From Chloroflexota bacterium (GTDB lineage Bacteria; Chloroflexota; UBA11872; VXOZ01), in assembly GCA_964291655.2 (NCBI GenBank), contig OZ219802.1:2240001-2304000 (forward strand): a DNA stretch of 64,000 bases. The letters run 5' to 3'. Made by a program: the position numbers and the translations under genes. The notes below the pieces were generated by a model. It made no database searches and was not told the DNA's origin. It was given only the letters and a program-made list of their open reading frames with translations. This document shows positions 1-64,000 of the stretch, in pieces (the first letter of the stretch is position 1; every line of letters begins with the position of its first letter).

Positions 1-24
1 TTGCCCATCAACCCGGTCTATACA
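1..24. mobile_element. Terminal fragment of a second IS481-family copy (element lies mostly upstream of the window)
   Basis: TTGCCCATCAACCCGGTCTATACA matches 13474..13497 (the IS481 end) with one mismatch. It is followed by a half-hairpin ...GGGAGAGGGG. Confidence 0.8.
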
Positions 25-227
25 CCCGTCAAGGGAGAGGGGACAATCTACCTACCACATGGATTTTGCAAAAGTCTCCCTTAGGTGATGGGGCAAGCCT
101 CGCCTCCCGTTCCGGTTGAGCTATGTTCTCCCAAGGCATAAGGTGTCGTTGTGCCCGGTTTCCCTGATCGTGCATGGGTGTGTCTACGGCGACAGCTCAC
201 TGCACTTCCTATCCATTGCCTCGTGCC

Positions 228-257
228 TTGAACCGACAGCGCATTTTGCACTATACT
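228..257 (+). promoter_or_regulatory. Putative sigma70 promoter of yhhQ
   Basis: TTGAAC-N18-TATACT upstream of the AGGAGG RBS. Confidence 0.4.
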
Positions 258-312
258 GCCTGCGAAGCGTTAGGCAAACTAAAGCGCCGACACATAGGAG
301 GTCCGAGAGCAA

Positions 313-1065
313 ATGCGGTTTTCCGGCAAGCTCGTCATCATCATCGCGCTGGCAGTTAGCGTGCTGCTGGTCAGCAACGTCATCGCTGCCAAACCTCTCT
401 CGCTCTTCGAATTGCCTTTCGAATTCCTTGGAAGCACCAGTTACATAGTATCCGTTGCCGTCATATGTTTCCCGTTGAGCTACATTATCAGCGATGTTCT
501 CACGGAGGTGTACGGCTTTCGTGTGGCGCGCGGTGTGATTTGGCTGGGCTTTGCCTGTAACCTCCTTATGGTCATCATCTTTTTCATTGGAGGCGCTATC
601 CCCGGTGCCGTTTTCTGGGAAGACCAAGACGCCTACGAGACCATCCTGGGCACCACCGGTTGGGTCTTGGCGGGCTCGTTCGTGGCCTACCTGATAGGCG
701 AGTTTTCCAATGCAATGGTAATGGTTGTCTTGAAGAACCGGACGGCAGGCCGCCATCTATGGCTCCGCACTATATCGTCGACGTTCGTCGGCCAAGGTGT
801 CGACTCGATTATGTTCTACGGCATTGCCTTCGGCATCTCCGGTATATGGCCTATGATGGATGTTGTGCGCGCCATGATACTTGCGTGGATCGCCAAGACT
901 ATCTACGAAATCGTCGCGACACCGGTGACGTACCTGGTTGTGGGCTGGCTCAAGCGCACCGAACGCATGGATATCTACGATGCGCCCCACTCCATGAATC
1001 CGTTCGGTATTTTCGGCGGCGACCCGGAGACTAGCGTCAACGCAGCGGAAACCGCCGAGGCGTGA
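313..1065 (+). CDS. yhhQ: Queuosine precursor (preQ0/preQ1) transporter, YhhQ/Vut_1 family
   Basis: Multi-TM protein with FPLSYIISDVLTEVYG, SFVAYLIGEF and WLRTISST..GQ..DS motifs; RBS AGGAGG; adjacent to queF. Confidence 0.9.
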   Translation: MRFSGKLVIIIALAVSVLLVSNVIAAKPLSLFELPFEFLGSTSYIVSVAVICFPLSYIISDVLTEVYGFRVARGVIWLGFACNLLMVIIFFIGGAIPGAVFWEDQDAYETILGTTGWVLAGSFVAYLIGEFSNAMVMVVLKNRTAGRHLWLRTISSTFVGQGVDSIMFYGIAFGISGIWPMMDVVRAMILAWIAKTIYEIVATPVTYLVVGWLKRTERMDIYDAPHSMNPFGIFGGDPETSVNAAETAEA

Positions 1066-1159
1066 TTCTTGCCCTCGGCTCAGTGCTGCGAAGTGGCGCA
1101 GCGTGCCTGTTGTCGACCGCTGGTATCTACTGACCGCGACGACCTGCCCCCTCTCCCTC

Positions 1160-1438
1160 TGAAAACCCCCGTATCGGGTTGATACGCTGTATCGAGGTAC
1201 GGGGCAGGCTTTGCTTAACCCCGGCCGGAGACGCAAAGATTACTCCTTCTCCCTGGGGAGAGGGCCGGGGTTAGGGGATGTCTGCGTAAGCCATCATCTT
1301 TACCAGCAAGACCGATACGCAAGAGTACAATAACGGGAAGAGAGCTCCCGGGTTGCGGGAAAATCTTCCCTCACCCTAACCCTCTCCTGCCGGGAGAGGG
1401 GACATCCCCGTCCCGGCAAGGGTATTGCAAAGATCTCC
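1160..1438. mobile_element. MITE-like element (GGAGA..TTGC / GCAA..TCTCC end family) containing two inverted CCCTCTCCC..GGGAGAGGG hairpins
   Basis: Right end TATTGCAAAGATCTCC; 1252..1438 is clearly homologous to 15839..16047. The left end is disrupted by a CCCCGTATCGA..ACGGGGCAGGC repeat. Confidence 0.55.
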
Positions 1439-1567
1439 ACTGGGCGAGGACCGGGGCGAGGGGGTGAATTGCGCCACGAGAGTCGGAATTTGCTCACAGC
1501 ATGAAAAGTCCGCCACGGTTTCACAAGTGCGCGAGGACTCCCACGCAAGCCGGTGAGACAGTCAACC

Positions 1568-2014
1568 CTATTCGGCAGCGGAATCCTCAGGCGGGTACCG
1601 CACTGTCACCACCGTGTGCAAACCGCCCCGGGGCGTGTAGTCCAAGCATACTGACATGGTGCGCGGGTCGCACGCCAGCACAAGATCATCGAGAATCCGG
1701 CTGGCGGCGTGTTCCTGCACTATGCCCACCGGCCGGAAAGAGAGCAGGTAGTACTTGAGCGACTTGAGCTCGAGGCAATGCGCGCGCGGTACATAGATGA
1801 TAGTCAGGTCGCCGGTGTCCGGTAGCCCGGTCCACGGGCAGACTGCCGTGAACTCGTGGGTATCGATCACCACCTCAGCCGGATTGTCGGGGTAGTCATA
1901 GGGAAAGGTGAGCAGGAAACCTGGGTCTATCGCATCCTCACCGGCGACATCCAGTTTGATATCCAACGCTGCATAGCGTTCCTTGATGTCATCGATCGAT
2001 TCTGTCACCGGCAT
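1568..2014 (-). CDS. queF: NADPH-dependent 7-cyano-7-deazaguanine (preQ0) reductase, unimodular QueF
   Basis: EFTAVCPWTGLPD catalytic Cys/Asp, ELKSLKYY QueF motif, PRGG C-terminal motif. Confidence 0.93.
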   Translation of the reverse strand: MPVTESIDDIKERYAALDIKLDVAGEDAIDPGFLLTFPYDYPDNPAEVVIDTHEFTAVCPWTGLPDTGDLTIIYVPRAHCLELKSLKYYLLSFRPVGIVQEHAASRILDDLVLACDPRTMSVCLDYTPRGGLHTVVTVRYPPEDSAAE

Positions 2015-2170
2015 CTCCTTATTGTGCTTTCTTGGGACGCAACTGGCTACGGCACACTCTCTATTGTAATGCTATTGTGAGTTTTGGCCGCAAAGGCTCC
2101 TGGTAAACCACTACCAGGGACTGCGAGACTTGAAGCAGAGGCAGCCGGATTTGCGTGTTCTAGTTTTGCC

Positions 2171-2956
2171 ATGATCATCGACGTGCACGTGCATTACCGC
2201 TCGGACGGGCAGTTTGCGCAGGCGCTGCGTCTGGCCGAGCGGCTTGATATGGTGCTCTGCCTAAACTCCATCAACCTGGAGGGCACGGTCTCGCCGCACT
2301 TTCCGTCGGCAGAGTTCGTGGCCGCCTGCAACGACCGCACGGCAGCGGCGGCCCGGGAGCACCCGCAGCGCATCATTCCCTTCTGGTACCTCAATCCGGT
2401 ACTCGCTGATGCCGCTCGCGCGGAGCTGCGGCAGCGTGTCGGGCGACACAAGGGTCCTCAGGGCGTGAAGCTCTGGATGGCGGCGAAAGGCAATGATCCG
2501 CGCGTTGATGCCACGCTCGGCCTCTGCGGGCAGTACCATCTGCCGGTGCTGCAACACACGAATATCGAGGCCGGCGGCACGCTGCCCACCGAAACTACGC
2601 CGCAGGAGATGCGTGAAATGGCGCTGCGGCACCCCGACGTGACGTTTCTGTGGGGTCATGCCGGCAGCGATTACGAGTACGGCGTGAAGTGCGCCCGTGA
2701 CCTGGACAACGTGCTGATGGACATCGGCGGCAATGAGGCCACGAACGGTTACACCGAAATGCTGGTACGCTACCTGGGGGCGGAGCGCGTCGTCTACGGC
2801 AGCGACGCCACCGGCAGGTCGTTCACGTCGCAACTGGCAAAGGTGTACGGCGCGGACATCTCATGGGACGTGAAGGAGATGATTCTCCACCGCAATGCGG
2901 CGGCGCTCTTCGCGCGGCAAGGCTATGATGAGAATGCAGAGGGAGAGTCCTTGTGA
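2171..2956 (+). CDS. Amidohydrolase_2-family metal-dependent hydrolase
   Basis: IDVHVH metal motif, GVKL, LPVLQH, GHAG, YGSD. Start moved to ATG 2171. Confidence 0.85.
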   Translation: MIIDVHVHYRSDGQFAQALRLAERLDMVLCLNSINLEGTVSPHFPSAEFVAACNDRTAAAAREHPQRIIPFWYLNPVLADAARAELRQRVGRHKGPQGVKLWMAAKGNDPRVDATLGLCGQYHLPVLQHTNIEAGGTLPTETTPQEMREMALRHPDVTFLWGHAGSDYEYGVKCARDLDNVLMDIGGNEATNGYTEMLVRYLGAERVVYGSDATGRSFTSQLAKVYGADISWDVKEMILHRNAAALFARQGYDENAEGESL

Positions 2957-3014
2957 GAATGGGCGCGTTGCATGGCGCGTGGCTTACGCCGGTGCTTAAC
3001 CCTGGAGCGAAGAC

Positions 3015-3244
3015 CGGGGGACAAGCCCCCGCGCTACGAAAAGACGCGAGAAGGCGGATGACAAGAGCCCGAACCGTAGTCAAGAAACTGCGCTATTGAG
3101 GTCGTCGTTCCCGCGAAAGTTCGCTCCCGTGCGGGAGCGCGGAATCCGTATTCTCCGTGTAACGTGATCCGGCGGGTCGGCGGGGGACAAGCCCCCGCGC
3201 TACGGCAAGACCTGAAGAAGCAGGGGACAAGCCCCCGCGTTACG
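3015..3244. repeat. Cluster of GCGGGGGACAAGCCCCCGCGCTAC palindromic (REP-like) repeats (3 copies) plus a GTCGTTCCCGCG..GCGGAATCC hairpin
   Basis: Copies near 3015, 3180 and 3222; the same family occurs near 22068, 29874, 41030, 41127 and 47236. Confidence 0.8.
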
Positions 3245-3375
3245 GCAAGGCACGCGAAGGTAGCGGGCAAGTACCTGCGCTGCGGCACATGAATTGAACG
3301 CCTTCTCGCATGAACAAGCGTACATTGACGGGGACGAGATGCTGAGTTGAAGAGTTCACTCCCTGGGGTGAAGCC

Positions 3376-4152
3376 ATGATTTACGACGTGCACGTACACT
3401 TCCGCAGCGTGGGGATGATGCAGCGGGCGCTCGCCCGGGCCGAGCGCCTCGACATGATGCTCTGCACGAACAGCATCAATCTGGAAGGCAGCAGTTCGCC
3501 CAACTTTCCTTCGCGCGAATTCGTAACCGCCTGCAACGACCGCACCCTAGGACTCGCGCAGCAGCATCCAGAGCGCGTGATTCCGTTTTGGTACCTCAAT
3601 CCGGTGCACGGGCAGTACGCATGCGATGAGCTAGAACGACGCGCGAAAGGCTTCCGCGGCCGCCAAGGAGTCAAGCTCTGGGAAGCGGTCCGGGGCAACG
3701 ACCCGCAGGTGGACGGTATCATGCAAATCTGCGCCGCGTACCGCCTGCCGGTCTTGCAGCACACATTTGCGGAGGTCACGGGCAATCTGCCCTCCGAGAC
3801 CAGCGGCCCGGACATGCGGGAGATGGCGCTGCGGCACCCGGATGTCACCTTCTTCTTCGGCCATGCCGCCGGTGACATCGAGGTGGGCGCCAAGTGCGCC
3901 CTCGGCCTTCCCAACGTTCTCATGGACGTTGGCGGCAACGAGGCCGTGAACGGTTACACGGAGATTCTGGTAAAGCACGTCGGCGCAGAGCATGTGGTCT
4001 ACGGCAGCGACGCTTCCGGACGGTCGTTTTCGTCGCAGCTTGCCAAGGTGTTTGGGGCCGACCTCACGCCGGAGGACAAGAATCAGATTCTCTACGCCAA
4101 TGTGCAAAGCCTCTTCGACCGGCAACAAGAGCTCGACAGTGCTAGTATTTGA
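3376..4152 (+). CDS. Amidohydrolase_2-family hydrolase, close paralog of 2171..2956
   Basis: DVHVH, NSINLEG, IPFWYLNP, EMALRHPDVTF and YGSDA.GRSF are shared with the upstream paralog. Confidence 0.85.
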   Translation: MIYDVHVHFRSVGMMQRALARAERLDMMLCTNSINLEGSSSPNFPSREFVTACNDRTLGLAQQHPERVIPFWYLNPVHGQYACDELERRAKGFRGRQGVKLWEAVRGNDPQVDGIMQICAAYRLPVLQHTFAEVTGNLPSETSGPDMREMALRHPDVTFFFGHAAGDIEVGAKCALGLPNVLMDVGGNEAVNGYTEILVKHVGAEHVVYGSDASGRSFSSQLAKVFGADLTPEDKNQILYANVQSLFDRQQELDSASI

Positions 4153-4396
4153 TGGGTGGGGGCTTTGTCAAGAGGGGCAAGCTTTGACCCTACCGGGTAG
4201 CACGTCTCTCTAGTTGCCTACGTGAGCCGGAGAAGATGAGTGGCCCAACAACATTGCAATGATGGGCAGGCGTAAGAGACAGCGCGAGGAAACGGCGTAG
4301 GTTACGCGTACGGGACGTACCGCCCGTCCCGTGCGAACTAACACTACCCATCAGCACAAGAACATCGAACCACTAGATCCCGTCTTGCGCCGGAAT

Positions 4397-4596
4397 TGTA
4401 ATTGCCAGGTAATTCGTTGACAGATTTGAGAACAAAAGCAACTGAACGCAGTACTCTACATGAACAGTACACATGTCATTCCGAACGGAGCGCAGCGAAG
4501 AGAGGAATCTAGGATGTTGAGCCTATTGTGCGACACGTTGCATGGGCCCTAGATTCCTCGCTCCGCTCGGAATGACATGATCTGTCAACACTTACA
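4397..4596. mobile_element. TGTAA..TTACA-ended MITE (IS481-like termini) with 5-bp TSD GGAAT
   Basis: GGAAT|TGTAATTGCCAGGTAATTCGTTGACAGA...CACTTACA|GGAAT; homologous copies at 31013, 32560, 46928 and 51289. Confidence 0.75.
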
Positions 4597-4642
4597 GGAA
4601 TGACGGAGAGCGTGCCAATTCAGACTGATAGGTTTCCACCCA

Positions 4643-5476
4643 ATGATTGACGCAAATGCCTTTCTCGGCGAGTGGCCGTTCCGCCGCCTGCCCTATGCCC
4701 AACCGGAAGACCGACTGCGCAAGATGGACGCCCTCGGCATCGAGAAGGCAGTGGTCTCGCGGTTGGAAAACGTCTTCTATAAAGACCTCCTGGTGGGCAA
4801 CGAGGAACTCCACGCCATCGTGCGGCGGTATCCCGACCGCTTTATTCCTGCGTACACGATCAATCCGGGCTTTCCCGGCTGGGAACACGACCTGGAGGTC
4901 TGCATCAACGACTTCGGCATGTGCAACCTGCGCCTGCACCCGAACTATCATCAATACAGCCGCCTCAAGGGCAACGTGCCGCGCATAGCCGAGGCCCGGG
5001 GCTATCCCAATTACCAGCAGTACCATTTCCTCGACGACCAGGCGCAGGCGCTGCTGGGCAAGGCCGAGGAACATAATCTGGTGGTGCTGATCTCAATTGG
5101 TGTGGAAGACCCCCGCTTTGCGCATTGGTTGATGAAAGTACCCTCGGTAACAACAATCGACGCGGCGGAAGCGGTGAACGGCTTTCCGGGTGTGCGCTTC
5201 CTGGTCTGCGGGGCTACCTTTTCCGAGGTGCGCAGCCTCTGGTCGACCGCCTATCACCAGGACAACCTCTACTTCGAAAACTCCCGCGTGCAGGGGCCCA
5301 TCGGCGACGTGGACGACCTCTGCGCGCTCATGGGTCCGGACCGCCTGCTCTTCGGCTCGAATCTGCCGATAAACTACGCCGAATCCGCCAAGCTCAGTAT
5401 CGAGTATGCTGAGGTTGGCGCTGACGTGAAGCAGGCGCTCTTTCGTGGCAACGCGGAGCGACTGTTTGGCGTCTAG
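4643..5476 (+). CDS. Amidohydrolase-fold protein (DANAFLGEWPF subtype)
   Basis: N-terminal IDANAFLGEWPFR, LRLHPNYH, LLFGSNLP, NAERLF. Confidence 0.8.
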   Translation: MIDANAFLGEWPFRRLPYAQPEDRLRKMDALGIEKAVVSRLENVFYKDLLVGNEELHAIVRRYPDRFIPAYTINPGFPGWEHDLEVCINDFGMCNLRLHPNYHQYSRLKGNVPRIAEARGYPNYQQYHFLDDQAQALLGKAEEHNLVVLISIGVEDPRFAHWLMKVPSVTTIDAAEAVNGFPGVRFLVCGATFSEVRSLWSTAYHQDNLYFENSRVQGPIGDVDDLCALMGPDRLLFGSNLPINYAESAKLSIEYAEVGADVKQALFRGNAERLFGV

Positions 5477-5614
5477 CTGTGCTGCCGAAGGTTGGCAGGT
5501 ATACATCTGCCAGCCTGTGGGCAGACACCGCATGGGCAAAGAAATAGTCCGCGTCTTGCCGGCGCAACGATTGTCGAGAGGATCATTAGACGTTCCCCAG
5601 AAGGAGGACCAGCT

Positions 5615-5935
5615 ATGAGTTTTTTGCGCTCCTATGGCGGCTTGACCACCATTGCGTGGGTGAGTGCCCTTGTCTTTGTTGCCTCGATCACGGACGCTTC
5701 GCTCACCGATAGCGAAGTGGCTGCCCGGATGGCTTACGGCCTGGCGGCAGTCGCCGCCGTGGTTGTAGTGGTGCTGATATTCGCGCTGCGCAGGCTGAAG
5801 AGCCGGGCTGAGAGCAAGGTCACGGCGTCTGAGCCAATTCTCCTGACGGACATCCAGGTCCTGGCGAAGTCCAACTCAGGACTGCTGGAGGATGCCCTCG
5901 CCCTGCATGCCTCTCAGAAGGACGAGGCGGACTAA
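5615..5935 (+). CDS. Hypothetical small membrane protein (2 TM)
   Basis: AGGAGG RBS before ATG 5615; two hydrophobic segments. Confidence 0.6.
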   Translation: MSFLRSYGGLTTIAWVSALVFVASITDASLTDSEVAARMAYGLAAVAAVVVVVLIFALRRLKSRAESKVTASEPILLTDIQVLAKSNSGLLEDALALHASQKDEAD

Positions 5936-6050
5936 CCGGTACGCTGCATTCGTTGGCCAGGTGAGAGCCGGCTCACATTCCAGTTTTGACTTCGCTGCGC
6001 CACAGCCCAAGATTGGAGCTACTGGCGCAAGGGTGCAAACGATTAGAGTG

Positions 6051-6079
6051 TTGACGAACCCCATGGTGAGGCATATAGT
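6051..6079 (+). promoter_or_regulatory. Putative sigma70 promoter of the solute-binding protein gene
   Basis: TTGACG-N17-TATAGT. Confidence 0.55.
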
Positions 6080-6255
6080 ATGAACAAGTGCAGCGAAGGG
6101 AAACAAAAAAGGAGGTGCAAACCCGAAATCCGCTCACTGCTCCGCATGTCTTTATTTACTGAACATCCCAGACTGTGCGCACGCACCAGAAGGTGCGAAG
6201 TAGCGGGCCGGAGAAGTCAAGAATCGCAGTGGTGCAAACCAAGGAGAAGCTACGC

Positions 6256-7617
6256 ATGTCCACGACGAAACTGACCCGACGCACGGTTCTCGGCGGCACA
6301 CTCGGAGTTGCCGGCGCCGCATTGCTCGCCGCTTGCGGCACGGTGCAGACCGCAGCCCCGGCGGAGCAACAAGAGGAAATGGCCCCCAAAGAGGCGGCCC
6401 AAGAAGCGCCCGCCATGGAGCACACGCCCGTGTGGGCCGTGTGGATGGGCGACGAGACCAGCCAGCTACGCTGGAACACCGCCATGGAGCTCTTCGGGGA
6501 AGAAAACCCCGAGGTCACGTGGAGGATCACCTGGGAGCACTGGAAGCGCAGCCTGCCGCCGTTGTTGGCCGCCGGTGAAATCCCGGACATCGCGAATACG
6601 TCGTCAGCCCCCCACATTCTGGTCGACAACTGGCTGGATGCCGGCCCCATCATGTCGGCCGCCGGCATCAATCAGGCCGACTACGCCGGGCGGCTCTTCG
6701 AGGCCGTTACCTGGCGCGGCAAGACCATGGGCGTTCCCACCGGCTCGAACACCACCGCGCTCTTCTATAGAGGCGACATGTTCGATGAAGCCGGCCAGAA
6801 TCCGCCGACGAGTGACATGTCCTGGGAAGAGACCATCGCGGTTTCCGCCGACATTGCCGGCCGCCTGAACCAAGGCGAGGAGCGCGCGCGCTGGGGTATC
6901 TCTACCATGAGCTACGCCTGGAGTTACTTCCCGCTCCTCTACGCGGGCATGTTGGATACCGACGGCAACGTCGTGGTGAACCGCGACATCGCCGTGCACC
7001 TCGTGCAGTTGATCATGCAGGACTCGATTGAGAAGTTCCGCGCCGCCCCCACGCGGGAAGACCTTGCGGCCACGGAAGACTATTACGGCACCGGGGTCTT
7101 CCCCACCGGTAAGGTGGCCATGGTGCCGGGCGGCACGTTCATCTTGAAGCCGTTCCGCGAAGCCGACCCGTTCGCGTTCTCCACGGTGGAAGTGCCCTAT
7201 ACGGAAGTAACGGGTACCAGGGTGCGCGGCGCCTTCAACGGGCACGAGCAGATGAGCCTGCTGGCCGGCGGCGCGGAAAACCCGGATGCGCAGAAGTTCG
7301 CAATCTGGACGATGGGGGAGGAGCACCAACGCTGGATGGGCGGCGAGGGCTGGTCGGTGCCGGCGCTGAATGCGGCGGCGGACACGTTCGCGCCGCCGGC
7401 GGACGATCCGCGGCCCGCCGACCAGAGCGCGTTCGTCAAGGCCATTAGCTACGCCACCAGCTACTTCGCGCACCCGGCCTCCAGCGCGATCGCCTCCGCG
7501 GGCACCGGCCCGCTCCGCGCCTTCGTGGAAGAAGGGGCGCTCACCGCCGAGGAGACCGTGGACCTGGCTATCGACCAGATGCAAGCCGCAGTGGACGAAT
7601 GGGAGAGCAACCAGTAG
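6256..7617 (+). CDS. Tat-exported ABC extracellular solute-binding lipoprotein (family 1, sugar-type)
   Basis: LTRRTVL twin-arginine signal, LAAC lipobox, LFYRGDMFDEAG, GKVAM; RBS AAGGAG. Confidence 0.85.
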   Translation: MSTTKLTRRTVLGGTLGVAGAALLAACGTVQTAAPAEQQEEMAPKEAAQEAPAMEHTPVWAVWMGDETSQLRWNTAMELFGEENPEVTWRITWEHWKRSLPPLLAAGEIPDIANTSSAPHILVDNWLDAGPIMSAAGINQADYAGRLFEAVTWRGKTMGVPTGSNTTALFYRGDMFDEAGQNPPTSDMSWEETIAVSADIAGRLNQGEERARWGISTMSYAWSYFPLLYAGMLDTDGNVVVNRDIAVHLVQLIMQDSIEKFRAAPTREDLAATEDYYGTGVFPTGKVAMVPGGTFILKPFREADPFAFSTVEVPYTEVTGTRVRGAFNGHEQMSLLAGGAENPDAQKFAIWTMGEEHQRWMGGEGWSVPALNAAADTFAPPADDPRPADQSAFVKAISYATSYFAHPASSAIASAGTGPLRAFVEEGALTAEETVDLAIDQMQAAVDEWESNQ

Positions 7618-7747
7618 TCCGCACATAGGCCTGACAAAGGAAACGCTTGCCTTGCGCGAGAACATGGCATGTTGATGGCGTAGAGCACAAGCCAATGCGC
7701 TATCTGCTCCCTCTCCCCGTGAGAGGGCCAGGATGAGGGCACAATCC

Positions 7748-7775
7748 GTAGGGGCACGATATATCGTGCCCCTAC
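7748..7775. repeat. GTAGGGGCACGA..TCGTGCCCCTAC palindromic REP-like repeat
   Basis: Near-perfect palindrome; further copies near 45515 and 52981. Confidence 0.75.
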
Positions 7776-7953
7776 TGTCGTCTAGAGATCGGTGCGCCCC
7801 ATTCGTCTCCATCGTATAAGCATCGCGATCCGCACATTTGTTCAACGCGTTCCACGCCTCCTGAGCCAGGCGCATACACTATAATGACACCAGCGAGACT
7901 TTGGCATAGATGAGCAATTCATGTGATGGCATAGGGCATTGAAGGAACGACCA

Positions 7954-9450
7954 ATGGATACCCAACTCACGCAATCCGAGACCGACCCGAAGACCGTCGC
8001 TCCCAGGCTCCGCAACTATGTGGGCGGCCAGTGGGTCACGCCGCAGACCGACAACTACCTGGACGTGACGAATCCGGCAAACGGCGACGTGATTGCCCAG
8101 GTACCGCTCTCCTCCAAGGAAGATACCGACGCGGCAGTGGCGGCGGCGCATGCGGCCTTTCCTGCCTGGCGCGCCACGCCGCCATTGGAGCGCTCGCGTT
8201 TGCTCTTTGCGGTCAAAGCGCGCATGGAAGAGCGCTTTGAGGACTTCGCCCAAGCCGTTACGCGAGAGCACGGCAAGACGCTGGAAGACGCCCGCGGCTC
8301 TGTGCGCCGCGCCATTGAGAATGTGGAGGTGGCCTGCGGCATTCCCTCGCTCCTCATGGGCTACGGTCTGGAGGACGGCGCGGCCAAGGGTATTGACGAA
8401 GACGTGGTGCGCCAGCCGCTGGGCGTTTTTGCGGCGGTGTGTCCGTTCAACTTTCCGCTCATGGTGCCGTTCTGGTTCTGGCCCTATGCCGTGGCGTGCG
8501 GCAATACCTACATCATCAAGCCCTCCGAGCAGGTGCCGACGAGCATGCAGCTCGTGTTCGAGGAGCTGGACGCCTGCGGCTTTCCGCCCGGCGTCATTAA
8601 TGTCGTGAACGGGTCCAAAGAGGCCGTGGACGCCCTGCTCGATAGTCCGCAGGTGCGGGGCATCTCCTTTGTCGGCTCCACGCCGACGGCACGCTATCTC
8701 TACGCCCGCGCGGGCGAGCAGGGCAAGCGCGTGCAGGCCCAGGGCGGCGCGAAGAACGTGATCGTGGTCATGCCCGATGCCGCGCTGGACGAGACGGTGG
8801 GCAACGTGATCAACTCCGCGTTTGGCTCCGCGGGACAACGCTGCCTCGCCGGTTCGGTGGTGGTGACCGTGGGCGCGGGACACGAACGCGTGCGCGACGC
8901 CATTGTGGAAGCGGCGGGTTCTTTGGCAGTTGGCAACGGTGCGGATGAAGACGTCGAGCTCGGTCCGGTCATCTCGCAATCCGCCAAAGAGCGCATTCTC
9001 GGCTACATCGACCGCGGCGAGGCTGAAGGCGCGGCGCTGCTCCTCGACGGCCGCGCGGCAGCGGCAGAACAGGACGCCAACGGCGCGTTCGTCGGCGCGA
9101 CAATCTTCGACCAAGTCCAGCCCGACATGGCGCTCTTCACCGACGAAATTTTCGGCCCGGTGCTCAGTATGCTCCACGTGGAGACGCTCGACGACGCCAT
9201 TACGCTGATCGAGAATCAACGCTACGGCAACGCCGCGTCCATTTTCACGCAGGACGGCGCGGCGGCCCGCGAGTTCCGCTATCGCGCCCCCACCGGCAAC
9301 ATCGGCATCAACGTGGGCGTGGCCGCGCCCATGGCCTACTTCCCTTTCAGCGGCGCGAAAGAGTCCTTCTTCGGCACCCTCCACGGCCAAGGCCGCGATG
9401 CGATCGACTTCTTCACCGAGCGGAAAGTGGTGATTACGCGGTGGTTCTGA
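7954..9450 (+). CDS. mmsA: CoA-acylating (methyl)malonate-semialdehyde dehydrogenase
   Basis: ALDH fold: PFNFP, KPSEQ, SFVGS, GKRVQAQGGAKN, AGQRC, EIFGPV, NIGVAAPMAYFPF-like segment, C-terminal KVVITRW. Confidence 0.88.
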   Translation: MDTQLTQSETDPKTVAPRLRNYVGGQWVTPQTDNYLDVTNPANGDVIAQVPLSSKEDTDAAVAAAHAAFPAWRATPPLERSRLLFAVKARMEERFEDFAQAVTREHGKTLEDARGSVRRAIENVEVACGIPSLLMGYGLEDGAAKGIDEDVVRQPLGVFAAVCPFNFPLMVPFWFWPYAVACGNTYIIKPSEQVPTSMQLVFEELDACGFPPGVINVVNGSKEAVDALLDSPQVRGISFVGSTPTARYLYARAGEQGKRVQAQGGAKNVIVVMPDAALDETVGNVINSAFGSAGQRCLAGSVVVTVGAGHERVRDAIVEAAGSLAVGNGADEDVELGPVISQSAKERILGYIDRGEAEGAALLLDGRAAAAEQDANGAFVGATIFDQVQPDMALFTDEIFGPVLSMLHVETLDDAITLIENQRYGNAASIFTQDGAAAREFRYRAPTGNIGINVGVAAPMAYFPFSGAKESFFGTLHGQGRDAIDFFTERKVVITRWF

Positions 9451-9794
9451 CGCTATCTCGACTACCTTTGGCGACGTTCCTTCAAGTGATGTCATTCCGA
9501 GCGCAGCGAGGAATCTAGGGTTCTCGAAAGAGTGTCAAAGGGATTGGCAAGAGAGGCTGGGGACTAACGAGTGGGTAAGAGCCAGCGCATAGTTCTTGAC
9601 CGGAGAGCCTTCTTGCAGTTCTCAGGCGCACGCCTCGGTGTATGTTGAGAACGCTCGTTCTTGACGGTATAATCTCTGCGTGATCTTGCTCTCGAATGAA
9701 GATGGATTCCCGCGTGCGCGGGAATGACGGAAAACGGTGTTCTGATCTCAGAATGATGTCGGACTGTGCGGCTCAAGAGCCGCAGTTAGGAGAC

Positions 9795-10103
9795 ATGGCC
9801 CAGATGCCGATGCGGGAAGAACAAGCGTTGTGGTGTGTGGAGTGGGGCAAGCGCGCCACCGAGGGACGGTACTATCCAGACGGGTACTCGCTGCATACGT
9901 CCTTGGCCGACGCCGAAGAGTATCAGCAGGTCAACCTGACGCGCTCCATGGCCGCCACCCAGTGGCAGGGCGAACCCCGCGTGCTCCTGCGCAAGCCCTA
10001 CCGCTGCCTGGTGCCTGATTGGCAGCACCAGCAGACCCTGGCCAGCGACATCGGCGCCCACTTCAGCGGCGCCTCTCCCATGCCGCTCCCAGAGGCCGGT
10101 TGA
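9795..10103 (+). CDS. Hypothetical protein
   Basis: AGGAG RBS before ATG 9795; coding-like codon usage; no recognised family. Confidence 0.55.
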   Translation: MAQMPMREEQALWCVEWGKRATEGRYYPDGYSLHTSLADAEEYQQVNLTRSMAATQWQGEPRVLLRKPYRCLVPDWQHQQTLASDIGAHFSGASPMPLPEAG

Positions 10104-10272
10104 GGGGACAATTGTCTTTCAGCGCTGCCTCATCTCACATGCCAAGTCACAGTGCAGTTCGTCGCTGCAATTGCCGCGCTTCCTTCTTGCATTGTCCGCG
10201 AAAGTGCAAGAGAAATCTTGGACACTCTCCATCTCGCGGAGACCCTCTGGTTCCCTCTCCCGGGGGAGAGGG

Positions 10273-10629
10273 CTAGGGTGAGGGCGACTCTTGTACTTGC
10301 CATTCACGTAGGGTAGCATCCAAGACTGCTTCAGTCTGCGTCAGCACCTGATTGTTCCAGAGTCGACCTACGCGAAACCCCTGTGCCTCCGGCCAATCCG
10401 TGCGAACTGAATCCTCTTCTTTGCGAAGCTGACGCTGACCACCATCTATCTCAATCGCCAGGATTCCTTCATAGCGCAGGAAGTCAACAATGTACTTGCC
10501 AAGGTGTGCTTGTCTACGGAATTTGCAGCCGACAAACTGACGACTGTGCAAGTGTCGCTACAGGGCCTTCCCGGCTTCAGTTGAACTCTTCCGGAGATGT
10601 CGGGCCCTTGCAGCGCCTTGCGATGCCAT
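10273..10629 (-). pseudogene. DUF559 (Vsr-like) endonuclease pseudogene flanked by inverted palindromic repeats
   Basis: MASQGAARARHLRKSSTEAGKAL*RHLHSRQ..KFRRQ..GKYIVDF..LAIEIDGGQ..GFRV.R.WN. TAG at 10558..10560 replaces the conserved Trp; DGGQH has become DGGQR. Confidence 0.8.
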
Positions 10630-10784
10630 TTTGTTCACCCTCACCCAAACCCTCTCCCCCAGGAGAGGGCTTTAACTGGGAACTACTGTGATCTCAGGCT
10701 CTAGAACAAAGGGAGGTCACCACCTTGTGCGCGGTGTAATCACCGAGACGCTTCCCAGTAGACCTCACTACGATTGAAGACAGG

Positions 10785-12098
10785 CTATGTAAGCGTGCCC
10801 GCGATGCGGAGGGCTTCGGACACTACGATGTGTTCGGCTTGGGGCTGGTAGGGTGCGGGCAGGTGGTAGAACTTGTGCGAGCGTGTGGGCTCGTAGCCAC
10901 CGTCTGCGTATGATGCCTCGGTGCAGAGGTAGCCGATGGTGTCGTTGGAGTAGCCCAACGTCCACGCCGCTTGACCCACGTGGTCGGCCATGAGCGCCGC
11001 CTCAATCTGCAGGCCGACTTCCAGAAAAACCTCGGCTCCTAGACCCACCATCCAGAGCCCGCCGATGCGCAAGACCTGGATGGGGAAGTCCACGCTTGTC
11101 GGCAGCGACCCGTTGCTCTGCAGGCGGGAGAGCATCGACCCGGTCCAAAGTTGCATATAGTTGTCGTCTTTCGCCTTCGCGCGCATGTCCTTGAGTTCCG
11201 CCGCCGTGGGTGGATCCATTAGCGGCAAAGACACGAGCTCGTGCGCCACGCCGATGGGGTAGCCGACCACCATGGTGGCCTCTCGGGCTGCGCGAGCGGC
11301 CAGCGCGCCGACGCCGCGGCCGTGGGTGTCAATCTCTTCACCAGAGCAGGGATGAAAGCGCGTGCCGCCCGGCGCGATAACGCGCACACGCATGTTGCCC
11401 GCACAGCCCTGCAAAAAGCCAACCACTGGCGCTCCCTGGTCGGCAAACTGTCGTTCCACTTCCTGTCTGGCGGCGGCCACGTAATCGCCGTTCACCACCG
11501 GCATGCGGTAGGCATACCCGGTCGGATGGAACGCCCCTGAGAAGAGTATTGCAACCACGGTCCCATTCAGCCGCTCGAAACGGAGCGCGCGGATGCGCTG
11601 GTCCACAATGCCGTCGTAGTTCGGCGCGAGCTGGGCCTCGCCGCCTTCCATGCGCCGGCGGTTGATGGCGAAGTTTCCTTCCGCCCCGCCCACGCGCAGC
11701 GCTACCGGTTCTAGGCTCGCGTCGGCGCGGGTGACGGCATCGGCGAGGGATTGCACCAAACTCTGGTAGTACGTTTCATCTATTTCATCGGGAAGGGCCT
11801 GCAGAATCGCGGGTCCGAAGTGGCTGTGCGAGGCATTGATCAAGACACTGGCGCCTGAGATACCCGTCTGCCGCTCCACGCGCTCACGCACGGCGTTGAC
11901 CAACGGCGCATCCAAACCGAGTACGTCAAGTCCGACGATTGCCACTTTCTGTTCACCGTCGCTGAGCACCACGGCAGTCGCGTAGAGATCGTGGTAGACG
12001 CTCTCCACCCGCAGGTCTGCTCGACTCGACTGGAACGCGCTCCCCATAGGCGGCGTGATCGCCACCTTTGCCCCACCGGCAATTAATCCCGTTGCCAT
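10785..12098 (-). CDS. Neutral/alkaline ceramidase N-terminal-domain-like hydrolase
   Basis: ITPP, DLYATAVVL, NASHSHFGP, INRR, QGCAGN, GYSND..GY, GGYE motifs. Confidence 0.75.
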   Translation of the reverse strand: MATGLIAGGAKVAITPPMGSAFQSSRADLRVESVYHDLYATAVVLSDGEQKVAIVGLDVLGLDAPLVNAVRERVERQTGISGASVLINASHSHFGPAILQALPDEIDETYYQSLVQSLADAVTRADASLEPVALRVGGAEGNFAINRRRMEGGEAQLAPNYDGIVDQRIRALRFERLNGTVVAILFSGAFHPTGYAYRMPVVNGDYVAAARQEVERQFADQGAPVVGFLQGCAGNMRVRVIAPGGTRFHPCSGEEIDTHGRGVGALAARAAREATMVVGYPIGVAHELVSLPLMDPPTAAELKDMRAKAKDDNYMQLWTGSMLSRLQSNGSLPTSVDFPIQVLRIGGLWMVGLGAEVFLEVGLQIEAALMADHVGQAAWTLGYSNDTIGYLCTEASYADGGYEPTRSHKFYHLPAPYQPQAEHIVVSEALRIAGTLT

Positions 12099-12232
12099 AG
12101 TCGCTCCTCAATCTGCATGCGTTGTATGCCACGTAATCATACCAGGCGGGGCGCGTATCCCTTGTTCGCCAGCCATAGGCGAACGATACCGCGTGGGGGC
12201 ATTCATTTTTCCCCTCACCCCAACCCTCTCCC

Positions 12233-13497
12233 TGTACAGACTGGGCTGATAGGTAACAGGTGTTCGGGTTGATAGGTTACACATTTTGTGCTCTGAGGTC
12301 TATGGTTTTGATGCGTTGTATTGAGAAGTGCACGTTCCAGATGCCGTCGGTTTGGGCAGGCCTGAGTGCGACCTGTTTGTGGGTGAAGGCCCTGCCCACA
12401 CGGAGCCGTCTGCCCTGGAAGGAGATGCGACCGGAGACATCGACGCTGCGCACGTGGTCGTCAGGAGCGTAGTCGAGGGCAGGCAACGTCTCAGGGAAGG
12501 GGCGCGGACTAGGCGTGTATCTGGTGATGGGTGTGTCGAGATCGAGGGCATGATGGGGGCGTTCCAAGTTGTAGAAGTCGCGCCAGGTGTCGAAGGCGCC
12601 CTGGCAGTGCTCCAGGTCGGTGAAGCTGGTTCCTGCCAGCAGTTCGCTCTTGAGCGAGCGGTGGAAGCGTTCCAGCTTGCCGAGTGTCTGGGGATGATAG
12701 GGTCTACTGTGGAGCACGCTGATGCCCAGCTGCATGAGCCAGACGGTGAGGGGCGTAAAAGGCTGGGCACTGTCGTTGCCCCAGGGGGAGCCGTTATCCA
12801 TGAGCATGGCCTGGGGCAGGCCGTAGCGCCGAAAGACAGTGGTGAGGCGGTCTTGAACCGTCTCTCCCCGCTCGTTGGCGCAGGCCTGTAAACCTAGGTT
12901 GAAGCGGGAATGATCGTCCAGGAGGGTAAGCGGATGGCAGCGGTTCTGCTGCATGACGAAATGTCCCTTGAAGTCCATCTGCCACAGCTCGTTGGGCTGG
13001 GGTCGTTCGAAGCGCACATGGGGCGTGTGCTTGGCGCTCTGGGCTGGATCGATGAGCCCATGGCGTTTGAGAATGGCATTGATGGTGCTCTTGGCCGGCA
13101 CGTCGGTATGCCCCTGGTCCTGCAGCATTCTGCGCAGCACATGGGCGCCCTTCGTAGGATGCGCCAGACGCAGCGCGATGATGCGTTCCTCCATCGCCGG
13201 GCGCGTGCGGTGCGGACACGTGTGCGTGCGGTGCGAACGGTCACGCAGGCTCTGCGCTCCCCCCGACGCGTACCGCCGCAACCACTTGTAGCCAGTCTTG
13301 CGGCTGATGTTGAACCGACCGCACAATTCGCTCATTCTCACCGCGCCACTATTGGCCAGAGCAATAAACTCTTCCCGGGCAGACATAAGCGTTTCCACCT
13401 TCCACGACATGGTCATCCTCCCGCTGCAAGATTCTCCATGCCTATAGGTGTAACCTATCAACCCGAACAAGCGTTACCCATCAACCCGGTCTATACA
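12233..13497 (-). mobile_element. IS481-family insertion sequence
   Basis: TGT..ACA ends, imperfect TIRs (TGTACAGACTGGGCTGATAGGTAAC / GTTACCCATCAACCCGGTCTATACA), 5-bp TSD CTCCC (12228..12232, 13498..13502). Confidence 0.92.
12277..13410 (-). CDS. IS481-family DDE transposase
   Basis: MSWK..HTH (ISRKTGYKW), WQMDFKG, DDHSRF, DNGSPW, HPQTLGKLERFH, YNLERPH. Confidence 0.95.
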   Translation of the reverse strand: MSWKVETLMSAREEFIALANSGAVRMSELCGRFNISRKTGYKWLRRYASGGAQSLRDRSHRTHTCPHRTRPAMEERIIALRLAHPTKGAHVLRRMLQDQGHTDVPAKSTINAILKRHGLIDPAQSAKHTPHVRFERPQPNELWQMDFKGHFVMQQNRCHPLTLLDDHSRFNLGLQACANERGETVQDRLTTVFRRYGLPQAMLMDNGSPWGNDSAQPFTPLTVWLMQLGISVLHSRPYHPQTLGKLERFHRSLKSELLAGTSFTDLEHCQGAFDTWRDFYNLERPHHALDLDTPITRYTPSPRPFPETLPALDYAPDDHVRSVDVSGRISFQGRRLRVGRAFTHKQVALRPAQTDGIWNVHFSIQRIKTIDLRAQNV

Positions 13498-13640
13498 CTC
13501 CCCCAGGAGAGGGAACGGAAACGGCGCTGCTGGGGTGAATGCTCCCCTCACCCTAACCCTCTCCCCGAGGAGAGGGAACGGAAGCCGCGCTGCTGGAGTG
13601 AATGCCCCCTCAATCTAACCCTCTCCCGCTAGGAGAAGGT
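13498..13640. repeat. Tandem ~63-bp units built on the CCCTCACCCTAACCCTCTCCC..GGAGAGGG hairpin
   Basis: Repeated GGAGAGGGAACGGAA..GCGCTGCTGG.GTGAATGC.CCCCTCA units. Confidence 0.7.
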
Positions 13641-13785
13641 ACAAGCAAGAGCAGTTTCTTGTAGCAGGAGCAGGGCTATGCGGCGCCGTCGCTCTTCCGG
13701 AAGACTGCTTTGTGTCTCGCTGTTCCCCCACGTCAAGAAAGTCGGTCGGACGCTCTCTCTACTCTTTGCGAACAATACATCGGGG

Positions 13786-15588
13786 TCATAGATTTGCTAA
13801 GGAACACTCCTGCCAAGGCGATCTTGTCCCCTCTCCCAGCGGAGAACCTTGCGTAACCTTAGTGGAAGCAACAGCGTTCCCTCTCCCTCGACGGGAGAGG
13901 GCTAGGGTGAGGGTGAATCTCCTGCAATCGCTACATTTGCACACCGACTCTGCCCTGATACGTCTTGACACTGCCCAGCGTATAGTGCCATTGTAGCAAG
14001 TAGACCCCCTCACCCCAACCCTCTCCCCCAGAGGCTGTCTCAATATTTTGGTGCGGGGCACGGTGAATGGGGTGAGAAGGACAGACAGATGGCGGGTGGT
14101 ATGAACAAGACGGTGCCAGTGAGAGACTCGTCCCCGGGGCGACGCTGGACTACACCCAGACCGCCACAGGGCGTGGAGGCTCTTGAGATTGAACGCGGTG
14201 GCCAGCAGGTGCCATTCGGACGTCACGTGGCTGCGGCCTCTGAGCAGGAAGCGCCTGGCACTGTGCCACTCCTTGAGCAGGCCAAAGACCGGCTCGACGA
14301 TGGTACTCCGGCGGCGGTACACCTGCTTGGCAGGCGCGGTGGCCATCAACTGCCTGTGCCGTTGCAGTATTGGCTCGTAGGCGCTGATCTTTATGGAGCG
14401 GCCCCTCTGGGAGGAGGTGCAGACGCCGAAGGCCGGACAGGTTCTGCAGTCCCGGCCGTTGGCTTGGTACCGCTTGACCCGGTAGCCGTTGCTGTGGGTC
14501 AAGCGGTGCGTGTAGGTGAGCACCTTTTGCTGGGGACACAGGTAGGTGTCGGTCTCTGGACGGTAGGTGAAGTGGTCTTTATGGTAGGGGTTGCGGCGTC
14601 TGCGCTCGTGGGTCGTGGGCATCAATACCGTGTGGCCGCCGGCGTGGCACGTGGCGAGGTTGGCCCCCGAATGGTAGCCGGCGTCCGCAACGGTCACCAC
14701 GTCCCGCGCGGCGTCGATGTTCTCCTGCGCCGCCTCGATCAGCGGCGCCAGGTGGGGATGGTCGTCGGCACTGGCGCTCACGTCCACGGCTGTGATCAAC
14801 CTCCCCCCTGCGCCCTCGTCCGGGGACGCAAGAGGGGAGACCAGCGCCTGGGCGTTGTAGCCGGTGATGAAGCCACCCATGCCAGTCTTGAGCAGGGCCG
14901 CGTCCGCATCAGTCAGGTTCGTGTAGCGCGGCCCGTCCTCAGCCGCGACGCGGGCGAGCGCGTCGTCCACCCGCCGCCGCAGGGCCTGGGCATCGGCAAG
15001 TTCCTGCGGCAAAGTCGCTGGCGGCGCGTCGCCCCCCGTGGCGTTCTGCGCCTCCAGGTCCGCGATCGCTTGCTCGGTGCGGGACAACAGCCGCTGCAGC
15101 CCCTGCGCGTCGTGGGTATGCCGCGTCCCGGCGTTGGCCGCGATCCTGGTGCCGTCCACCGCCTGGATTGCCAACTCCACCAGGCCGGCTCGCACCGCCG
15201 TGCGCACCGTGCGCTTGAGCAGCGTCCGCATCCGGTCGCGGTGCGCCTTGTAGAAGCGCCACAGCGTGTTGTGGTCCGGCTGCTGCATCCCCACCAGCCA
15301 CAGGTACGGTACCTGATCCCGGCAGGCTGCCTCCAGCTTGCGGCTCGAGCGCACGCCGGTCATGAAGCCGTAGACCCATACGCCCAGCAGCGCGCGCGGA
15401 TGGTAGGCCCCGGCGCCACGCGGATCGCCTTGCAGGTCAATCTCCATCGCCTCCCAGGCCGCAGCATCGAGGCTGTCCACGAACGCTGCCGCAAACCTGA
15501 CAGGATGGTCGTCCGGGATCAGTTCGTCCAGCGTCGGCGGCAACAGCCAGGCCTGTTCACGACTAAACGGTCTCAACGGCATCGTCAC
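13786..15588 (-). CDS. IS1182-family transposase (ORF reads through the IS end)
   Basis: LLPP.LDELIP.DHPVR, YHP, SSRKLE, PDHNT, DGTRI.ANA, TD.DA, GYNAQ, ADAGY, Zn-ribbon CP..CRTC, RR..VEPVFG. Confidence 0.92.
   Translation of the reverse strand: MTMPLRPFSREQAWLLPPTLDELIPDDHPVRFAAAFVDSLDAAAWEAMEIDLQGDPRGAGAYHPRALLGVWVYGFMTGVRSSRKLEAACRDQVPYLWLVGMQQPDHNTLWRFYKAHRDRMRTLLKRTVRTAVRAGLVELAIQAVDGTRIAANAGTRHTHDAQGLQRLLSRTEQAIADLEAQNATGGDAPPATLPQELADAQALRRRVDDALARVAAEDGPRYTNLTDADAALLKTGMGGFITGYNAQALVSPLASPDEGAGGRLITAVDVSASADDHPHLAPLIEAAQENIDAARDVVTVADAGYHSGANLATCHAGGHTVLMPTTHERRRRNPYHKDHFTYRPETDTYLCPQQKVLTYTHRLTHSNGYRVKRYQANGRDCRTCPAFGVCTSSQRGRSIKISAYEPILQRHRQLMATAPAKQVYRRRSTIVEPVFGLLKEWHSARRFLLRGRSHVTSEWHLLATAFNLKSLHALWRSGCSPASPRGRVSHWHRLVHTTRHLSVLLTPFTVPRTKILRQPLGERVGVRGSTCYNGTIRWAVSRRIRAESVCKCSDCRRFTLTLALSRRGRGNAVASTKVTQGSPLGEGTRSPWQECSLANL
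13841..14030. mobile_element. Left part of a MITE homologous to 56782..57018, interrupted by IS1182
   Basis: GGAGAACCTTGCGTAACC..TTCCCTCTCCCTCGACGGGAGAGGGCTAGGGTGAGGGTGAATCTCCTGCA is shared with the 56782 copy. Confidence 0.7.
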
Positions 15589-15674
15589 TACCTCTCTACA
15601 AACTATCCCACCACCTCACCTTGCTTCTCTTCACACCAGTATATATCCAGTAGATCTATTTTTGAGACACCCTC
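14031..15674 (-). mobile_element. IS1182-family insertion sequence
   Basis: TIRs GAGGCTGTCTCAA / TTGAGACACCCTC bracket the transposase; inserted at the apex of CTCTCCCCCA|TTGGGGAGAG. Confidence 0.88.
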
Positions 15675-15684
15675 TTGGGGAGAG

Positions 15685-15838
15685 GAGGCCGTCTCATAAA
15701 CGCATCGCTCCGTGTAGACTTGCCCTTCGACAGGCTCAGGGCGAACGTAACAGACAACAGTCCGTTCGTGCTGAGTGCTGCGCGAAGCCCTTGTCGAAGC
15801 ACGATTTAGCCTATCGAGTCGACTTATGGGATAGCCTC
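15685..15838. mobile_element. IS1182-type MITE (154 bp) with ~10-bp target duplication
   Basis: Ends GAGGCCGTCTCATAA / TTATGGGATAGCCTC; flanks TTGGGGAGAG (15675..15684) and TTGGGAAGAG (15839..15848). Confidence 0.7.
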
Positions 15839-16124
15839 TTGGGAAGAGGGCTGGGGTGAGGGGACTTCTGCTTACCCCATCCTCTTTACGGGCAAGACCG
15901 ATACGCAAGAGTGCAATAACGGTAAAAAGCTCCCAGAATTCGGGAATTTCTCCCTCACCCCCGTATCGAGCACGGGGCAGGCTTTTACCCTCTCCCGCCG
16001 GGAGAGGGGGCTTTCCCGCCCCAGCGAGGGTAATGCAAGGGTCTTCCATGGGGGATTAGTACAGGTGCTTTCACCTTCCGGGAGGTCGTACAAGAACTGG
16101 GTGGGCCAAGCACACGTACCTAAC

Positions 16125-16595
16125 CTACCGCGAGGCCCGATCCAGGCCGCCGGTTAATGCCGCGAATGCCACGCCGACCTGGAGCAAGATGCCGGAGGCC
16201 AGCAGGGGCGCCGGGCCGACGGCGCCGCTCAACACCGCCCACCAGCGTTCTAGGCGTGTCATTGTTTCCCATATATCGGTGTAGCGGTAGTCCAGCGGCG
16301 CGGTGTCATAGTTCGCTGCCAAGTGCTGCCAGATCCCCACCAGTGCAAAGGCGACTGCCAGCGCCGCCAATGCGCGCGCCAGCCAGATAGTCGCCGGAGT
16401 CGTACGAATGGAGAGAGCAGTCAGGCCAACGCAGATTCCCCCCACGGCGACCCAAGGCAGGATCTGGATCCAGTCGTGCCAATGCCGTTCCAGCGCCAAC
16501 TCTCCCGCGGTGCCAATTACACCCAGCAGCACGAGCGCCAACAGCGCAGCGCGTAATCCGTCAAACTTTCCATTGCGGCGGATGAGCTGCCTCAT
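16125..16595 (-). CDS. Hypothetical 4-TM membrane protein
   Basis: Hydrophobic helices, ELALERHW, GPAPLLASG; start overlaps the upstream gene stop (ATGA). Confidence 0.7.
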   Translation of the reverse strand: MRQLIRRNGKFDGLRAALLALVLLGVIGTAGELALERHWHDWIQILPWVAVGGICVGLTALSIRTTPATIWLARALAALAVAFALVGIWQHLAANYDTAPLDYRYTDIWETMTRLERWWAVLSGAVGPAPLLASGILLQVGVAFAALTGGLDRASR

Positions 16596-17131
16596 GGCAG
16601 GTGCAGGAGCGCAATGATCGCGTCCACTACGCCGGGAGCCGGATTGTATTTGGCGAGTTCTCCGCGCAGCTTCTTGTACTCCGTATCGTCCGTCTCATAG
16701 GGGCGGTACTCGTCCACCTCGCGTGCCCATCGACTTGCGTTGCTAATCCCTGCTGCTTCAAATGCAGCCGCTAATTCGGCGATGCTGGCGTCATTTGCTG
16801 AGAGTGTGGCTGCGGTCGTAGCCGGGGTTTCCGCAGGCGCCGCTGGGGTTTCAGAGGGTGCAGCAGTTGCTTCACTCTCTGTTGAGCTCTCGGAAGGCGC
16901 TGCAGTGGCAGCAGTCTGGTTTGTAGTTGTGTCTGTTGCACTTGATTCTGAATCGTCACCCCCACACGCCGCGCCAAGCACGATTCCCACTGTGAATACG
17001 GTCGCTAAGGCGTACCGAGCCAGCCCGGTGTGGGGTCTGGTTCTCTCCGAGGCAAGTTTCCAATCGGCAGTCTGTTCTCGTTCCAAAACCAAATTCCCTT
17101 CAAATTGCATGCGTTTCTTAACCACACTCAA
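16592..17131 (-). CDS. Hypothetical lipoprotein with S/T/A-rich linker (true start uncertain)
   Basis: GAAC lipobox, low-complexity linker, globular C-terminus (SANDAS..RWAREVDEYRPY..KYNP). Confidence 0.65.
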   Translation of the reverse strand: MSVVKKRMQFEGNLVLEREQTADWKLASERTRPHTGLARYALATVFTVGIVLGAACGGDDSESSATDTTTNQTAATAAPSESSTESEATAAPSETPAAPAETPATTAATLSANDASIAELAAAFEAAGISNASRWAREVDEYRPYETDDTEYKKLRGELAKYNPAPGVVDAIIALLHLP

Positions 17132-17423
17132 ACGCTTTCAAGGCGCAGAAAGCCCTTCAGGTGCATCCTCTGACTACCAGGGTCTATGCAGTTGCTTGCA
17201 CGGGAGCAACATACCCGATTGGTGCAATCTCCAATCCATCAGAACGCCATCGGTTGGCAAATACCGCAAAGTACAGTGCTCTAGCTCGCAATAATTGCGA
17301 AACGACTTTTGGAATCACGACACTGGATGGGAATGCGGGTTCCTGGAAACGGACCGCAGACTTCAAGACTCGGGCAAGGATGGGCCAAAGGCTTCTAGAT
17401 AACTCCCCAAGACAGACTTCCGC

Positions 17424-18917
17424 TTACTGCCGCAGCATTTCCTGGAGCGCGAATGACAGCTCTTCGGCAGCATCGGATACCGTGGTCTGACCGCTCAGGA
17501 CCGGCGCCATGAGATGCTGCTGGAAGAGTGACTGTAGGTAGGGCGCGATCAAGGGCGGAATGCCTCGACTGTAGCCGAGGGCATCTGCGATGATATTGGC
17601 GTCCTCTATTCTGAGGCTTGGCCTCACCTGCTTAATCCGATCGCCCGTTACGCTGTAAACCGGATAGCCAAAGAACGTAACCGGCAGTTGCGCAAGTTCT
17701 CGGGATAGCACCAGCGCCGCCTGCGCTGCCAGGCCTGTATCCTTGGCCTGCGCCCCCACGCTCAGCCCGGCCACAGGGGATACCCACGTCGCCTGCCCTA
17801 GGTCCGTCGGCAACGGCGCGGCATGGATCTGCTCCGAACCGAGTCCTTGGTTCCCGCCGGAGCGAACGGCAGTCGCCAAGCGCGCCGTATCGCTGGGCTG
17901 CACGCCCCCTCCGCCGCCGCCACCGCCACGGCCCCCGCCGCCGCCAGGTGCTTGGTCGAAGGAGACTACCTGCATGCCATTGCGATTCGCGCGCATGAAG
18001 GAAAAGGTGCCCTCCGGCGGATTTGGCGCAATGTTGTGTACGACAATCATGTCCCGCCAGAGCTCGATGGCTTTAATGGCATTTGGTTCAGCGAGCCGCA
18101 CGGCGCCATTCTGGGCGTCAAACACTTCGCCGCCGTGGCTCCAAATCATGCTGAGCAACATTGGCACCGAGGCATGCGCATAGGTCCCCCATTGGGAACC
18201 CGATTCGTTGCTGTAGGTGAGGCGCTTGCCTGCCTCGATCATCTCGGGCCAGGTCCACCCACCGTCCGGCGCCGCCACACCGTCGTTGGCCAAGAGGTCC
18301 GCATCATAGGTGAGCGTATTGATAGTGCTGGAAAGCGGCAAGGCAAGGGCTTGCCCTTGCCAACGGACCGATTCCATCGCACCGGGAGCGAAGTCCGACA
18401 GATCGATGCTGCCCTCCACCCGCGTGGCCTGCTCAAACGGCTCGATGACGCCTTCATCGTAAAGCAGCGGCAGCTCGTTCATGTTGCTGATCAACAGCAG
18501 GTCTGGGAATGGGGTCCCACCGGCCAACTCCCCGCTCGCAGCCGCGTCATTGAGTGTTTCGGCAATCGGGCTGAACGGGGTCGGCGTCGGTTCAGCGTTA
18601 GCAGCAGCGCCAAAGAAGCCGCCAAAGTTAGGGTTCGGCCCCGGTGGCACGACCGTTAGGTTGACCTCCATTTGGAAGCCAAGATTCTGATCGTTGATCT
18701 CATTGGCAGCAGACTGGAGGCTGGCAAGGATGTTGCCGGCTTGTGCAGCTTGAAAGTTTGCTCCCTGCCCCTGGGGCAGAAAAACCGCAACGTTTACCGT
18801 CTTGTCTCCGGAATCTCCGCCCACTAGGCCGTCAAAAAAACCGCAGCCGGCCGCGAGACTTGCCACTACCGGCACGCCACCGACCAGACCAAGAAACGAA
18901 CGACGCGTCATCGCCAT
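17424..18917 (-). CDS. Tat-exported extracellular solute-binding lipoprotein
   Basis: MTRRSFL, AAGC lipobox, ALP..LTYDADL..G..WTW; Gly-rich insertion. Confidence 0.8.
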   Translation of the reverse strand: MAMTRRSFLGLVGGVPVVASLAAGCGFFDGLVGGDSGDKTVNVAVFLPQGQGANFQAAQAGNILASLQSAANEINDQNLGFQMEVNLTVVPPGPNPNFGGFFGAAANAEPTPTPFSPIAETLNDAAASGELAGGTPFPDLLLISNMNELPLLYDEGVIEPFEQATRVEGSIDLSDFAPGAMESVRWQGQALALPLSSTINTLTYDADLLANDGVAAPDGGWTWPEMIEAGKRLTYSNESGSQWGTYAHASVPMLLSMIWSHGGEVFDAQNGAVRLAEPNAIKAIELWRDMIVVHNIAPNPPEGTFSFMRANRNGMQVVSFDQAPGGGGGRGGGGGGGGVQPSDTARLATAVRSGGNQGLGSEQIHAAPLPTDLGQATWVSPVAGLSVGAQAKDTGLAAQAALVLSRELAQLPVTFFGYPVYSVTGDRIKQVRPSLRIEDANIIADALGYSRGIPPLIAPYLQSLFQQHLMAPVLSGQTTVSDAAEELSFALQEMLRQ

Positions 18918-19713
18918 CACATACCTCTCATTTTGCAGTCTTTCGCGCTACATGTGTCCTATGTAAAGCAACCTCTGCTGCCGCTCGTCTTGTGGAATAC
19001 AAGAGTTCCTCACGATGTAAGCCCGTTTGCGCCCCACGCTTACGTCTTGGTTTGCTTGCGCGCAGAAGGCGAGCCACAAGATGACGAGTGAACTTTCCGA
19101 AACTCTCCGGCAGCAGTCAGGGAAATCAAGCCCCGAAGGGCAACCCGCGCGCCGCGCGGCACTTTCCAACTCATCCCCATGCTACTGCTCAATTGTCAAG
19201 AGAATGTGAAGGTAAATGTGACGACGAAGGGACTTTGGACATGCCTTAGCGACGATTCGCGCCATCGCTTTCCGGCGGGATACGGCGCAATCGGCAACAC
19301 TGGGCCAATTCAGGCCGCTGCACGATAGGCAAGCCACCACATTGCTATCCATCCCACCCGTGGCATTGAAAGGCATTGTATGGTAGAAATTCGCTAAGTC
19401 GAATTGAGTGACCGACCGGTAGGGTGCGCAATCATCACGCCAAACAACCCTGCATGGGGCCGCAAGACCGTTAAAAGCAAATGCTTCGACAGGCACAGCA
19501 TGGGCGCTGTCGAAGCATTGGAGACGAGCGAACCGCGGAATCCTTTTGAAGGAATCTCACGGTTGGTCCCCTCTGAAAAGTGCTCCGGGTGGACGGAAAG
19601 CTATGAGGACGTTCCAGACCACAAATCTACAGCGGCTGCCCCACTCTTGGGGAGAGCGAAGCCAGACCTCGCCTGGCTCGTGTCGGATCACTGGTCCACC
19701 AGCGATCCGGAGT

Positions 19714-21192
19714 TTACTGCCGCAGCATTTCCTGCATGGCTATCGACAACTGGTGCGCCGCGTCGGCCACATTTCTCTCACCGCTCAAGACCGGCGCCAT
19801 GAGATGCTGCTGGAAGAGCGACTGCAAGTATGGCGAAAGCAAGGGAGGTACGCCCCGGCTATAGCCGAGAGCGTCGGAAATAATCGTGGCGTCTTCAATC
19901 CTCAGACTTGGCCCCACCTGCTTGATGCGTTCACCGGAAACGTTGTAGACCGGATAGCCGAAGAACGTCACGGGCAACTGCGAGAGTTCCCGTGCCAGAA
20001 CAACTGCCGCCTGGGCTGCCAGGCCGGTGTCTTTCGCTTGCGCGCCGACGCCCAGTCCTGCCACCGGCGATACCCACGTTGCCTGCCGTGCATCCACCGG
20101 CATGGCCGCGGCATGAATGCGCTCCGGGCCAAGTCCCTGCCCCCCGCCTGAGCGTACGGCAGTTGCCAGGCGCGCCGTTTCGCTGGGCCGAGCGCCACCG
20201 CCGCCGCCGCCTCTCTGGGGAAGTTGGTCGAAACTGACCACTTCCATGCCATTGCGACCGGCGCGTAGAAACGCGAAAGTGCCTTGCGGCGGATTAGGGG
20301 CAATTTGATGAAACGTAATCATATCGCGCCAAAGCTCTATGCCCTTGATTGCCTCCGGTTCGGCAATGCGCACGTCACCGCCCTGGGACCCGAACACCTC
20401 GCCGCCGTGACTCCAGATGAGGCTCAAAAGCAGAGGCACTGAAGCATGCGCATACGTCCCCCACTGCGCTCCCGTATCGTCGCTGTAGGTGAGGCGCTTA
20501 CCCGCCTCGATCATATCCAGCCACGTCCATTCGTTGCCGGGTGTGCCAACACCGGCATCCGCAAAGAGCTCTGAATCGTACGTAAGTGTGTTGATGGAAC
20601 TGGAGAGCGGCAGAACGAGGGCTTGCCCCTGCCAACTCACCGCCTCCAAGGCGCCGGGCGCAAACGCCGAGAGATCGATGCTGCCCTCTACTCTGGTTGC
20701 CTGCTCGAACGGTTCGATGATTCCTTCCTGGTAGAGGAGCGGCAACTCATTCATATTGCTGATCATCAAGACGTCCGGCAGCGGGTCGCCGCTGGCCAAC
20801 TGTCCGCTCGCCGCCGCCTCGTTTAGCGTTTCGGCAATCGGACTGAAAGGGGTCGGCGTGGGCTCCGCGTTTGCGTCGCTCGTGCCAAAGAAGGCGGCAA
20901 AGTTAAAGGCAGGCCCCGGCGGCACGACCGTTAGATTCACCTCCATTTGGAAGCCGAGATTCTGATCGTTGATTTCGTTAGCGGCGGTTTGGAGGCTGGC
21001 AAGGATGTTGCCGGCCTGCGCGGCCTGGAAATTAGCTCCTTCTCCCTGGGGGAGGAAGACGGCTACGTTGACCGTCTTATCGCCGGAATCCCCTCCAACC
21101 AAGTCCCCAAAGAAGCCACAACCGGACGCGATACTTGCCGCCAGCGGCACGCCCCCGATCAAGCCAAGAACCGATCGACGCGTCAGTGCCAT
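19714..21192 (-). CDS. Tat-exported extracellular solute-binding lipoprotein, paralog of 17424..18917
   Basis: LTRRSVL, ASGC; long stretches identical to the neighbouring paralog. Confidence 0.8.
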   Translation of the reverse strand: MALTRRSVLGLIGGVPLAASIASGCGFFGDLVGGDSGDKTVNVAVFLPQGEGANFQAAQAGNILASLQTAANEINDQNLGFQMEVNLTVVPPGPAFNFAAFFGTSDANAEPTPTPFSPIAETLNEAAASGQLASGDPLPDVLMISNMNELPLLYQEGIIEPFEQATRVEGSIDLSAFAPGALEAVSWQGQALVLPLSSSINTLTYDSELFADAGVGTPGNEWTWLDMIEAGKRLTYSDDTGAQWGTYAHASVPLLLSLIWSHGGEVFGSQGGDVRIAEPEAIKGIELWRDMITFHQIAPNPPQGTFAFLRAGRNGMEVVSFDQLPQRGGGGGGARPSETARLATAVRSGGGQGLGPERIHAAAMPVDARQATWVSPVAGLGVGAQAKDTGLAAQAAVVLARELSQLPVTFFGYPVYNVSGERIKQVGPSLRIEDATIISDALGYSRGVPPLLSPYLQSLFQQHLMAPVLSGERNVADAAHQLSIAMQEMLRQ

Positions 21193-21409
21193 CTCTCAAA
21201 CCCTCCTCTACCACAACTCTCGCTACACATTCACTTTCACATCTTGTATTTAACCTCGGTAGCGCGCGCTCTCTCCCATAGCAATGCACGGCGCCAAAGG
21301 ACGCAAATTGAAATACGCCATTGAGTAGGTTGGCCGTGGGACGCCTTGACGTTGCCTATTGTTCTTGCCACAAGAACTGCCTCCCGTCGCGGCCGGCCAA
21401 CAAGCGATA

Positions 21410-21895
21410 TCACTCCTGCAGCGTGCGGATCATCGCGATCTCGTCACACTTGGAGAACTTGGGACAGCGGTAGCACTCTTGCCATACCTTGATGGACAGG
21501 GAATCCCGTTCAACCTGCCGGAAGCCGCACTTCGTAAAGAAGGTTGGCTCCAGCGTGAGGGTGAACACCGTCTTGATGCCCAGTTCCCCCGCTTCCGCCA
21601 CGCAGGCGTCCACAAGCTGACGACCAATGCCTTGGCCCTGGAATTCCGGTAGTACGGCCAGTCCCCGTACTTCAGCCAAGTCCTTCCACATGACGTGCAA
21701 CGCGCAGCAGCCTGCCACCTTGCCGTCTTGCCGCCAGACCACGTAGTCGCGAATGCCGCCGTAGAGCTCTGCCAGCGAACGGAACAGCATGCGGTTCTGC
21801 TTGGCGTAGAAGTCGATGATCTGTTTCATGGCGGGCACGTCCGTCACCTGCGCCCGCTCTGCCCTGCCGGTGTCGAATACCCGAAGCGTTGCCAC
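21410..21895 (-). CDS. GNAT N-acetyltransferase, short ArgA-like (amino-acid N-acetyltransferase)
   Basis: MLFRSLAELY..IRDY, GCCALHVMW.DLAEVRGLAV, QGQGIG, KVWQEC..CPKF..CDEIA. Confidence 0.8.
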   Translation of the reverse strand: MATLRVFDTGRAERAQVTDVPAMKQIIDFYAKQNRMLFRSLAELYGGIRDYVVWRQDGKVAGCCALHVMWKDLAEVRGLAVLPEFQGQGIGRQLVDACVAEAGELGIKTVFTLTLEPTFFTKCGFRQVERDSLSIKVWQECYRCPKFSKCDEIAMIRTLQE

Positions 21896-22220
21896 GTTGT
21901 TGAATCCCTAGAATCTGAATGTGCAATTGAGGAAGTAGCTAGAAATACGCTCAATTACCATCTTAACGCAATCGTCAATCAGGGAAAAGGGGGAAGCTCG
22001 GTAACCAGGCCCAGAATTGGCGCGCACGTGCGGCCTTAGCCGGCTTCCAAGTCACGCGCAGTTCGGAGCGGGGGACAAGCCCCCGCGCTACGATTCGTCG
22101 TGATGAGGGAGCGATCCCGCATGCTGCCCCATTGTTGCAATCGGCTGTGAGATGGGGCTGCTTGCACTATGGCTCTAGATTTCTCCCTGCGCTCGAAATG
22201 ACACTGGGGCCTAACGCAAT

Positions 22221-23072
22221 CTAGAGTCTCCCTCCGCTCTGCCCTTCGACCAGCACCCGCCGGATGTCGTCGGCAAAGGTGACTTCAGAGTCGTCCTGCG
22301 GCGCATAGCCAATCACCTCGCGGGCGTTGGCGATGCTCCAAAAGGCGCGGGCGTTGTTGGAAACGCCGTAGAAGATTTGGAACGGTATGCCGTGCTCGTT
22401 CGTGATATCCGGCGTCTCGATGGACTTCACGAAGAGCTGCTGCAAGTCCCGTGGGCTGATGTACGCGCCGAGGTTGCGCTTATAGCTCGTGAAGTCATTG
22501 GCGGCGTTGTCCGCCGGAATCTGGCGCGGCGCGCCAATTCTCACTTGCACCACCTCCAACGCGCGTCCCATGCTGCCGGTGGCGAAGAGGAATCCCAGGT
22601 GCTCGTAGCAGGCCTTCGCCCAGCCGTAGTAGTTGTCTGAGAGCGGCGGCGCGGTGACGTCGAGCATCTCCATCTTGCGCTGCCGCAGCAGGTGCTCGTA
22701 CCAGTCGGCGGCGTGGTTCGAGCTGGCAATCACGACCCGCCGCACGTCCTCTTCCCGAGCGGTCTGATAGACGTGAAACGCCAGGTCGAGATTCGACCGC
22801 TCCGAGTAGTAGTCGCCGTCGTTCATCGAGTGTCCCTGCTTATAGTTGAAGGCCAGGTGTACGACGGCGTCCGCTCCTACGAAATAGCTGCGGTACGTTT
22901 CACGGTCGGCGTCGCGCAGGTCGGTGATGTTGACGCCTTCCACCAGAGTGCCGTCGCGGGTTTTTTCCCGCGCATCGAGCAACACGAGATCGTACCGCTC
23001 GCGAAACGCGGGCAGTAGCTGGGACGCAACGTAGCCTGCGGCTCCGGTAACAACCACTCTCAAGCGTGCCAT
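22221..23072 (-). CDS. NAD(P)-dependent epimerase/dehydrogenase (extended SDR, uronate-dehydrogenase-like)
   Basis: TGAAGYVA, ASSNHA, YGWAK, RIG, YGVSNN. Confidence 0.8.
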   Translation of the reverse strand: MARLRVVVTGAAGYVASQLLPAFRERYDLVLLDAREKTRDGTLVEGVNITDLRDADRETYRSYFVGADAVVHLAFNYKQGHSMNDGDYYSERSNLDLAFHVYQTAREEDVRRVVIASSNHAADWYEHLLRQRKMEMLDVTAPPLSDNYYGWAKACYEHLGFLFATGSMGRALEVVQVRIGAPRQIPADNAANDFTSYKRNLGAYISPRDLQQLFVKSIETPDITNEHGIPFQIFYGVSNNARAFWSIANAREVIGYAPQDDSEVTFADDIRRVLVEGQSGGRL

Positions 23073-23161
23073 AGGATTTCGTGCCTCATCTTGAATTGTC
23101 GCAATTCTTAGAAATCGGATTCAATTGGCCAGTCAACGCCATGAAGACAACTTGCCAACTG

Positions 23162-23402
23162 CCGTCATTCCGGCGGAAAGCCTGCCCCGAACTCGATTCG
23201 GGACCGGAATCCATCTTCGCCGTGCACGCCCTGGATTCCGGCTTTCGCCGGAATGACGGAGTCCATTCTGCTATTCTCATGTTAATGACGGTCAAGAGGC
23301 GACCGCAGTTTTCATCTCCTTGTGTGGACTTTCGCATGGCCATGTTGATTCCCGCGCAAGCGGGAATCCATCCCCTAGGCCCCGGCTTTCGCCGGCGTGA
23401 CG
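23162..23402. repeat. Cluster of GTCATTCC(C/G)GCG..GGAATCC palindromic repeats
   Basis: Several direct and inverted copies; the family also occurs near 9703, 51500, 51830 and 51922. Confidence 0.75.
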
Positions 23403-23446
23403 GAGACTACTGATTTGGCCTTGTGAATCCTCACTTTAGCTTGGCA

Positions 23447-24496
23447 TTACGCCAGATCCACCATCCGGCCGGTCTCGCCGGATTCATAGATGGCGTCCAC
23501 GATCCGCTGTACTATTAGCGCCTCTTCCGCTTTTACCAATGGCGGCGTGCCCTCTTTCACATTTCTCACGACCTGGGCGAATTGGCCCGCGTGGTTGTGC
23601 TCTCTGCCTTCTTCATGGGCGGGCGTGTAGTCGAGCAGCCCGGCGTTCGGCACCTCTTTGTGGATTTTCAGCGGACGCAACGTCGCGCCGCCCTCGGTGC
23701 CGCAAAGGTACGCGTTCACTTCATTCTCGATGTTGAGCGCCCAACTCGTCTCCAGGTTGATGACGGCGCCGGTGTCGAAGCGGATCTGTGCTGTCGCAAA
23801 GTCTTCCACTGAATATCTGTCTTGATCGGCATCTCTTCCACGGGTAAAGAGGCCGGGCCGCTTGGCCAGCTTCGTAAAGACCGCACCGGTCACCGCCTTC
23901 GGCGTGGGGTGGCCCATGAGCCACAGTGTCAGATCGAGCGTGTGCACGCCAATATCGATCAGTGGGCCGCCGCCGTTCTTGTCCTTCTCCACGAATACGC
24001 CCCACCAGGGGATGCCGCGCCGCCGCAGCGCCAGCACGCGGGCGTAGTAGATTTCGCCGAGTTCGCCCTGATCGATGAGATGTTTGAGGAACTGCGCCCG
24101 CTCGCCAAAGCGCGACTGGAACCCAATCGTCAGCATCTTGTCGTTCTGGTTGGCCGCGGCAATCATCTCTTCGCACTCGGCGGCATTCATGGCCATCGGC
24201 TTCTCGCAAATGACATTGCTGCCCGCATTCAGCGCGGCGACGCTGGCGGCGCAGTGCATGAACGGCGGCGTGCAGACGCTCACCAGATCAAGGTCTTCCT
24301 GCGTCACCATCTCGTTGAAGTCGGCGTAGACCCGAGCAATGCCGAATTCGTCTGCGACCGTCTGGGCGCGCGGCACATCAATATCGCTAATGGCAACGAC
24401 CTCGGCCTCGTCAGGAATCTTTGCGTATCCCGTTAGGTGAGCGCCGCGGGCAATACCACCGGCGCCAATCACGCCGACCCGCACTTTCGTACCCAT
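23447..24496 (-). CDS. Gfo/Idh/MocA-family oxidoreductase
   Basis: GVIGAGGIA, VCTPP..H, CEKPMA, GGGPLIDIGVH.LD. Confidence 0.9.
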   Translation of the reverse strand: MGTKVRVGVIGAGGIARGAHLTGYAKIPDEAEVVAISDIDVPRAQTVADEFGIARVYADFNEMVTQEDLDLVSVCTPPFMHCAASVAALNAGSNVICEKPMAMNAAECEEMIAAANQNDKMLTIGFQSRFGERAQFLKHLIDQGELGEIYYARVLALRRRGIPWWGVFVEKDKNGGGPLIDIGVHTLDLTLWLMGHPTPKAVTGAVFTKLAKRPGLFTRGRDADQDRYSVEDFATAQIRFDTGAVINLETSWALNIENEVNAYLCGTEGGATLRPLKIHKEVPNAGLLDYTPAHEEGREHNHAGQFAQVVRNVKEGTPPLVKAEEALIVQRIVDAIYESGETGRMVDLA

Positions 24497-24548
24497 CGCA
24501 TTTCTCCTCATTCATTTTCCTGCAGTTTGCGCGTTATCCTAGTATACA

Positions 24549-24577
24549 TTGACGCACTCCCTACCGCCCCGTACGAT
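24549..24577 (+). promoter_or_regulatory. Putative sigma70 promoter of nagA-ROK
   Basis: TTGACG-N17-TACGAT. Confidence 0.5.
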
Positions 24578-24605
24578 GAATTGAGCAACAAGGATTGGAA
24601 ATTGC

Positions 24606-25775
24606 ATGATTCTTCTCTCTGGCGGAACGGTCTACACGCCCCTGGAAGAGCTCCCGCAGACGAGCGTCGCGATAGAGGGTGGCCGCATCGCGCACGTAGC
24701 ACCCGTCGATGCAATCTCAGAATTCTCTGGGTCCGATGAGAGGATCGACGTATCCGGCTGCATCGTCTGTCCGGGCTTCATCGACATGCACGTGCATGGC
24801 GCCTTGGGTGCTTCGTTCCGCTCGCCGGCGGCGGAGGACATACGCAAGGTGACGGCGTACCGGGCGACCACAGGCACCACCGGCCTGCTGGCCACCATTG
24901 GCACATCTTCGTGGGATGATACGGTGGCGGCGCTCAAGGCCGTCGTGCAAGCCGCCGCCGCCCCTGCCGGCAGCCGTCTACTCGGCGTGCACATGGAAGG
25001 ACCGTATCTCAGCCCGGAACGGCCCGGGGCCATGCGCATTCCGCTCATGCGAGAGCCCAGCCTGGACGAGGTGGCCGCCCTGCAGGACGTCGCCCAAGGC
25101 ATGATCAAGTCAATGACCCTCGCCCCCGAACGGGAGGGTGGCTTGGCGCTTGCGGCATACCTCACCAAGCATGACATCATCGCCTCTATCGGCCACTCGG
25201 ACGCCACATTCGCCCAAGTGGCCGCTGCCGTCGGCAGCGGCGTGCGCCAGGCGACGCACACTTTCAACGCCATGCGTCCGCTCCACCACCGGGATCCGGG
25301 CACGGTGGGCGGCGTGATGGCCCATCCCGAAATCACCGCTGAGCTTATCGGCGACGGCGCGCACGTGGATCGGGAAGCCGGCAAACTGCTCATCGCGGCG
25401 AAAGGCTGGGAACGCGTGGCCCTCGTGACAGACGGCGTGGAGTTTTCCGGCCTGCCGCCGGGCCGCTACGAGCGGGCGAGTGGCGTCGCCGTAACGGTTT
25501 CGGAAGTTCTCGCGACGCGGGACGATGGTACGATTACGGGGAGTTCCTCGTCGCTAAATCGCAATGTCGGAGTTTACGTGGAAGCCGGTATTCCCCTCCC
25601 GCATGTTCTCGCCATGGCGAGCTTGGTACCGGCCCGGCAGCTTGGGTTAAGCGACCGGAAAGGCTTGATCGAAGCTGGAGCAGATGCCGATATTGCCGTG
25701 CTCTCCCGGGACTTTCGCGTTATGCTAACGATAGTAGGCGGCGAAATCGTGTATCGCGCACCGGAATTCGCATAG
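24606..25775 (+). CDS. nagA: N-acetylglucosamine-6-phosphate deacetylase
   Basis: PGFIDMHVHG, HMEGPY, TLAPE, GHSDA, THTFNAM, HHRDPG, DGAHV, LVTD. Confidence 0.92.
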   Translation: MILLSGGTVYTPLEELPQTSVAIEGGRIAHVAPVDAISEFSGSDERIDVSGCIVCPGFIDMHVHGALGASFRSPAAEDIRKVTAYRATTGTTGLLATIGTSSWDDTVAALKAVVQAAAAPAGSRLLGVHMEGPYLSPERPGAMRIPLMREPSLDEVAALQDVAQGMIKSMTLAPEREGGLALAAYLTKHDIIASIGHSDATFAQVAAAVGSGVRQATHTFNAMRPLHHRDPGTVGGVMAHPEITAELIGDGAHVDREAGKLLIAAKGWERVALVTDGVEFSGLPPGRYERASGVAVTVSEVLATRDDGTITGSSSSLNRNVGVYVEAGIPLPHVLAMASLVPARQLGLSDRKGLIEAGADADIAVLSRDFRVMLTIVGGEIVYRAPEFA

Positions 25776-25786
25776 GGCTAGCGAAA

Positions 25787-26731
25787 ATGACCGGTATCGG
25801 TATTGACATTGGCGGCACGAAAGTTGCCGTCGGCATTGTCGACCAGGACGGTAGCATTCTGTCCACCGACCGCGCGCCGATGGTAAAGGACTCCCACGAG
25901 ACGATGCTGGAGAGCATCTGTACCGTGGTCGACCGCCTGCTCGCGCAAGCGCAGGAACGGCCGAGCGCCATTGGCGTGGCCGTTCCCGGTACGGTAGATC
26001 GTGACCGAGGCATCGCAGTATCTGCCGTCAACGTGGGCTGGCGAGACCTGCCGCTCGTTCCGCTCTTACAGGATCGGTACGATTTGCCGGGGGTCATCGC
26101 GAATGACGCCAATGCCGGCGCGTGGGGCGAATACGCGTTTGGCTCTGGCAAAGACGCACAGAACTTGGTGTACATCACTGTCGGCACCGGCATTGGCGGC
26201 GGCATCATCGAAGCCGGACGCGTGGTGCGCGGGCAAGGTTCAGCCGGCGAAATCGGCCATATTCTCGTTAGTCCGGGCGGCCCGCTCTGCCCGTGTGGCG
26301 TGCGCGGCTGTTTGGAGTCACTCGCCGCCGGCCCCGGTATCGCCCGCCGCGGGCGGCAGGCTGCGGCAAATGAGCTTACGGACATCGTGCGCCGTCTCAC
26401 TGATGGGAACATTGAAAGCCTCACGAGTGTCACCGTGCGCGACGCCGCGGAAGCAGGGGACCCGGTGATGCAGGCGGTGCGCGACGATACGGCGCGCTGG
26501 TTAGCCATTGGCAGCCAGATTTGTCAGCAGCTCTTCGCCCCCGGATGCATCGTCTTTGGCGGCGGTGTTATGCAAGACGGCGGACGCTTAATTCAGGAAA
26601 TCCGCAATTGGTTCCAGCGTCTTGCCGGGAGCCCGCATCCCGACGTAGGGAACTACATCCGACTTGCCGCGGAGAGTGAGCACTCCGGCATTGTCGGCGC
26701 TGCGGCGCTCGTCCTCCAACCGGAATCTTGA
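25787..26731 (+). CDS. ROK-family sugar kinase
   Basis: GIDIGGTK, NDANA, GTGIGGG, GEIGH, CPCG..GCLE. Confidence 0.9.
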   Translation: MTGIGIDIGGTKVAVGIVDQDGSILSTDRAPMVKDSHETMLESICTVVDRLLAQAQERPSAIGVAVPGTVDRDRGIAVSAVNVGWRDLPLVPLLQDRYDLPGVIANDANAGAWGEYAFGSGKDAQNLVYITVGTGIGGGIIEAGRVVRGQGSAGEIGHILVSPGGPLCPCGVRGCLESLAAGPGIARRGRQAAANELTDIVRRLTDGNIESLTSVTVRDAAEAGDPVMQAVRDDTARWLAIGSQICQQLFAPGCIVFGGGVMQDGGRLIQEIRNWFQRLAGSPHPDVGNYIRLAAESEHSGIVGAAALVLQPES

Positions 26732-27310
26732 GCAAGGGTAAATTCTAGGGAGCGTGGCGCAAAGGCCACTTGCCTTAAGCTCTTACCTGCTTATCAGTGC
26801 AATCGTGCTGCATCTTGCTATCCCCTGGTCTAACAGCGTGGTCTGCGCCCTGCCGGAAGCTGAGCGCGCCTCCGCCATTGTTGCGGCGTCATCCTCCGCG
26901 CGGCATGCTCAGTTGCCGTCACTTTCCGCAAACCATCACACGGAGCCTAGCGCGTGCCCTTGACCTGCAGCCGCAATTGGGTGTTCGCGCCGTTGGGACG
27001 CACACGACGTGGGAGCCCCTGCCCGTTGCGATGTCCCTACGTATCTCTGTTCTACGATCTGCATCGGTCAAGTCGACAGATCGGCTTTTCTCCAACAGCG
27101 GCATTCTCCGTGTCTGGCGTCCACCGCCCTTAATCCTCCATCGCTTTGAGCCTCGTAACAAGCTGTAGGCATTACGGCGCACGCAAGCCGGTGCGCCCGA
27201 AATGGCAAAGTGCTCTACGCCACGCGAGCGCGGCGCCGATGCGTTGGTGAATTCCGCCCGCACGTTGCAAAAGCTGTCTCGACAGTTGTTACTATGAAGT
27301 GGGAGGTCCT

Positions 27311-27784
27311 ATGGTTCATTACGGCCACACGACAACTATGAGTCTTGCGCGGACGACTTGCGTCATCCTCATCGCTATACTGGGAGCGCTTGTTCTCAGC
27401 GCATGCGGTCCGCGCGCCGAGCAGGGCGGCAACCTTGACGTAACCGTATTGTCGATCTCGCCCGATCCGGCAGCGGTGGGTGACGCCGTCATCACCCTGC
27501 AAGTCCGCGACATAGCAGGCAATCCCGTTTCGGACGCCACCATTCTGGTGGAGGGCACCATGACCCACGCCGGCATGCAGCCCGTCATCGTAGAAACTGT
27601 AAGCCTCGGTGAAGGAAAGTACGCCACCAAGGACTTCAAGTTCACTATGGGCGGTGACTGGGTCATCATCGTGCGCGCCACGTTCGCCAACGGCGCCACC
27701 GCCGAGCAGCGCATTGACCTGAAGGGCGTGCAGGGCGAGATGAAAATGGACATGAAATCCGACAAGCCCAAGGATGGCAATTAG
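27311..27784 (+). CDS. FixH/YtkA-like lipoprotein (possible metal/copper handling)
   Basis: LSAC lipobox, MTHAGM, GKY..FTMGGDW; GGAGG RBS. Confidence 0.75.
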   Translation: MVHYGHTTTMSLARTTCVILIAILGALVLSACGPRAEQGGNLDVTVLSISPDPAAVGDAVITLQVRDIAGNPVSDATILVEGTMTHAGMQPVIVETVSLGEGKYATKDFKFTMGGDWVIIVRATFANGATAEQRIDLKGVQGEMKMDMKSDKPKDGN

Positions 27785-27786
27785 AC

Positions 27787-29463
27787 GTGGCCGTGTTGCG
27801 CAACCAGCAAACGAGGCAGCGCGATCTCCTCAACGTGCCTGTCGTCGGGCGCTTCTTGCGCTGGAAGCATGCCCGCACGTCCATGCAGGCGGTACTGCTG
27901 GCGGTATCGGCACTCATCCTCTACGACGGTTTTTGGGGCCCGCAGCTTGCGCCGAAGAATATCGCCGGTGTGCTGCCCTGGGTGCATTGGCGGGGCTTTG
28001 TGGTGCTGGCGTTACTCATTGCCGGCAACCTCTTCTGCATGGCCTGCCCCTTTATGCTGCCGCGCCGCCTGGCCAAGAAGCTCTTCCCCGCCGACCGCCC
28101 CTGGCCGACGTTCTTACGGAGCAAGTGGCTGGCAATTGGCGTGCTCCTGGTATTCTTCTGGGCGTACGAGGCGTTCGACTTGTGGGCGAGCCCTTGGCTC
28201 ACCGCGTGGGTTGCCCTAACGTACTTTGTCGCTGCCTTTGCGATAGACGGTATTTTTAAGGGCGCGGCCTTCTGCAAGTACGTCTGTCCCATCGGACAAT
28301 TCCACTTTGTGCACAGCATGGTGTCGCCGCTGGAGGTGAAGGTGCGCCAGCCGGACATCTGCGGGTCCTGTCCGACAAAGGACTGCATCAAGGGGCGGTA
28401 TGGTCCAGTAGCGGAGCCTTCCCTCCGTCATTCCGGCGCAAGCCGGAATCCAGATGTACGGGATAAACCTCGGCAAGCGCAAGATTCGCATCTGCTCCGT
28501 CATTCTCGTGAAAGCTCGCCCCGGCACGGGGCGCGGAATCCATCTTCCGACGAACAGCGACCTCAAGCAGGTATGCCAGAGGTGACCAAGAGTCCTTCCC
28601 AGCCGGCAAGATCAGTAGCAATGCCCGCCGGCCTGCAACTCGTACAAAGTGGGTGCGAACTGTGGCTCTTCCAAGAAGGCAAAGTCGGCAACATGGACTG
28701 CACGTTCTGCCTCGACTGTATCCAGGCTTGTCCCTACGATAACGTCGGCATCCAACTGCGTGCGCCCACCAGCGAGTTCAGGCGCTTGGATCAATGGCAC
28801 TCCGGCGTCGGCACGCTGGTGAAACGCGCCGACGTAGCGGCGCTGGTTTTCGTGCTCGTATTCGCGGCCTTTGTGAACGCCTTTGGCATGGTGGCGCCGG
28901 TCTATGTGTTGGAGCAATGGCTGGCGACACAGCTCGGCGTCACCAGTGAACCCGTGGTGCTCGGCATACTCTTCATCGTGGGACTGGTGGCCCTGCCCTT
29001 TGTGCTCGTGACCGCCGCCGCGTGGTCCAGCCGTGCGCTTGTCGGCGGCAACGAGACGTTGGCAGCCACGGCCACGCGCTTCAGCTTCGCCCTCGTTCCC
29101 ATTGGTTTGGGCATGTGGCTGGCGCACTACGGCTTCCACTTTCTCATCGGCGCGTTGACGGTTATTCCCGTCATGCAGAGTTTCCTAGCCGATTTTGGTG
29201 TGCCAATCCTGGGCGATCCGCAGTGGGAGCTGGCTGCCATAGTGCCTGAGGCCTGGCTGGTGCCCCTTGAACTGTTACTCCTGGAACTTGGCGTGCTCGT
29301 TTCACTGACCGTTGGCTATCGTATTGCAAGAAGCCAGCAAAGCTCCGCCGCGAGGGCGATACGCGGCCTGCTGCCGTGGGCAGTCTTGATTGTCGCGCTC
29401 TTCTTCACCGGAGCCTGGCTGATGACGCAGCCGATGGAAATGCGCGGCACGATACTTGGATGA
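27787..29463 (+). CDS. 4Fe-4S-binding polytopic membrane protein (NapH/FixG/FesM-like)
   Basis: FCMACP, FCKYVCPIG, CGSCPTKDC, DCTFCLDCIQACP; many TM helices; C-terminal QPMEMRG. Confidence 0.85.
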   Translation: MAVLRNQQTRQRDLLNVPVVGRFLRWKHARTSMQAVLLAVSALILYDGFWGPQLAPKNIAGVLPWVHWRGFVVLALLIAGNLFCMACPFMLPRRLAKKLFPADRPWPTFLRSKWLAIGVLLVFFWAYEAFDLWASPWLTAWVALTYFVAAFAIDGIFKGAAFCKYVCPIGQFHFVHSMVSPLEVKVRQPDICGSCPTKDCIKGRYGPVAEPSLRHSGASRNPDVRDKPRQAQDSHLLRHSRESSPRHGARNPSSDEQRPQAGMPEVTKSPSQPARSVAMPAGLQLVQSGCELWLFQEGKVGNMDCTFCLDCIQACPYDNVGIQLRAPTSEFRRLDQWHSGVGTLVKRADVAALVFVLVFAAFVNAFGMVAPVYVLEQWLATQLGVTSEPVVLGILFIVGLVALPFVLVTAAAWSSRALVGGNETLAATATRFSFALVPIGLGMWLAHYGFHFLIGALTVIPVMQSFLADFGVPILGDPQWELAAIVPEAWLVPLELLLLELGVLVSLTVGYRIARSQQSSAARAIRGLLPWAVLIVALFFTGAWLMTQPMEMRGTILG

Positions 29464-29521
29464 GTAAAATAGTGCACATGAAACGTAGCTTCGATGATAC
29501 CGAGGGGATTAAGAGTGTAAC

Positions 29522-29773
29522 TTGATGGCACTGTCACGTTTGACCCGCAATCGCCGCACACCGCGTCGTGCCGGATACCAGGACTGCGCTCACCAACAGC
29601 GCCAGCCTGCGCTTGCGGCGCCGCTCTCCGTGCTCCCCGCCCCTCTGGAGCATGGCGCGGTGGGCGTCTGGGACGAGGTAGCCGTCGGTGCGCTCCTCGT
29701 GGGCTGCGCGATCGCTTACGTGGTCTGGTTCTATCTCAGTGGACGGAACGAGAGACCGCACGACTCGGAGTGA
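29522..29773 (+). CDS. Small hypothetical membrane protein (start uncertain)
   Basis: HGAVGVWDEV followed by one TM helix, directly downstream of the 4Fe-4S gene. Confidence 0.45.
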   Translation: MMALSRLTRNRRTPRRAGYQDCAHQQRQPALAAPLSVLPAPLEHGAVGVWDEVAVGALLVGCAIAYVVWFYLSGRNERPHDSE

Positions 29774-30014
29774 GAGACTCTGTACAAGGCCGGGCCTAAG
29801 CCCCAAGGAGAGGACTAAGAGGCATTCGCCCCCAGGTCAGCCGTCTCTCCGCCCCTGGTGTGACAATGAATGTGTAGCGCGGGGGCTTGTCCCCCGCTCG
29901 GGACATCTGAGTGGAGCCGTGAGCGGATGGATCCCTGCGCAGGCGGCAAGGGCGGCCTGCAAACTGACTGATCCCGATCCGGCAACGGCTCTATGCTTGA
30001 AGTGTCACCGAAGC

Positions 30015-30923
30015 CTAGTCGCCTGATGTCAATTGGCGCACGGGCGTCGCGAGCAGGCCGATTTCGTCGATCTCGATTTCCACAATGTCGCCGGCGCGCA
30101 GGGCCGCTTCTTCAGTCACGATGATGCCTGTGCCGGTGCTCACCACGGTGCCAACCGGCACCGGGTTATTGCGCACGAGATATGCGGTCAGCGTCTCAAA
30201 CGGGTGCCGGATCTGGTCGGTGTTTGCCGAACCCTCGAATATTACTGTGCCATTGCGGCGAATGCGCGCCGTAATCTCCAGGTTGTACGGGTCCGTGAGT
30301 TCGCCGGCCGTCACCATAGTCGGTCCTAAAGCCGTACAACCCAGGAAGACTTTGGACTGGGGCAGGTAGAGCGGATTCTCCCGCTCGATGTCCCAGGCCG
30401 ACACGTCATCGCAGATCGTATACCCGATGATTTCATTGTCGAAGCCCAGCACGTAGGCGAGCTCCGGTTCCGGCGCCGTAAACGTGGAATCCACGCGAAT
30501 GCCGATGGGTTCGTTCGGCCCGGCGCAATGTTGCGTGTCCCCTTTATAGAAGATCTCCGGACGGTCCGATTGGTACACCTTGTCGTAGATGCCCATGCGT
30601 CCTTCCATGTCGGCGTCGCGGAATTCGGCGCTGCGGCGGTAGGTCACCCCGCAGCCCCAAACCTGGGGTGGAAAGAGAGGCATGGTGAGCCGCGGCTCGT
30701 CCGGCTCCAGTAGTTCTGCATAGGCATGAGCGCCGCCTGATGCCTCCGCAAGCTTCTCTTCGATTACCGCGTCGAGCGAGCGGCGCTGCCGACGGGCTTC
30801 ATCCACGAAATCAAGCGTCGTGGTTAAGTCATGAGCCGGATCCGTGATGTCGAAGACTTTTTCATCCTGCACCACGCCGACGTGAACGCTCTGATCCACG
30901 TCATAGAATTGCACCAGTTTCAC
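30015..30923 (-). CDS. Fumarylacetoacetate-hydrolase-family protein (2-keto-3-deoxy-pentonate dehydratase-like)
   Basis: VWGCGVTY..S, RPEIFYK, PEPEL, DVSAWDIERENPLYLPQSK, TGTG. Confidence 0.85.
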   Translation of the reverse strand: MKLVQFYDVDQSVHVGVVQDEKVFDITDPAHDLTTTLDFVDEARRQRRSLDAVIEEKLAEASGGAHAYAELLEPDEPRLTMPLFPPQVWGCGVTYRRSAEFRDADMEGRMGIYDKVYQSDRPEIFYKGDTQHCAGPNEPIGIRVDSTFTAPEPELAYVLGFDNEIIGYTICDDVSAWDIERENPLYLPQSKVFLGCTALGPTMVTAGELTDPYNLEITARIRRNGTVIFEGSANTDQIRHPFETLTAYLVRNNPVPVGTVVSTGTGIIVTEEAALRAGDIVEIEIDEIGLLATPVRQLTSGD

Positions 30924-31012
30924 GGTTTCTTTTCCCTCTCAGCTTCCGTTCTTATACCTCGCCAAACGATGTTCGCCCACTCTAAGAACCTCGGAATAGC
31001 CCCAGTCATTCC

Positions 31013-31245
31013 TGTAAGTGTTGAGTAATTCGTTGACAGAGTCCGCTTTCCATTCTGATGTGTTGACGGTGCATGTCATTCCGAGCGGAGCGAGGAATCT
31101 AGGGTCCCTACTTTAACGGCTTCAGCACACTAGATTCCTCTCTTCGCTGCGCTTCGTTCGGAATGACATGTGTACTAGTCATGTCTAACACTGCGAAAGG
31201 TGGCTTTTGTTCTCAAATCTGTCAACGAATTATCTGACATTTACA
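31013..31245. mobile_element. TGTAA..TTACA MITE, TSD ATTCC
   Basis: ATTCC|TGTAAGTGTTGAGTAATTCG...GAATTATCTGACATTTACA|ATTCC. Confidence 0.75.
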
Positions 31246-31340
31246 ATTCCAGCGCACGCCGGATTTCAGGGGGCATAGGAGGCTAACGCTCGCTTGTCGT
31301 CCAGCTCTGCTTCACCCGCATCCCAGGCTTCTCCCATCAT

Positions 31341-31491
31341 GGAGAACCTTGCAAGTCCTTGCCGCAGCGAGGAAGTCCCCTCTCCTCCAGGAGAGGGAGT
31401 GCCCCGCTTGAAAGTGGGGCAATGCAATGGTCTCCCCAGGGAGAGGGGGGTTAAGACATTTCTCTCAGGTTCTAGCTACGCAAAGTTCTCC
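31341..31491. mobile_element. Short MITE-like element of the GGAGA..TTGC / GCAAAG..CTCC end family
   Basis: GGAGAACCTTGCAAG...CTACGCAAAGTTCTCC inside a TTCTCCCA..TGGGAGAA hairpin. Confidence 0.5.
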
Positions 31492-31549
31492 ATCTGTGGG
31501 AGAAGGAACTGCACGCGATTCTCCCAAGTAATCGCACGACAGTATGCCT

Positions 31550-32290
31550 CTATTCTACTGCTTTCACAATGTGCACACCGTTGAGCGCCATGTGAAAGAG
31601 AAAGACGAGGTGCAGCAAGTCGCCGTCGTGCGGCATAGCGCCTATTTCTTGAGCTATCTCGACCGGCAAGTCGTATGTCTGCACGCAGTTCTCCGGTACC
31701 ACCACCTGGCAGTCGCGCTGGATGGCATTGGCGCTAAGACGCAGGTACATTGCCGTTTGGTATACACAGAGATCTGTGCAGTCGCCTATGACGAGAAAGT
31801 ACCTCACCTCCGGGTGCTGTCCGAGCCATTGCGCCAAACCGGTGCCGTATGCCGGGTGCAACGAGTTCTTTTCTATGACCGTAAAGTTAGCGGCGGCAGG
31901 CAAGCCGGCAAGCTCCGGCACAGTATCAGATTCATCTTGGCCGGTGACGCAGTGCGGGCCGAATTGACCGAATTCCAGGGCATCGGGATGGTGCGTGTCC
32001 TGCGGCAATAAGAAGTGGCGCACACCAAGGGAGTGGCAGCGCTCGATTGCCGCTTGCACCGGTGCAATCAACCCCCTGACCCGTTCTCCCGCCAGCGGCC
32101 CTTTGTGGCAGAAGCCATTTACCATGTCTACGACGAACACCGCGACGTTTTCTGCTGTGACTCCTTTAGCGGCCCAATCGCTTGCCAAATCAAGCGGCGC
32201 GAGACCAGCGTGCCAGCCGGTCAAGTATGCCAAGAACGCATCACTGCCCTGCATTAGTGCTTGAGAACGCTCGGGTATTTGCGTGCTCAC
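31550..32290 (-). CDS. Isochorismatase-family cysteine hydrolase (nicotinamidase-like)
   Basis: VVDMVNGF, DTH, PHC, IEKNS, GDCTDLCV. Confidence 0.85.
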   Translation of the reverse strand: MSTQIPERSQALMQGSDAFLAYLTGWHAGLAPLDLASDWAAKGVTAENVAVFVVDMVNGFCHKGPLAGERVRGLIAPVQAAIERCHSLGVRHFLLPQDTHHPDALEFGQFGPHCVTGQDESDTVPELAGLPAAANFTVIEKNSLHPAYGTGLAQWLGQHPEVRYFLVIGDCTDLCVYQTAMYLRLSANAIQRDCQVVVPENCVQTYDLPVEIAQEIGAMPHDGDLLHLVFLFHMALNGVHIVKAVE

Positions 32291-32559
32291 GTGTTGCCTC
32301 CTTTATCATGTCCGCCTGACCGCCGCGCTCCGGCATTGTGCCTCAAGCTCTTATTGTGCTTGAAACCGCTAGGTCTGTAAGAAGCTGCAGTAGGGATGTA
32401 AATAACAAGCAGCCTCCCAATTATCGCCCACGTCCCCATTCTCACTCCCCCATAGAAACTGGGTGTAGTGCGGGGGATAGGCCCACGCTTGCGATGTCGC
32501 TTGCGTGGCAACGGATTTCTTGTGGCACGGAGAAGATGGAGTCCCGCGTGCGCGGGAAT

Positions 32560-32813
32560 TGTAAGTGTTGAGTAATTCGCTGACAGAATTCTCTCCCAAA
32601 TTGGCAGTGTTGACAGATCATGTCATTCCGAACGGAGCGCAGCGAAGAGTCGCTCGGAGCGCGGAATCTAAGATGTTGAGCCTATTGGGCGACACGTTGC
32701 ATGGGCCCTAGATTCCTCGCTCCGCTCGGAATGACATGTGTACTGTTCATGTAGAGTACTGCGTTCAGCTGCTCTTGTTCTCAAATCTGTCGACGAATTA
32801 CCTGGCACTTACA
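32560..32813. mobile_element. TGTAA..TTACA MITE, TSD GGAAT
   Basis: GGAAT|TGTAAGTG...CACTTACA|GGAAT; removing it restores GGAGTCCCGCGTGCGCGGGAATGAC. Confidence 0.8.
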
Positions 32814-32843
32814 GGAATGACGGACCAGGGCGCTGTCTCTCTT

Positions 32844-33617
32844 TTATAGAATAGCGCGAATTGTTTCACCGACGCCGATGTCAAGCGCATGTGCCGCGCC
32901 GGCACGGGGCAAGGCGATTTCAATACGCCCGCCGCTATTCACCACTGCCACAATGCCATCGCCCGCTGCATAGTGGGGTGTGATGCCGAGAATGGAGCGC
33001 CCACCAATTTCAAAACGAGTGCGCTGAGGTTCTGGGCCAAGGTCTTCCAGCCGCAGGTTGGTAATCAGGTTTCCAAAAACATCAACGTGAATTACTTCGC
33101 CCCGGATGTCACTTCCGCACCGCTGGGGGAGCGGCCAGGGCAGCCGCGCCATACCGGGTACTAGTGTTCCGAGAACTTCAGGCCGGACACCATGCGCTAG
33201 ACGGGCGGCGACCGGGGCAAAGATGTCACGCCCATGGAAGGTTGCGCTCACATGCGACCGCCAGTATTCCGGTCTATCCAGAACGTAGACCCGGGCAGCG
33301 GCCGGATCCGATACCATGCTCGTAAGCACACCGTTATCCGGCGCGACGAACAGGCCTTGCGCAGTTTCGGCGAGTATGGCGGCACGCTCGCTGCCCACAC
33401 CGGGGTCCACAACCACGACATGGATGCAATGCGGTGGGAAATGCGGTACAGCCGTTTCCAACGCGAACGTGCCTGCACGAATATCGTGCGGCGGTATCTC
33501 GTGTGTAATGTCCACGATGGATGCGTGGGGCGCCAGGCGTAGAATTACGCCCTTCATTGCGCCCGTGAACCCGTCCGCGGTGCCAAAGTCAGTAGTGAGG
33601 GTGATGACAGTCGACAT
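32844..33617 (-). CDS. SAM hydroxide adenosyltransferase (DUF62; chlorinase/fluorinase family)
   Basis: ITLTTDFG, DITH, VVDPGVG..R, APDNG, TFHGRDIFAP, DVFGN. Confidence 0.9.
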   Translation of the reverse strand: MSTVITLTTDFGTADGFTGAMKGVILRLAPHASIVDITHEIPPHDIRAGTFALETAVPHFPPHCIHVVVVDPGVGSERAAILAETAQGLFVAPDNGVLTSMVSDPAAARVYVLDRPEYWRSHVSATFHGRDIFAPVAARLAHGVRPEVLGTLVPGMARLPWPLPQRCGSDIRGEVIHVDVFGNLITNLRLEDLGPEPQRTRFEIGGRSILGITPHYAAGDGIVAVVNSGGRIEIALPRAGAAHALDIGVGETIRAIL

Positions 33618-33824
33618 AAGACAGACCGTGGGGCAGAATCTATGACGGTCTCACACTGCTCCTCGCGGCAAGACGTGGCGAGAGACTATGGAGGACCCGA
33701 CCGGGACAAGGTATCTGCCACGCAGGCCGCCGAGTTCACTGCAGTCGGCCGCAAACGTCCGTCTTCCTGCCGGTCGGCGATACGGTTCGGCCGTCGCCAA
33801 AGCAAGCCCCCGACGTGTACAGAG

Positions 33825-34541
33825 CTACTTTGCTTCCCCTTCAGGCTTGCGGGTAGTGCGCGAGCGGGAAGGCGACCGCTGCGACCGACCGGTGGTAGCT
33901 GGGCGACGTCCGCCGCTGCGAGAGCGAGTGGCCGACGATTGCCTGCCGCGCGCTTGTCTCCCTCGCTGGACCGGCCGCGGCCACAAGTCTGCCGGCGTAA
34001 GCAGCGCCTTGAGCTTCTCTTCCACCTGTTTCGCGTCAAGCTCCTCCGACTCCCCGGCCAGCGACACTGCTTGCTTCGCCACCGTGCGTGACGCGCGCTT
34101 CTTCCACACTTTTAGCAGCGTTCCTACCAACTGTTCTTCATACTGTTGCTTCCACTCCCGTTGATAGGAATAGTCGTCCGGCCAGGCCATGGCGACCGTC
34201 TGTGCAAGGCAGCGCACAATGACGGCATCGGCAAGCTCATTCCATCCTTTTTCTCTGGCAGCCGCAGCGAGCGTAAACAGGGCCTGGGGGTGCTTGGCTA
34301 AGGCCTCGGCGGCATCCTTCACGATTTGCTCGTCGTCCAAGGCCGTCAGGGCTGCGGCGAAGGTTTGAAAGGGGGCAAGATCGCACTCAACCGGATCAAC
34401 GGCGGTCGCAGCCCCGATGGCGGCACGCGCCCAACTCAGCGTCTCCTCTTTTTCAGGCGCTGCATCCGCCAGGCTTTGCGCTTTCTGCGAAGCCATCATC
34501 AATTGCGTAGCCGGGATATCATTCCATACCAAAGTAATCAT
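33825..34541 (-). CDS. Hypothetical helical protein with Arg/Ser-rich C-terminal tail
   Basis: 238-aa ORF with GAGGA upstream; no recognised family. Confidence 0.6.
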   Translation of the reverse strand: MITLVWNDIPATQLMMASQKAQSLADAAPEKEETLSWARAAIGAATAVDPVECDLAPFQTFAAALTALDDEQIVKDAAEALAKHPQALFTLAAAAREKGWNELADAVIVRCLAQTVAMAWPDDYSYQREWKQQYEEQLVGTLLKVWKKRASRTVAKQAVSLAGESEELDAKQVEEKLKALLTPADLWPRPVQRGRQARGRQSSATRSRSGGRRPATTGRSQRSPSRSRTTRKPEGEAK

Positions 34542-34814
34542 CGATCAGTGTCATCCTCTCGTGTCTGTCGGAAGTAATTGTTGCTCTTGCATTCGTCTCT
34601 TGGACGCTAGAAATGCACCGGTTGCTCCGCTGCGTATCCTCCGGCTCATGCAATGTCTCTGAGATTTGCAGGCTGCGACGACGGTACATGCCAAGAACCT
34701 CTGCCTACCATTCAGAATTATCGCAGGCTGCACGGAGAAAGGCTACCTGTCATGTGCCCGTGAGTAACAGTAGTACACTCATTCCAATGGGGACGTGCTC
34801 AACTTATTCGGCCT

Positions 34815-34972
34815 GAGCTTGCCTGTCTTCAGTACTCCGACAAGCTCAGCACAGGCCCGTCGAAGGGCCGGAGACCGGGAACGGGAGCCGGATTTGTTGG
34901 AAGGGCCAATTCTCTTGCCGTACCTACTTCGACCCTTCGGCAGGCTCAGGACAGGCAAGCTCAGCATGAACG
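34815..34972. repeat. CCCTTCGACAGGCTCAGG/CTGAGCTTGTCGAAG-type palindromic repeat cluster
   Basis: Same family as near 15721, 44319, 48418 and 51577..51698. Confidence 0.6.
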
Positions 34973-35021
34973 GCAAGGACGTCCTGAATGATGGGGGCAT
35001 GCTGAGTCTGGTATCTCTCCC

Positions 35022-37718
<2,697 letters not shown>

Positions 37719-37777
37719 CCTCGGGTTGTCCTTTCCGGTCTCTGCTTTTCCCTGACCCAAGTCTCGCGTTCACAGCA

Positions 37778-37811
37778 ACAAAAACCCGCTCTCATCGCCA
37801 GACGAGAGCGG
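37778..37811 (-). terminator. Intrinsic terminator-like hairpin in the valS 5' region
   Basis: Minus strand CCGCTCTCGTC-TGGC-GATGAGAGCGG followed by GTTTTTGT. Confidence 0.6.
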
Positions 37812-38013
37812 CCGAACTACACCTACGACGGTTAGCAAAGCCGTTGTCGCGTTTGCAGCCAAGCGCGGCAACGCTAACCAATTAGCTTCCTTGTAATGGT
37901 CTTTCCGATACCCCACTGTCCATAAGGACCCTCTCAGCAAGCTATGCGGTAATAAGCCCTGCATGAAAATAGACTCCACAACAAGCCAGCTACCTGTTGT
38001 GAAGCCCAAAACT

Positions 38014-38090
38014 TGGTAGCGCATACGGGATTCGAACCCGTGATCTCCGCCTTGAGAGGGCGGTGTCCTCGGCCACTAGACGAATGCGCC
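38014..38090 (-). tRNA. tRNA-Glu (anticodon CTC)
   Basis: GGCGCATTCGTCTAGTGGCCGAGGACACCGCCCTCTCAAGGCGGAGATCACGGGTTCGAATCCCGTATGCGCTACCA; full cloverleaf with encoded CCA. Confidence 0.97.
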
Positions 38091-38124
38091 ACGCCAGCCT
38101 TTGTGACACAGGCTTCTTCTCTTG

Positions 38125-38153
38125 AGTATAGGCGAAAATAGAGTGTCGGTCAA
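38125..38153 (-). promoter_or_regulatory. sigma70 promoter of tRNA-Glu
   Basis: Minus strand TTGACC-N17-TATACT. Confidence 0.65.
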
Positions 38154-38241
38154 GGGGAAAAGGCAGTCGGCGCCTGTGCGCGAGGAGGCTGGACGGATAT
38201 GGAATGGCGGGATCGTCATGCTGCCGCACCGGCTCATCTGT

Positions 38242-38781
38242 TTATCCTTGCCTCGCTTCCGCAAGCTGGAGCAGGGCATCGCCGTGGACGCGAAAGAGAC
38301 GCCACTCGGGCAGCATTTCCGCTCCTAGGCCCTCATAGAAGCGGTGGGAGTCCGTGTTCCAGTCCAGAGCCATCCAATCGAATCGCACGCAGCCGCGTTC
38401 TACGGCAATGGCCGCCACGCGTCGCAGGAGGAGTGTGCCTAACCCGCGGCGCCGGAATTCAGGGGACACGTAGAGGTCCTCCAGATACATGCTCCGCCCG
38501 GCAAGGAATGTGGAATACGTGTGGAAATAAACGGCGTATCCCGCCGGCTCGTCGTCCGCAAACCCAAGAAGCGCCTCGGCCGCCGGCGGGTCACCAAATA
38601 GCGACGCTCGCAAAGCTTCCTCCGTCGCCGTCACCAGATGTGTCAGATGTTCGTACTCCGCCATGCCGTGAATTAAGGCCAAGAGCCGGGGCACGTCATC
38701 TGCCGTCGCACGACGTATCGTGAGCCGGGGCACGTCATCTGCCGTCGCACGACGTATCGTGAGCCGGGGCTGTTTGGTCAT
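38242..38781 (-). CDS. GNAT acetyltransferase (diamine/SSAT-like)
   Basis: IRRATADD, AEYE, YSTF, YLEDLYV.PEFRRRGLG, LDWN, FYEGLGA. Confidence 0.88.
   Translation of the reverse strand: MTKQPRLTIRRATADDVPRLTIRRATADDVPRLLALIHGMAEYEHLTHLVTATEEALRASLFGDPPAAEALLGFADDEPAGYAVYFHTYSTFLAGRSMYLEDLYVSPEFRRRGLGTLLLRRVAAIAVERGCVRFDWMALDWNTDSHRFYEGLGAEMLPEWRLFRVHGDALLQLAEARQG
38683..38770. repeat. Perfect 39-bp tandem duplication (2.25 copies) inside the GNAT gene
   Basis: GAGCCGGGGCACGTCATCTGCCGTCGCACGACGTATCGT x2 plus GAGCCGGGGC. Confidence 0.9.
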
Positions 38782-38906
38782 CGCTGTCACCGTCCTTCTG
38801 GGTTGCGGGGCTCCAATGGCGCGGTATCCAAGCCCTAAAGCCAACGTATCTCGAAGTAGGTCTCTGCAGAGTCTCGCTGCGACACCCTAAGAGGTATCTC
38901 AATCCC

Positions 38907-39506
38907 CTATTGCGGGCCGGGAGCGCACCAGGGCTCGACAACGACGCCGGGCCAGGTCCGTTTCCAGCGGCTGGCTTTCTCCTCGTACCGCCCAGGCAAG
39001 CCGTACGAATAGTTGGGGCGGACGACCATCCGGAAGACATCGTCAAAGCCGAAGGGGGCGTAAACGTCGTAGCCCTCTGGCGTCTTGCGCAGTCCCAGGG
39101 CGGTGCAGCAGTGGAGGAAACTGTCGATGCCTTCTTTCGTACTGTGGAGAGGCTGGTGGGGAATGCCGAACTTTGCGGGATACCAGAGGTGAACGCGGGC
39201 CTGATTGCGGACTTCGACATTGACGCCTAGGTCCGCGAAAGCCGCCGCGCAACTCCGGATTGCCCGGTCCTCTCCCTCCCAACTGAGGTCGTCGAGGTCG
39301 CAGTAAAGGACATCGTAGTCTATGATGCCGAAGTCCGGAGGGAACCCGCTTACTTTGTTCCAGACAGTCTGACAGAGGCAGCCTGCGGCTAGGTAGGCGT
39401 CCGGCAGCTCAAGCTCTGCCAACCGGTCCGTCAGCGTCCGAATGTTCTCATTTCCGAGAACGATGTCGAGGAACTGCGCGTGGGGGTCCGATTGCATATG
39501 CGCCAT
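38907..39506 (-). CDS. Nucleotidyltransferase-family protein (DUF925-like)
   Basis: YLAAGCL.QTVWN, DYDV.Y.D, VEVRNQARVHLWY, APFG, RW..WP. Confidence 0.85.
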   Translation of the reverse strand: MAHMQSDPHAQFLDIVLGNENIRTLTDRLAELELPDAYLAAGCLCQTVWNKVSGFPPDFGIIDYDVLYCDLDDLSWEGEDRAIRSCAAAFADLGVNVEVRNQARVHLWYPAKFGIPHQPLHSTKEGIDSFLHCCTALGLRKTPEGYDVYAPFGFDDVFRMVVRPNYSYGLPGRYEEKASRWKRTWPGVVVEPWCAPGPQ

Positions 39507-39872
39507 GCTTCCCGGAATTCTCGTCTCCACGAGGGGCCTTCACTATGAGCTCTGCGTCACTCTATTCGCCGTCCTTATAGTGGTCCGCCGTCCGTCTGGC
39601 GGGCAGCGACGTTTCATGGGAACTCTACCACAGCCATGCTGGGCGATCTTCAGGCGATCCACCGGACCTGGGACTGCCTACAGGTGCAGAATTATCCGCA
39701 TGCTTAAGTTTCATGCTTCAGTGAAACCTGGTGGGCGCAGCTTGAATTGCAGGGCAACCGATCATGTGGGGCGTACGCGTTTTCTTCAGCTAATGATTGA
39801 CATACAATAGAACCGAAGCGGTTTCCAGGACTTGCTGTTTATGACCCTTCGTAAGGAATGCTAATCTGCCCA

Positions 39873-40991
39873 ATGCGCGTGCTACGTTCACTTATTCTTC
39901 TGATTCTGGTCGCTAGCTTGTTGGCAACGAGTTGTCTGAGCGCGTCCCAAGAGCGTGCGATTTTCAAGTCGGCGTTGCTGCTCACTGAGGTGTTGCCGCA
40001 GATTCCCATCAAGCCGCTCAGCTTCGCGGGCAATCCCATTCGACAGGAGCGTACCGACTACGGCGGGTCAGACTCGGCGCTCGTTGGCGATCTCTACCTG
40101 CCTGACGGTGACGGGCCGTTTGGGGCAATTCTTATCTACCTGGGCATTGCGTCGCCGGCAGACGATCCCTACGCCCAAGCGCTGGTGCGCGGCCTGGCAC
40201 AGCAAGGGATTGTGGTGCTCATCCACCAGTCGCGCCGCATGGAAGCCGGCATCATCGATCCCGCGGAAGTCGAAGGCATCGTTCAAGCAGTGCGTTATCT
40301 GCGGGAACGCCCGGTGGTAGACCGCGAGCGCGTGGGCATTCTGGGGTTCTCAGTCGGTTCCGGCCTTGCGCTGCGGGCGGCGGCGGATCCGCGCATCCGC
40401 GATGACATCGCGTTTGTGCACAGTTTTGGTGGTTACTTTGACGCGGCGAATGTGCTCAGCGCCGTGACCACGCAGCAGGTCATTGTCGACGGCAAAGATG
40501 TCCCCTGGACGCCAGATCCTCTCGCCGCCAGCCTGTTTCAGCATGCGCTGCTGGCTACGGTTACGAACGAAACGGAGCGCGTACGGCTCCAGGCAGCGCT
40601 TGCAGGTGAGGCTGAGCCTCCCGCGGAACTGTCACAACGAGGGCGAACGCTGCTCGCTCTGTACGAAAACACGGACCCGCACCGTACCCGCGAGATTCTG
40701 GCGCGTGATCCCACCCTGGTGGGTTGGCTGCAGGAGATTTCGCCCGCAACCGATATGCGGAACGTGCACGCACGGCTCTACATCGCTCACGACCACGCCG
40801 ATGCCTTTCTGCCCTACAGCGAGTCGCTGCTCCTTGCGGAAGCTGCCCGTGAACACACAACCGTGGTGTTTCGGTCGTTTGTCCTCTTTGCCCACCTCTA
40901 CCCGACGAACGACGCCGGCCAACTCATCTTTTTCCGCGAGGTGTGGAATCTCTATTGGCACGTGGTCGCGGTGCTTGCGGAGGTGGCCTAA
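39873..40991 (+). CDS. Membrane-anchored alpha/beta-hydrolase-fold protein
   Basis: N-terminal hydrophobic segment, GDLYLP, VDRERVGILGFSVG nucleophile elbow, D..LP..ES, late His. Confidence 0.75.
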   Translation: MRVLRSLILLILVASLLATSCLSASQERAIFKSALLLTEVLPQIPIKPLSFAGNPIRQERTDYGGSDSALVGDLYLPDGDGPFGAILIYLGIASPADDPYAQALVRGLAQQGIVVLIHQSRRMEAGIIDPAEVEGIVQAVRYLRERPVVDRERVGILGFSVGSGLALRAAADPRIRDDIAFVHSFGGYFDAANVLSAVTTQQVIVDGKDVPWTPDPLAASLFQHALLATVTNETERVRLQAALAGEAEPPAELSQRGRTLLALYENTDPHRTREILARDPTLVGWLQEISPATDMRNVHARLYIAHDHADAFLPYSESLLLAEAAREHTTVVFRSFVLFAHLYPTNDAGQLIFFREVWNLYWHVVAVLAEVA

Positions 40992-41151
40992 GGTCAAGCC
41001 TGGGATGGTGTTTAGGCTAAGGCCAAGAGGCGGGGGACAAGCCCCCGCGCTACGACTGGAGGTCGCGGAGCTTGCGGAGGCGGCCAAAGGTCAAGCCTGG
41101 GATGGTGTTTAGGCTTGGGCTAGGAGGCGGGGGACAAGCCCCCGCGTTACG
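40964..41151. repeat. 97-bp-period tandem duplication ending in a REP-like palindrome
   Basis: 40964..41054 vs 41061..41151 are near identical. Confidence 0.8.
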
Positions 41152-41347
41152 GCAGGAGTTCGCCTCACCGCTGCCGGAGGTAGCCTTTGGGCTGTGGTTC
41201 CGAATGGCCGCAGGTTTCAAACCTGCGCTACCGGAGAGCGTGGTGTTCGTCTGAAGAAACCCCGCAGTGAACACGGTTAACGCTGTTCGCCGCCCGGCAC
41301 TGAGCAGAAGGCTAGACCTGCGATCCGTATCCTTGAGCTGGCCTCGC

Positions 41348-43015
41348 TTACATGTGTTCCGGCGCGGACATGCCCATCAGGCTGAGGCAGCGGGCCAACA
41401 CGAGTTTGGCCGCTTGCACGAGTTGCAGGCGGGCGCGTGAGAGCGCGAGGTTGTCGGAGTCTATCACGCGGCAGTCGCGGTAGAAGGCATGGAAGAGCGA
41501 CGCCAATTCCTGGGCATAGAAGGCGAGCCGGTGCGGCGCATGCTGCAGCGCCACGTCTTCGACGAGTTCCGGCAATCGCAGCATCATACGCAAGAGAGAA
41601 AGCTCGGCGGGATGTTGCAAGAGGTCGAGATCGGTATCGCCTGAGCCGACGCCCTCCTGTTGCGCGCGTTCCAAAATGCTCGCCGTGCGCGCGTGGGCAT
41701 ATTGGATGTAATACACCGGATTCTCGTCCGACTGCTCCTGCGCCAGGTCCAGGTCGAACGTCATGGCGCTATCCGGCGACCGCGCCACCAGGAAGTAGCG
41801 GCTTGCGTCAACGCCGACTTCCTCCACTACTTCACGCACGGTTACGACGTCACCGGTGCGCTTGGACATGCGCACCTCTTCACCGCCCCGCAGCACGCGC
41901 ACAAGCTGGTAGAGGAGAATCGTTAGCTGTTCGGGGTCGTGCCCGAGGGCTGCCAGTGAGGCTTTCACCCGCGGCACATGACCGTGATGGTCCGCGCCCC
42001 AGACATCGATGAGGCTCGTGAAGCCCCGTTCCAGCTTATAGGCATGGTAGGCAATATCGGCGGCAAAATACGTCGGTTCGCCGTTGCTCCGCACCAGGAC
42101 GTTGTCTTTATCATCCTCAACGTCGCTCGAGACGAACCAGGTTGCCCCTTCTCGCTCGGCCACGCGGCCGCGCTCGCGCAAGGTGTGTATGGCGGCCTGC
42201 ACGCGGCCTTCATCTTCCAGCCAGGCCTGAGAAAGCCACTCGTCAAACGCTACGCCCAATAGCGCACAGTCCTCACGGATAGAATCCAGCATCAGGGCAA
42301 GGCCGCGCTTGTGGAGCTTGTGCAGTGCCTCGCTTTCCGGGATGTACAGCAGTGTATCGCCATCTTCCTGCTTAACCTGCTTGGCAAGCTCAATCATATA
42401 CTCCCCGGCGTAGCCGTCCGCCGGCACGTGAGCGTCCATAGCGTGCAGTTGCTGGTAGCGTGCCAGCAGCGTGCGGGCAAAGGTATCCATCTGGCCGCCT
42501 ACGTCGTTGACGTAGTACTCCCGCTGCACGGCGAAGTTTGCGGCTTCCAACACCCGCGCCAGCGTGTCACCGAGCACGATATTGCGTCCGCTGCCGATGG
42601 TGAGCGGGCCGGTGGGATTTGCGCTGCAAAACTCGATTTGGAGCGCAGCCCCGCCGCCCACGTCGCAGTTGCCGTACGCTTCACCTTGGGCGACAACGTC
42701 GCCTACCTGCCGCGCTAGCCATGTCTCGTCCAAATGGAAGTTGATGAACCCCGGTGGGGCCGCGGCGACCTGAGCAAGGTATGGGCTCTCCGGCAGCGCC
42801 GCCACAATCACCTCGGCAACCTGCATGGGCGGCATGCGCACGGCGCGCGACAACCGCAAAGCCAGATTAGAGGCGTAGTCGGCTTTCTCCGGCGGGGCGT
42901 ACTCTACGGTCACGTCGGTATTCGCCAGCGGCGGGAGCTTATTCTCCTGCTGCGCCACGCCGAGTGCCTGCACCAGGAGTCCGCGAATGTGCGTGCGTGC
43001 CGATTCTCTGTTCAT
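41348..43015 (-). CDS. argS: Arginine--tRNA ligase
   Basis: PGFINF, EFCSANPTGPL, EYYVND, TYFAADIAYH, WGADHHG, MSKRTG, NPVYYIQYAHAR, C-terminal APEHM. Confidence 0.96.
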   Translation of the reverse strand: MNRESARTHIRGLLVQALGVAQQENKLPPLANTDVTVEYAPPEKADYASNLALRLSRAVRMPPMQVAEVIVAALPESPYLAQVAAAPPGFINFHLDETWLARQVGDVVAQGEAYGNCDVGGGAALQIEFCSANPTGPLTIGSGRNIVLGDTLARVLEAANFAVQREYYVNDVGGQMDTFARTLLARYQQLHAMDAHVPADGYAGEYMIELAKQVKQEDGDTLLYIPESEALHKLHKRGLALMLDSIREDCALLGVAFDEWLSQAWLEDEGRVQAAIHTLRERGRVAEREGATWFVSSDVEDDKDNVLVRSNGEPTYFAADIAYHAYKLERGFTSLIDVWGADHHGHVPRVKASLAALGHDPEQLTILLYQLVRVLRGGEEVRMSKRTGDVVTVREVVEEVGVDASRYFLVARSPDSAMTFDLDLAQEQSDENPVYYIQYAHARTASILERAQQEGVGSGDTDLDLLQHPAELSLLRMMLRLPELVEDVALQHAPHRLAFYAQELASLFHAFYRDCRVIDSDNLALSRARLQLVQAAKLVLARCLSLMGMSAPEHM

Positions 43016-43302
43016 GAGTTTAATTCGTTCCTGCTCTTTGACACTCGACGGCCTGGTAACGACTCTCTCATGCGGTAGCATTACCGTTCGTTTAGAGTCG
43101 ACAGTTCTAAATAAAGAAAGCGACCGCTTGGTGGCCGCTATCTGTAATCTCCATACTACGTTGTAGCGCCCTCGATTTCAAGCCTTGGCTTCGATTAGCC
43201 AGGTTCTCCTTCCTGCGTACCGCTGCCCAGCGCGTGGTATTCTAGTGCTACGTAAGCAGCAGCAAAGAACGCGCGTCGCCGCACTTGAGAATGGTAGGTA
43301 GC

Positions 43303-44145
43303 ATGATTGTAGACGTACACTCGCACATGGCAGATTCGACGCTTCATCTTAGTGATGAGTTCAAGGCCGATCTCGATGCATCGTGGAAAGACCACACCAT
43401 TCACGCGCCGCCTGAGGTGCACCGGCAAGAAGCAGTCGCCGACGTGGACGCTGTCATCGTCTTTCCGCTCAACGCGCCGCACAGCGGCATTGTGGTGCCC
43501 AACGAATACGTGGCCGACTATGTGCGCGGGGCCGGTGAGAACGTTATCGGCTTTGCGAGTGTCGACGCCAACGATGCGGATGCCCCCGACCGGCTTGAAC
43601 ATGCGGTCAAGCAACTCGGTCTGCGCGGCCTCAAGATCGGCCCAATCTACCAGGGCTACGATCCACTTTCCGCTGGGGCGCTCGCCATGTTCGCGAAAGC
43701 CGAGGCGCTCAGCACTCCCGTGATGTGGCACCATGGCACGACCTTTGTGCGCAAAGCGCCGCTGAGGTTCGCCCAACCCTGGCAGGTGGACGAGGTTGCC
43801 ATTCGCTTTCCCGACCTCAAGATCATCGTGGCGCACATGGGACATCCCGGTATCGGAGAGACCGTCTCTGTCGTGCGCAAGCAGCCGAACGTCTACACCG
43901 ACATCAGCGGACTCTATCCCCGCCCCTGGCAGTACTATAACGCGCTCATGACTTCCATCGAATACGGCGCTGCACACAAGTTGCTCTTCGGCACGGACTT
44001 CCCACTTTTCTCCGCCGCTGACACGATGGCCGGGCTACGCAATGTCAACGCGCTGGTAGAAGGCACCGCGCTCCCGCGGGTGCCGGAGGACGTGATCGAG
44101 GGGATTATCCACCGCGAGAGCCTGGCGCTGCTGGGACTGGAGTAG
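43303..44145 (+). CDS. Amidohydrolase_2-family protein
   Basis: VDVHSH, GLKIGPIYQ, WHHG, FPDLKIIVAHMGHP, LFGTDFP. Confidence 0.88.
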   Translation: MIVDVHSHMADSTLHLSDEFKADLDASWKDHTIHAPPEVHRQEAVADVDAVIVFPLNAPHSGIVVPNEYVADYVRGAGENVIGFASVDANDADAPDRLEHAVKQLGLRGLKIGPIYQGYDPLSAGALAMFAKAEALSTPVMWHHGTTFVRKAPLRFAQPWQVDEVAIRFPDLKIIVAHMGHPGIGETVSVVRKQPNVYTDISGLYPRPWQYYNALMTSIEYGAAHKLLFGTDFPLFSAADTMAGLRNVNALVEGTALPRVPEDVIEGIIHRESLALLGLE

Positions 44146-44506
44146 GTAATCTCTTATTCGGCACGAAAGTGGGCCAGTGCCAGGTTGCTTGCACGTGCGC
44201 GCTCATCCTGTTCGCTGAAGGCCGAATGCTTTGAACATTCGTGTTGAGGGCCGCGCAAAGCTCCTGCCAAAGCATGAGCGGGAGACCGTGGAAATTAGTG
44301 GGCAGCGCTTACCAGACACCGTTCACCCTTCGACAAGCTCAGGGCGAACGGGGTCTGGTGTGTTGGCTAACGGGCTATTCGCACAAGGCGAGTCTCGTGC
44401 GAGAACCGGGCTATCGGCTCTCTTGCTCAAGGCGAATGGAAACAACACTTGAGCCCTATGCGCGACGGATATTGCGCGCAGCGTAATTCTGCGCTTTCGG
44501 AGTTCG

Positions 44507-44962
44507 CTAGGTGAGAGGTTCTTCTTCCGGGACCTCTTCCTCGTGCTCCGCAGGCTCTTTGCCAAAGAAGCGCTGCATGATCCAGTCGTTGACGCCCCAC
44601 GCGCGAATGGCCGAGTAGAGCACCCAGAGACTGAACACCCGCTGTAGCGTGGATTGCGAAAGCTGCTGGGCAATCAAAGCGGCCACCAGGCCGGCGGCAA
44701 CCGCGCCAATGGCGATAAGAAATACCGGCTTGAGCTTCAGATTCTTCATGCGGTAGTGCGTGAAGGCACCGGCCAACGTGGTGGGGATCATTACCACGAG
44801 TGAAATGCCCTGGCCGATGTGCTGGCCGTACCCCAGAATGAGCACCGCGGCCGGTACCATGATGATGCCGCCGCCGACGCCCATCGTACCGCTGAGCAGC
44901 CCCACGCTAAAGCCGATAGCGAGACTCAAGAGAAATACGCTAAGTTCGGGATCGAGCGTCAT
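44507..44962 (-). CDS. Half-size TauE/SafE (TSUP) family membrane protein
   Basis: GLLSGTMGVGGGIIMVP, GQHIGQGISL; start overlaps the upstream stop (ATGA). Confidence 0.8.
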   Translation of the reverse strand: MTLDPELSVFLLSLAIGFSVGLLSGTMGVGGGIIMVPAAVLILGYGQHIGQGISLVVMIPTTLAGAFTHYRMKNLKLKPVFLIAIGAVAAGLVAALIAQQLSQSTLQRVFSLWVLYSAIRAWGVNDWIMQRFFGKEPAEHEEEVPEEEPLT

Positions 44963-45441
44963 GGCGCTTCCTCCCGGTGGAACACGAGACTCCAAATCGC
45001 CATGACTGCCAACAACACAAAACCGGCAATGAGGATGGCATTGCCCAGCACGGGATGCTGCAAAAGCATGCGCAGGCCGACGGCGGTGAGCAATACGGCA
45101 AAGAGGCGCTTGAGTTGCTTTTGATTAATGCGGTGCGAGATGCGCACGCCGATGGGCGCCGCGAGCACGGCGCTGATCATGAAGCCGGCGCCCGCGATGT
45201 ACGCCGGCACGTCATTCCCCGGCGGTTCGTCACGAGGCCATAAGGCATAGACCAGCGCCGCGGCTATGGCCGTGGGCACGATAGCGCCCAGGCTCACGGC
45301 GTGGGCTTCGCGTTGCGACAGCGCCAGGTAGGCAGTAATCAGCGGGACGATGACGACACCGCCGCCGACACCGGCGAGACCGGACAAGGTACCGCCGGCA
45401 ATGCCCACGGCAATGTAGCGCCACAGGGGGATGGAGTTCAT
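44959..45441 (-). CDS. Half-size TauE/SafE (TSUP) family membrane protein
   Basis: GTLSGLAGVGGGVVIVP, QREAHAVSL, APIGVRI, LKRLFA. Confidence 0.8.
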   Translation of the reverse strand: MNSIPLWRYIAVGIAGGTLSGLAGVGGGVVIVPLITAYLALSQREAHAVSLGAIVPTAIAAALVYALWPRDEPPGNDVPAYIAGAGFMISAVLAAPIGVRISHRINQKQLKRLFAVLLTAVGLRMLLQHPVLGNAILIAGFVLLAVMAIWSLVFHREEAP

Positions 45442-45843
45442 GGCCTCAAAATACTAGCACGGATAGGACTGTCCTACAACGAATAGACCACGAAGCGATA
45501 GCGTAGGACAGCGCGTAGGGGCACGACATGTCGTGCCCCTACGCCCATCGCGCTGACAGGGGTATGTATTCTATATTCGACTTCACGTGTCATTCCGAAC
45601 GGAGTGCAGTGGAGTGTCGCTAAGAGCGCGGAATCTAAAGCACAGCCCTGCAAAATCAGCATCTTTAGATTCCGCGAACCCTGTTCGACGCTGCGCTCGG
45701 AATGACATTTACATACCCCTGTCAGCGCCCTTCGCGTGAGTGTTCCGGCTGTGCCTGAGGAAGATCTCTGGGTCGGCAGCCAGCACTGCCAGGCTGCTGG
45801 ACTCCGGCGTCCGCCGGAGTGACGGAGAGATTCCACGCTGGTT

Positions 45844-46848
45844 CTAGCCGGGGCAAAAGACTTCGCGCGGCAGGATGCTGAGGCGGAGATCGTGGGCGCC
45901 GTCGGCGCGGGCGCATTCGTAGTAAAAGTAGAGCTCATCACCCACCGGCACCACGTCCACATAGCGCACGGAGCGCGTGCCGCCCTGCGACTGCACCACC
46001 GGCCCGCTGACGCTCAAGCGCGTGAAGGTGCGTAAGTCAGCAGAGAGCGCCAGGCCGCACTGCTCCTCGTAGTTCTCCGAGACATCGGCGGAGCCGTCGT
46101 AGAACGCCAGCCACTGCTGCCCGACCCGCACGAGCGAAGAGATGCGGCTGCAGTAGCTATCCCAGCCGCTATCGCGAGGCGCGAAGATGTCGCCCTGCCA
46201 ATCCCAGTTGCGTCCGTCGCCGCTTAGCGCTAGACCCGTACTCGACTTGGCGATGCCGGTATTGTAGACGTCGGCGGTGGCATGCATAGCTGCGCGCGCC
46301 GGGTCATCTACCAGCGCGGGAGTGGGCGCATAGCTTGCTATCATATGCCATAGCCCGCCCACGTTGCAGACGTAGGGGTCTTTGACACCCTCAGCGTGGA
46401 TGTCCGCCGCCGTGAACACCGGCCGGCGGGAGGCGGGATCGAACTGGTCTGGCGTGTCGGCTTCCAACATATCGATGCGCCAGCGGTTGTCGGCGCTATC
46501 CACGAACGACATGAAAAGCAGAAAGCGCCCGCTAGCATCTCTGACGAGACTGCTCTTCTCTACTGAAGGCGAGTTGCCGAAAGCGGTCTTTTCAGCCGAC
46601 CAGACGGACTCAAAATTCCTGCCGTCCTCGCTCCGTGCCACGTAGCAGGCAAAACCGCGGTCGGGCTCCTGTCCGCGCGGGCGCCGCCGCCGGTAGTAGA
46701 GATAGAAAGCCTTCTCATCCGGCAGGTAGAGCACACACGGCGCGCCGACCCAATGGCCGTTCCCAGCCTCCAGCGGTTCCTGCACCACGTGTGCAGTTTC
46801 AGGATCGAACAGCGTAATGGGTAGATGGTAGGTTTTCGCGTCACGCAT
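45844..46848 (-). CDS. Five-bladed beta-propeller glycoside-hydrolase-like protein (GH32/43/130-like fold)
   Basis: WVGAP, YLYYR, SEDG..F, KDP, LSGDGRNW, FYDG, RYVD. Confidence 0.65.
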   Translation of the reverse strand: MRDAKTYHLPITLFDPETAHVVQEPLEAGNGHWVGAPCVLYLPDEKAFYLYYRRRRPRGQEPDRGFACYVARSEDGRNFESVWSAEKTAFGNSPSVEKSSLVRDASGRFLLFMSFVDSADNRWRIDMLEADTPDQFDPASRRPVFTAADIHAEGVKDPYVCNVGGLWHMIASYAPTPALVDDPARAAMHATADVYNTGIAKSSTGLALSGDGRNWDWQGDIFAPRDSGWDSYCSRISSLVRVGQQWLAFYDGSADVSENYEEQCGLALSADLRTFTRLSVSGPVVQSQGGTRSVRYVDVVPVGDELYFYYECARADGAHDLRLSILPREVFCPG

Positions 46849-46927
46849 CGAGTGTGCTTGCTTACGTTGCGTTTCTCAAACGGGAGACTCTATTCAAAGG
46901 TTCTTCTCCTGCTCTATCCGTCACTCC

Positions 46928-47172
46928 TGTAAATGCCAGGCAATTCGTTGACAGACTTGAGAACAAAAGCAACTGAACGCAGTGCTCTAAGTGAATAGTA
47001 CACATGTCATTATGAACGGAGCGCGGCGAAGAGGGGAATCTAAGATGTTGAGCCTATTGGACGACACGTTGTATGGGCCCTAGATTCCTCGCTCCGCTCG
47101 GAATGACATGATCTGTCAACACTGCCAATTGAGGAGAGAACCCTTTCAACGAATTGCACAACTCCCACTTAT
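46928..47172. mobile_element. TGTAA-ended MITE copy (right end degenerate)
   Basis: Near identical to 4397..4596 and to the reverse complement of 32560..32813. Confidence 0.7.
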
Positions 47173-47282
47173 CCCGGGCACTCCCGCACCCGTGGGGGCG
47201 CAGAAGCCAGCTTTACGCGCCCTGGGCCGTCTCAAGCGGGGGACAAGCCCCCGCGCTACTTGCCGTCGTGGACGTGGCAGCC

Positions 47283-48281
47283 CTACGCAAAGATCTCATC
47301 TTCGATCTCTGCTGGGGTAACCGGTCTATTCTCGGCGGTGGAGCGATTGAAGGCGAGCGTGAGCGCAAGAGTCTTAAGGGCATCATCCAACGGCGACCGT
47401 ATCAGTGATTCGTCGACTTCTTCAACCGCGGCCAGAAACGCCTGCGCCATGCGCACCTCCGACGACGGTTCTTCTACAGGGTGTATCTCGGTCCCGCGCG
47501 GCGTGATCTGTTGCAGATCTCGTCCGGAGAAGCGCAGCAGTTGCTCTTCACTGACGAGATCGAGCCCCGAACTCTGCGGCAGGCCTACGAAGAGCGCATA
47601 CGTCGTCGCCACGCTGCCCACAGCGCCGGTTTTGAAGGCAAATGCACCCGAATAGACATCCCAATTCTGAAATGACTCATCGTCTTTCCACGCGCTGCGG
47701 CCGAACTGTGCGTAAACTTCGTCCACCTCGCCGCCGAAGACCCGGCACAAGTCGAGCAGGTGCGTGGCCTGTTCCACGATCTGGCCGCCGCCCTGGGCAG
47801 AATCCAGGTTCCAGGGGACTCTCGGCACGCCTTGATACCACCAGATGCGGGCCAGTCCGAGTTCACGTCCGGCCAAGAGTTCCTGGGCACGGGCAGCCTG
47901 ACTACCGTACCGGTGTTGGTAGCCGACGCAACAAAGCACACCGCCCTGCTCCACCGCCATGCGAATGCGGCGCGCGTCCAGCACGCTGAGCGCCACCGGC
48001 TTTTCCACGAAGATGGCGGCCTTCTGCGTGGCGGCATACTCAACTTGCTCGGCGTGCAAGTTCGGCGGGGTCACAATATACACGGCATCGGGCTGCTCGG
48101 TGTCGAGCATGTCGCGATAGTCTGTATATGTCTCCGCATCAAAGGGTGCGGCGGCTTCTTGAGCGCGCTCTGCGTCCACGTCGCAGATCGCCACAACTTC
48201 AGCGTTTTCGACCTGTGCAAGCGCGCGATAGTGCGCCTGCGCGCGGCGTCCCGCGCCGATACCTGCTACCCGCAATTTCAT
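47283..48281 (-). CDS. Gfo/Idh/MocA-family oxidoreductase
   Basis: GIGAG, IVTPP..H, VEKPV, GGGQIVEQATH..D. Confidence 0.88.
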   Translation of the reverse strand: MKLRVAGIGAGRRAQAHYRALAQVENAEVVAICDVDAERAQEAAAPFDAETYTDYRDMLDTEQPDAVYIVTPPNLHAEQVEYAATQKAAIFVEKPVALSVLDARRIRMAVEQGGVLCCVGYQHRYGSQAARAQELLAGRELGLARIWWYQGVPRVPWNLDSAQGGGQIVEQATHLLDLCRVFGGEVDEVYAQFGRSAWKDDESFQNWDVYSGAFAFKTGAVGSVATTYALFVGLPQSSGLDLVSEEQLLRFSGRDLQQITPRGTEIHPVEEPSSEVRMAQAFLAAVEEVDESLIRSPLDDALKTLALTLAFNRSTAENRPVTPAEIEDEIFA

Positions 48282-48342
48282 TTGATCACCTTAGTCTCGT
48301 CATCATTTACTTCATGTACATCTGCCCGCAGCAATTCAATAA

Positions 48343-48391
48343 CGCGGAGCAAAGCCTAGCGCGGAGCAAAGCCTAGGGCGGAGCAAAGCCT
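48343..48391. repeat. 17-bp tandem repeat (about 3 copies)
   Basis: (C/G)GCGGAGCAAAGCCTAG x3 upstream of the Gfo/Idh/MocA gene. Confidence 0.8.
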
Positions 48392-48539
48392 TCAAAAAGT
48401 GAGGCGCGACAAGCATCCGTTCGTGCTGAGCCTGTCGAAGTACGTACGGATGCACATCGCTTACCCAACGTACGTTACGCCCTGTCCGTGCGGCGCATGG
48501 AGGTTCCCAATGCGGGGTACGCACTCAATCCGAAAAGGC

Positions 48540-49847
48540 TCACGCCACCGCCGTGCCGCGCAGAGAGTACGCCGTCGTCTCGTCAATGTGCACGGGCAGA
48601 ATCTCGCCCACCAGGTTCTCACGGGGATCGGTGAAGAACGTGATACGGTCGGTGCGAATGCGCCCCCACCACTTGCCGTTCTTCTGGCCTTCCACCAGCA
48701 CGTCGAGCGTGCGGCCGTGCAGGCGCGCATTCTTGGCCGAGACAATCCGCTCCTGCAGGGCTTCGACGGCCAGCAATCGCTGATGCTTCTCGTCACGGGG
48801 CACGTTGTCTTGCATCTCTTCATCCGCCTTCGTGCCCGGCCGCGGCGAGTACATAGCCGTGTGCACTACGTCGAGTTCGAGTTGCTCCAGCATCGCCAGC
48901 GTATTCTGGAATTGCGATTCCGTTTCGCCGGGGAAACCGACGATGATGTCCGTCGCGATGGAAGCGTGCGGGATGATGTCGCGAATGCGCGCTACCAGGT
49001 CCACGTACCGGCTGGCGGGGTAGCCGCGCTTCATGCGCCGCAGGACCAGGTCGTCGCCACTCTGCACGGCGATGTTGAAGTGCTCGCAGACATTGGGCAA
49101 GCTGCCGACCGCTTCGATGATGCGGTCGCTCATGAAGAGCGGATGTGAGGTAAGGAAGCGAATGCGGTCCAAGCCTGGCACTTCGCTGCACGCCGTCAGC
49201 AGGTCCGCCAGGTCGGGCCGGCCCTCCAGGTCGCGGCCGTAGTCGTCAACCGTCTGTCCGAGTAGCGTAACTTCCCGCGTGCCATGCCGCACCAACCAGC
49301 GCAGCTCACGCACAACCTCCGGGATCGGGCGGCTGCGTTCCGGGCCCCGCCGGATCGGCACGATACAGAAGGCGCAACGCATGTTGCAGCCGTATATCAC
49401 TGGCACCCAGCGGCACGGACCGCCCAGCGCCAGCGGCGAACCCTCCAAACAGCCTTCGTCAAGCATGCCCCGGTTGCCGGCCTTCTGCTGGGCGAATTCC
49501 AATATGGGTTCGTACTCCACCGGCTTGGTAAAGACGTCCACCTGCGGCAAGCGGGCCTGCAAGCGCTCCAGGCTGTCGTCGCCCACCATACAGCCCATCA
49601 TCGCGATTCCAAGATCGGGGTTTTTCTTTTTCATGCCGGTAAGCCAGCCGAGCTGACCCAGCGCCCGGTCCTCGGCGCTCTGTCGTACGGCGCAGGTGTT
49701 CACCACGACCAGGTCGGCCTGCGTCGGCTCATCCGCCCACGAGTACCCGAGCGCTTCCAACGAGCCGCCGAGCCGCTCGGAATCGGCCTTGTTCATTTGG
49801 CAGCCGTATGTGATTAGGTGATAACGCAGGTCCATGTTTCTCAGCAA
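48540..49847 (-). CDS. miaB: tRNA (i6A37) methylthiotransferase MiaB
   Basis: TYGCQMN, NTCAVR, MGC, GCNMRCAFC radical-SAM motif, TSHP, TDIIVGFPGET, YSPRPGT, TRAM domain. Confidence 0.95.
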   Translation of the reverse strand: MLRNMDLRYHLITYGCQMNKADSERLGGSLEALGYSWADEPTQADLVVVNTCAVRQSAEDRALGQLGWLTGMKKKNPDLGIAMMGCMVGDDSLERLQARLPQVDVFTKPVEYEPILEFAQQKAGNRGMLDEGCLEGSPLALGGPCRWVPVIYGCNMRCAFCIVPIRRGPERSRPIPEVVRELRWLVRHGTREVTLLGQTVDDYGRDLEGRPDLADLLTACSEVPGLDRIRFLTSHPLFMSDRIIEAVGSLPNVCEHFNIAVQSGDDLVLRRMKRGYPASRYVDLVARIRDIIPHASIATDIIVGFPGETESQFQNTLAMLEQLELDVVHTAMYSPRPGTKADEEMQDNVPRDEKHQRLLAVEALQERIVSAKNARLHGRTLDVLVEGQKNGKWWGRIRTDRITFFTDPRENLVGEILPVHIDETTAYSLRGTAVA

Positions 49848-50009
49848 TCCAATCGTCTTCTCGTTAGACTGCGGCCCTGGCCGCGCCTTCCCATTGTAAC
49901 AAGCCCCGCTTGAGCCGTGAAGAAAGCGCGTTTTGGCGTTTGCCCGGCCTGCGCAGATTTCCCTATACTAGGGCTTTGGTAAAGCTGATCTTAGTCTCGT
50001 GAGGCGCCA

Positions 50010-51239
50010 TTGATGTCTCCGCTGGCACAGCCCAAAGTGCGCCCGCTCATTTCAGAGTGGGTACAGGCGAACGGCGATCTTCGTCTCGCGCTGCGCGATC
50101 CCGACGAACTGATTGAAGGGACCGTTTTCGTTTCACCTGCCCTCGCACCCGTGCTCGAACTCTGCGACGGCACGCATTCGCTTGCCGCCATTCAGGCGGC
50201 ATTGACGCTGCGCTACGGCCTGTCCTTGCCGACTGCCAGGCTGGAATCCCTCATTCAGCAGCTTGATGAGGCCTTGCTCCTGGAGAGCGAACGTGCGGAG
50301 ACCGCCCGCCGCGACGCCCGCACAGCCTACCGGAAGGCGCCGTGCCGCCCGCCGGCGCTCGCCGGCGCTTCGTACCCCACCGACCCGGACGAGCTTTCGG
50401 CAATGTTGGAGGGCTACATCAACGCCGTTGAGCCGCCTGCATGCTTCGATCCGCCTGCCGTTCGGGGGCTTGTTAGTCCCCACATTGACTACGACCGGGG
50501 CGGACCAGTCTACGCGCGCACGTGGCAACACGCGCGGGTAGCCGTGCGGGAGGCGGAGGTTGTTGTCATTCTCGGCACTGATCATGCGGGCAGCCCGGGC
50601 ATGCTCACGCCGACGCGGCAGAACTACGCCACACCCTGGGGCACGTTGCCCACCGACCAAGACGCGCTAGACCGGTTTGAAGCGGCCTGGGGCGATGACT
50701 CTCTCTACGACGAGGAACTCCACCACCGCAGGGAACACTCCATCGAGCTGGCCGCCGTGTGGCTGCACTTCATGCGTGATGGTGAACCTGTGACGCTGGT
50801 GCCGATCCTTTGCGGGTCCTTCTTGCCGTTCACTTCAGGCGACACGAGCCCCAAGGACAACTCCAGATTCACCAAGAGCATTGCCGCGCTCGGAGATGCG
50901 CTCGCAGGCAGGAGCGTGCTCGTCGTCGCCGCGGCCGATCTGGCCCACATGGGACCGGCGTTTGGCGACCCGCAGCCGCTGGACCGGGAGGACAAGGACA
51001 TTCTGAAGCATTTCGACCGCACGCTCCTCGCTGCCATGTGCCAAGGGGAGGCTGAGAGCATTCTGGGACTCTTGCAGCAGAGCAGGGACAAACAAAAGGT
51101 GTGCGGTCTCCCGCCCATCTACGCGGCGCTACAGATGCTTGGGCCCGTAGCGGGACGTGTTGTGGACTACGCGCAGTGTCCGGCTGACGGCTTGGCGGGC
51201 TCGGTAGTTTCGGTGGCGGGAGTAGTCTGGACGGACTGA
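50010..51239 (+). CDS. MEMO1-family protein (AmmeMemoRadiSam system protein B) with N-terminal extension
   Basis: LAGASYP, PHIDY..GG, GTDH, TPWG, EHSIE, ADLAH.G..FGD, CGLPP. Confidence 0.85.
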   Translation: MMSPLAQPKVRPLISEWVQANGDLRLALRDPDELIEGTVFVSPALAPVLELCDGTHSLAAIQAALTLRYGLSLPTARLESLIQQLDEALLLESERAETARRDARTAYRKAPCRPPALAGASYPTDPDELSAMLEGYINAVEPPACFDPPAVRGLVSPHIDYDRGGPVYARTWQHARVAVREAEVVVILGTDHAGSPGMLTPTRQNYATPWGTLPTDQDALDRFEAAWGDDSLYDEELHHRREHSIELAAVWLHFMRDGEPVTLVPILCGSFLPFTSGDTSPKDNSRFTKSIAALGDALAGRSVLVVAAADLAHMGPAFGDPQPLDREDKDILKHFDRTLLAAMCQGEAESILGLLQQSRDKQKVCGLPPIYAALQMLGPVAGRVVDYAQCPADGLAGSVVSVAGVVWTD

Positions 51240-51288
51240 GGCCTGCGAATACCGTATCCGAGGAGGCGAGCCAGCTCAATGTCATTCC

Positions 51289-51405
51289 TGTAAATGTCAG
51301 GTAATTCGTTGACAGAGTTGAGAACAAGAGCAACCTTTCGCAGTGTTAGACATGACTAGTACACATGTCATTCCGAGCGAAGCGTCGAACCCTGTACGCG
51401 GAATC
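51289..51405. mobile_element. Partial TGTAA-ended MITE
   Basis: GTCATTCC|TGTAAATGTCAGGTAATTCGTTGACAGA; only one half is present. Confidence 0.6.
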
Positions 51406-52057
51406 TCGGGTCCATGCCCTGTGAACCGCGTCAACGAAATGTCCCGTGATTGGGCTTAACGCGGGATGGCCCCGGTTGCTACCTGGCCTTGCATTAAGAT
51501 GGATTCCCGCGCAAGCGGGAATCACCATGGTCTTGTCGAGGCCGTACAAGGGAGTGAAAGTGAACGTCACTCTTCCCGTTCGTGCTGAGCTTGCCTGTCC
51601 TGAGCCTGTCGAAGGGTCGAAGCATGTACGGAGAGAGTAGGTCGAAATCTGTTAGTCGCCTCCGCCGTTCACCCTTCGACGATGCTCAGGGCGAACGGCA
51701 AGGTCGCCTATTTTCATGGTGATGACGGACGACCCGCCCCTCGCGTTTCCTACGTACATTCGCTCATTTGTACGCCTCTTTCAACATACAAATGACGGCG
51801 GCTACGGCATTCTGGCCCGCATCTCGATCCGTCACTCCGGCGAAAGCCGGAGTCCAGGGAGGGCTAGGGTGACAAGCTTCACTAGCCTGTGAACCGCCTA
51901 AGCCAGCTATTCAAGGAGAAGATGGATTCCCGCATTCGCGGGAATGACGGAGTCTCTCGTGCTGTTTTCATGATTGTGACGGAGCGAGGTCAACTTCGCA
52001 GAGATCGTAAGAGGCAAACCTTCTGGCACACAAGAATCACCGAGTATGACGCGTTGC

Positions 52058-52822
52058 CTACCGCGCCAGCCAACCGCCGTCGATGGGCACGATCGAGCCG
52101 TGCATGAAGTCCGATTCTGGTGAGGCAAGATAGACAATCAGCTTGCCAATGTCCTCTGCCGTGCCCCAGCGGCCGGCGGGCGTGCGCAGCCGGATTTCCG
52201 GCGCCCGCGCGGGATTCTGCTGCAGCGCTGCCGTCATGTCGGTGTCGATATAGCCCGGCGCGATCGCGTTCACGTTGACCCCGTGGGGCGCCCAATCCGT
52301 CGCCAGAGCGCGGGTGATGCCGGCCACGCCGTGCTTGCTCGCGACATACGGCGCGATGTGCACGCCACCCTGAAACGACATGAGCGAGGCGATGTTGACA
52401 ACCTTGCCCCGGCCTTGGGGCACGAAGTAGCGTCCCGCCGCCTGGCAGAGGAAAAAGACGGCATGGAGATTTACCTGCATCACGGCGTTCCAGTCTTCTT
52501 CGGTTAGCTCCAAGGCAGGCTTGCGGCACGTGACGCCGGCGTTATTAACCAGGATGTCGATGCGGCCAAAGTGCGCCGCCGATTGGTCCACGAGCCCATT
52601 CAGGTCGGCAACCGTGGCCGCCGCCAAATCAGCTTGCAATGACAGGTAGCGCCGGCCCGCGGCCTCTACCTGAGCCTGCGTTTCAGTTGAAGCGGAGCGA
52701 GAAACGCCCGCCACGTCCGCGCCCGCCTCCGCGAGCGCCTTGGCAATGCCCCGCCCGATGCCCCGGCTCGCGCCCGTGACCAAGGCGACGTTGTCCTTTA
52801 GGCAGAATGCTGACGTTGTCAT
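52058..52822 (-). CDS. kduD: SDR, 2-dehydro-3-deoxy-D-gluconate 5-dehydrogenase (KduD)-like
   Basis: TGASRGIG, NNAG, IASLMSFQGG, YVASKHG, NAIAPGY, DGGWLAR. Confidence 0.75.
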   Translation of the reverse strand: MTTSAFCLKDNVALVTGASRGIGRGIAKALAEAGADVAGVSRSASTETQAQVEAAGRRYLSLQADLAAATVADLNGLVDQSAAHFGRIDILVNNAGVTCRKPALELTEEDWNAVMQVNLHAVFFLCQAAGRYFVPQGRGKVVNIASLMSFQGGVHIAPYVASKHGVAGITRALATDWAPHGVNVNAIAPGYIDTDMTAALQQNPARAPEIRLRTPAGRWGTAEDIGKLIVYLASPESDFMHGSIVPIDGGWLAR

Positions 52823-53439
52823 AGAAATTGCCCTCTCTTGGCGGCAACCACACTGCAGTTGGTCGCGCATCCGTTTCTCGTCACTGCACTACAAGAATAT
52901 ACCCTAGTCAGTCCAAACATACCCACACACGCGAACTCGCCTGCACGAGGGAATGGCGGGAGACTTGCGCATTGGCCCGGAGGGGCACGACATGTCGTGC
53001 CTCTGCCTCGGTTCCCAGTACCCGCACTGGAGAGACGGGAAACCCACATTCGGGCACGTCCGCGACCCCTGCCCGGGCACACGGGTTACATGTGTTCGGG
53101 GACATAGGTTACACGTTGCCCGGAGTGTGGTGCGTGCCCGCGTTGGATTGCACGCGGCGAGAAGCCGACGCGCCACGTGCGATTCACAACGCGGGAATCC
53201 CCTCTAGCTTGACGTGCGGCGTTCGTCCGTGACAAAATGCGATGCGTAGAAGAGCAATTGCACGCCCATGTAGCACAGTGCGATTGCCGTCTCTTGGCTT
53301 TACGCAGTCGCCTGCGTTACGCCTTTCCCAAAAACAACAGTACCCAAAGACAACTTCTGAATTGTAAAGTGCTCAAAGCGTTGCAAGCAGCCATTGCGCG
53401 TTTGCACACCACAGAGCAATGCCAGTGAGGAGGCGCCAG

Positions 53440-56400
53440 TTGGCCGGGTTCAAGGAAGTCAGTAGAGATCTCGACTTTCCCAGTATGGAGCATCGGATCC
53501 TCAAGTTCTGGGAGGATACCGCTGCTTTTGAGAAGCTTGTCGCGAAGAATAAAGACAATCCCCGCTGGTCTTTCATTGACGGCCCCATTACGGCCAATAA
53601 TCCCATGGGCGTCCACCACGCGTGGGGACGCACCTATAAGGACATCTATCAACGCTACAAGGCCATGCAGGGCTATGCCCAGCGCTATCAAAACGGCTTT
53701 GACTGCCAGGGGCTGTGGTTGGAAGTCGAGGTCGAACGCGACCTCGGTTTCGATTCGAAGCACGAGATCGAGGAATTCGGCCTCGACAACTTCTCCCGCG
53801 AGTGCCGCAAGCGCGTGGAACACTTCTCCTCGGTGCAGACGAACCAGTCCATCCGGCTCGGCCAGTGGATGGATTGGGACAACTCGTACTACACCATGGA
53901 CGATAGCAACATCGAGCACATCTGGTACTTCCTGAAGCGCTGCCACGAGAAGGCCTGGCTCTACAAGGGCTGGCGCTCCATGCCGTGGTGTATTCGCTGC
54001 GGCACCAGCCTTTCGCAGCATGAGCTGGTCGGCACGGACACGTACCGCGAGGTCACGCATCCGAGTATCACGTTGCGGCTGCCGGTAAAGGGACGTGACA
54101 ACGAGTACTTCATGGTGTGGACCACCACGCCGTGGACGTTGGCCGCCAACACCGCGCTGGCCGTGCATCCTGACCTCACCTACGTCGCTGCCGAAGCCGA
54201 TGGCAATACCTACTACCTCTCCAAGGGGACTCTTGAGAGCGTTGGCCGCGGCAAACTCAACGCCGTGCGCGAATTCCGAGGCGAAGAGCTGGTGGGCCTG
54301 GAATATGTCGGCCCTTGGCACGAGTTGCCCGCCCAGCAAGGCTTCTCTACCAAAGTCGTGGGGTGGGACATCGTCGGCGAGGAAGAGGGTACCGGCATCG
54401 TCCACATCGCGCCGGGCTGCGGCGCGGAAGACTATGAGCTTTCGCAGGAGCACGGGCTCCACGTTATCGTGCCCATCGACGGCGACGGCAACTACGGCGA
54501 CGGCTTCGGCCCGCTCGCCGGGCGCAATATCACCGAGACCAACGAGCCGATCTTCGCCGCCCTGGAAGAAGCCGGCATCGTCTACCGCATTGAGGACTAC
54601 ACGCACCGCTATCCCGTGTGTTGGCGCTGTGGGGAAGAGGTCGCCTTTCGTCTGGTAGAAGAGTGGTTCATCTCCGCCGAAGAGATTCGCCCACGCATGC
54701 TGGCGGAAAACCAGACCGTCGACTGGGTTCCTGAATACGGCGGGAAGCGCATGGACGACTGGCTGAATAACATGGGGGATTGGTGCATCTCGCGCAAGCG
54801 CTTCTGGGGTCTGCCGCTGCCGTTCTACCACTGCGAGGACTGCGACCACGTCACGATTGTCGGCACCGTGCAGGAGTTGGAAGACAGAGCTATCGATGCA
54901 GCCAAAGTGCGGGCGCTGCCGGAGCTACATCGTCCGTGGATCGATGAGATAACTATTCGTTGCGAGAAGTGCAACGGCGAGACGGCTCGTATCCCGGAGG
55001 TCGGTGATTGCTGGCTGGATGCCGGCATCGTGCCGTTCTCCACACTCGGCTACCTGGAAGGCAGCGCTGAGTGGGGCAAGTGGTACCCTGCTGACTTCAT
55101 CAGCGAGATGCGCGAGCAGATTCGCCTGTGGTTCTACGCGCTTGCCTTCATGAGCGTCACCCTGGAAGACGTCCGCGCTTACCGTAACGTGCTCATCTAC
55201 GAAAAAGTCAATGACGAGCATGGTAGACCAATGCACAAGAGCCACGGCAACGCCATCTGGTTCGACGACGCCGTTGAGAAGATGGGCGCTGACGTCATGC
55301 GCTGGCTGTATTGCGAAAGCAACACCCAGCAGAACTTGAACTTCGGTTACGGCGTGGCCCAAGACGTGAAGCGACGCCTGCTGCTCTTCTGGAATGTCTA
55401 TAATTTCTTCGTAACGTATGCCCGCTTGGAGGACTTCGATCCCACCAGTGTCAGTGTGCCCCTCGAAGTGCGGTCAATCCTGGACCGCTGGATCATTGCG
55501 CTGCTCCACAAGCTGGTGCGGGACGTGACCGACGACCTGGAAAAATACGACGCCTACAGCGTTTCCCGTCGTGTGAACGATTTCATCGAGCAGTTGTCCA
55601 CGTGGTACGTGCGGCGCGGCCGCCGCCGCTATTGGAAGTCCGGCCAGGACCGCGACACCCTCTCGGCATACCAGACGCTCTACGAAGTGCTGACCACCTT
55701 CACGCGCACGATTGCGCCCATCATGCCGTTCCTCAGTGAAGAGGTGTACCAGAACCTTGTCCGCGCGGTAGATAGCGATGCGCCGGAGAGCGTGCACCAC
55801 ACCGAGTGGCCGCGCTACAACGCGTCGCTGATCGATGAAGAACTCCTCGCCCACATGGAACTGGCCCAGCGTGTCGTCAGCCTCGGCCGCGCGGCACGCA
55901 GCACGAGCAAGATCAAGGTACGCCAACCTTTGCCGGAAATACTGGTGCACGTGAAAACCGCTGACGAGCAAGCGGGGCTCGAACGCTTGCAGGAGCACAT
56001 CCTCAGCGAACTGAATGTAAAGGCGCTGCGTTTCGTTGGACCGGAAGAGGAGCTGGTGACATACGAACTCAAACCGCGCTTCAAACTGCTCGGCCCCAAG
56101 TATGGCAGGCAGGTCAAGGCCATCGCGGCGGCGTTGGGCCGGAGCGACGCCCAGGCCGGCGCGCGGCTCGTTGCCCACGGCAAGCCCGTCACGGTAGAGG
56201 TTGAGGGAGAGCAAATCGAGCTCCAGCCGGAAGAAGTGGACGTGCAGGCCCGTGAGCGGGCAGACTACAGCGTGGCCACTGAAGAAGGGTACTTGGTGGC
56301 GCTCCACACGGAGATATCACTCGATCTCGAACGGGAAGGTATGGCGCGAGAACTCATCCATCACGTCCAGAACTTGCGGCGCGCGGCGAACTTCGACCTC

Positions 56401-56610
56401 TCCGATCGCATCGTGACGTACGTGGGAGTAAGCGACGGGGAGGCGGATCAAGCGAATGTGTCAGCCATGCTGGACGCCCACAGCGATGCCGTGGCCCAGG
56501 AGACGCTCTCCATGCGCGTCGAATCAACGCATGGGCCGGATGAGGCGCATCAAGAGACCGTTGACCTTAACGGCATATCTGTGAAGCTTGGTGTGGTACG
56601 TGCATCATAA
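53440..56610 (+). CDS. ileS: Isoleucine--tRNA ligase, type 2
   Basis: DGPITAN, GFDCQGL, WTTTPWTL, GTGIVHIAPG, DWCISR.RFWG, HRPWID, WYVRR.RRR, KVRQPL, type-2 C-terminus (EG.ARE..QNLR). TTG start after GAGGAGG. Confidence 0.96.
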   Translation: MAGFKEVSRDLDFPSMEHRILKFWEDTAAFEKLVAKNKDNPRWSFIDGPITANNPMGVHHAWGRTYKDIYQRYKAMQGYAQRYQNGFDCQGLWLEVEVERDLGFDSKHEIEEFGLDNFSRECRKRVEHFSSVQTNQSIRLGQWMDWDNSYYTMDDSNIEHIWYFLKRCHEKAWLYKGWRSMPWCIRCGTSLSQHELVGTDTYREVTHPSITLRLPVKGRDNEYFMVWTTTPWTLAANTALAVHPDLTYVAAEADGNTYYLSKGTLESVGRGKLNAVREFRGEELVGLEYVGPWHELPAQQGFSTKVVGWDIVGEEEGTGIVHIAPGCGAEDYELSQEHGLHVIVPIDGDGNYGDGFGPLAGRNITETNEPIFAALEEAGIVYRIEDYTHRYPVCWRCGEEVAFRLVEEWFISAEEIRPRMLAENQTVDWVPEYGGKRMDDWLNNMGDWCISRKRFWGLPLPFYHCEDCDHVTIVGTVQELEDRAIDAAKVRALPELHRPWIDEITIRCEKCNGETARIPEVGDCWLDAGIVPFSTLGYLEGSAEWGKWYPADFISEMREQIRLWFYALAFMSVTLEDVRAYRNVLIYEKVNDEHGRPMHKSHGNAIWFDDAVEKMGADVMRWLYCESNTQQNLNFGYGVAQDVKRRLLLFWNVYNFFVTYARLEDFDPTSVSVPLEVRSILDRWIIALLHKLVRDVTDDLEKYDAYSVSRRVNDFIEQLSTWYVRRGRRRYWKSGQDRDTLSAYQTLYEVLTTFTRTIAPIMPFLSEEVYQNLVRAVDSDAPESVHHTEWPRYNASLIDEELLAHMELAQRVVSLGRAARSTSKIKVRQPLPEILVHVKTADEQAGLERLQEHILSELNVKALRFVGPEEELVTYELKPRFKLLGPKYGRQVKAIAAALGRSDAQAGARLVAHGKPVTVEVEGEQIELQPEEVDVQARERADYSVATEEGYLVALHTEISLDLEREGMARELIHHVQNLRRAANFDLSDRIVTYVGVSDGEADQANVSAMLDAHSDAVAQETLSMRVESTHGPDEAHQETVDLNGISVKLGVVRAS

Positions 56611-56781
56611 CCGGGCGCGGTTAACGGGCGTTCTAGAGGGCGCCGCTCTCAAACCGGATTGAGACTTCCCGCAAGATAATGGGTCCAAGAAAACCAGCGT
56701 GGGTTGAGACTTAAGCAAGCAGGACATCTGAAGGAGCCTTTGCACATTCACCACCAAAGCGGGAATGCTCCCTCTCCCTTT

Positions 56782-57018
56782 GGAGACTTTTGCGTAACCC
56801 TAGCGGAAGCGAGAGAGTTCCCTCTCCCTCGACGGGAGAGGGCTAGGGTGAGGGTGAATCTCCTGCATTCGCTACATATGTATGCCTATTTTTAGGTGAT
56901 ATATCTTGACACCACACATGTTATGAGGCCATTGCAGCCAAGAGACCCCCTCACCCCAACCTTCTCCCCAGGGAGAGGGAGTGCCCCTGCCTGAAGGTGG
57001 GGTTATGCAAAGGTCTCC
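56782..57018. mobile_element. MITE with GGAGACTTTTGC / GCAAAGGTCTCC TIRs (IS5-like ends)
   Basis: 237 bp with two internal inverted hairpins; sits at the apex of CCCTCTCCCT..AGGGAGAGGG. Confidence 0.7.
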
Positions 57019-57119
57019 TGAGGGAGAGGGCCAGGGTGAGGGAGAGTCGGCGCGGGCCAGTCCGAATTTACGACAAAGTTACTTTATGTGACGAGTTTCA
57101 AAGAGAAAGGAAGTAGATC

Positions 57120-57581
57120 ATGGCTGAGAGTGCGCAGACGCTGCCACGAATCTTCAAGTGGTTTGGGGAGGGCAAATTCGCCGCCTCCGGCTTCCCCGAG
57201 ACTGAGGAAGAGCTATCCGCGGTGGCGGGGCAAGGCATCAAGCACATCGTCGCCGCCTCGCGCAAGGGGCCGGATACGGCGACCATCGAGCGACTCGGCA
57301 TGACCGTGGACAACTTTAGCGGCGTCAGCAGCGATGTGGCGACTCTCGATGCCGCGGTGGAGTCCCTGCACGCGGCTGCCCTGCGCGACGACAAAGCCCT
57401 CATTCACTGAGGCTCCGGTTTCGGCGGGGCCGGTACGGTCCTGGCAGGATACTTGGTGAAGTACGAAGGCTACGCTCCGGCGGACGCAGTGCAAGCGCTG
57501 CGTGACTTCCGCCCGGGCGATTTGAAAGGCGGCGAGGTGGTTGAATTCATCGCAGAGTACGCGGAGAGTCTGAACTCTTAG
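57120..57581 (+). CDS. Dual-specificity-phosphatase/PTP-fold protein with in-frame TGA at the catalytic Cys (candidate selenoprotein, 153 aa)
   Basis: FKWF..GKFAASGFP N-terminus, KALIH-TGA-GSGFGGAGTVLAGYLV, AVQALRDFRPG C-terminus. The frame is open to TAG 57579..57581; RBS AAGGA; terminator follows. Confidence 0.7.
57420..57449 (+). promoter_or_regulatory. Candidate bacterial SECIS hairpin
   Basis: CGGGGCCG-GTA-CGGTCCTG stem; GU-starting apical loop 22 nt after the UGA (manual fold). Confidence 0.45.
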
Positions 57582-57608
57582 GTGATCTACGCGCCCAATT
57601 TGAGAAGG

Positions 57609-57645
57609 AGAGAAGCCCGCTACTCTGCATATAGCGGGCTTCTCT
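57609..57645. terminator. Hairpin between convergent genes (probable bidirectional terminator)
   Basis: AGAGAAGCCCGCTA-N9-TAGCGGGCTTCTCT. Confidence 0.65.
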
Positions 57646-57703
57646 CATGAAATCTGTTCGACCGATTTTGGTTAGTATAGGGCACATGTGTGAAGGACTC
57701 GCC

Positions 57704-57979
57704 CTATCTCGGAATGAGTTCCAGTGCCGCCAGCACACCTGCCAAGGCTACAAACAGCAGCACAAGTTGAATCGTCAATTGGTTAAAGCGTTTCTCCAAT
57801 TGGCTAAAGCGCTTCTCAATCCGCAACTCCAGTGCTTGCAGTTCCGTCCTCAAGCCTGCCTTCGTTACGAGTTCACCGTGCTCCGCACTTACTAGGCCAA
57901 CAAGCACTTCAGCTTGGGCCTCTTCGAAGCCGGCCCCCGTAAGATTCTTCACTGCCTTGTGGGTGTCAAGCACTGCCAT
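57704..57979 (-). CDS. Small coiled-coil protein with C-terminal TM (DUF1640/CCDC90-like)
   Basis: DTHKAVK.L..AGF.E.QAE, LVTK, heptad region, C-terminal hydrophobic helix. Confidence 0.75.
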   Translation of the reverse strand: MAVLDTHKAVKNLTGAGFEEAQAEVLVGLVSAEHGELVTKAGLRTELQALELRIEKRFSQLEKRFNQLTIQLVLLFVALAGVLAALELIPR

Positions 57980-58106
57980 TTGTCGCTCTCTTCAGCGATT
58001 TCCATGTGCCGGATATGCCATCAGTATAGCACACGCTATTGGGCCAGCAGTTTGAACAAGACAGCTCAATTGCATGTCAATTAGCATGAATGGCACAAGT
58101 CGCATC

Positions 58107-59459
58107 TCAGTCACTCGGCACATCGGGATTGGGCTCCGGCCGGATGTGCTGCGCGAGAAACGCCACGAGTTCCCCAACCGGCACGCGTTCCTGCTCCATG
58201 CTGTCGCGGTGGCGCACGGTCACCGTGTTGTCGTCTTTGGTATCAAAGTCCACGGTAATGCCGAACGGCGTGCCGACCTCATCCTGCCGCCGGTAGCGGC
58301 GGCCGATGCTGCCGCTCTCGTCGTAGAAGACGTCCCAGTGCAATTGCAGCTCCGCCACGATCTCTTTGGCGATGTCCGGCAGCCCGCCCTTCTTCACCAG
58401 CGGCAAAATCGCCGCCTTGATAGGCGCGAGATAGGGATGGAACCGCAGTACAACCCGTGAATCACCCTTGGCGTCAACGTCCTGGTCGTAGGCGTCGAGC
58501 AGGAACGTAAGGAGCGCGCGATCAGCCCCGGCGGCGGGCTCGATGACGTAGGGGGAGACGTGCTCCTTCTGCTGTTCATCATAGAAGGTAAGGTCTTGTC
58601 CGGTGGCCTTGCTGTGACTGCGCAGGTCGTAGTCGGTGCGGTTGGAAATGCCTTCCAACTCACCCCAGCCGAACGGAAACTGATACTCGATGTCCCAGCA
58701 GTATTTGGCGTAGAATGCCAGCTCGTCATCTCCGTGCTGGCGCAAGCGCAGGTTCTCCTCTTTCACCCCGTAGGCGACGTACCATTGGCGCCGCGCTTCC
58801 AGCCAGTAGGCGTGCCAGTGGTCGTCGGTGCCCGGCTCGCAGAAGAACTCCAGCTCCATCTGCTCGAATTCACGCTGGCGGAAAATGAAGTTGCCAGTGG
58901 TTATCTCGTTGCGGTATGACTTGCCGATCTGGGCAATGCCGAAGGGCAGCCGCTGCCGCGACGAATTAAGCACGTTCTTGAAGTTGACGAACATGCCCTG
59001 CGCGGTTTCCGGACGCATGAAGGCAACGGCAGAGTCATCCTCCACAGGACCGACGTGCGTCTTGAACATGGTGAGGAAGCGGCGTGGGTCCGTGAACTCG
59101 CCGCCGCAATTCGGGCACGAGTCACCTTCGAGATGATCGACACGGAAGCGCTGGTGGCAACTCGTACATTCCACCAAGGTGTCGGCGAAGTGGGAGGCGT
59201 GGCCAGTGGTCTGCCACACGCTGGGGTTCATGATGACCCCGGTCTCCACGCCGACGACGTTCTCGCGGGTGCGCACGGTATTGTGCCACCACGCTTCGCG
59301 CACGTTGCGTTTCAAGGCGATGCCCAGTGGCCCGTAGTCCCAAAAGCTCTCGAAGCCGCCGTAGATCTCACTGGAGGGATACACGAATCCCCGGCGCTTG
59401 CATAGGCTTACAATCTCTTCCATGGTGTCGGATTTCTTTGCCAACGTGATTCCCTTCAC
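58107..59459 (-). CDS. glyQS: Glycine--tRNA ligase (alpha2 type)
   Basis: LCKRRGF, DYGPLG, RPETAQG, RNEIT..FIFR.REFEQME, ELEGI..R, IEP, SIGRRYRRQDEVGTP. Confidence 0.96.
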   Translation of the reverse strand: MKGITLAKKSDTMEEIVSLCKRRGFVYPSSEIYGGFESFWDYGPLGIALKRNVREAWWHNTVRTRENVVGVETGVIMNPSVWQTTGHASHFADTLVECTSCHQRFRVDHLEGDSCPNCGGEFTDPRRFLTMFKTHVGPVEDDSAVAFMRPETAQGMFVNFKNVLNSSRQRLPFGIAQIGKSYRNEITTGNFIFRQREFEQMELEFFCEPGTDDHWHAYWLEARRQWYVAYGVKEENLRLRQHGDDELAFYAKYCWDIEYQFPFGWGELEGISNRTDYDLRSHSKATGQDLTFYDEQQKEHVSPYVIEPAAGADRALLTFLLDAYDQDVDAKGDSRVVLRFHPYLAPIKAAILPLVKKGGLPDIAKEIVAELQLHWDVFYDESGSIGRRYRRQDEVGTPFGITVDFDTKDDNTVTVRHRDSMEQERVPVGELVAFLAQHIRPEPNPDVPSD

Positions 59460-60238
59460 GACTGTGTTTTCAACGCGCGCATACGCTCCAGAAAGGGCGT
59501 TGTCTTCAGGTCCTGTTCGGCGACATAGCGCACAAAGGCATCTGCGGTCTGTTCCAGTTGGGTGGTGGTAGCTGAGTCTGCCTGCAGGCGCTCAACGGTG
59601 TGCAGCGGCTCTTGTGCCAACCAGCGGAGGCACTTGATAGCACGAACCGTTAGCGGCGACCCGGAGGCGCCGCCACACGCAGCGCACACGACCCCACCGC
59701 TATCCGGGCGCACCTGGATACGCGCAGCCACAGACGCCCCCGCCGCTGAGAGCGGATTGCCGCACCGCGCGCAGTCTTGAAACTGGGCCTGATACCCAAG
59801 GGTCGCCAGTAGTTGTAGTTTATAGGCTACCAAGACCAGCGGCAATGCGGCCGTAACCGCCAGGGCGCCCAGCGCCTTGATGAGCAAGATGAACTCCCCA
59901 TGCGCTTCCACTTCCTCTTCGACCAGAATGTGCGCGGCCTCGACGGCTTGGTAGGCGTAGGGCAAACGTGCGAGATCGGTGCGCAGTTGTGGGAACGTCT
60001 GCACGGTTTCCGCCTGCACCACCAGGTCCAGACTGCGACGGCGTACCACGAAGACCTTGGCCAACGTAAAGAGTTCCAGGTGCCCCGCCATGCGGCTGGT
60101 CGGGCGGCGCACACCTTTGGCAACTACGTTGAGGCGTCCCCGATCAGGCGTAAGGAGGGTCAGCCGTCTATCGGCCTCGTGAAAGTCCGTCCGGCGCAGG
60201 ACGAGCGCTTCCGCGATGTACGTTCGTTCATTTGCCAT
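59456..60238 (-). CDS. recO: DNA repair protein RecO
   Basis: EADR.LTLLT...G....AKGVRR..S, C4 Zn finger CARC..CAAC; overlaps the glyQS start. Confidence 0.92.
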   Translation of the reverse strand: MANERTYIAEALVLRRTDFHEADRRLTLLTPDRGRLNVVAKGVRRPTSRMAGHLELFTLAKVFVVRRRSLDLVVQAETVQTFPQLRTDLARLPYAYQAVEAAHILVEEEVEAHGEFILLIKALGALAVTAALPLVLVAYKLQLLATLGYQAQFQDCARCGNPLSAAGASVAARIQVRPDSGGVVCAACGGASGSPLTVRAIKCLRWLAQEPLHTVERLQADSATTTQLEQTADAFVRYVAEQDLKTTPFLERMRALKTQS

Positions 60239-60548
60239 GAAATCTCAACGTCTTTCACCGCAAGGGAGTACTGCCTAGGTGTACGTACCGCAGGGAGATG
60301 CTGCAAGGTATCGGTCGCTCATTCTTCTCAAAACGACACAATCCCCACCACAAATCGACGCTAGAATTGTGCAAGGCTGCGAGTTGCGTCACTCACAGCC
60401 TTGTTTGAACTCCCCCGTGAAATGGCGTATCCGGTTAGTCCCGTCTCCGCTTCAATAGCCGAAAATAAAATTGGACACACTGCCTCATCCACATCTCGCG
60501 TTGCCTGGGGAAGCATCCGCCACAATTGAAACATCGCTTGGCAATCGG

Positions 60549-61874
60549 CTACACTCGTTCTTCGCCATTACTTGCCTCAGTCCCATCTTCTGCCGGCCCT
60601 GGATGCGGCTCCTTGCGCACAAGCACCTTCTTGATGCGCGTGCCTTCGACGGCCAGCACCGAAACCGTAATGCCGTCAAGGTCCACCGTATCGCCTTCAT
60701 CGGGCATGCGGCCAAGCTGGGCGTAGATCGCACCGCCCAAAGTATCTACCTCTTCATTTTCGAGACTGGTGCCGAGCATGTCATTGAGGTCGTTCATGCT
60801 TACTGCCGGGTCCACCACAGCCTCCAACTCATTCACCATTTCTACCCGAGGTTCCTCTACATCGTGTTCATCCTGAATTTCGCCTACGATCTCTTCCAGC
60901 ACGTCTTCAATGGTGACGAGGCCGGCAACACCACCAAACTCATCCACACAGATGGCCGCGTGCACACGCTTCTGCCGCATCTCCTGCAAGAATTCGCTGA
61001 GCTTTTTCGACTCCGGCACGAAATAGGGCTCGCGCATCACGTCGCGCACCAGCGTATCGAGCTTGTCAGCTTCCACATACGGGAGCATGTCCTTGACATA
61101 GACAACGCCCTTGATGTTGTCAATTGTTTCTTCGTAGACTGGGATGCGCGAGTATCCATGTTCAGAAGATGTGTGGATAGCGTCAGCCAGGGTGCTGTCA
61201 CCTTCCAGCGTCACAATGTCAACGCGGGGAGACATAATTTCGCCGACAGTCAACTCGCCCAGCTCAAACACGCCGTGGATCATCTCGCGCTCGCCTTCCT
61301 CGATCACCCCCTCTTTGCCGCCGGTGTCCACCATGAGCTTGATCTCTTCTTCGGTAACCGTCGGGACCGTGGTGAGCGCCTCTTTGCCAAAGCGATGCGT
61401 GATGAGATTACTCGAGTGAGATATTAGCCACACGAGCGGATGGAAAGCCGTTTGGGTGACCAGAATTACACGTGCCGAAAGCAGGGCAAAGCGCTCGGCG
61501 TGGGTAATGGCCATGGTCTTGGGCACGATTTCGCCGAGGACAATACTGACAAAGGCGATTGCGAGCGTGATCAATATGACGGCGATTACCTCATTGCCGA
61601 TCACGCCGCCCAGGTCGTCTGAGAAGCTTACCGCGCCAATCGCGGACGCGAGGAACCCGACCGTCGTGATCGCGATCTGAATGGTCGTGAGGAACCGCTC
61701 GATGTTCTGGTGAAAGCCCCGCACGATACGGGCGTTGGAAACACCATCGTCCGCTAGTTGTTGAATACGCGCGCGGCTTACGGAGATTACCGAGGTTTCT
61801 GTCGCGGCGAAGAACCCGTTGAACAACGTTAGGATGAGAATGCCAAGAATCTGACCCCAACTTGACGGATCCAA
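60549..61874 (-). CDS. Hemolysin-family CNNM/CBS/CorC_HlyC transporter-associated protein
   Basis: NGFFAATE, GEIVPK, IMSPR, YSRIPVY, FVPE, VDEFGG..GLVTIED.LEEIVGEI, TLGG. Confidence 0.92.
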   Translation of the reverse strand: MDPSSWGQILGILILTLFNGFFAATETSVISVSRARIQQLADDGVSNARIVRGFHQNIERFLTTIQIAITTVGFLASAIGAVSFSDDLGGVIGNEVIAVILITLAIAFVSIVLGEIVPKTMAITHAERFALLSARVILVTQTAFHPLVWLISHSSNLITHRFGKEALTTVPTVTEEEIKLMVDTGGKEGVIEEGEREMIHGVFELGELTVGEIMSPRVDIVTLEGDSTLADAIHTSSEHGYSRIPVYEETIDNIKGVVYVKDMLPYVEADKLDTLVRDVMREPYFVPESKKLSEFLQEMRQKRVHAAICVDEFGGVAGLVTIEDVLEEIVGEIQDEHDVEEPRVEMVNELEAVVDPAVSMNDLNDMLGTSLENEEVDTLGGAIYAQLGRMPDEGDTVDLDGITVSVLAVEGTRIKKVLVRKEPHPGPAEDGTEASNGEERV

Positions 61875-62002
61875 AATAGGTCACTCCTTACTAATGAACG
61901 CCCTTCCTGCCGCCACACACGTCTTTCTTCGTGAACTGTTTCATGTGAGAGGTTCAATCTTCCCCAAGAGTCTGCCAATCACGTGCCTCGCCCCTCGCCG
62001 GA

Positions 62003-63379
62003 TCAATCCTGCTCGGACTTTGCGGGCGACCCACGCACCCCCCGCACCCGCGCGGGCACGCCGTATGCCTTAGCCTGCGCAGGCACATCCCGTGTCACCA
62101 CGGAGCCTGCGCCTGTTAATGCATTGCTCCCAACCCGCACCGGCGCCACCAGCAATGTACCGCTACCGATGAATGCGCCGTCGCCAATCTCGGTTCTATG
62201 CTTGTCTGCGCCATCAAAGTTGCACGTGACTGTGCCGGCGCCGACATTCACATCGTTTCCGACTACAGTATCACCTAAGTAGCCCACATGGTGAATCTTG
62301 GCGCCAGAACTTACCTGTGTGTTCTTGAGTTCGGCGTAGTTTCCAATCTCCACGTCGTCTGCCACGACGGTCCCCGGCCGCAAGTGTGCGAATGGGCCAA
62401 TGCGCACGTTCTCACCGACCTCCGCGCCCTCAAGTACCGATTCCATTACCGTAACATTTGACGCAAGCCGCGTGTCATGCAGCCGTGTGCCCGAGCCAAT
62501 CGTACAGTTGTCTCCCACCGCTGTGTTGCCGTACAGGTAGCAGTTCGGCCACAGCGTAACATCTCGACCGAACGTCACCGTGTCATCGAGCCACACCGTC
62601 GCCGGGTCGACGAGGGTGACGCCGCCTTGCAATGCCCGCCCGCGTACTCGCTCACGCAGCGTGCTCTCCGCCAGCGCCAAGTCTGCGCGATCCTCTACTT
62701 GAAGCAGTTCGACATCGGCGCCCGCGTGTCGCACCGTCGCAATCTTGGCAGCTTCGGCAAGCGCAAACGCGGCAAGCGACACGAGACACTCTTCCTGCCC
62801 CGGGGCGGCATCTCGGTGTTCCCAAAGCCACTCGCGTGAAAAACACATAACACCGGTGCTAAAGGATTCCACCGGCGAGCCCGCCGGAGTCGTGTCGTTC
62901 TCGGTCAGGATGCACTCGATCCGTCCGGCAGAGTCACGGACGATGCTGGCGCAATGCGGGGAGCCTGCATGGTGAGAAGTGAGCAGCACTAGCGGACAAG
63001 AAGTCTCATGCTGGCGCTGCATGAGACGAGACATAGTTTTCTGGGAGAGCAGCGGCATCGTGCCGGCGACAATCAAGACCGTACTGACGGTTTCCGGTAC
63101 CGCGGCAACCATTGTGTCAAGCCAGCTACCATCATCCTGGTAATGGCATGCGGTTGCAAAACCTACGTAGTCCTGCAATTGGGCAGTCTTTGCGGTGCAA
63201 GCGATGACCAGGGGCGAACAGCCGATGCTTTGAGCGGTATGCGTGGGATAGACCGCCATGGGCCGACCCGCCAGCGGATGCAAGACCGTAGCGCGTTGAG
63301 ACCGCATCCGCCCAGTCCGGCCGGTGGCCAAGATGATGGCGGCAGTAGATTGATGGGGGTCTGGGTCGCTCTCTGTCAT
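62003..63379 (-). CDS. glmU: GlmU homolog: intact left-handed beta-helix acetyltransferase, degenerate N-terminal uridyltransferase
   Basis: GVTLVDP, IGPFAHLRPG, GNYAELKN, YLGD, GAGTVTCNFDG, FIGS, GAGSVVT.DVP; downstream of tRNA-Gln. Confidence 0.85.
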   Translation of the reverse strand: MTESDPDPHQSTAAIILATGRTGRMRSQRATVLHPLAGRPMAVYPTHTAQSIGCSPLVIACTAKTAQLQDYVGFATACHYQDDGSWLDTMVAAVPETVSTVLIVAGTMPLLSQKTMSRLMQRQHETSCPLVLLTSHHAGSPHCASIVRDSAGRIECILTENDTTPAGSPVESFSTGVMCFSREWLWEHRDAAPGQEECLVSLAAFALAEAAKIATVRHAGADVELLQVEDRADLALAESTLRERVRGRALQGGVTLVDPATVWLDDTVTFGRDVTLWPNCYLYGNTAVGDNCTIGSGTRLHDTRLASNVTVMESVLEGAEVGENVRIGPFAHLRPGTVVADDVEIGNYAELKNTQVSSGAKIHHVGYLGDTVVGNDVNVGAGTVTCNFDGADKHRTEIGDGAFIGSGTLLVAPVRVGSNALTGAGSVVTRDVPAQAKAYGVPARVRGVRGSPAKSEQD

Positions 63380-63530
63380 GGGCTACTAGGCAGAGCAGTC
63401 CAAGCAACGGCATTGCGTGCCAACTCAGTATTGCTGAGCGTTCCTGACAACCTTTGGAACGCAGTCCGCCGTCCTACGGACGAAGTCTGCCTACACCCTT
63501 CCTCCTTGTGCGCCGCTCGCATTCCCGCGG

Positions 63531-63602
63531 CTGGGGCGGTAGGATTCGAACCTACGAATGCGGGCTCCAAAGGCCCGTGCCTTACCGCTTGGCGACGCCC
63601 CA
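63531..63602 (-). tRNA. tRNA-Gln (anticodon TTG), CCA not fully encoded
   Basis: TGGGGCGTCGCCAAGCGGTAAGGCACGGGCCTTTGGAGCCCGCATTCGTAGGTTCGAATCCTACCGCCCCAG, followed by CCG. Confidence 0.95.
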
Positions 63603-63610
63603 CCTGATTC

Positions 63611-63639
63611 ATCATATCCGCGCCCCCAGGGAGCGTCAA
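63611..63639 (-). promoter_or_regulatory. sigma70 promoter of tRNA-Gln/glmU
   Basis: Minus strand TTGACG-N17-TATGAT, 8 nt before the tRNA. Confidence 0.7.
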
Positions 63640-63780
63640 GTACATCAAAAGGGCCGCACTCCGGCCGTGCCGGGACCTACTTACCTCCGAGCCTTACACT
63701 CTACAATTTCGCTCGATTCCAACGCTGTCGAAGAAGAGAACGCTTCAGATGGCAGAGTGGGTAAATGCCATTTTCTACTG

Positions 63781-64000
63781 TTACGCTCTTGCCAGGGACT
63801 TCGCCTCTTGCACCATGTCGTGGATGATGTCCAGGCCGCCGTGCCAGAAGGCGGGATCGGCCGTATCGATGTTGGCGCGTTGCATGAGCTGGGCGGGAGA
63901 TTCGCTGCCGCCAGCCGCCAGCATGCCGCGATACACCTCAACAAAAGGCGCGCCCTGCTGCTGATAGGCGCGGTAGAGCGAGAGCGAGAGCAGTTCGCCG
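63781..64000 (-). CDS. C-terminal end of an M3-family oligoendopeptidase F (partial)
   Basis: GELLSLSLYRAY..FVEVYRGMLAAGGSESP..ID..DPAFWHGGL..* (manual translation). Confidence 0.75.
   Translation of the reverse strand, partial: GELLSLSLYRAYQQQGAPFVEVYRGMLAAGGSESPAQLMQRANIDTADPAFWHGGLDIIHDMVQEAKSLARA

What the first reader, a model, noticed from the sequence alone, without database searches (positions are those of the whole stretch)
57120..57581. Hidden candidate selenoprotein: dual-specificity-phosphatase fold with UGA at the catalytic cysteine
Seen: the ORF track stops at TGA 57408..57410, but the same frame continues 56 more codons to TAG 57579..57581 (..DDKALIH-UGA-GSGFGGAGTVLAGYLVKYEGYAPADAVQALRDFRPGDLKGGEVVEFIAEYAESLNS). 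An RBS precedes the gene and a terminator hairpin follows the TAG. Established: PTP/DSP enzymes use hydrophobic-H-C-x5-R followed by a helix (..YL) and an A..vR..RP element. Both halves match this pattern and the UGA falls exactly on the nucleophilic Cys, the typical signature of Sec recoding. Inference: a 153-aa selenoprotein that standard pipelines would miss. I do not recognise this as a described selenoprotein family but cannot exclude that it is.
Basis: partly seen in the sequence, partly recalled or inferred. Interest (0 to 1): 0.92.

Follow-up and report, generated by a model that had tools for sequence, protein, structure and literature searches.

The report
Hidden selenoprotein with phosphatase fold
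This is very probably a real, unannotated selenocysteine-containing protein built on a tyrosine/dual-specificity phosphatase fold, found in sponge-associated Chloroflexota, and its active site has lost the residues a phosphatase needs, so it probably does some other chemistry.

Summary
ATG 57120, in-frame TGA 57408-57410 and TAG 57579-57581 give a 153-aa protein.

The TGA sits at the same column in 26 of 26 orthologues from two Chloroflexota genera and in one further metagenome lineage. Four more database clusters are cut off at exactly that codon.

The part after the TGA is under purifying selection, with dN/dS 0.13 and 0.20. A hairpin 14 nt after the UGA meets all four rules of the published bacterial SECIS model. 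Its synonymous sites are frozen and it has one compensatory pair.

The genome has selA, selB, tRNA-Sec and a Sec-containing selD.

The fold is DUSP23/VHZ-like, with Sec at the nucleophile position.

The P-loop reads H-U-G-S-G-F-G-G-A-G-T, so the HCx5R arginine is glycine in every Sec form. The family-invariant glutamine is lost too, and the general-acid aspartate is not kept. It is therefore not simply a phosphatase with Sec in place of Cys.

No such family appears in a 2026 inventory of 119 prokaryotic selenoprotein families. The function is inferred, not shown.

The parts
57105..57113 (+). Ribosome-binding site GAAAGGAAG, 6 nt before the ATG
   Evidence: Read directly from the sequence. A GAAAGGAAG-like purine run lies before the start in the genus-g1 orthologues, and GGAAGGGAG in genus g5 (20-nt upstream strings printed).
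57120..57581 (+). Full coding sequence of the selenoprotein: 153 codons including Sec97, plus the TAG stop
   Evidence: Pfam PTP-SAK PF22784 scores 53.1 bits against a cut-off of 27. Orthologues cover residues 1-153 with one TGA inside.
57408..57410 (+). UGA read as selenocysteine (U97), at the position of the PTP/DSP nucleophilic Cys
   Evidence: TGA is in this alignment column in 26 of 26 orthologues and in L106. It aligns to the Cys of HCxxGxGR in the solved DUSP23-type structures 25xa, 2img and 4erc. In the AF2 model it lies at the end of strand 93-97, before helix 102-116.
57405..57437 (+). Remodelled P-loop H-U-G-S-G-F-G-G-A-G-T, with Gly103 (57426-57428) where the family has its invariant Arg
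   Evidence: Position 103 is G in 10 of 10 full-length Sec rows and R in 75 of 75 Cys rows. Position 104 is A in 10 of 10 Sec rows and T in 71 of 75 Cys rows.
57424..57445 (+). SECIS-type hairpin. The upper stem pairs 57426-57432 with 57436-57442 (7 bp), the loop is GUA at 57433-57435, G57443 is bulged, and two more pairs are 57425-57444 and 57424-57445.
   Evidence: RNAalifold on 24 distinct sequences: no predicted pair is broken, and one pair is C-G in 15 and A-U in 9. Free energy is -9.7 to -12.9 kcal/mol. Codons 104-107 are identical in 26 of 26 sequences, and codons 103-110 are a single codon in 17 of 17 g1 sequences. The spacing of 22 nt, the loop and the stem all fit the published bSECIS rules.
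57608..57646 (.). Perfect 15-bp hairpin after the TAG, between this gene and the convergent small ORF 57704-57979 (-). It is probably a two-way terminator.
   Evidence: -29.7 kcal/mol, z = -4.18. Rfam matched only the terminator part of Thr_leader here, below the gathering score. The hairpin lies after the TAG, not after the TGA.

Best explanation
The gene at 57120-57581 encodes a genuine 153-aa selenoprotein. During translation the UGA at 57408-57410 is read as selenocysteine, directed by a SelB-type SECIS hairpin that starts 14 nt downstream, inside the coding sequence.

The protein has the DUSP23/VHZ-type Cys-based phosphatase fold, and the Sec sits exactly where the nucleophilic Cys sits, at the start of the strand-loop-helix P-loop.

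The Sec forms are one diverged clade with no Cys-containing members found. In that clade the residues that make the fold a phosphatase are replaced: the P-loop Arg becomes Gly, the next Thr becomes Ala, the invariant Gln becomes Val, the Ser of RPGS becomes Asp, and the general-acid Asp is not kept.

I therefore infer that the selenolate, held in a glycine-rich anion hole at a helix N-terminus, does chemistry other than classical phosphoester hydrolysis. The most likely kind is redox or group-transfer chemistry that uses an external reductant, because no conserved second Cys exists.

What is shown: the gene, the conserved UGA, the hairpin, the Sec machinery, the fold, and the lost residues. 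What is inferred: actual Sec insertion (about 0.9) and a non-phosphatase function (about 0.55-0.6). The confidence figure given for this explanation (0.8) is for the statement as a whole, weighted towards its first part, that this is a real selenoprotein with this fold and a remodelled site.
For: Conservation of the UGA.
- There is one TGA at the same column in 17 of 17 genus-g1 genomes (own included) and 9 of 9 genus-g5 genomes, at 43-49% protein identity between the genera.
- A third lineage, metagenome contig L106, has the same.
- Six representatives of 50%-identity clusters end exactly at ...L[IVL]H before this codon.
- Together these are seven lineages that share only 35-54% identity in the N-terminal half.

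Translation continues past the TGA.
- dN/dS downstream is 0.127 (g1, 136 pairs) and 0.195 (g5, 36 pairs). Upstream it is 0.112 and 0.208.
- Invariant residues begin directly after the UGA, before any possible restart codon.

The SECIS.
- The hairpin meets all four published rules: loop of 3-9 nt, stem of 4-16 bp, G followed by G or U at the loop start, spacing of 16-37 nt, and free energy of -7.5 kcal/mol or lower (rules; values).
- Synonymous sites there are frozen, and dS downstream is lower than upstream in g1, 0.57 against 0.91.
- One pair is compensatory, C-G in 15 sequences and A-U in 9.
- The genome's own Sec-containing selD has a hairpin with the same G-GUA-C apex.

The Sec machinery.
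- selA scores 562 bits, selB 357 bits, selD 383 bits (with one in-frame TGA) and tRNA-Sec 67 bits, all over their cut-offs.
- selB was found in 25 of the 26 genomes that carry the TGA form. The one miss, G014, is 69% complete.

TGA is otherwise a normal stop. It ends 601 of 1884 long frames, and several orthologues end in TGA themselves.

The TGA is not an error. DNA contigs of two other studies span the gene, and contigs of two RNA libraries from a relative about 91% identical bridge the TGA. None shows a change at 57408-57410.

The fold. The AF2 model has pLDDT 85.2 and pTM 0.83. Foldseek's best hits are DUSP23 2img and VHZ 4erc, with TM 0.81-0.84.

The lost catalytic residues.
- Arg: 75 of 75 Cys rows, against Gly in 10 of 10 Sec rows.
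- Gln: 75 of 75 Cys rows, against Val in 9 and Phe in 1 of 10 Sec rows.
- Ser of RPGS: 69 of 75 Cys rows, against Asp in 10 of 10 Sec rows.
- Arg at C+6 is also present in 23 of 24 Cys-homologue loci; the motif search found nothing in the other one.
- It is present in every full-length protein among the 148 top representatives checked.

The tree puts the 14 Sec rows on one side of a branch with SH-aLRT 100 and a length of 1.81.
Against: - No experiment shows selenium in this protein. Everything here is comparative.
- Rfam has no family that matched the hairpin, so the SECIS call rests on a generic model and on conservation.
- Only one base pair shows a two-sided change. The rest of the stem is invariant, and an invariant stem cannot separate RNA constraint from codon or protein constraint. 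The frozen third positions are what speak for RNA constraint.
- The RNA-library contigs come from a relative, and they may derive from DNA in the library.
- The functional inference is negative evidence only. Residues are lost and no substrate is identified.
- Gene neighbourhood gives no clue, because it differs in all three lineages seen.
- An Asp is conserved four residues after the lost general-acid position (D72, 12 of 14 Sec rows), and Lys13 is conserved in 13 of 14. These could partly replace the lost residues, so some phosphatase activity is not excluded.
- The tree used the quick method, and the P-loop columns were not removed from it.
Confidence: 0.8

Rival explanations
1. It is a conventional dual-specificity or tyrosine phosphatase in which Sec simply replaces the nucleophilic Cys. 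The selenolate attacks the phosphoester and forms a selenophosphoryl intermediate.
For: The fold and the position of Sec are those of DUSP23/VHZ. H96, the glycines of the P-loop and the two Args of the xxR..R motif (R128, R131) are kept. A conserved D72 and K13 might stand in for the lost residues.
Against: The Arg of CX5R is present in 75 of 75 Cys rows and is Gly in 10 of 10 Sec rows. The invariant Gln (75 of 75) is gone, and the canonical general-acid Asp is not kept. From established PTP enzymology (recalled, not tested here), loss of the P-loop Arg alone lowers catalysis by orders of magnitude. Genus g5 keeps a separate canonical Cys paralogue with all these residues, which fits a split of functions.
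Confidence: 0.2
2. The UGA is read through, but by an ordinary tRNA that inserts Trp, Cys, Arg or Gly by near-cognate decoding. Selenocysteine is not inserted, and the hairpin only promotes read-through.
For: Sequence analysis cannot tell which residue is inserted. The downstream half is clearly translated.
Against: - The full Sec machinery is present and is used by selD in the same genome.
- The hairpin fits the SelB-type SECIS model in loop, spacing and energy, and it shares its apex with the selD hairpin.
- The codon lies exactly on the nucleophilic Cys position, the typical place for Sec.
- No lineage has changed the TGA to a sense codon in 27 sequences with DNA evidence.
Confidence: 0.04
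3. The TGA is a true stop. The product is the 96-aa N-terminal fragment, either as a decayed pseudogene or as a truncated protein, and the downstream frame is open by chance or is a leftover.
For: All gene callers stop there. TGA is a common stop in this genome.
Against: - The downstream 56 codons are as constrained as the upstream ones, with dN/dS 0.13 and 0.20.
- They are kept open in 27 sequences down to 43% identity.
- They complete the fold.
- The hairpin that looks like a terminator follows the TAG, not the TGA.
- A 96-aa fragment would end in the middle of the domain, just before the P-loop.
Confidence: 0.03
4. The TGA is a sequencing or assembly error in a normal TGC/TGT codon.
For: None found.
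Against: The same TGA is in 26 genomes, in one independent metagenome contig, and in contigs of four runs from three studies.
Confidence: 0

Closest known systems
DUSP23 / VHZ-type atypical dual-specificity phosphatases and their bacterial and archaeal relatives (PDB 25xa, 2img, 4erc, Tk-PTP 5z5a, SsoPTP 2i6i; Pfam PTP-SAK PF22784 and DSPc PF00782)
   Same: They share the same small single-domain fold (Foldseek TM 0.75-0.84) and similar sequence (profile E 2e-20 to 2e-18). The N-terminal F-x-W strand, His before the nucleophile, the G-x-G-x-x-G loop, the following helix and the R..R motif are all shared.
   Different: - The nucleophile is Sec, not Cys.
- The P-loop Arg is Gly and the next Thr is Ala.
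- The invariant Gln is Val, and the Ser of RPGS is Asp.
- The general-acid Asp is not kept.
- Ser, Asp or Thr in the first strand is Lys.
- The Sec forms sit on a long separate branch.
Bacterial selenoproteins in general, recoded through SelB and a SECIS inside the coding sequence (for example SelD and formate dehydrogenase)
   Same: An in-frame UGA is followed at the right distance by a small-loop hairpin with G-U at the loop start. Sec lies at the position of a catalytic Cys of homologues. The genome carries selA, selB, selC and selD.
   Different: The fold does not occur among the 119 families and subfamilies listed in the 2026 inventory. Most of those are thioredoxin-like or carry UxxC/CxxU motifs. 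Here there is no partner Cys. No Cys-containing member of the same clade was found, whereas the review says nearly all selenoproteins have Cys homologues with the same site.
Reductases built on phosphatase-type P-loop folds: LMW-PTP-type ArsC and Cdc25/rhodanese-type Acr2, and the rhodanese-like and arsenate-reductase selenoproteins of the inventory
   Same: They are precedents for a phosphatase-type anion-binding loop with a Cys or Sec nucleophile being used for redox or transfer chemistry. The inventory lists rhodanese-like and arsenate-reductase selenoproteins. That ArsC and Acr2 derive from phosphatase folds is recalled knowledge.
   Different: Those enzymes belong to other folds and families (TIGR00014 and PF00581 in the inventory). 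As far as I recall they keep the loop Arg and use extra Cys residues. None of this applies here. This is an analogy only and no membership is claimed.

Membership tests
Bacterial selenoprotein (SelB/SECIS-dependent UGA recoding) | An in-frame UGA conserved among orthologues, not strain-specific | tested here: met
   TGA is in the same column in 26 of 26 orthologues, in L106 and in contigs of other studies.
Bacterial selenoprotein (SelB/SECIS-dependent UGA recoding) | The sequence downstream of the UGA is translated, shown by purifying selection and conserved residues | tested here: met
   dN/dS downstream is 0.127 and 0.195, against 0.112 and 0.208 upstream. There are 22 invariant residues in the 56-aa tail.
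Bacterial selenoprotein (SelB/SECIS-dependent UGA recoding) | A bSECIS hairpin: loop of 3-9 nt, upper stem of 4-16 bp, G in the first two loop positions, 16-37 nt from the UGA, free energy of -7.5 kcal/mol or lower (rules quoted from PMC13188914) | tested here: met
   The loop is GUA, the stem is 7 bp with 2 more pairs beyond a bulge, 22 nt lie between the UGA and the loop, and the energy is -9.7 to -12.9 kcal/mol. Synonymous sites are frozen and there is one compensatory pair.
Bacterial selenoprotein (SelB/SECIS-dependent UGA recoding) | selA, selB, selD and tRNA-Sec are in the genome | tested here: met
   All four score over their family cut-offs. selB is in 25 of the 26 carrier genomes.
Bacterial selenoprotein (SelB/SECIS-dependent UGA recoding) | The UGA aligns with Cys in homologues | tested here: met
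   It aligns with the Cys of HCxxGxGR in PDB relatives and in 75 of 75 Cys rows. These are distant homologues only; no Cys orthologue of the clade was found.
Bacterial selenoprotein (SelB/SECIS-dependent UGA recoding) | Selenium is actually incorporated (75Se labelling or mass spectrometry) | not testable with these tools
   This needs an experiment.
Cys-based PTP / dual-specificity phosphatase superfamily (DUSP23-like; Pfam PF22784, PF00782) | A family HMM match over the curated cut-off | tested here: met
   PF22784 scores 53.1 bits against 27. PF22785 scores 27.4 against 27. PF00782 scores 33.4 against 33.5, just under the cut-off. U was read as C.
Cys-based PTP / dual-specificity phosphatase superfamily (DUSP23-like; Pfam PF22784, PF00782) | The PTP/DSP fold, with the nucleophile at the strand-loop-helix junction | tested here: met
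   The AF2 model has pLDDT 85.2. Foldseek gives TM 0.81-0.84 to 2img and 4erc.
Cys-based PTP / dual-specificity phosphatase superfamily (DUSP23-like; Pfam PF22784, PF00782) | The signature H-C-x5-R: Arg six residues after the nucleophile | tested here: not met
   It is Gly in 10 of 10 full-length Sec rows and Arg in 75 of 75 Cys rows.
Cys-based PTP / dual-specificity phosphatase superfamily (DUSP23-like; Pfam PF22784, PF00782) | A general-acid Asp in the loop before the P-loop (x-P-x-x-D-F type) | tested here: not met
   The HMM alignments put Gly68 opposite the Asp of 25xa and 2img. MAFFT places a gap there. Position 68 is G in 11, N in 2 and D in 1 of 14 Sec rows. An Asp four residues later (D72) is conserved and might substitute.
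Cys-based PTP / dual-specificity phosphatase superfamily (DUSP23-like; Pfam PF22784, PF00782) | The invariant Gln of the RPGS-I-E-T-x-E-Q segment of this subfamily | tested here: not met
   Gln is in 75 of 75 Cys rows. The Sec rows have Val in 9 and Phe in 1 of 10.
Any of the described prokaryotic selenoprotein families | A match to a curated selenoprotein model, or a listing in the inventory | tested here: not met
   The NCBIfam scan gave only one hit, at 14.8 bits against a cut-off of 505. The 2026 inventory text holds no 'phosphatase', 'PTP', PF22784 or PF00782, and I read part 1 of its table. Supplements could not be seen.

The most novel reading that the evidence does not exclude
This is the first natural selenoenzyme of the PTP superfamily. 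It belongs to an obligate-Sec clade with no Cys members. The clade arose from a DUSP23-like phosphatase by duplication, gave up the Arg, Asp and Gln phosphatase residues, and now uses a lone selenolate in a glycine-rich anion hole for a new reaction. One candidate is a peroxide or other oxidant-reducing cycle through a selenenic acid or selenenylamide. Another is transfer of a non-phosphate group. Sponge-associated Chloroflexota have kept it across genera.
Probability: 0.5. Interest if true: 0.85.

Novelty: new variant of a known kind. Interest (0 to 1): 0.75.

Why it matters
Selenocysteine is almost always found in thioredoxin-like or metal-centre redox enzymes. A natural Sec at the nucleophile position of a tyrosine/dual-specificity phosphatase fold has not been described in the literature I could search.

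It would add a new fold to the selenoproteome. It would also give enzymologists a natural experiment on what selenium does in a P-loop active site, all the more because the arginine, glutamine and general acid were discarded along with the change to Sec.

It is also a practical example of annotation failure. Every public copy found is a 86-114 aa truncated 'hypothetical protein'.

The clade has no Cys members, so search methods that rely on Cys/Sec pairs among close homologues would tend to rank it low.

Tried and rejected
**Gene context as a clue to function.** The window has IleRS, a small coiled-coil ORF, a class II aminoacyl-tRNA synthetase, RecO, CNNM/CorC and GlmU. Genus g5 has DUF2961, a GFO/IDH/MocA oxidoreductase, GmrSD and an MFS transporter. 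L106 has patatin and DUF805. Nothing is shared, so context gives no clue.

**A PRL-CNNM type link.** Foldseek rank 49 is PRL-1 bound to a CNNM domain, and a CNNM gene lies 3 kb away. I rejected the link because the neighbourhood is not kept in g5 or L106.

**Rfam.** No SECIS family matched. Only the terminator hairpin hit the terminator part of Thr_leader, below the gathering score.

**A genome scan for TGA followed by a GGUA-apex hairpin with open frames on both sides.** It gave 12 places, among them this gene and selD. The six others I translated looked like non-coding frames, so no further selenoprotein was found this way.

**The search for related loci with the six N-terminal fragments (A2).** It failed for lack of a conserved stretch. 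I then searched with the C-terminal alignment A3. For those four, the TGA is inferred from truncation at ...LVH only.

**Phylum sample.** 401 genomes were searched and the TGA form appeared only in g1. Genus g5 was not in that sample, so the sample is sparse.

**Promoter scan.** Nothing was found on the + strand upstream.

**Sequencing runs.** The holders include sponge metagenomes. Only four runs were laid, and their contigs cannot show expression level or transcript ends.

**The Pfam hit to 'Tc-R-P, polymorphic toxin system DSP-PTPase'.** It scores 27.4 bits against a cut-off of 27. This is a domain-family resemblance only. Nothing else suggests a toxin.

**Literature.** Six searches and text searches in three papers found no PTP- or DSP-fold selenoprotein. 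Of PMC2398784 and PMC12013277 I saw only the passages returned. Of PMC13188914 I saw the passages and part 1 of section 7. Supplements were closed and may hold candidate lists that I could not check.
Full report
**The observation.**
A purine-rich ribosome-binding site, GAAAGGAAG, lies at 57105-57113. ATG is at 57120, TGA at 57408-57410, and the same frame stays open to TAG at 57579-57581. Reading TGA as U gives a 153-aa protein with U97 inside ...ALIH-U-GSGFGGAGT.... Plain ORF finding sees only the 96-aa piece. A perfect 15-bp hairpin follows the TAG at 57608-57646, with -29.7 kcal/mol and z = -4.18. Rfam matched it only to the terminator part of a leader family. The strict terminator scan did not list it because there is no T run.

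**Family and fold.**
With C standing for U, the protein matches Pfam PTP-SAK (PF22784) at 53.1 bits against a cut-off of 27, and DSPc at 33.4 bits against 33.5. No NCBIfam model matches meaningfully. A profile of nine orthologues finds solved structures of a bacterial 'dual specificity protein phosphatase family protein' (25xa, E 2e-20) and of human DUSP23/VHZ (2img and 4erc, E 2e-18). U97 aligns to their catalytic Cys. An AlphaFold2 model has pLDDT 85.2 and pTM 0.83. It puts U97 at the end of strand 93-97, just before helix 102-116. Foldseek ranks DUSP23, VHZ, Tk-PTP, ShufPTP and SsoPTP first, with TM 0.72-0.84.

**Is the TGA real and conserved?**
- The window lies in a 3.47-Mb genome (G000). 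Record titles of related loci name uncultured Chloroflexota MAGs.
- A six-frame search of 61 related genomes found 26 orthologues with exactly one TGA inside the match. These are 17 of 17 genomes in genus g1 (own included, 83-99% identity) and 9 of 9 in genus g5 of another family (45-49%).
- The whole class as held, 98 genomes, gave the same 26 and no other TGA form.
- A sample of 401 genomes of the phylum gave TGA forms only in g1. Genus g5 was not in that sample.
- After alignment, all 26 have TGA in one column.
- A metagenome scan with the C-terminal part found a third lineage, L106, with H-U-G-S-G-H-G-G-A-G-T.
- A profile search of 1.84 billion representatives returned six mutually distant truncated proteins that end exactly at ...L[IVL]H: P0012, P0030, P0032, P0034, P0036 and P0157. 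With L106 this makes seven lineages at 35-54% identity in the N-terminal half. For four of them I saw no DNA.
- Contigs of DNA runs from two other studies span the gene, and contigs of two RNA libraries from a relative about 91% identical bridge the TGA. None shows a difference at 57408-57410. Those RNA-library contigs may still derive from DNA.

**Is the downstream half translated?**
Nei-Gojobori dN/dS downstream of the TGA is 0.127 in g1 (136 pairs) and 0.195 in g5 (36 pairs). Upstream it is 0.112 and 0.208. Invariant residues start directly after the TGA, before any restart codon. TGA is otherwise a normal stop: it ends 601 of 1884 stop-to-stop frames of 300 or more codons. Six g1 orthologues end in TGA themselves.

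**The recoding signal.**
- RNAalifold on 24 distinct sequences predicts a hairpin at 57424-57445. It has a 7-bp upper stem, a GUA loop, a one-base bulge and two more pairs. No pair is broken. One pair is C-G in 15 sequences and A-U in 9, and another is G-U in 16 and G-C in 8.
- Its energy is -9.7 to -12.9 kcal/mol, and 22 nt separate the UGA from the loop.
- These values meet the four constraints of the bacterial SECIS model as quoted in a 2026 review: loop 3-9 nt, stem 4-16 bp, G in the first two loop positions, spacing 16-37 nt, and energy of -7.5 kcal/mol or lower.
- The codons GGG GCC GGT ACG are identical in 26 of 26 sequences. Codons 103-110 are each a single codon in 17 of 17 g1 sequences, while neighbouring Gly codons use three or four synonyms. 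In g1, dS is 0.57 downstream against 0.91 upstream.
- The genome's selD has its own in-frame TGA (...SCAG-U-AGK...) followed by a hairpin with the same G-GUA-C apex.

**The Sec machinery.**
selA (562 bits), selB (357 bits), selD (383 bits) and tRNA-Sec (67 bits) are all over their cut-offs in G000. selB is over its cut-off in 83 of the 98 genomes of the class and was found in 25 of the 26 carriers. The one miss is 69% complete.

- The P-loop is not HCx5R. Six residues after U97 stands Gly103 (GGG).
- All Cys homologues examined have Arg there. This holds for 23 of 24 loci from the class, the phylum and an Acidobacteriota contig; the motif search found nothing in the other one, and three loci repeat the same places. 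It also holds for every full-length protein among the 148 top representatives, by motif count and by reading the seven that the pattern missed.
- In one alignment of 14 Sec rows and 75 Cys rows, position 103 is G in 10 of 10 Sec rows and R in 75 of 75 Cys rows. Position 104 is A 10/10 against T 71/75. Position 134 is D 10/10 against S 69/75. Position 137 is G 10/10 against T 50/75. Position 140 is V 9/10 against Q 75/75. Position 13 is K 13/14 against S, D or T in 60 of 75.
- The general-acid Asp of the x-P-x-x-D-F loop aligns with Gly68 in the HMM alignments or falls in a gap in MAFFT. An Asp four residues later (D72) is kept in 12 of 14 Sec rows.
- No Cys is conserved anywhere in the Sec forms.
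- Genus g5 also carries a separate canonical paralogue with P-V-E-D-F, HCAAGLGRTGT and RPGSVETxEQ. In G000, only the Sec form was found with this query.

**Evolution.**
In a quick IQ-TREE of 89 rows, the 14 Sec rows lie on one side of a branch with SH-aLRT 100 and a length of 1.81 changes per column. The method is quick and the P-loop columns were left in. One Cys row (L086) comes from a genome flagged as unpublished. No full-length Cys protein with the Arg-less loop turned up among the representatives, so the clade appears to be Sec-only.

**Mechanism.**
Shown: a conserved UGA at the nucleophile position, a SECIS-type hairpin, the Sec machinery, translation of the tail, the DUSP23-like fold, and loss of the Arg, Gln and general-acid set.

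Inferred: SelB brings Sec-tRNA to the UGA, and the protein carries a selenolate at the N-terminus of helix 102-116 in a loop made almost entirely of glycines.

From established PTP enzymology (recalled, not tested here), the Arg binds the phosphate and stabilises the transition state, the Asp protonates the leaving group, and the Gln positions the hydrolytic water. With all three gone in every lineage, I think a non-phosphatase reaction is more likely (about 0.55-0.6) than a classical one (about 0.2). A lone Sec with no partner Cys points to an external reductant or acceptor, as in peroxidase-like or transferase-like cycles. The substrate is unknown. The three lineages have three unrelated gene neighbourhoods.

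**Comparison with what is known.**
The closest proteins are DUSP23/VHZ-type phosphatases. The recoding works as in any bacterial selenoprotein. A 2026 review that compiles 119 prokaryotic selenoprotein families and subfamilies has no 'phosphatase', 'PTP', PF22784 or PF00782 anywhere in its text, and I read the first part of its table. The deep-Sep paper has no 'phosphatase' in its main text. The GOS paper mentions only a PP2C fusion to a peroxiredoxin. Six library searches gave nothing relevant. Supplements were closed. All public protein copies found are truncated and unnamed or 'hypothetical'.

**Verdict.**
This is a real feature. I put the odds of a genuine selenoprotein at about 0.9. It is a new selenoprotein family on a fold not yet known to carry Sec, with a remodelled active site, so I class it as a new variant of a known kind. 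The recoding mechanism itself is ordinary.

Noticed in passing
window 56943-57045 (intergenic, upstream of the gene): A G/C-rich element of about 90-100 nt with inverted-repeat character is present in many copies. There were 141 BLAST hits in the genome, with up to about 90 covering one part of it, at 89-94% identity. In metagenome contigs this stretch has a depth of 100-350, against 2-7 for the gene. It looks like a REP- or MITE-type repeat.
   Followed up: partly
G000:C2:2457313-2458242 (-), locus L013, outside the window: selD of this genome is itself a selenoprotein, with one in-frame TGA in ...SCAG-U-AGK.... A downstream hairpin has an apex G-GUA-C that matches the apex of the hairpin in the gene studied.
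   Followed up: partly
L124 (G050:C1:1183000-1189500) and L125 (G020:C1:2347500-2354000): Genus g5 genomes carry, besides the Sec form, a canonical Cys paralogue with the Asp, Arg and Gln intact. In G000, only the Sec form was found with this query.
   Followed up: partly
loci L034, L035, L036, L040, L041, L042: In six g1 orthologues the gene's true stop codon is also TGA, a few codons after the last conserved residue. In these genes one TGA is read through and a second one terminates.
   Followed up: no
window 57704-57979 (-): A convergent 91-codon ORF has a weak, sub-threshold Pfam hit to CCDC90-like, 23.1 bits against a cut-off of 33.5. It shares the hairpin at 57608-57646 with the selenoprotein gene.
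   Followed up: no
window 53419-56610 (+) and 58107-59459 (-): The gene lies between an isoleucyl-type class I tRNA synthetase with a DUF5915 tail and a class II aminoacyl-tRNA synthetase. RecO, a CNNM/CorC transporter and a GlmU-like gene follow. These are housekeeping genes, and the context is not shared with genus g5.
   Followed up: yes
runs listed: Several of the runs that hold this stretch or close relatives are labelled sponge metagenome, including the two RNA libraries. Only four runs were laid, so the habitat is a lead and not a finding.
   Followed up: partly
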